Of a stretch of DNA of 10,239 nt, positions 1 through 10,239 are shown in pieces. The notes below the pieces were generated by a model, which saw only the letters and a list, made by a program, of their open reading frames with translations, made no database searches and had not been told where the DNA came from. Every line of letters begins with the position of its first letter. The stretch's first letter is position 1. Both the position numbers and the translations under genes were made by a program. Location: assembly GCA_015485945.1 (NCBI GenBank), contig WFSM01000096.1:1-10239 (forward strand). The letters are read 5' to 3'. Source of the DNA: Candidatus Bipolaricaulota bacterium (GTDB lineage: Bacteria; Bipolaricaulota; Bipolaricaulia; UBA7950; UBA9294).

Positions 1-37
1 CCGATCACCACCAAATCGAACTGCGCCATTCCCTAAA

Positions 38-784
38 TTACTTCTCCCGGCGCGGAAACGCCCTGAAGATGTCGATTGGCACCGGGAAGATCACGGTGGA
101 CGAGTTTTCCGACGAGATGTCGATCAACGTCTGGAGATAACGCAGCTGGATCGCGGCGGGGTTGCGCTCGATGATCGCCGCCGCTTCGGACAACTTGGTC
201 GCCGCCTGCAACTCACCCTCGGCGTTGATGATCTTGGCACGGCGCTCGCGCTCCGCTTCAGCCTGCCGCGCAATCGCCCGCTGCATGTCCCCGGGGATCT
301 TCACGTCCTTGATCTCCACCGTCTTTACCTTGATCCCCCACGGATCGGTTTGTTCATCGATGATTTCCTGGAGCTTGAGGTTGATCTTCTCGCGTTCAGC
401 AAGGATCTCGTCGAGCTCAACCCCACCGAGGACGCTGCGCAGCGTGGTCATCGCGATCTGGCGGGTGGCCTCGATGTAGTTCTGTACCTCGACCACCGCC
501 GCGGACGGGTCGACGACGCGGAAAAATAGAACTGCGTTCACCAGTGTGGACACGTTGTCTTTGGTGATCACCTCCTGCGGCGGCACGTCAAGGGTGACAA
601 CGCGCAGACTTACCTTGACCATCTTGTCGACGATCGGCAGGAGGATAAAGATCCCCGGTCCCTTCGCCCCGACAAGCCGTCCCAACCGGAAGATCACTCC
701 CCGTTCGTACTCCCGCACTACTCGAATCGAATTCAGTAGGAAAATAATCACTATTCCTACAATAACGCCAATCGTTATCGCCAT
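38..784 (-). CDS. SPFH/band-7 family protein (stomatin/prohibitin-like membrane protein)
   Basis: The 248 aa ORF starts with a hydrophobic membrane anchor ([20 protein letters not shown]). A typical SPFH core follows ([16 protein letters not shown]...[11 protein letters not shown]...), then a coiled-coil Ala/Glu/Arg-rich region ([23 protein letters not shown]). An SD-like GGGGAGGGG lies 5-6 nt upstream of the ATG at 784. Confidence 0.85.
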
Positions 785-817
785 ATTCCCCTCCCCGAGA
801 TTGTTGGTACCACTTTG

Positions 818-846
818 ATCTTAGGAGGTAACAACGCCAGAGTCAA
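818..846 (-). promoter_or_regulatory. putative sigma70-like promoter for the SPFH gene (TTGACT-17 nt-TAAGAT, read on the minus strand)
   Basis: A -35 TTGACT lies at 846..841, overlapping the HAD gene stop. A 17 nt spacer follows, then a -10 TAAGAT at 823..818. This would give a ~25 nt leader carrying the SD. The call rests on sequence motif only. Confidence 0.25.
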
Positions 847-1502
847 TTATCACGCTCAAACTGAGATATCAATGGCGGGAGTTCGGAGAAATCGGAGATC
901 ACATGCGCCGCCACCTGGAGCAACTCATCGTCTTTTGGATTCACCGCCACCGGCAGGCCAACGATGCGCATCACCGGGATGTCGTTGATGTGATCCCCAA
1001 CGAAACACATCGCATCAAGCGGAATCCCGCGCTCCACCGCGATTTCACGCAGCACTTCATCCTTGCTCCACAGATCGACAACGATCTCGCTGTCACCGGT
1101 AAAGCGGCCGTTTTCGACGAGGATGCGGTTTGCCAACGCGAAATCGAACCCGAGATCGTCCTTGACATAGTCGGCAACGAGGTTCACCCCGGAGGAGATG
1201 ATTCCGAGCACGTACTTACCGCGCAGCGCGGCAACCGCTTCCCGTACTCCATGTGCGTATGGCGGCGGGAAGATGTGAGCGGCGATCTGTGACACGGAAA
1301 TCCCGGCGAGTAACGCCGCATCCTGGGCCACCCACTCCCGGTACGCGTCTCGGCGCGGGAGGTACTCGGCGAGCAACTTCTCGGAGTCCTCTCGCACTCC
1401 GGCAGCGGCGGCGATCGCCCCCCAACTCGATTCGAACTCTACTCCGTGGTAACGGACAAGCGTGCCGTCAAGGTCGAACACGACCGCCGCGAGTTTCCCC
1501 AT
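843..1502 (-). CDS. HAD-superfamily hydrolase, subfamily IB (phosphoserine-phosphatase-like)
   Basis: The 219 aa ORF carries HAD motif I, DLDGTL, at residues 10-15. It also has a C-terminal GDHINDIPVM motif (a GDxxND-type motif IV) and an overall SerB-like/HAD-IB layout. Its ATG at 1502 sits 2 nt after the TAG stop of the upstream beta-helix gene (TAGGGATG), with GGGGAG ~9 nt upstream. Confidence 0.8.
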   Translation of the reverse strand: MGKLAAVVFDLDGTLVRYHGVEFESSWGAIAAAAGVREDSEKLLAEYLPRRDAYREWVAQDAALLAGISVSQIAAHIFPPPYAHGVREAVAALRGKYVLGIISSGVNLVADYVKDDLGFDFALANRILVENGRFTGDSEIVVDLWSKDEVLREIAVERGIPLDAMCFVGDHINDIPVMRIVGLPVAVNPKDDELLQVAAHVISDFSELPPLISQFERDN

Positions 1503-1504
1503 CC

Positions 1505-3424
1505 CTACTTGCTCCCCGGCAGAGTAAGAACGGTTCCATCACCGATTCCGTTGGCCGCGATGAATCCCTGTGGAAGTTCGAGCGCGTATTGGAACGCTCC
1601 CTTCGCCGTGTACAACTGCTTTTTTTTGGCGTTAGCAGCATACACCTTCATCGTGGTGCCGCCGGCGAACTTGCCGGACTTGTCGAAGAAAACGATATCG
1701 ATCGGGAAGTGCACCGTTTCCATCGTGAACTGAACTTTAACTTCCTGCGTAAACGAGAACAGAATCGCCGGGAACACGGTGCGCAGGGACGGTGGGAACC
1801 CGCGAAATCCGGTGAACCGGGAGTACGGCTTGTCTGCAGCCAACGCGGTGACCGAGATTTTCTTCCCTGCTTTGGTCGTAAGCGTGAGTGTCTCTTTCGT
1901 AAGCGCACTCAGCACCCCAAGGTCGCCCGCGGCGCCGGCGGTGGTCATAATGGGAGCGGTGTCCTGCGCAGTGGACGGATAGACGGTCATCGGAGTGTCA
2001 CCGATACCGTCCTTGTTGGTATCCTTGCCGGTATACGTCGCCCAGTAATTTCCCACTCCGGACTGTGTCCACGTGTTGCCGTTACCATAGTCCTCCACTA
2101 CCGCCTTGCCGGTATCCAAAAAATAGTCGCCGTATATCATGTTTGCTTCGGAATCCTTGTTCAGGTAAAGATCTTTTTGGTTTTCGGAGAACACGTTGTC
2201 GCTGATAACATTCCCCACCACTTTTACCTTTCCGTACGTTTCGGGGAACAGAATCCCCTGGCTCTGTTGGGCGATCAGGTTGTGGGAAATGGTGTTGTAA
2301 CTGCCCGTCACCTCGACACCGTACGCACCAGCAACAATGGTGTTAAACGACACGGTGTTGTCCGCGCCGGTCTTGGAGATGGAGATACCCGTTTCCGCTT
2401 CGGCGATCGAATTCTGCGTGATTACGTTGCCGGTCGCCTGCCCGATTGCTATCCCGTATTTCGTATTCTTTTGGTAGATGATGTTCTGTGTGATCTTATT
2501 GTCCGTTGATCCGGCGGATAGCTGGATCCCGGTGGGATTGGCAGCGATCGCGTTGTTGGAAATCACGTTGTTGTCCGATGCGGCAACAAGTGCACCGAAA
2601 TTATTGGCCATTAACTGATTGTCGGTCACGGTGTTGTTCTTGGACAGCCACAGAAATAAGCCGGCAAAGCGGTTGTTCACCAAAATGTTATTGGTAACCG
2701 TGTTATTGTCGGATCGATACAGGGTAAGTCCGTGCTCGGTGTACACCGGATTGGTGCGCCGGGCTTCATTGTTGCGAATGATGGAGTTGGTCACAAACGC
2801 AAGCTGGATCCCGCCTCCGTTGACAATTGTGTTATTTTCGATCGTCACTCCGTCGCTGGCGACGACGTACAGGCACGTGCCTTTGATTCCACTCACCGTA
2901 CCGCCATGTTGTCCGTAGATGTAATGGATCGGCGCGTTATTAAGTATGTTGGTGGTGTCGATCGCCAGGTTGTACTCCGCCGGTGACTCGCCGATGACCC
3001 GCAGCCCCATTCCCTGAACGTCAATGACATTCATTTTCATGGTGATGGCGGTGGATGACGATATGTCAATCCCATTCAGCGAGTTGGAAATAGTGCACCC
3101 CTCGATTGTTGCCCCAGACACAAACCCGAGGTGGATCGCCGCTCCAAGAGGATCCATCGCGCCGCGGATTATGAGTCCCCGCAACACGAAATGCGCGGTC
3201 GTGTTCTGAATGTTGATCGCGTACGACGCCGTCTGGGGAACATCAATCTCCCAGCCAGCGATGATGTACGGATCAGTCGCGGTCCCGTTTCCTCCGATCA
3301 CTCCGTTCGCCGCGGTGAAGTCCGAATTACCAAGAATGGTTATCGGGGCATGCGTTCCAGCAACCCCGACAACGGCCATGAGCGCCAATCCGAGCAAAAA
3401 AACACCTATCATCCTAATGTGCAT
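1505..3424 (-). CDS. secreted right-handed parallel beta-helix (NosD/PbH1-repeat) protein with C-terminal DUF192 domain
   Basis: The track ORF runs 1505..3988, but its first 188 codons overlap the divergent 3663..4667 gene and lack an RBS. The internal ATG at 3424 is preceded by GAAGGAGAG 6-8 nt upstream. It opens a signal peptide, MHIRMIGVFLLGLALMAVVGVAGTHA. Repeated beta-helix rungs follow (NNxIxxNxxGIxL, ITQNxI...). A NosD-type motif is present: GNYWATYTGKDTNKDGIGDTPMTVYP. The C-terminal ~100 aa match DUF192/COG1430 (VHFPIDIVFFDKSGKF...GAFQYALELPQGFIAANGIGDG). Confidence 0.75.
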   Translation of the reverse strand: MHIRMIGVFLLGLALMAVVGVAGTHAPITILGNSDFTAANGVIGGNGTATDPYIIAGWEIDVPQTASYAINIQNTTAHFVLRGLIIRGAMDPLGAAIHLGFVSGATIEGCTISNSLNGIDISSSTAITMKMNVIDVQGMGLRVIGESPAEYNLAIDTTNILNNAPIHYIYGQHGGTVSGIKGTCLYVVASDGVTIENNTIVNGGGIQLAFVTNSIIRNNEARRTNPVYTEHGLTLYRSDNNTVTNNILVNNRFAGLFLWLSKNNTVTDNQLMANNFGALVAASDNNVISNNAIAANPTGIQLSAGSTDNKITQNIIYQKNTKYGIAIGQATGNVITQNSIAEAETGISISKTGADNTVSFNTIVAGAYGVEVTGSYNTISHNLIAQQSQGILFPETYGKVKVVGNVISDNVFSENQKDLYLNKDSEANMIYGDYFLDTGKAVVEDYGNGNTWTQSGVGNYWATYTGKDTNKDGIGDTPMTVYPSTAQDTAPIMTTAGAAGDLGVLSALTKETLTLTTKAGKKISVTALAADKPYSRFTGFRGFPPSLRTVFPAILFSFTQEVKVQFTMETVHFPIDIVFFDKSGKFAGGTTMKVYAANAKKKQLYTAKGAFQYALELPQGFIAANGIGDGTVLTLPGSK

Positions 3425-3458
3425 GTCAATCTCTCCTTCGCGTATAACCCAATTTTCT

Positions 3459-3487
3459 ATTATAGCCCGGCTCAACAGCACGAGCAA
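3459..3487 (-). promoter_or_regulatory. putative promoter of the beta-helix/HAD/SPFH gene run (consensus -10 TATAAT, weak -35 TTGCTC)
   Basis: The minus strand reads TTGCTC-17 nt-TATAAT. The -10 is the reverse complement of plus-strand attata at 3459..3464; the -35 corresponds to plus 3482..3487. This would leave a ~27 nt leader carrying the AAGGAG RBS. The call rests on motif only. Confidence 0.3.
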
Positions 3488-3649
3488 TACAACTCTACTC
3501 AAACGCAATAAAGATTCGATGGTGGAAAAATGGAGGAATGGTGAACGCCCGCATGACCAATTTCCCGTGATCCCGTAGTACCACCGCCAACGTGTCCGAC
3601 GTCCGATGAAAACGGGCGCGAAATGACCGGCAGCGGCCGCGAACGCCGC

Positions 3650-3655
3650 TATACT
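3650..3655 (+). promoter_or_regulatory. possible -10 element (TATACT) 7 nt upstream of the ATG at 3663, suggesting a leaderless transcript
   Basis: TATACT at 3650..3655 is followed by ggatggc and then ATG. No convincing SD or -35 is present, so this is weak. Confidence 0.2.
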
Positions 3656-3662
3656 GGATGGC

Positions 3663-4667
3663 ATGAAACTGTCGGGTGTAATGCGCTTCCTCAGTGTCTG
3701 TTTGGTCATCATCACCCTATTTGGAGTCGGGTCCAACCGCGGGTCAACCTCTGCCTCGTCCGCATTTCCCCTCTCCCCGCACAATCGGGTGGGAGTGTAC
3801 CTGACGTCGTACTCCCTGACTAAACCGGGAACGCTTGCCAGCGTGCTTGCCGCCGCCCAGGCGGGCATGATCAACGCCGTGGTGATAAACGTAAAAAATA
3901 TGCACGGCGAAATTACGTACGCGAGCAACGTCCCATTGGCACGGAAGATCGGGGCAGTTGCAACCAGAATTGACCCCCGCACCATCATCCCTAAACTCCA
4001 CGCCGCCGGGATCTACGTGATCGCCCGACAGGTCCTGTTCTACGATCCCAAACTGGCTGCCTATCTCGGGATTTCCGGAGCGTGGGTATCGCCGGAGAGC
4101 CCGCAAGTAGTTGCCTACAACCTCGCGATCGCGAATGAGACAGCGTCACTTGGGTTTGACGAGATCCAATTCGACTACCTGCGGTTCCCGGATGGCGAGG
4201 GCCTTGGAACCGGATACGGCCCGCGCTATGCCGCAATCGATGCGTTTCTCGATCGCGCGCGTCGTCTCCTCGCCGGCCGTGTTTTCATCTCCGCTGATCT
4301 GTTCGGTCGGGTGATGTGGAACTGGAACAAAAAGTTAATCGACCCGATCGGCCAATCGCTGGAACAAATCGGCGCCCGGGTTGACTTTCTTTCTCCGATG
4401 CTTTACCCATCCCACTATCACGAGCAGTACTACAAGAGCGACCCGTACCGGGTGGTGCACGATGCGCTTGTCACTGGTCGCGCCCGGGTAACCACGCCAA
4501 TTCGTCCGTTCCTGCAGGCGTTTGATCTTGATATTCCCCGCGGAATGTCGCTGGAGGATTACATCCGCGCTGAGATCAAGGCGGTGCAAGATGTCGGAGC
4601 GGATGGATATCTGTTTTGGAACCCAAGTTCCGACTACACCGCCCTGTATCGCGCCCTGTCCCGGTAG
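3663..4667 (+). CDS. secreted DUF4015-family putative glycoside-hydrolase-like (TIM-barrel) protein
   Basis: The 334 aa ORF has an N-terminal signal/anchor, MKLSGVMRFLSVCLVIITLFGVGS. GMINAVVINVKNMHGEITY and DEIQFDYLRFPDGEG resemble conserved blocks of Pfam DUF4015 (lNavViDvKdd.G; fDeiqfDYiRFP), recalled from memory. The stop is TAG at 4665..4667. Confidence 0.6.
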   Translation: MKLSGVMRFLSVCLVIITLFGVGSNRGSTSASSAFPLSPHNRVGVYLTSYSLTKPGTLASVLAAAQAGMINAVVINVKNMHGEITYASNVPLARKIGAVATRIDPRTIIPKLHAAGIYVIARQVLFYDPKLAAYLGISGAWVSPESPQVVAYNLAIANETASLGFDEIQFDYLRFPDGEGLGTGYGPRYAAIDAFLDRARRLLAGRVFISADLFGRVMWNWNKKLIDPIGQSLEQIGARVDFLSPMLYPSHYHEQYYKSDPYRVVHDALVTGRARVTTPIRPFLQAFDLDIPRGMSLEDYIRAEIKAVQDVGADGYLFWNPSSDYTALYRALSR

Positions 4668-4713
4668 GCTTTATCCCTGTGTTCGTTTACAGTACCATCG
4701 CCGGTAAGGAGGA

Positions 4714-5775
4714 ATGATGCAGCCCATCGAGGAATGGATCCGCACCAACCTAGACGTGGAGTGGACCAACTCGGCAACACTCCGCTACGCCGCGATGGAC
4801 CACCAGGCACCGCCCGACCTCGGGGGGGTATACCGCGATTACACTCCGGAGCGGGTCGATGACTGGATTGACCTAACGCTCATCATGGCGTACCTGGCCG
4901 CGCTGGGAACGACCGGGCGGATTCTCGACGTCGGCACCGGTGATGGATGGCCAGCGCTCCCGCTCGCTCCGTACGTGGATCGAGTAGTCGGGATCGATGC
5001 CACCTCCAAGCGGATCAATACGGCGGAGGCAAACCGGGCCCGGCGCGGGCACGAAAATGTGGAGTTCCGGCACGCTGCCTGCGAGCAAATCCCGTTTCCG
5101 ACTCACAGCTTCGACGGCGCCGTCGCCGGGACAGCGATTGAACAAGCGGTGGATCCGGGCGCGTGTTTGCGCGAGATTTATCGCGTGCTGAAGCGGGGCG
5201 GTGCCCTCGTTGCCACGGTCGAACACCTGGCGGGAGAACTCGGCGAACGCTCCGAGCAACAAGTGGAGTTGTTTCAGCGCGGCGACCGCTTCTGGTACCG
5301 CTACGCCGTAAAGGAGCCCGCCCCGCCGCGGGAGGTGGAGTACCTGGTTGAGATCAACCCCGATCCCCAATTGGAAGCAACCGCCGCCGCATTTCCGCAC
5401 CGGTCCGGATTTACCCGCCGGAAAGGAGAACCGGGAATGCAGCCCCTCACCTCCGCAATCGCTGCCGCATGTGGGCTCCCGTTATTGGAGCAGGTGCGTG
5501 ACAAAATCGTGCGGACACGCGGGTTCGAGCTTCACCACTATACCGTAGCCTCCCTGCGCCAAGCCCTCACTGCTGCTGGATTCTCGCGGGTACAAATCCG
5601 CGGGCCGATCACCCGGATCGCGAGTCGGTGTTTCATCGGACTGCATGAATCCGGCACTCTCCCCCACCTGCGCCCGTGGTTCGCCCACATCTGCCGCGGG
5701 CTCGCGGAAGCGTGGGCAGAGGTCCCAGCGGAGGAAAGTTCGCTCCTATTTATACGCGCGAGAAAGGAGACGTGA
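4714..5775 (+). CDS. class I SAM-dependent methyltransferase with ~150 aa C-terminal extension of unknown function
   Basis: AAGGAGG lies immediately upstream of the tandem ATGATG at 4714/4717. Motif I is ILDVGTGDGWPALPLA; post I is VVGIDAT; motif III is VLKRGGALV. The C-terminal region (residues ~200-353) is unrecognised. The TGA stop at 5773..5775 overlaps the next gene's ATG. Confidence 0.85.
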   Translation: MMQPIEEWIRTNLDVEWTNSATLRYAAMDHQAPPDLGGVYRDYTPERVDDWIDLTLIMAYLAALGTTGRILDVGTGDGWPALPLAPYVDRVVGIDATSKRINTAEANRARRGHENVEFRHAACEQIPFPTHSFDGAVAGTAIEQAVDPGACLREIYRVLKRGGALVATVEHLAGELGERSEQQVELFQRGDRFWYRYAVKEPAPPREVEYLVEINPDPQLEATAAAFPHRSGFTRRKGEPGMQPLTSAIAAACGLPLLEQVRDKIVRTRGFELHHYTVASLRQALTAAGFSRVQIRGPITRIASRCFIGLHESGTLPHLRPWFAHICRGLAEAWAEVPAEESSLLFIRARKET

Positions 5776-6725
5776 TGATCGACGTGCGAGAAAGCGCGCA
5801 CTATGTGATGAACCATGCTGCTTCCGTTGAAATCAACGCAAACGCGGTCCCGGGATTGGCAGCGGAGCTTCTTCCAATTCCAGTTCCTGACTGGGACTGC
5901 GTTTATCACTACTGCGATGGGACGGTACGCACCGCGGCCTACCTATTTGTGGTCGATTCCCTCAACTTCTGCTTCTTCCCGGTACCTCGTTGGCAGGTGG
6001 TTGTAAATGACGAACAGCTAAGCGGGTACTTCGCACTCACCGCGGTCCTGAAACAGGCACTCCTCGCCGGCCGGCCGATCGACGATTTTCGGTACTTGGC
6101 CACCGTTCCCGCCGCGGAGGTGAAAGAAATCCTCCACGGCGAAGTCAGGATCGGGGAGATACCGCTATTCGCGGACCGGGTCGCGATCCTGCACGAGATC
6201 GGAACGCAGATGACCGCGCGCTACGACGGCAGACCGGACAATCTCATTGCCGCCGCCGATAACAGTGCACTTCAGCTCGTCGAGCTGATAGTGGAGGCGT
6301 TTCCGTCGTTCCGCGACGAAGCGGATTACAACGGGAAACGGGTCGGCTTCTACAAGCGGGCGCAGATTCTCGCCGGCGACCTGTACGCGTGTTTTTCCGG
6401 GCGATCGTACGGTGCGTTTCACGACATCGCTCGCTTAACCGCGTTTGCCGACTACAAACTCCCCCAGCTCCTGCGCGCCGCCGGGGTATTGCACTACTCC
6501 GATACGTTGGCAGCGACAGTCGACAACGAGGAATGGATCGCTGCCGGCTCCCGGGAAGAGATCGAGATCCGCGCCGCCACGATCGTCGCGATCGAATTAG
6601 TACGGGACGCCCTTGCCCGCCGTGGCAGGCGCCTCCTTTCCCTCGAGCTCGATTGGCTGCTGTGGCATGCATCCCAACACAGGAAGATGGCGCCCCACCA
6701 CCGTACCCGCACCACGTTCTACTGA
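5775..6725 (+). CDS. DUF2419 / Qng1-like queuosine salvage protein (queuosine-5'-phosphate/queuosine N-glycosylase homolog)
   Basis: The track ORF starts at 5676. I prefer the ATG at 5775: AAAGGAGA lies 5 nt upstream and it overlaps the methyltransferase stop as TGATG. The 316 aa product aligns block by block with eukaryotic C9orf64/Qng1 as recalled from memory: FVVDSLNFCFF vs FVTDTLNFSFW; GKRVGFYKRAQILAGDL vs GKRVSFYKRAQILVADT; LTAFADYKLPQLL vs ITMFADYRLPQVL; EEIEIRAATIVAIELVRD vs QEVEIRGCSLWCVELIRD. Confidence 0.8.
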   Translation: MIDVRESAHYVMNHAASVEINANAVPGLAAELLPIPVPDWDCVYHYCDGTVRTAAYLFVVDSLNFCFFPVPRWQVVVNDEQLSGYFALTAVLKQALLAGRPIDDFRYLATVPAAEVKEILHGEVRIGEIPLFADRVAILHEIGTQMTARYDGRPDNLIAAADNSALQLVELIVEAFPSFRDEADYNGKRVGFYKRAQILAGDLYACFSGRSYGAFHDIARLTAFADYKLPQLLRAAGVLHYSDTLAATVDNEEWIAAGSREEIEIRAATIVAIELVRDALARRGRRLLSLELDWLLWHASQHRKMAPHHRTRTTFY

Positions 6726-7963
6726 TGTACGCGCTGATTCATCAGGACACGCATTCCCGCGCTCGCACCGGAGTAATCCACACCGCGCACGGGGACGTCG
6801 CCACTCCGGCGTTTGTGGCGGTGGCAACGCGGGCAAGCGTCAAAGCGGTCGAACCGGATGCGATCCGTGAAATCGGCGTTCAAATGGTGATTTCCAACTC
6901 TTATCACCTTCACCTGCGACCGGGCGAGGACACGATCGCCCGCCTCGGGGGGCTGCACGGGTTCTCAGGGTGGAACGGGCCGACGATGACTGATTCCGGC
7001 GGGTTTCAGGTGTTCAGCCTCGGCGCGGGCAAGGAACACGGGGTGGGCAAGGTAGCGTCGATATTCCCGGGTGAGGACCGCCCTCGCCAACCGGGCAACT
7101 ACAAACAGGGAAAATCACTCGTAAAACTGACCGAGGACGGAGTGTGGTTCCGGTCGGTGATCGACGGCTCACCGCGGTTCTTTTCCCCGGAGAGCGTGAT
7201 CGAACTCGAGCGCAACCTCGGAGCGGATATCATCCTCGTGTTGGACGAGTGCACGTCACCGCTGCACGACTACGCCTACACCAAGAACGCGATGGAGCGC
7301 ACCCACCGCTGGGCAGCGCGGGCGGTAGCCGCATTCGCCCGCCTTCATGATGAGGTTTGGTTTCCCAACCCGGAGCAACATCTATTCGGAATCGTTCAGG
7401 GCGGAGCGTACGAGGATCTACGGACCGAGAGCGCACGTACGATCGCCACAATGGGGTTCGCCGGGTTCGCGATCGGAGGATCGCTGGGAAAATCCAAGTC
7501 CGACATGTACCACGTCCTTGACTGGACGATCCCTATATTGCCGGCGGACAGGCCGCGCCACCTGCTTGGGATCGGTGAGATTGAAGACATCTTCGCTGCG
7601 GTGCGTCGCGGTGTGGATACGTTCGACTGTGCCGCCCCGACGCGAATCGCCCGTAATGGAACGGTGTTCGTCAAGGAAGCACCGCGCCACCGCATCAACC
7701 TGCGCAACGCGCGGTTCCGCGATGACTTCCGCCCGATTGACCCGACGTGTGACTGCTTCACGTGTCGCCACCACTCCCGCGCCTACCTGCGCCACCTGTG
7801 CCGTGCTGGTGAGCTGTCATTCTACCGGCTAACGACCATTCACAACCTGCGGTTTCTCACCCGACTGATGGCTGAGATCAGAGATGCGATCGGTGCCGAC
7901 CGATTCGACGCACTCGCCGCCGAGTGGGGTGTCGTCACCGGTTACCCTGACTCGACGGACTGA
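6725..7963 (+). CDS. tgt: queuine/tRNA-guanine transglycosylase
   Basis: The ATG at 6725 overlaps the preceding TGA as TGATG. The N-terminus, MYALIHQDTHSRARTGVIHTAHGDVATPAFVAVAT, parallels E. coli Tgt. Catalytic-Asp and zinc motifs are present: TDSGGFQVFSL, LDEC, LLGIGEIED and the zinc site CDCFTCRHH...H. The track's N-terminal extension from 6389 is Arg-rich and overlaps the Qng1-like gene, so I rejected it. Confidence 0.9.
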   Translation: MYALIHQDTHSRARTGVIHTAHGDVATPAFVAVATRASVKAVEPDAIREIGVQMVISNSYHLHLRPGEDTIARLGGLHGFSGWNGPTMTDSGGFQVFSLGAGKEHGVGKVASIFPGEDRPRQPGNYKQGKSLVKLTEDGVWFRSVIDGSPRFFSPESVIELERNLGADIILVLDECTSPLHDYAYTKNAMERTHRWAARAVAAFARLHDEVWFPNPEQHLFGIVQGGAYEDLRTESARTIATMGFAGFAIGGSLGKSKSDMYHVLDWTIPILPADRPRHLLGIGEIEDIFAAVRRGVDTFDCAAPTRIARNGTVFVKEAPRHRINLRNARFRDDFRPIDPTCDCFTCRHHSRAYLRHLCRAGELSFYRLTTIHNLRFLTRLMAEIRDAIGADRFDALAAEWGVVTGYPDSTD

Positions 7964-8472
7964 GAATGATCGAATCGACACCCCGGGCACAAATCTCCGT
8001 CCCCGAAAAACACGACTCCGCACCGCACGCATCGCTTCGCACCCGCGGCTAGCAGTGCTGCCTCCCGCTGGCGTAGAGTGACGTACAGCCGGGTGAACGA
8101 CCGTTGCAGTTGGGGGTCAGGCACACCCGCGAACATGTGTGCTGCATCCGCCGGCAACTGGGGATCATGCGGAGGGTGCGGTATCCGGCGTGGGAGTGGT
8201 ATCCGCCCGGGGATAAACCGGATTTCACGCACGACGGCCGCTCCGACTGCCTGATTGAGACGGGCGATGTACTGTTCCCGAAGTAAGAATAGCTCCTGGC
8301 GGGCGGCAGCTGAATTCACAGCGACTGTAAGGATTCCATCAGTGAATCGGATTGGCTTAGTAATGCGGGCAATTTGGGGGCCACCGATTTCTGGCCATAA
8401 CAGTAATGGTTGTTGGGCACTAAACTTTTCCCCCAGATTGTAGCGGCGTAGTACTTCAGTTACCCAGTTCAT
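7942..8472 (-). CDS. dciA: DUF721/DciA-like protein (putative replicative helicase operator) with C-terminal CxxC...CxxC zinc-ribbon tail
   Basis: The 176 aa ORF carries the DUF721 pattern W-x-E-IGG-x-IA...DG-ILTVAV-NSAAARQEL...RLNQAVG...IRFIPG, recalled from memory. A Pro-rich linker follows, then CVRCGVVFFGDGDLCPGC. The gene lies directly beside dnaA/oriC and overlaps the tgt 3' end convergently by 22 nt. No clear SD is present, and the N-terminal coding region has lower GC. Confidence 0.65.
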   Translation of the reverse strand: MNWVTEVLRRYNLGEKFSAQQPLLLWPEIGGPQIARITKPIRFTDGILTVAVNSAAARQELFLLREQYIARLNQAVGAAVVREIRFIPGRIPLPRRIPHPPHDPQLPADAAHMFAGVPDPQLQRSFTRLYVTLRQREAALLAAGAKRCVRCGVVFFGDGDLCPGCRFDHSQSVESG

Positions 8473-8762
8473 TTAAAGGACCTGTAGGAGTTGTAGTGGG
8501 GACATTAGTCTGGGGAAAAGGGCACGATTGTCGATCCTGTCCAGTGTAACCGTTGGGGAAAACCCTGTGGATAACCTGTTCATAACGGTGGAAAACAGTG
8601 GATATGCGCTGGGGAGAACTTTGCCCGTAGTTGTTCACTGTACTTTTCCACAACGAACAGCGCTTTTTCACCACTTTTCCGCCCCTTTTCCCCAGGGTTT
8701 TCCACAGGGAGCCGATAGTCACTCGCTTGCTGTGTTGCCGTCTATACACGTGTTTCCGAAGT
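8473..8762. other. candidate chromosomal replication origin (oriC): DnaA-box cluster in the dnaA-dciA intergenic spacer
   Basis: A perfect DnaA box, TGTGGATAA, lies at 8566..8574. One-mismatch boxes TTTTCCACA lie at 8644..8652 and 8698..8706. Two-mismatch boxes lie at 8587..8595 (GGTGGAAAA) and 8597..8605 (AGTGGATAT). The spacer sits immediately downstream of dnaA. Confidence 0.6.
8511..8694. repeat. inverted repeat TGGGGAAAAGGG(c/g) at 8511..8523 and 8682..8694 flanking the DnaA-box cluster; a third partial copy TGGGGAAAACCC lies at 8554..8565
   Basis: The reverse complement of 8682..8694 (ccccttttcccca) is tggggaaaagggg. Plus 8511..8523 reads tggggaaaagggc. The two agree at 12 of 13 positions. 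Confidence 0.5.
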
Positions 8763-10103
8763 TCAACGAACGGTAAACCGGGCCCGCAGGCTCTCTTCAA
8801 TCTCTTTTATCTCCGCATGAAGGAGCGGCATCTCTTCGATGAGGGACTTAATCTTCATGTAGGAATGCATGATTGTGGTGTGATCTCGGTTTCCGAACTG
8901 GCGTCCGATAGCGGGAAACGACTGGTTGGTGAGCTCGCGTGTCAGGTAGATCGCGATATGACGCGCTTGGGAGATCTCTTTTTTGCGACTTGCCCCTTCG
9001 ATGTCGCGCCGTTTCAAGTGGTACCTGGTTGCAACTTCGTCCTTGATGTGCTCCGCGCTCAACCGCTCGCGCTTGCCCTCCTCGGGGAGCATGTCCTCCA
9101 GGGTGGTGGGGGTAAGGTTCTGGCCCTCCAGCTCGGCATGAGCGATCGCCCGGACGAGTGCTCCCTCCAATGCACGGACGTTGGATGAAATGCGGCTGGC
9201 GATCAGTTCGAGGATATCGTCATTTACAATCAATCCGCGGTTTTGCGCCTTTTCGCGCAGAATCGCGACCCTGGTCTCGAAATCCGGCGGTTGGATATCG
9301 GCCACTAACCCCCAGCGAAATCGAGATACCAACCGTTCCTGCAGCCCGGATAGCTCTTCGGGTGGGCGATCGCTCGACAGCACGATCTGCTTTTCGCGGC
9401 CGTATAGCTCGTTGAACGTATGGAACAATTCCTCCTGTGTTGCTTCCTTGCCTTGCAGAAAATGCACGTCGTCGATGAGAAGAAGATCGATGCGGCGGTA
9501 CTTCTCGCGAAACGCGGACGTGGTATTTCCCCGGATGGCGTTGATCAGCTCGATGGCGAACCGCTCCGATGTTGTGTACACGATTGTCATTGGTTGTTCG
9601 GATTGGAGAATAAAGTTGCCGATTGCCTGGAGAAGGTGGGTTTTACCCAACCCAACGCTTCCGTAGATGAACAGGGGGTTATACGCCTTGCCCGGCGCTT
9701 CGGCCACCGCCATTGACGCTGCGTACGCGAGGTGATTGTTTTTCCCGCGCACGAATTGGTCGAACGTGTAATCGGGATTGAGGGGGAGAGTGTTTCCGTG
9801 CACAGCTATCCGTGTTGGCGAGATTGAGGGGGGAGAAAGATCATCATGCTTTGTCTCGGCGACCGCGAAATTAATCGCAAGCTGATCGCCGAAGTGAGCT
9901 TGGCTGAGCCGATCGATGATGTTCCGATAGCGCCGCTCGATCCCGCCTTTGATGAAACTGTCCGGAACTGCGACGACGAGTTGGTCGTCCGTCATTTGCA
10001 GCGGCCGTGTCTCACCAAACCACGTTTCAAAACTGGCGCGCGGGAGTTCCTTTCGCAATCCAGAAAGGATACTTTCCCAGACGGCCATGGGATTTTCATT
10101 CAT
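8763..10103 (-). CDS. dnaA: chromosomal replication initiator protein DnaA
   Basis: The 446 aa ORF opens with a DnaA-like N-terminus (VWESILSGLRKELPRASFETWFGETRP). It has an AAA+ Walker A (GSVGLGKTHLLQAIGN) and Walker B (LLLIDDVHFL). The C-terminal DnaA-box-binding signature RDHTTIMHSYMKIKSL is present. GAGGGG lies 6 nt upstream of the ATG at 10103. Confidence 0.95.
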   Translation of the reverse strand: MNENPMAVWESILSGLRKELPRASFETWFGETRPLQMTDDQLVVAVPDSFIKGGIERRYRNIIDRLSQAHFGDQLAINFAVAETKHDDLSPPSISPTRIAVHGNTLPLNPDYTFDQFVRGKNNHLAYAASMAVAEAPGKAYNPLFIYGSVGLGKTHLLQAIGNFILQSEQPMTIVYTTSERFAIELINAIRGNTTSAFREKYRRIDLLLIDDVHFLQGKEATQEELFHTFNELYGREKQIVLSSDRPPEELSGLQERLVSRFRWGLVADIQPPDFETRVAILREKAQNRGLIVNDDILELIASRISSNVRALEGALVRAIAHAELEGQNLTPTTLEDMLPEEGKRERLSAEHIKDEVATRYHLKRRDIEGASRKKEISQARHIAIYLTRELTNQSFPAIGRQFGNRDHTTIMHSYMKIKSLIEEMPLLHAEIKEIEESLRARFTVR

Positions 10104-10123
10104 CGGACGCCCCTCATCGCCTA

Positions 10124-10153
10124 ACCATAGCGGAATAAACCTTAACCCGTCAA
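10124..10153 (-). promoter_or_regulatory. putative dnaA promoter (TTGACG-18 nt-TATGGT) in the 59 bp spacer between tRNA-Phe and dnaA
   Basis: On the minus strand, a -35 TTGACG lies at 10153..10148 and a -10 TATGGT at 10129..10124. The call rests on motif only; the spacer is 18 nt. Confidence 0.3.
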
Positions 10154-10162
10154 GGGAAAGCC

Positions 10163-10238
10163 TGGTGCCGAGGCCCAGATTCGAACTGGGGACACCGGCC
10201 TTTTCAGGGCCGTGCTCTACCGCCTGAGCTACCTCGGC
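10163..10238 (-). tRNA. tRNA-Phe (anticodon GAA)
   Basis: The reverse complement of 10163..10238 reads GCCGAGGTAGCTCAGGCGGTAGAGCACGGCCCTGAAAAGGCCGGTGTCCCCAGTTCGAATCTGGGCCTCGGCACCA. This is 76 nt and folds as a cloverleaf. The acceptor stem is GCCGAGG/CCTCGGC, the anticodon loop is CTGAAAA (GAA), the T-loop is TTCGAATC, and the 3' CCA is encoded. Confidence 0.9.
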
Positions 10239-10239
10239 G

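Follow-up and report, generated by a model that had tools for sequence, protein, structure and literature searches.

To our knowledge, queuosine (Q) is the only tRNA modification that is obtained by salvage, and some steps of Q salvage are still missing, such as a Q kinase, transporters and further derivatisation. Salvage that depends on Qng1, the DUF2419 protein, is established in the bacterium Sphaerobacter thermophilus (Zallot 2014, cited in PMC4425180; Hung 2023, PMC9881137), a host said to be without de novo Q genes. The gene neighbourhoods of Qng1 have been mined already (PMC11130926), and neither PMC9881137 nor PMC11130926 uses the word methyltransferase in its main text. Pathogens salvage queuine as well, through a queuine-specific bacterial Tgt (bTGT) in Chlamydia trachomatis and through QueK and QueL in Clostridioides difficile, according to PMC11130926 and PMC11570991. 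The canonical preQ1-specific bTGT carries the signature GGLAVGE (Leu231/Ala232/Val233/Glu235) together with Tyr106, and queuine-salvaging bTGTs have GG[LS][AS]G in place of the GGLAVG of preQ1 enzymes (PMC11570991). DpdM, a phage dPreQ1 N-methyltransferase (PMC10516641), is the sole enzyme validated to methylate a 7-deazaguanine and to work with a Tgt-family transglycosylase.

Here, we analyzed a window (the whole 10,239-nucleotide stretch of DNA) in which three plus-strand genes, those of a methyltransferase (MT), Qng1 and Tgt, span positions 4714-7963. It seems rather likely that this locus is a bacterial queuine-salvage operon of the described kind with one lineage-specific extra gene. The Qng1-Tgt pair adds nothing new here except a sharply defined subtype of the Tgt pocket, GGSLG[KR]S, and MT is the only potentially new biology at the locus.

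Layout of the locus and its junctions

The MT gene (4714..5775, plus strand; 353 aa) is preceded by the Shine-Dalgarno sequence AAGGAGG at 4706..4712 on the same strand, 5' of two candidate start codons, ATG 4714 and ATG 4717; the second of these may be the actual start, since two close homologues, P0001 and P0002, have a length of 352 aa. The qng1 gene (5775..6725, plus strand; 316 aa from its ATG), which encodes a predicted queuosine-5'-phosphate/queuosine N-glycosylase releasing queuine, starts within a TGATG at 5773..5777 (TGA 5773-5775, ATG 5775-5777), and its own Shine-Dalgarno sequence, AAGGAG at 5764..5769, sits in the 3'-terminal part of the MT gene, with a spacing of 5 nt to ATG 5775. 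A second TGATG at 6723..6727 (TGA 6723-6725, ATG 6725-6727) joins qng1 to the tRNA-guanine(34) transglycosylase gene (6725..7963, plus strand; 412 aa), and TACTGATG is conserved at this junction in most Qng1-Tgt loci. No Shine-Dalgarno sequence can be read 5' of the tgt ATG, so that translation of tgt probably depends on coupling. Both junctions are read directly from the sequence, and the identities and coordinates that an earlier note on this DNA had given for the three genes were right, as judged by the open reading frames and by the PF10343, PF01702 and Methyltransf_11 matches.

The same note had taken the overlaps for a hallmark of a co-translated operon. However, ATGA overlaps are generic in these compact genomes; in the related loci, the majority of adjacent genes on the same strand overlap or sit at most 10 nt apart, even where their functions are unrelated, and the stop/start overlaps found here are no more than expected by chance for the lineage. 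Counts of promoters and terminators within the region show no excess, being at or below shuffle expectation. We infer co-transcription of MT, qng1 and tgt. A secreted DUF4015 glycosyl-hydrolase-like protein is encoded upstream in the same direction (3663..4667, plus strand; PF13200, E 3.6e-69) by a gene that ends 46 nt before MT and may be co-transcribed with it. This gene is judged to lie outside the Q module; it is a constant neighbour on the backbone, with MT or Qng1 present or absent, and is missing from the trio of the L006 type.

Qng1 and a distinct subtype of Tgt

The product of 5775..6725 matches DUF2419, as had been proposed, over profile positions 2-285 of 285 (Q_salvage PF10343, E 8.9e-87, 291.7 bits against a cut-off of 25), and the S. 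thermophilus (St) Qng1 structures 7uk3/7u07 are matched with E about 8e-77. Residues K194, I198, D226, Y227, D293, W297 and the C-terminal Y316 are equivalent to St K199, I203, D231, Y232, D298, W302 and Y323, respectively. Among these, D226 and K194 align to the catalytic D231 and K199 of the HhH motif and are invariant in 16 bacterial homologues, the 7-deazaguanine recognition residues D293 and W297 (St Asp298/Trp302) are kept, and I198 is the aliphatic residue at St 203. The protein ends in ...TTFY, followed by TGA, with the Tyr (Y316) as the very last residue. The catalytic and recognition residues are named in PMC9881137, including the carboxylate of the terminal Tyr as catalytic, which fixes the position of the Qng1 stop; all of the residues so named are kept in the window protein. 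Qng1 is found in at least 447 species-representative genomes and in more than 2,000 protein clusters, and the description of DUF2419 as rare in bacteria was thus overstated. In most of 80 fetched loci tgt lies directly downstream of qng1; the Qng1-Tgt module is already known and widespread in bacteria.

The window Tgt matches TGT PF01702 (E 1e-135) and scores 468 bits against TIGR00430, above the equivalog cut-off of 306.75. Aligned to the Z. mobilis TGT, it keeps D102, D156, D280 and the CxCxxC..H zinc site, and the segments DSGGFQ, LDEC, TFDC, CDCFTC and IHN match. In the pocket (DSGGFQ / DECTSP / GGSLGKSK), the same alignment has GGSLGKS instead of GGLAVGE and Phe instead of Y106, and Val233 is absent. 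The best PDB matches include engineered V233G and Y106F variants. The mutants Y106F/C158V/V233G mimic the pocket of the eukaryotic TGT. An identical pocket is found in 55/55 full-length Qng1- or MT-linked Tgts examined, which come from Bipolaricaulota, Desulfobacterota, Chloroflexota and CPR. Two class assignments were rejected: a canonical preQ1-specific bTGT, given the GGSLGKS pocket and Phe at 106, and a eukaryotic eTGT (QTRT1/QTRT2), given Cys158 instead of Val and the bacterial-type score. Neither a QTRT2-like partner nor a second Tgt-like gene is present in the 10-kb window.

Because Tgt is without the GGLAVGE/Tyr106 pocket and the catalytic residues of Qng1 are all kept, the sequences support assignment of the pair to queuine/queuosine salvage rather than to the de novo preQ1 route, in line with the earlier note. 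Its wording of a eukaryote-type module would apply to the logic of direct queuine use; it does not apply to the Tgt itself, which is bacterial-type by score, keeps Cys158 and is not QTRT1-like. By homology, Qng1 would release queuine, the free base, by hydrolysis of queuosine-5'-phosphate or queuosine that has been scavenged, and a Tgt with an enlarged or altered pocket, i.e., GGSLG[KR]S for GGLAVGE and Phe for Tyr106, would directly exchange G34 of tRNA-Asp/Asn/His/Tyr for queuine, bypassing preQ1, QueA and QueG/H. Queuine is thus the putative substrate of Tgt. Counting against it are the retention of Cys158 (DECTSP, 55/55 linked Tgts) and the inexact fit of GGSLG to GG[LS][AS]G, which holds at 4/5 positions (Leu for Ala/Ser), with a one-residue alignment gap that is placed ambiguously; Val233 is missing in either case. 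The subtype accompanies Qng1 in at least four phyla, and its motif could help to annotate bacterial Tgts that use queuine.

The methyltransferase gene

MT has the motif I GxGxG, the acidic residue at the end of strand beta-2 and the Rossmann fold of class I SAM methyltransferases, and it matches Methyltransf_11 at residues 71-166 only (E 3e-21). There is no Pfam match after about residue 180, and solved structures align to 175-220 of the 353 residues; a family-specific N-terminal lid is present, and a region of ~170 aa past strand beta-5 is without a solved-structure match. The C-terminal domain that the earlier note had called unrecognised has no match here either, and, as the note also stated, no part in Q metabolism is known for MT. 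The family is rare, with 136 clusters (50% identity) in a set of 1.84 billion proteins, and its Tgt-linked subgroup was found in Bipolaricaulota-type MAGs only. The nearest relatives by sequence and fold are AtmM, RebM, MitM, PsmD, CcbJ and ToxA, and there is no RNA methyltransferase in the Foldseek top 50. The pI in the family is 4.9-6.2, with R100 and R157 as the sole invariant basic residues; R24, R41 and R196 are conserved in the Tgt-linked group only. Unlinked paralogues have the same catalytic core (W8, Q31, W79, E143-Q144, Y210, H275).

Several known enzymes were considered for MT and rejected. The arsenite methyltransferase ArsM, which supplies the top NCBIfam names, reaches 58-67 bits against cut-offs of 263-510, and the 38-sequence family alignment contains no invariant Cys, whereas ArsM has conserved As-binding cysteines. 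The 7-deazaguanine methyltransferase DpdM is a DUF3109 protein with CxxxCxxCC metal sites, and MT is a class I Rossmann enzyme. Among the known tRNA methyltransferases (CmoM/CmoA, TrmI), the CmoM match (E 2.7e-9) covers the SAM core only. Sugar O-methyltransferases of the RebM/AtmM type carry two adjacent histidines past strand beta-4 (His-His), the proposed catalytic base; at the aligned positions, MT has the invariant E143-Q144. No phage homologue was found beyond the SAM core.

The trio MT-Qng1-Tgt occurs in two unrelated flanking contexts, a HAD/beta-helix/DUF4015 backbone and a WD40...DUF389 context (L006/L101), the latter with MT 37-41% and Tgt 61% identical to those of the window. An MT/Qng1 overlap of 1 or 4 nt is kept in 17/18 MT-Qng1 loci. 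Two separate clades without qng1 in the slot have MT directly upstream of tgt, with overlaps of 4 or 8 nt (L093, L095). Altogether, about 25 of about 30 informative MT orthologue loci are associated with tgt/qng1, compared to 0/57 for the paralogue loci (group B), where neither Qng1 nor Tgt is nearby; paralogues are found in housekeeping contexts (RsgA, YchF, PlsX, PDZ). The slot has no MT in at least three interspersed lineages (L019; L068; L020/L021), each a separate loss, and the same syntenic backbone carries Qng1-Tgt without MT in L013, L018, L019, L021 and L068; thus, MT is dispensable for salvage. In one further lineage (L003/L103-105/L169), MT is flanked by RtcB/WD40 on one side and by an AP_endonuc_2 TIM-barrel gene on the other, and neither Qng1 nor Tgt is encoded within 7-10 kb. 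It should be noted that all Tgt-linked cases come from one phylum, and the independent contexts are therefore just two or three. The presence of MT makes no difference to the Tgt pocket, so that there is no sign of co-adaptation between MT and Tgt.

In our judgement, MT probably belongs to the Tgt pathway, in which it would provide an accessory step that can be dispensed with. The extra gene encodes a rare, acidic methyltransferase of small-molecule type that is ancestral in a Bipolaricaulota clade and has been kept directly upstream of tgt. MT would most likely methylate a 7-deazaguanine compound (queuine, Q, Q-5'-phosphate or another salvaged precursor) before or after Tgt, and methylation of the tRNA itself is less likely. 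More narrowly, and only tentatively, MT could make a methylated member of the queuine family or convert another scavenged 7-deazaguanine for insertion by the GGSLG-type Tgt. With the first option, queuine, queuosine, Q-5'-phosphate or Q34 in tRNA would be methylated to yield a new tRNA wobble modification; with the second, a scavenged 7-deazaguanine such as preQ1 would become the base inserted. With either option, 7-deazaguanine metabolism would gain its first class I SAM methyltransferase, and Bipolaricaulota would have a new branch of Q salvage. If MT acts on a compound of the Q family, an uncultured phylum with reduced genomes would have a new wobble modification or a new salvage conversion, and MT, for which the structural model is confident, would be a candidate enzyme open to testing.

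Alternatively, the salvage module could consist of Qng1 and Tgt only, with MT as an unrelated passenger that was inserted upstream of tgt in the ancestor of the Bipolaricaulota clade, retained by synteny and by the dense co-directional packing of small genomes, and methylates an unrelated metabolite; the locus would then be ordinary. This has a sizeable chance of being correct, although we do not favour it. The repeated loss of MT leaves Qng1-Tgt undisturbed, and the Tgt pocket does not vary with it; the unlinked MT genes are packed equally tightly with RtcB, a secreted WD40 protein and the AP_endonuc_2 protein, clearly unrelated secreted genes (DUF4015, WD40) are just as constant upstream, and paralogues with the same core serve in housekeeping contexts. 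Conversely, a passenger does not readily account for the persistence of the trio order at 37% MT identity with all flanking genes different, for the re-coupling of MT to tgt by overlaps of 4-8 nt in the two clades that lost Qng1, or for the difference between orthologue and paralogue loci. The earlier note had named as a refutation that the methyltransferase is not kept beside DUF2419/tgt in related genomes; this does not apply, as the trio recurs in relatives, in two contexts. The suggestion that the coupling of MT points to a new step is weakened by the dispensability of MT, its restriction to one phylum and its location away from tgt in one lineage.

By analogy with the cross-talk between Q34 and Dnmt2, MT might instead act on tRNA, either on Q34 after insertion or on a neighbouring nucleotide in the anticodon loop of the Q-family tRNAs. 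Each of the two neighbourhoods in which MT recurs is centred on tRNA (Tgt; the LigT-archease-RtcB RNA repair/ligation cluster), MT stays with Tgt where Qng1, the small-molecule step, is missing, and the three arginines specific to the Tgt-linked group would fit such a role. Nevertheless, we regard it as unlikely: no RNA-binding Pfam domain is recognised in MT, whose regions outside the core have neither Pfam nor solved-structure matches, the proteins are acidic and almost devoid of invariant basic residues, the closest relatives are all small-molecule methyltransferases, and the adjacency to RtcB comes from a single lineage of densely packed genes. Least probable by far is an undescribed eukaryote-type system with methylation as an obligatory new step of queuine salvage. 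The conserved order and tight overlaps of the three genes are in its favour, whereas salvage by bacterial Qng1 and a queuine-type Tgt is published (PMC9881137, PMC4425180, PMC11130926), the Qng1-Tgt module occurs without MT in hundreds of species, Tgt scores as bacterial with no QTRT2-like partner gene in the window, and the MT-less loci on the same backbone contradict it. Of the undescribed system proposed in the earlier note, the unreported part is the MT gene, a plausible, if unproven, lineage-specific accessory step, and the Qng1-Tgt part is published and widespread.

Comparison with known systems

The best matches of the MT core by sequence profile and fold are RebM, AtmM and MitM (PDB 3bus, 6uv6, 8zc8; E 2.7e-26 to 4.6e-21, Foldseek E about 1e-14), small-molecule O- or N-methyltransferases, of which RebM and AtmM use N-glycosides of planar heteroaromatics as substrates. 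The alignment is limited to the Rossmann core and a part of the lid (TMq <=0.52); these enzymes have no equivalent of the N-terminal lid or of the C-terminal region of 170 aa, and the invariant Glu-Gln stands for His-His. DpdM is the functional precedent for a methyltransferase acting on 7-deazaguanines; however, it has an unrelated metal-binding DUF3109 fold and acts on DNA.

With the salvage of pathogens, the window shares an altered-pocket bacterial Tgt predicted to accept queuine and a hydrolase predicted to supply the base. Qng1 takes the place of QueK as the hydrolase, a QueL lyase is missing, and GGSLG is one position off the published GG[LS][AS]G. The logic of eukaryotic QNG1 and QTRT1/QTRT2, in which Q-5'-MP yields queuine that is inserted directly at G34, would be shared as well, and QTRT1, like the window Tgt, has lost Val233 and has Phe at the Tyr106 position. 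Unlike the eukaryotic enzyme, the latter has a bacterial equivalog score, keeps Cys158 and has GGSLGKS rather than GGLSGGE, with no QTRT2-like gene seen. S. thermophilus Qng1 has the same catalytic Asp/Lys of an HhH glycosylase, the same recognition Asp/Trp and the same C-terminal Tyr as the window Qng1, and its role, the release of queuine for Tgt, would be the same; S. thermophilus belongs to Chloroflexota, whereas the window is of Bipolaricaulota type, with qng1 translationally coupled between MT and tgt.

Organization of the predicted salvage operon in the window

Three plus-strand open reading frames lie where the earlier note had placed them, encoding a class I SAM methyltransferase (MT, 4714..5775), Qng1 (5775..6725, from its ATG) and Tgt (6725..7963), and the two stop/start overlaps can be read directly off the sequence (TGA 5773-5775 with ATG 5775-5777; TGA 6723-6725 with ATG 6725-6727). 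Judging by the encoded proteins, this is a familiar type of bacterial operon for queuine salvage, and strong homology underlies the mechanism predicted for Qng1 and Tgt. The 5775..6725 product matches Pfam Q_salvage/DUF2419 with an E-value of 8.9e-87, as the same note had anticipated, and comparison with the Qng1 structures of Sphaerobacter thermophilus gives an E-value of about 8e-77. Using this alignment, we mapped the residues defined in PMC9881137: K199, I203, D231, Y232, D298, W302 and the C-terminal Y323 of S. thermophilus correspond to K194, I198, D226, Y227, D293, W297 and Y316 (the last residue) of the window protein, and all seven are invariant across a 16-sequence bacterial alignment. 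DUF2419 proteins of bacterial origin complement yeast; S. thermophilus itself has been described as having no de novo Q genes (PMC4425180, PMC9881137).

The Tgt scores 468 bits against TIGR00430 (NCBIfam cut-off 306.75), and the TGT domain is also found by Pfam. Alignment to the Z. mobilis TGT indicates that D102, D156, D280, Cys158 and the zinc site are retained, with Phe at the Tyr106 position. The pocket reads GGSLGKS, compared to GGLAVGE in canonical enzymes. Published signatures are GG[LS][AS]G for queuine-salvaging bacterial TGTs and GGLAVG for preQ1 enzymes (PMC11570991); GGSLG is near the former, although the fit is inexact. The motifs DSGGFQ, DECTSP and GGSLG[KRS][ST]K are common to 55/55 full-length Qng1- or MT-adjacent Tgts, drawn from Bipolaricaulota, Desulfobacterota, Chloroflexota and CPR, two of which deviate in the pocket (GGSVG or GGALG). 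The GGSLG-type Tgt is a well-defined Qng1-associated subtype. Co-adaptation of the pocket with MT presence left no sign among these 55 proteins.

MT has a strong Shine-Dalgarno sequence ahead of it, AAGGAGG (4706-4712, +), and starts at ATG 4714 or ATG 4717 (the close homologues P0001 and P0002 have 352 aa); its Pfam domain, Methyltransf_11, is confined to residues 71-166. Another Shine-Dalgarno sequence, AAGGAG (5764-5769, +), precedes qng1. Inspection of the sequence upstream of the tgt start revealed none; thus, translation of tgt is probably reliant on coupling. An Rfam search of the window, in which tRNA-Phe was the sole match, detected no preQ1 or other riboswitch, and we rejected such control of the operon on this basis. 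Internal promoter and terminator counts, tested as possible operon splits, did not exceed shuffle expectation and are therefore uninformative on splitting.

Upstream of MT, on the same strand, is a gene for a secreted DUF4015 protein (Pfam). An 827-aa ORF (1505-3988, -) encodes NosD/right-handed beta-helix repeats and a C-terminal DUF192; because its relatives have ~640 aa, the true start is probably internal, near 3415, in which case a divergent promoter region of ~250 bp would lie ahead of DUF4015. On its 3' side, tgt faces the convergent dciA, beyond which are dnaA, a cluster of DnaA boxes and tRNA-Phe. The tgt (+) and dciA (-) genes overlap tail to tail by 22 nt (7942-7963), leaving no space for an intergenic terminator. 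Three DnaA boxes are present between dciA and dnaA (8473-8762): one, TTATCCACA, on the minus strand (8566-8574), and two copies of TTTTCCACA on the plus strand (8644-8652, 8698-8706). The window as a whole has five matches versus 1.28 expected. This intergenic region is likely to be oriC and lies just ~0.5 kb from where tgt ends. The tRNA-Phe(GAA) gene (10163-10238, -) is directly upstream of dnaA.

Gene order at MT, qng1 and tgt loci

The earlier note regarded DUF2419 as rare in bacteria and the Qng1-Tgt pair as part of its best candidate for an undescribed system. The first view is overstated, as Qng1 is present in at least 447 species-representative genomes and more than 2,000 protein clusters. 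The pair is already known from published bacterial Qng1 salvage and is widespread: most of the 80 loci retrieved have Tgt after Qng1 in the same orientation. Qng1 has no adjacent Tgt in L025, L036, L042, L044 and the Thermogemmatispora loci L083-L085 (where the Qng1 copies match residues 44-316 only), so that the pair is dispersed in some lineages. In the complete 'Deltaproteobacteria bin79' chromosome (L061:8915-10525), the ORF after Qng1 matches just Tgt residues 12-150, and this tgt may be truncated or split.

The window shares with related loci a conserved backbone, HAD, beta-helix/DUF192 and DUF4015, followed by a variable slot and then by Tgt, unk316 and PKD. The slot holds MT and Qng1 in the window, L001, L002, L009, L011, L016, L017, L096, L097 and L099; Qng1 only in L013, L018, L019, L021 and L068; and MT only in L005, L093, L095, L109 and L110. 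A second context with unrelated flanks, WD40-MT-Qng1-Tgt-DUF389, is found in L006 and L101; their MTs share 37-41% identity with that of the window, and the Tgt of L006 shares 61% with its window counterpart. A third lineage (L003, L103-105, L169) has MT without Q genes, in the order LigT-archease-RtcB-(WD40)-MT-AP_endonuc_2. MT sits beside RtcB in Ca. Bipolaricaulis anaerobius-type genomes. In a neighbour-joining Tgt tree, computed with no bootstraps, MT+Qng1 loci are basal (L006) and occur within most clades, and scattered among them are two MT-only clades and no fewer than three Qng1-only lineages; this pattern fits an ancestral trio from which either accessory gene was lost repeatedly and independently.

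In 17/18 loci, MT and Qng1 share an overlap of 1 or 4 nt, and most Qng1/Tgt junctions read TACTGATG. Where the slot holds MT only, the MT/Tgt overlap is 4-8 nt in L093 and L095, and a gap of 66-121 nt separates the two genes in L110 and L005. In L011 (4975-6096), the MT frame extends 65 nt into qng1, compared to the usual 1-4 nt; either an extended C-terminus or a frameshift in the assembly may account for this.

Several neighbours deserve mention. A DUF389 membrane protein gene directly follows tgt on the same strand in L006 (10254-11270) and could encode a queuine/queuosine transporter; transporters have already been sought in Qng1 neighbourhoods (PMC11130926). The RNA repair/ligation cluster of LigT (2',5'-RNA ligase/phosphoesterase), archease and RtcB (L003:3577-6071, L169:6602-9065, L103:3317-5797) is conserved in one lineage, where the WD40/MT genes come directly after it. 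The long ORF suggesting an RtcB-MT fusion in L103-105 is an out-of-frame read-through in GC-rich DNA. A ~310-aa seven-bladed WD40 propeller with a signal peptide is always immediately 5' of MT in Bipolaricaulaceae-type loci (L003:6075-7004, L006:6030-6971, L101, L106, L108, L111, L169:9069-10004), often overlapping it by 4 nt. We rejected this protein as an MT partner analogous to Trm8-Trm82 or Trm7-Trm734, since 6/6 WD40 neighbours have a signal peptide and are likely to be exported proteins. In L003, the 309-aa gene ahead of MT, considered as a divergent Qng1, encodes a WD40 protein without Qng1 similarity.

Two methyltransferase groups and the possible link to Tgt

Full-length MT homologues are few. 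When 1.84 billion representatives were searched exhaustively with a profile, only 136 clusters reached E<=1e-30, and about three exceeded 400 bits. The family-specific motif LDxGxGDGW, used to scan metagenomes, resolved two groups. Group A, the Tgt-linked type that includes the window MT (>440 bits, at least 37% identity to the latter), is confined, among the matches listed, to Bipolaricaulota/Acetothermia-type MAGs, some labelled 'uncultured Thermotogae'; the closest relative of the window among these matches is L009 (91% Qng1 identity). Group B paralogues score 180-256 bits and include a protein of cultured Tissierella with only a generic annotation. Neither Qng1 nor Tgt was found near group B genes (0/57 loci); their neighbours (PDZ, PHP, radical SAM-HhH, YchF, PlsX, RsgA) are housekeeping genes only and gave no functional clue. 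One genome, GCA_040960625.1, carries both a Tgt-linked group A gene (L002) and an unlinked group B paralogue beside RsgA (L007:7001-8023), and this co-occurrence indicates distinct roles for the two groups.

Gene context speaks both for and against a functional tie of MT to the Tgt/Q pathway. The trio order survives where flanking genes do not, MT remains beside tgt once Qng1 is lost, and the association is wholly absent among group B paralogues. Conversely, all MT-linked cases fall within a single phylum, MT was lost repeatedly, and one lineage has it unlinked from Tgt/Qng1. It should be noted that these genomes are compact: almost any two same-strand neighbours overlap or are at most 10 nt apart regardless of function, e.g., RtcB, the secreted WD40 protein, MT and the AP_endonuc_2 protein. 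The ATGA overlaps, which the earlier note took as an operon hallmark, are therefore weak evidence for the MT link. Weighing these observations, we lean slightly toward an MT that works in the Tgt/Q pathway.

Methyltransferase type and comparison with known systems

The AlphaFold model of MT is very confident (pLDDT 95.6, pTM 0.91), and its best 50 Foldseek matches are all natural-product small-molecule methyltransferases with TMq of at most 0.52 (among them SeMT/PsmD, SpnF, AtmM, RebM, MitM, TleD, CgnL, CypM, CcbJ and ToxA). The best PDB matches of the family profile are AtmM (2.7e-26), YcgJ, RebM and MitM, compared to just 2.7e-9 for the tRNA methyltransferase CmoM. The invariant E143-Q144 aligns to the His-His that follows strand beta-4 in RebM, AtmM and YcgJ. 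Conserved residues are aromatic or polar (W8, Q31, W51, W79, Y210, H275, F290), the only invariant basic residues are R100 and R157, and the family pI of 4.9-6.2 is weak evidence for discriminating RNA from small-molecule substrates; group A has the additional conserved features R24, R41, R196 and an EPG loop. Taken together, fold, profile matches, residues and pI only moderately favour a small-molecule substrate over tRNA.

The window MT falls far below the cut-offs of ArsM, UbiE and other named methyltransferase families. The only validated 7-deazaguanine methyltransferase is the phage enzyme DpdM, the fold of which is unrelated to that of MT (PMC10516641); homology was rejected because DpdM is a DUF3109 protein and phage matches to MT span the SAM core alone. 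By word search, 'methyltransferase' is absent from the main text of the Qng1 papers PMC9881137 and PMC11130926, and a full-text literature search for Bipolaricaulota with queuosine returned nothing. The MT upstream of the salvage operon is lineage-restricted, dispensable and uncharacterised, and its role is one that we only infer. Compared to known systems, the Qng1-Tgt salvage pair is familiar, and the lineage-restricted addition is the upstream MT.

Follow-up and report, generated by a model that had tools for sequence, protein, structure and literature searches.

We asked whether the tRNA-guanine transglycosylase (Tgt) encoded beside a Qng1 homologue in a Candidatus Bipolaricaulota bacterium inserts queuine instead of preQ1, and how far its substrate pocket bears on that choice. 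The window, by which we mean the whole stretch of DNA analysed, is 10,239 nucleotides long. A first-pass annotation of it had proposed a hybrid pocket, with the equivalent of Z. mobilis Cys158 retained and that of Val233 replaced by Gly or deleted, as in eukaryotic QTRT1, and had predicted a queuine-inserting bacterial enzyme. The genes concerned are as follows.

4714 to 5775, plus strand: class I SAM-dependent methyltransferase (PF08241, E 3e-21), its stop overlapping the qng1 start by 1 nt
5775 to 6725, plus strand: qng1, queuosine-5'-phosphate / queuosine N-glycosylase, 316 aa (PF10343, formerly DUF2419, E 9e-87)
6725 to 7963, plus strand: tgt, tRNA-guanine(34) transglycosylase of the short-loop (Chlamydia-type) class, 412 aa (TIGR00430, PF01702)

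The tgt reading frame begins with the ATG at 6725, which overlaps the TGA stop of qng1 by 1 nt, and tgt is the last gene of a predicted methyltransferase-qng1-tgt operon of overlapping genes. No second TGT-like gene and no riboswitch, for preQ1 or otherwise, was found in the window. Look-up of the Tgt sequence returned no exact match, and gene context was taken from a 93%-identical homologue. For Qng1, an entry identical over 100% of its residues was available (P0271).

The Tgt scored above the cut-off of TIGR00430, the NCBI equivalog model for bacterial Tgt (468 against 306.75 bits), and matched PF01702 with E 1e-135. Its AF2 model (pLDDT 85.2, pTM 0.87) has the TIM-barrel TGT fold, as shown by a Foldseek comparison with Z. 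mobilis TGT (1ozm/1pud; TM 0.94, rmsd 1.6 A). Indeed, the canonical, preQ1-inserting Tgt of Z. mobilis and E. coli was the best overall match in sequence and fold (E 1e-100). Alignment located the following elements.

6992 to 6994, plus strand: D90, equivalent of Asp102 (TDSGGFQ alignment; invariant)
7022 to 7117, plus strand: class-linked insertion of about 32 residues (100-131), at which the HMMER match is split (100/131)
7244 to 7252, plus strand: D174-E175-C176, equivalent to Z. mobilis Asp156-Glu157-Cys158 (alignment to 1ozm; Cys kept)
7397 to 7399, plus strand: Q225, equivalent of the base-recognition residue Gln203 (retained; invariant in the clade)
7475 to 7501, plus strand: pocket loop G251-G252-S-L-G-K-S-K-S259, with one residue fewer than GGLAVGEGQ of Z. 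mobilis and GGLSGGESK of human
7559 to 7576, plus strand: H279-L-L-G-I-G284, in place of Z. mobilis Y258-L-M260-G-V-G, covarying with the short loop
7625 to 7627, plus strand: D301, equivalent of the nucleophile Asp280 (TFDC aligned to MFDC; invariant)
7748 to 7843, plus strand: zinc site C342, C344, C347 and H373, equivalent to Cys318, Cys320, Cys323 and His349 (invariant columns in the alignment)

Asp102, Asp156, Cys158, Gln203, Asp280, the zinc ligands and Gly229/Gly230 (here the clade-invariant G251-G252) are thus all kept from the canonical enzyme, and DECTSP is invariant in 121 of 121 sequences (the window Tgt and its 120 closest homologues). The segment singled out in the first-pass annotation is thus the loop of the substrate pocket in a bacterial Tgt that is predicted to be catalytically intact. 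The window enzyme differs from canonical Tgt in the shorter loop, in Lys/Arg for Glu235, in His/Leu for Tyr258/Met260 and in the insertion, which is missing from the Z. mobilis, E. coli and human enzymes; its core, GAGKEHGVGKVASIFP, is nearly invariant, and the insertion is modelled with pLDDT <50. The gene also adjoins qng1, not queA as in canonical Tgt. A weak match to DpdA (31 bits) raised the question of another substrate or target, such as preQ0, or DNA as for DpdA. We give this reading almost no weight, because the DpdA cut-off is 200 bits, the Tgt equivalog model is matched and the tRNA-Tgt architecture is intact, including the zinc subdomain.

We examined the pocket loop residue by residue. 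In the AF2 model, residues 251-257 form a loop between a strand (247-250) and a helix (258-271). In each solved chain of TGT or QTRT1, 93 residues pair with a 92-residue fragment of the window protein, and among 150 representatives the stretch from GG to Met261 is 8 residues long in the class of the window protein but 9 in canonical enzymes. G251, G252, S253, L254 and G255 are invariant in 121 of 121 sequences, position 256 is R or K in 119 of 121, and 120 of 121 retain S257, the same number K258. The short loop is therefore a clade signature (GGSLG[RK]SK) and not chance, since it is kept across the 120 closest homologues. Phmmer, MAFFT, hhalign and BLASTP, the last against human QTRT1, all set the gap directly after GG. 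This brings Leu254 into the column of Val233 and human Gly232, in terms of sequence columns, and Lys256 into the Glu235 column, which is Lys or Arg in the clade.

The shortened loop covaries with a neighbouring strand. RHLLGIG is invariant in the 120 closest homologues, with His for Tyr258 and Leu for Met260. To this was added a set of 157 rows, consisting of the 150 representatives, the window protein and six close homologues. Here, 8-residue loops pair with HxL (40 rows), HxA (2) or HxP (1), whereas YxM strands occur with 9- or 10-residue loops only, never with 8. The remaining 8-residue row (P0200) has GxR and no recognisable strand motif at 278-285. In canonical Tgt, Glu235 backs the Leu231/Ala232 peptide switch (PMC3660597); the canonical combination of Glu235 with the Tyr258/Met260 strand is not matched by the window Tgt.

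These results allowed us to revisit the first-pass annotation. It had read the sequence and its coordinates correctly, with DEC at 7244-7252 and GGSLGKSKS at 7475-7501, and the one-residue shortening of the loop and the retained Cys, C176, both held. The human reference sequence (LDDVV / GFAIGGLSGGESKS) was confirmed against PDB 6H45. The claim of a Gly or a deletion at the Val233 equivalent was, however, not confirmed, since the alignments place Leu254 in that column. A bulky residue aligned at position 233 had been named beforehand as evidence against the proposal; it was found with all four alignment methods, and the residue-level claim fails, although such a residue is not diagnostic, given that the queuine-using Chlamydia enzyme described below has the same loop.

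The asserted likeness to QTRT1 survives only as a local similarity of GFAIGG...SK; it is superficial, and the pocket is not QTRT1-like, having Cys at position 158 and no GGLSGGE. Even the agreement with human in 'SKS' is in part fortuitous, Ser being present at position 259 in only 8 of 121 homologues. QTRT1 has Val161 where the window Tgt has Cys176, and its 9-residue GGLSGGE loop, Gly232/Gly233, Glu234 and RYLMGVG are all absent here; moreover, it acts as a heterodimer with QTRT2 (PMC6165067). What the two share, besides the local motif, is queuine as the presumed substrate and a Qng1 partner in the same organism. Could the pocket nevertheless share ancestry with that of eukaryotic QTRT1 or stem from it, for instance through joint transfer with Qng1, and have Gly at the Val233 site? 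Apart from the surface similarity of GFAIGG...SKS to human GFAIGGLSGGESKS, a gap placed later would set Gly255 opposite Val233, with the motif as written in PMC11570991. Against this, the window protein scored 341 bits with Z. mobilis Tgt and 255 with QTRT1, identity over shared columns was 48% with bacterial Tgt and 40% with QTRT1, and a neighbour-joining (NJ) tree built with the motif columns removed set QTRT1 on the canonical side. Descent from QTRT1 is thus highly improbable, and the similarity seems to reflect convergence on one substrate, not common descent.

The right comparator for the window Tgt is not QTRT1 but the Tgt of Chlamydia trachomatis, which, according to the passages of PMC11570991 and PMC11130926 that cite Yuan 2019, inserts queuine instead of preQ1. 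With P0523 (TGT_CHLTA) as the reference, the two proteins are 39% identical over their full length and align without gaps across the loop, and the loop AIGGSLGK and the strand RPRHLLGIG are identical. They also share the catalytic Asp residues, the zinc site, an insertion after GGFQ(V/I)FSL, which is shorter in C. trachomatis, and the make-up of a single bacterial-type protein. Other Chlamydia Tgts, including those of C. abortus and C. pneumoniae, have the loop AIGGS[LV]G[KR] and a strand xHLLGIG; the x stands for Val, Ile or Leu in most of them, while the C. trachomatis cluster has Arg. Chlamydia differs from the window enzyme in Leu for Cys158 (DEL against DEC), which makes the retained Cys a true difference, in His for Gln203 (GVIHGG against GIVQGG) and in Ser for Cys281. 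Since C. trachomatis differs at two pocket residues, loop identity alone does not prove the same specificity. Chlamydia also obtains its queuine from the host through the QPTR transporter and has no linked Qng1. The same GGSLG motif is present in the Tgt of Anaplasma phagocytophilum, an obligate intracellular pathogen with a tgt-only genome and without Qng1. There, the evidence is a model in which the GGSLG pocket and queuine are 4.0 A apart, a distance taken as compatible (PMC11570991, Fig. S1).

The window Qng1 looks functional. It matched the Qng1 of Sphaerobacter thermophilus (7uk3) with E 7.6e-77 and keeps the equivalents of the HhH-motif K199 and D231, of Y232, F75, I203, D298 and W302 and of the C-terminal Tyr, which means that the StQng1 active site is conserved, base- and ribose-binding residues included. 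S. thermophilus, a free-living species that has Qng1, reportedly lacks the genes for making Q de novo and salvages queuine (Zallot 2014; Hung 2023, PMC9881137). In a Sphaerobacter MAG, qng1 and tgt are not adjacent, whereas they overlap in the window. Qng1 and queuine-type bacterial TGT are recognised signature genes of bacterial salvage (PMC11130926). The methyltransferase-qng1-tgt order is repeated in two further loci (L001/L002), and no more than 7 loci, all closely related, have the methyltransferase upstream of Qng1; its membership of a salvage module is unproven.

To see how far the Qng1-Tgt pairing extends, we turned to 80 bacterial Qng1 loci, which, as the nearest relatives of the window Qng1, are not phylogenetically independent. 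A Tgt lay directly downstream on the same strand in 50 of them. All 50 of these Tgts have the short loop, DEC with Cys kept, and GGS[LV]G[KRS] (one GGALGK); canonical GGL[AS]VGE occurred in none of the 50. The strand is RHLLG[IV]G in 46 of the 47 in which it is present, with a single RPLLGI, and three sequences end before it. The Qng1-Tgt loci come from Bipolaricaulota, Desulfobacterales/Thermodesulfobacteriota, Anaerolineae, Dehalococcoidia and others. Besides Qng1 and Tgt, no gene family recurred in the 80 loci, be it a common transporter, kinase or radical-SAM protein, and the 960 kb of DNA flanking Qng1 and Tgt (up to 10 kb each) contained no QueA, QueF or QueH motif. A single QueC motif match (L081) fell in a cluster of genes that looks unrelated. 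The same type of Tgt occurs without an adjacent Qng1 in relatives at about 70% identity; a 317-aa gene downstream of tgt in relatives, considered as a candidate Qng1, proved to agree in length only, being unrelated and without a Pfam family.

The short loop itself is more widespread, accounting for 74 of the 154 classifiable sequences in the representative alignment, a large and diverse set. An insertion of at least 25 residues was found in 52 of 74 short-loop and 7 of 80 canonical representatives. In the NJ tree, 58 of 68 short-loop sequences fell into one pure clade, but near-strict monophyly was recovered in only 1 of 50 bootstrap replicates, and for this reason monophyly is not claimed. 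Taken together, these features define, at the level of sequence, a distinct class of Tgt with an 8-residue GGSLG[K/R] loop, an HLLGIG strand and usually an insertion after GGFQVFSL, and this class includes the C. trachomatis enzyme.

We propose that the window probably encodes a direct queuine-salvage operon, in which Qng1 acts first and is followed by a queuine-inserting Tgt. Qng1 would hydrolyse queuosine-5'-monophosphate (or queuosine), taken from the environment or from tRNA turnover, to free queuine, which Tgt would then insert by direct exchange for G34 in tRNA-Asp, -Asn, -His and -Tyr; QueA, QueG and QueH would not be needed on such a route. We infer that queuine is the inserted base, that the pocket geometry gives room for the cyclopentenediol and that the de novo pathway is absent from the source genome. 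In favour of the proposal are the linked source of free queuine, with qng1 overlapping the tgt start, the loop and strand shared with Chlamydia and the 50 of 50 Qng1-linked Tgts. The prediction of a queuine-inserting Tgt working with Qng1 made in the first-pass annotation agrees with this evidence, although the QTRT1-type pocket on which it was based does not stand.

Speaking against direct salvage is the bulky Leu in the Val233 column of all four sequence alignments, and with Cys158 and Gln203 both kept, preQ1 may still be a substrate. Cys158 favours preQ1: the C158V mutation reduces affinity for preQ1, and in the human enzyme V161C increases it (PMC3660597). Pocket residues are nevertheless weak predictors, since V233G combined with C158V did not create queuine activity in Z. 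mobilis Tgt (PMC3660597). An alternative built on the same residues is a preQ1-type or dual preQ1/queuine Tgt, in which the short loop would reflect lineage history, and Cys158 and Gln203 would keep preQ1 a good and possibly preferred substrate. Cys176 and Gln225 are invariant here, whereas the proven queuine enzymes have Leu and His (Chlamydia) or, at the Cys position, Val (human). The short-loop class is also large and includes relatives without an adjacent Qng1, and the Bartonella Tgt illustrates that tgt-only gene content can mispredict specificity (PMC11570991). We nonetheless consider this alternative unlikely, because queuine is the only known product of Qng1 and a Tgt next to Qng1 is of this type in 50 of 50 cases, because the queuine-inserting Chlamydia enzyme has an identical loop, and because neither a QueA-like gene in any flank nor a preQ1 riboswitch in the window was seen.

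Salvage could also be indirect, in that queuine released by Qng1 would be converted to preQ1 by a QueL-like lyase encoded elsewhere, inserted as preQ1 by Tgt and matured by QueA and QueG/QueH. The retained Cys158 would suit such a scheme, and a route of this kind is known in Clostridioides difficile with QueK/QueL (PMC11570991). The known route, however, uses QueK, not Qng1, with a canonical bacterial TGT (PMC11130926), and the 80 loci show no conserved gene for QueA or a radical-SAM protein in the vicinity of Qng1-Tgt, which makes indirect salvage very unlikely here. A bolder reading, possible but doubtful, is that the Qng1-linked enzymes form a separate short-loop sub-type, as they keep Cys158/Gln203, unlike Chlamydia, and lack Glu235, Tyr258 and Met260. 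They would be homodimeric TGTs, naturally of dual specificity (preQ1 and queuine), with no need of a Glu235-backed peptide switch to recognise the 7-substituent, and the spread of the qng1-tgt cassette in Bipolaricaulota, Desulfobacterota and Chloroflexota would suggest that cross-feeding on queuosine is widespread in uncultured anaerobes. If so, they would be a natural answer to the failure of V233G/C158V alone in Z. mobilis Tgt.

Queuine-type bacterial TGTs, bacterial Qng1 and the use of both as a salvage signature are already published, and nothing here is new in kind. The loop is the hallmark of a known class of Tgt, that of the queuine-inserting Chlamydia enzyme, and the window locus is accordingly an ordinary new example of a known salvage route. 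The available portion of the supplementary tables of PMC11570991 has no entries for Bipolaricaulota, Sphaerobacter or GGSLG. If direct salvage holds, this Bipolaricaulota-like lineage and many Desulfobacterota and Chloroflexota would recycle queuosine and not make it, by a two-step recycling as in eukaryotes, which would add to the view of queuosine as a shared microbial micronutrient. The short-loop class would then represent a natural route, in sequence terms, to the use of queuine by a TGT of bacterial type, combining a loop deletion with loss of Glu235, Tyr258His and Met260Leu where point mutants of the Z. mobilis enzyme fell short (PMC3660597).

The 10.2-kb window carries the following genes.

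Genes of the window
Minus strand: band-7 gene, HAD phosphatase gene and NosD/beta-helix gene
3663-4667, + strand: DUF4015
4714-5775, + strand: class I SAM methyltransferase, 353 aa
5775-6725, + strand: Q_salvage/Qng1 (PF10343, E 9e-87)
6725-7963, + strand: tgt
7942-8472, - strand: DciA
8763-10103, - strand: dnaA
10163-10238, - strand: tRNA-Phe

One-base overlaps join the methyltransferase gene to qng1 and qng1 to tgt (translational coupling), an arrangement also called in a 93%-identical relative (L001), as is the 22-nt convergent overlap between DciA and the tgt 3' end (7942-7963). No specific NCBIfam model matches the methyltransferase above cut-off, and its gene lies 5' of Qng1 in only seven loci, all closely related. 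In two Bipolaricaulota loci of ~70% identity (L003 and L005), tgt comes directly after DUF4015; in the window sublineage, it is as if the methyltransferase gene and qng1 had been inserted between the two. A conserved 317-aa protein 3' of tgt in these loci (L003:11295-12248 and L005:11321-12274, both - strand) equals Qng1 in length but is unrelated to it and has no Pfam match. In three other Bipolaricaulota loci (L024, L035, L043), Qng1 is located elsewhere without an adjoining tgt. The NosD/beta-helix and DUF192 ORF (1505-3988, - strand) is 827 aa from its first ATG versus 639 aa called for the orthologue in relatives, and in its long form overlaps the DUF4015 start region, so its true start is probably internal. 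Homologues carry the name Candidatus Bipolaricaulota, and those of the clade and its other MAGs Candidatus Bipolaricaulota or Acetothermia; the label 'uncultured Thermotogae bacterium' of the nearest MAGs (L002 = L007, CAZILO010000037.1) is probably a taxonomy-label inconsistency. The 290-bp DciA-dnaA spacer (8473-8762) holds three DnaA-box-like sites, an exact TTATCCACA at 8566 and one-mismatch sites at 8644 and 8698 (five versus 1.3 expected in the whole window); with dnaA and tRNA-Phe, this looks like a replication-origin region.

The window protein is a bona fide bacterial Tgt. It scores 468 bits against TIGR00430 (cut-off 306.75), has equivalents of Asp102, Asp156, Cys158, Gln203, Gly229/230, Asp280 and the Zn ligands (Z. 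mobilis numbering), and is nearer bacterial Tgt (341 bits) than QTRT1 (255 bits); its model superimposes on Z. mobilis TGT in Foldseek with TM 0.94 and rmsd 1.6 A. It also departs from canonical, preQ1-type Tgt in a coordinated way: the pocket loop is shorter, the Glu235 column holds Lys or Arg, Tyr258 is replaced by His and Met260 by Leu. Glu235 backs the Leu231/Ala232 peptide flip (PMC3660597). Compared with the Z. mobilis, E. coli and human enzymes, it also has ~32 extra residues after GGFQVFSL (residues 100-131, window 7022-7117). Its core, GAGKEHGVGKVASIFP, hardly varies within the clade, although AF2 gives the insertion a pLDDT below 50.

Translation from the ATG at 6725 gives D174-E175-C176 (7244-7252) and G251-G252-S-L-G-K-S-K-S259 (7475-7501), in full agreement with the first-pass annotation. 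The loop is indeed one residue shorter: a 92-residue window fragment aligns to 93 residues in every solved TGT/QTRT1 chain (Z. mobilis, E. coli 10fa/b/c, T. maritima 2ash, mouse and human), and the short loop is absent from all solved structures. The human QTRT1 reference fragment, which includes LDDVV and GFAIGGLSGGESKS, is identical to 6H45 chain A. Among the window Tgt and its 120 closest homologues (69-93% identity, n=121), the run G251-G252-S253-L254-G255 never varies, position 256 is R or K in 119, and DECTSP, with the retained Cys158-equivalent Cys176, and R-H-L-L-G-I-G are essentially invariant; by this conservation the short loop is a conserved feature, not an accident. The proposed 'SKS' match to human QTRT1 held in part: S257 and K258 each recur in 120/121 sequences, but only 8/121 have Ser at position 259, which makes the likeness partly luck.

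The annotation had further proposed that Val233 is replaced by Gly or deleted. All four methods (phmmer against PDB, MAFFT of 157 sequences, an hhalign comparison of the window clade with a canonical profile, and BLASTP against human QTRT1) instead placed the single gap directly after GG, which puts a bulky Leu in the Val233 column. The annotation had named a bulky residue at this position as refuting, and judged by that its residue-level proposal fails.

Residues aligned with the pocket loop
Window S253: Z. mobilis column Ala/Ser232, human Ser231
Window L254: Z. mobilis column Val233, human Gly232
Window G255: Z. mobilis column Gly234, human Gly233
Window K256: Z. mobilis column Glu235, human Glu234

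Leu254 would thus lie opposite Val233, with the proviso that a deletion inside a six-residue loop is not placeable by sequence alone; in published notation, the Gly that follows 'SL' stands in for Val233 (GG[LS][AS]G, 'GGSLG' for Anaplasma; PMC11570991). The AF2 model (pLDDT 85.2, pTM 0.87) shows a strand at 247-250, a loop at 251-257 and a helix at 258-271. The GG[LS][AS]G motif of queuine-salvaging TGTs literally matches neither C. trachomatis GGSLGK nor the window, and Fig. S1 of the same paper writes the Anaplasma motif as GGSLG.

An alignment of 157 sequences (150 representatives clustered at 50%, together with the window Tgt and six close homologues) contained two classes, Y-x-M (n=80) and H-x-L (n=74). 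Nearly all Y-x-M sequences have the nine-residue [LV][SA][VI]GE loop without insertion; in the H-x-L, or short-loop, class the loop is of eight residues in 43, six in 15 and other lengths in a few. Insertions of ≥25 residues occur in 52/74 short-loop versus 7/80 canonical representatives. In an NJ tree without the motif columns, 58 of 68 H-class sequences, including the window and C. trachomatis Tgts, formed one pure clade, with poor bootstrap support for strict H-class monophyly, and human QTRT1 fell on the canonical side.

Chlamydia Tgts share this loop, among them those of C. trachomatis (TGT_CHLTA), C. abortus, C. pneumoniae, C. pecorum, C. muridarum and C. suis. The C. trachomatis enzyme (39% identity to the window Tgt, loop ungapped) reads GSAIGGSLGKN and RPRHLLGIG and has a shorter version of the insertion; its shift from preQ1 to queuine is reported (Yuan 2019, as cited in PMC11570991 and PMC11130926). 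The loop therefore marks a queuine-type class already known in bacteria, and not the suggested QTRT1-like hybrid pocket. Chlamydia differ in having Leu at the Cys158 and His at the Gln203 position, where the window clade has Cys and Gln. The retained Cys158 is compatible with a preQ1 or dual enzyme, since this residue favours preQ1 binding (Biela 2013, PMC3660597), although we regard such an enzyme as unlikely. In the same study, V233G with C158V conferred no queuine use on Z. mobilis Tgt, which makes pocket residues weak predictors.

A Qng1 profile, run against a genome set with one member per GTDB species, found at least 586 bacterial Qng1 loci, of which the best 80 were retrieved (Bipolaricaulota, Desulfobacterales/Thermodesulfobacteriota, Anaerolineae, Dehalococcoidia and others). 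Tgt lay directly 3' of Qng1 on the same strand in 50 of these 80. The loci are related through one Qng1 lineage and do not count as independent samples; ~11 of the 30 Tgt-less loci have <1.3 kb of sequence 3' of Qng1. All 50 adjoining Tgts have DEC and GGS[LV]G[KRS] (one as GGALGK), and the strand reads RHLLG[IV]G in 46/47 and RPLLGI in 1/47, three more ending before it; none is canonical. In a complete MAG chromosome (L062:8915-10525, CP070660.1), the Tgt region 3' of Qng1 is partly masked (X) and its motif unscored. Only Qng1 and Tgt recur across the 80 loci, and no QueA, QueF or QueH motif was found in 960 kb of Qng1 and Tgt flanks. One Desulfobacterales MAG (L081:1500-8390) has QueC (PF06508), DUF6884, a SIR2_2+AAA_28 protein and a nucleoside 2-deoxyribosyltransferase-like protein 5' of qng1-tgt. 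This unusual grouping, of a 7-deazaguanine or defence-like kind, occurs at this locus alone. Window Qng1 matches S. thermophilus Qng1 (7uk3, E 7.6e-77), which frees queuine from Q-5'-MP (Hung 2023, PMC9881137); it keeps K199, D231, Y232, F75, I203, D298 and W302, and its final residue is the C-terminal Tyr that is important for function. We infer that the pair is fairly probably a direct salvage module with queuine as the inserted base, in which Qng1 would free queuine and Tgt would insert it at G34; gene-content predictions can err, as in Bartonella (PMC11570991).

Earlier publications already cover bacterial TGTs of the queuine type, a model of the GGSLG motif in Anaplasma (PMC11570991), a characterised bacterial Qng1 (S. 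thermophilus), and neighbourhood analyses that use bTGT and Qng1 as signature genes of salvage (PMC11130926). The window adds a further, putatively queuine-type Tgt in an uncultured lineage and, more modestly, the strict pairing of Qng1 with the short loop, a Qng1-linked sub-type that retains Cys158 and Gln203, and a short-loop class that has lost Glu235, Tyr258 and Met260 throughout.
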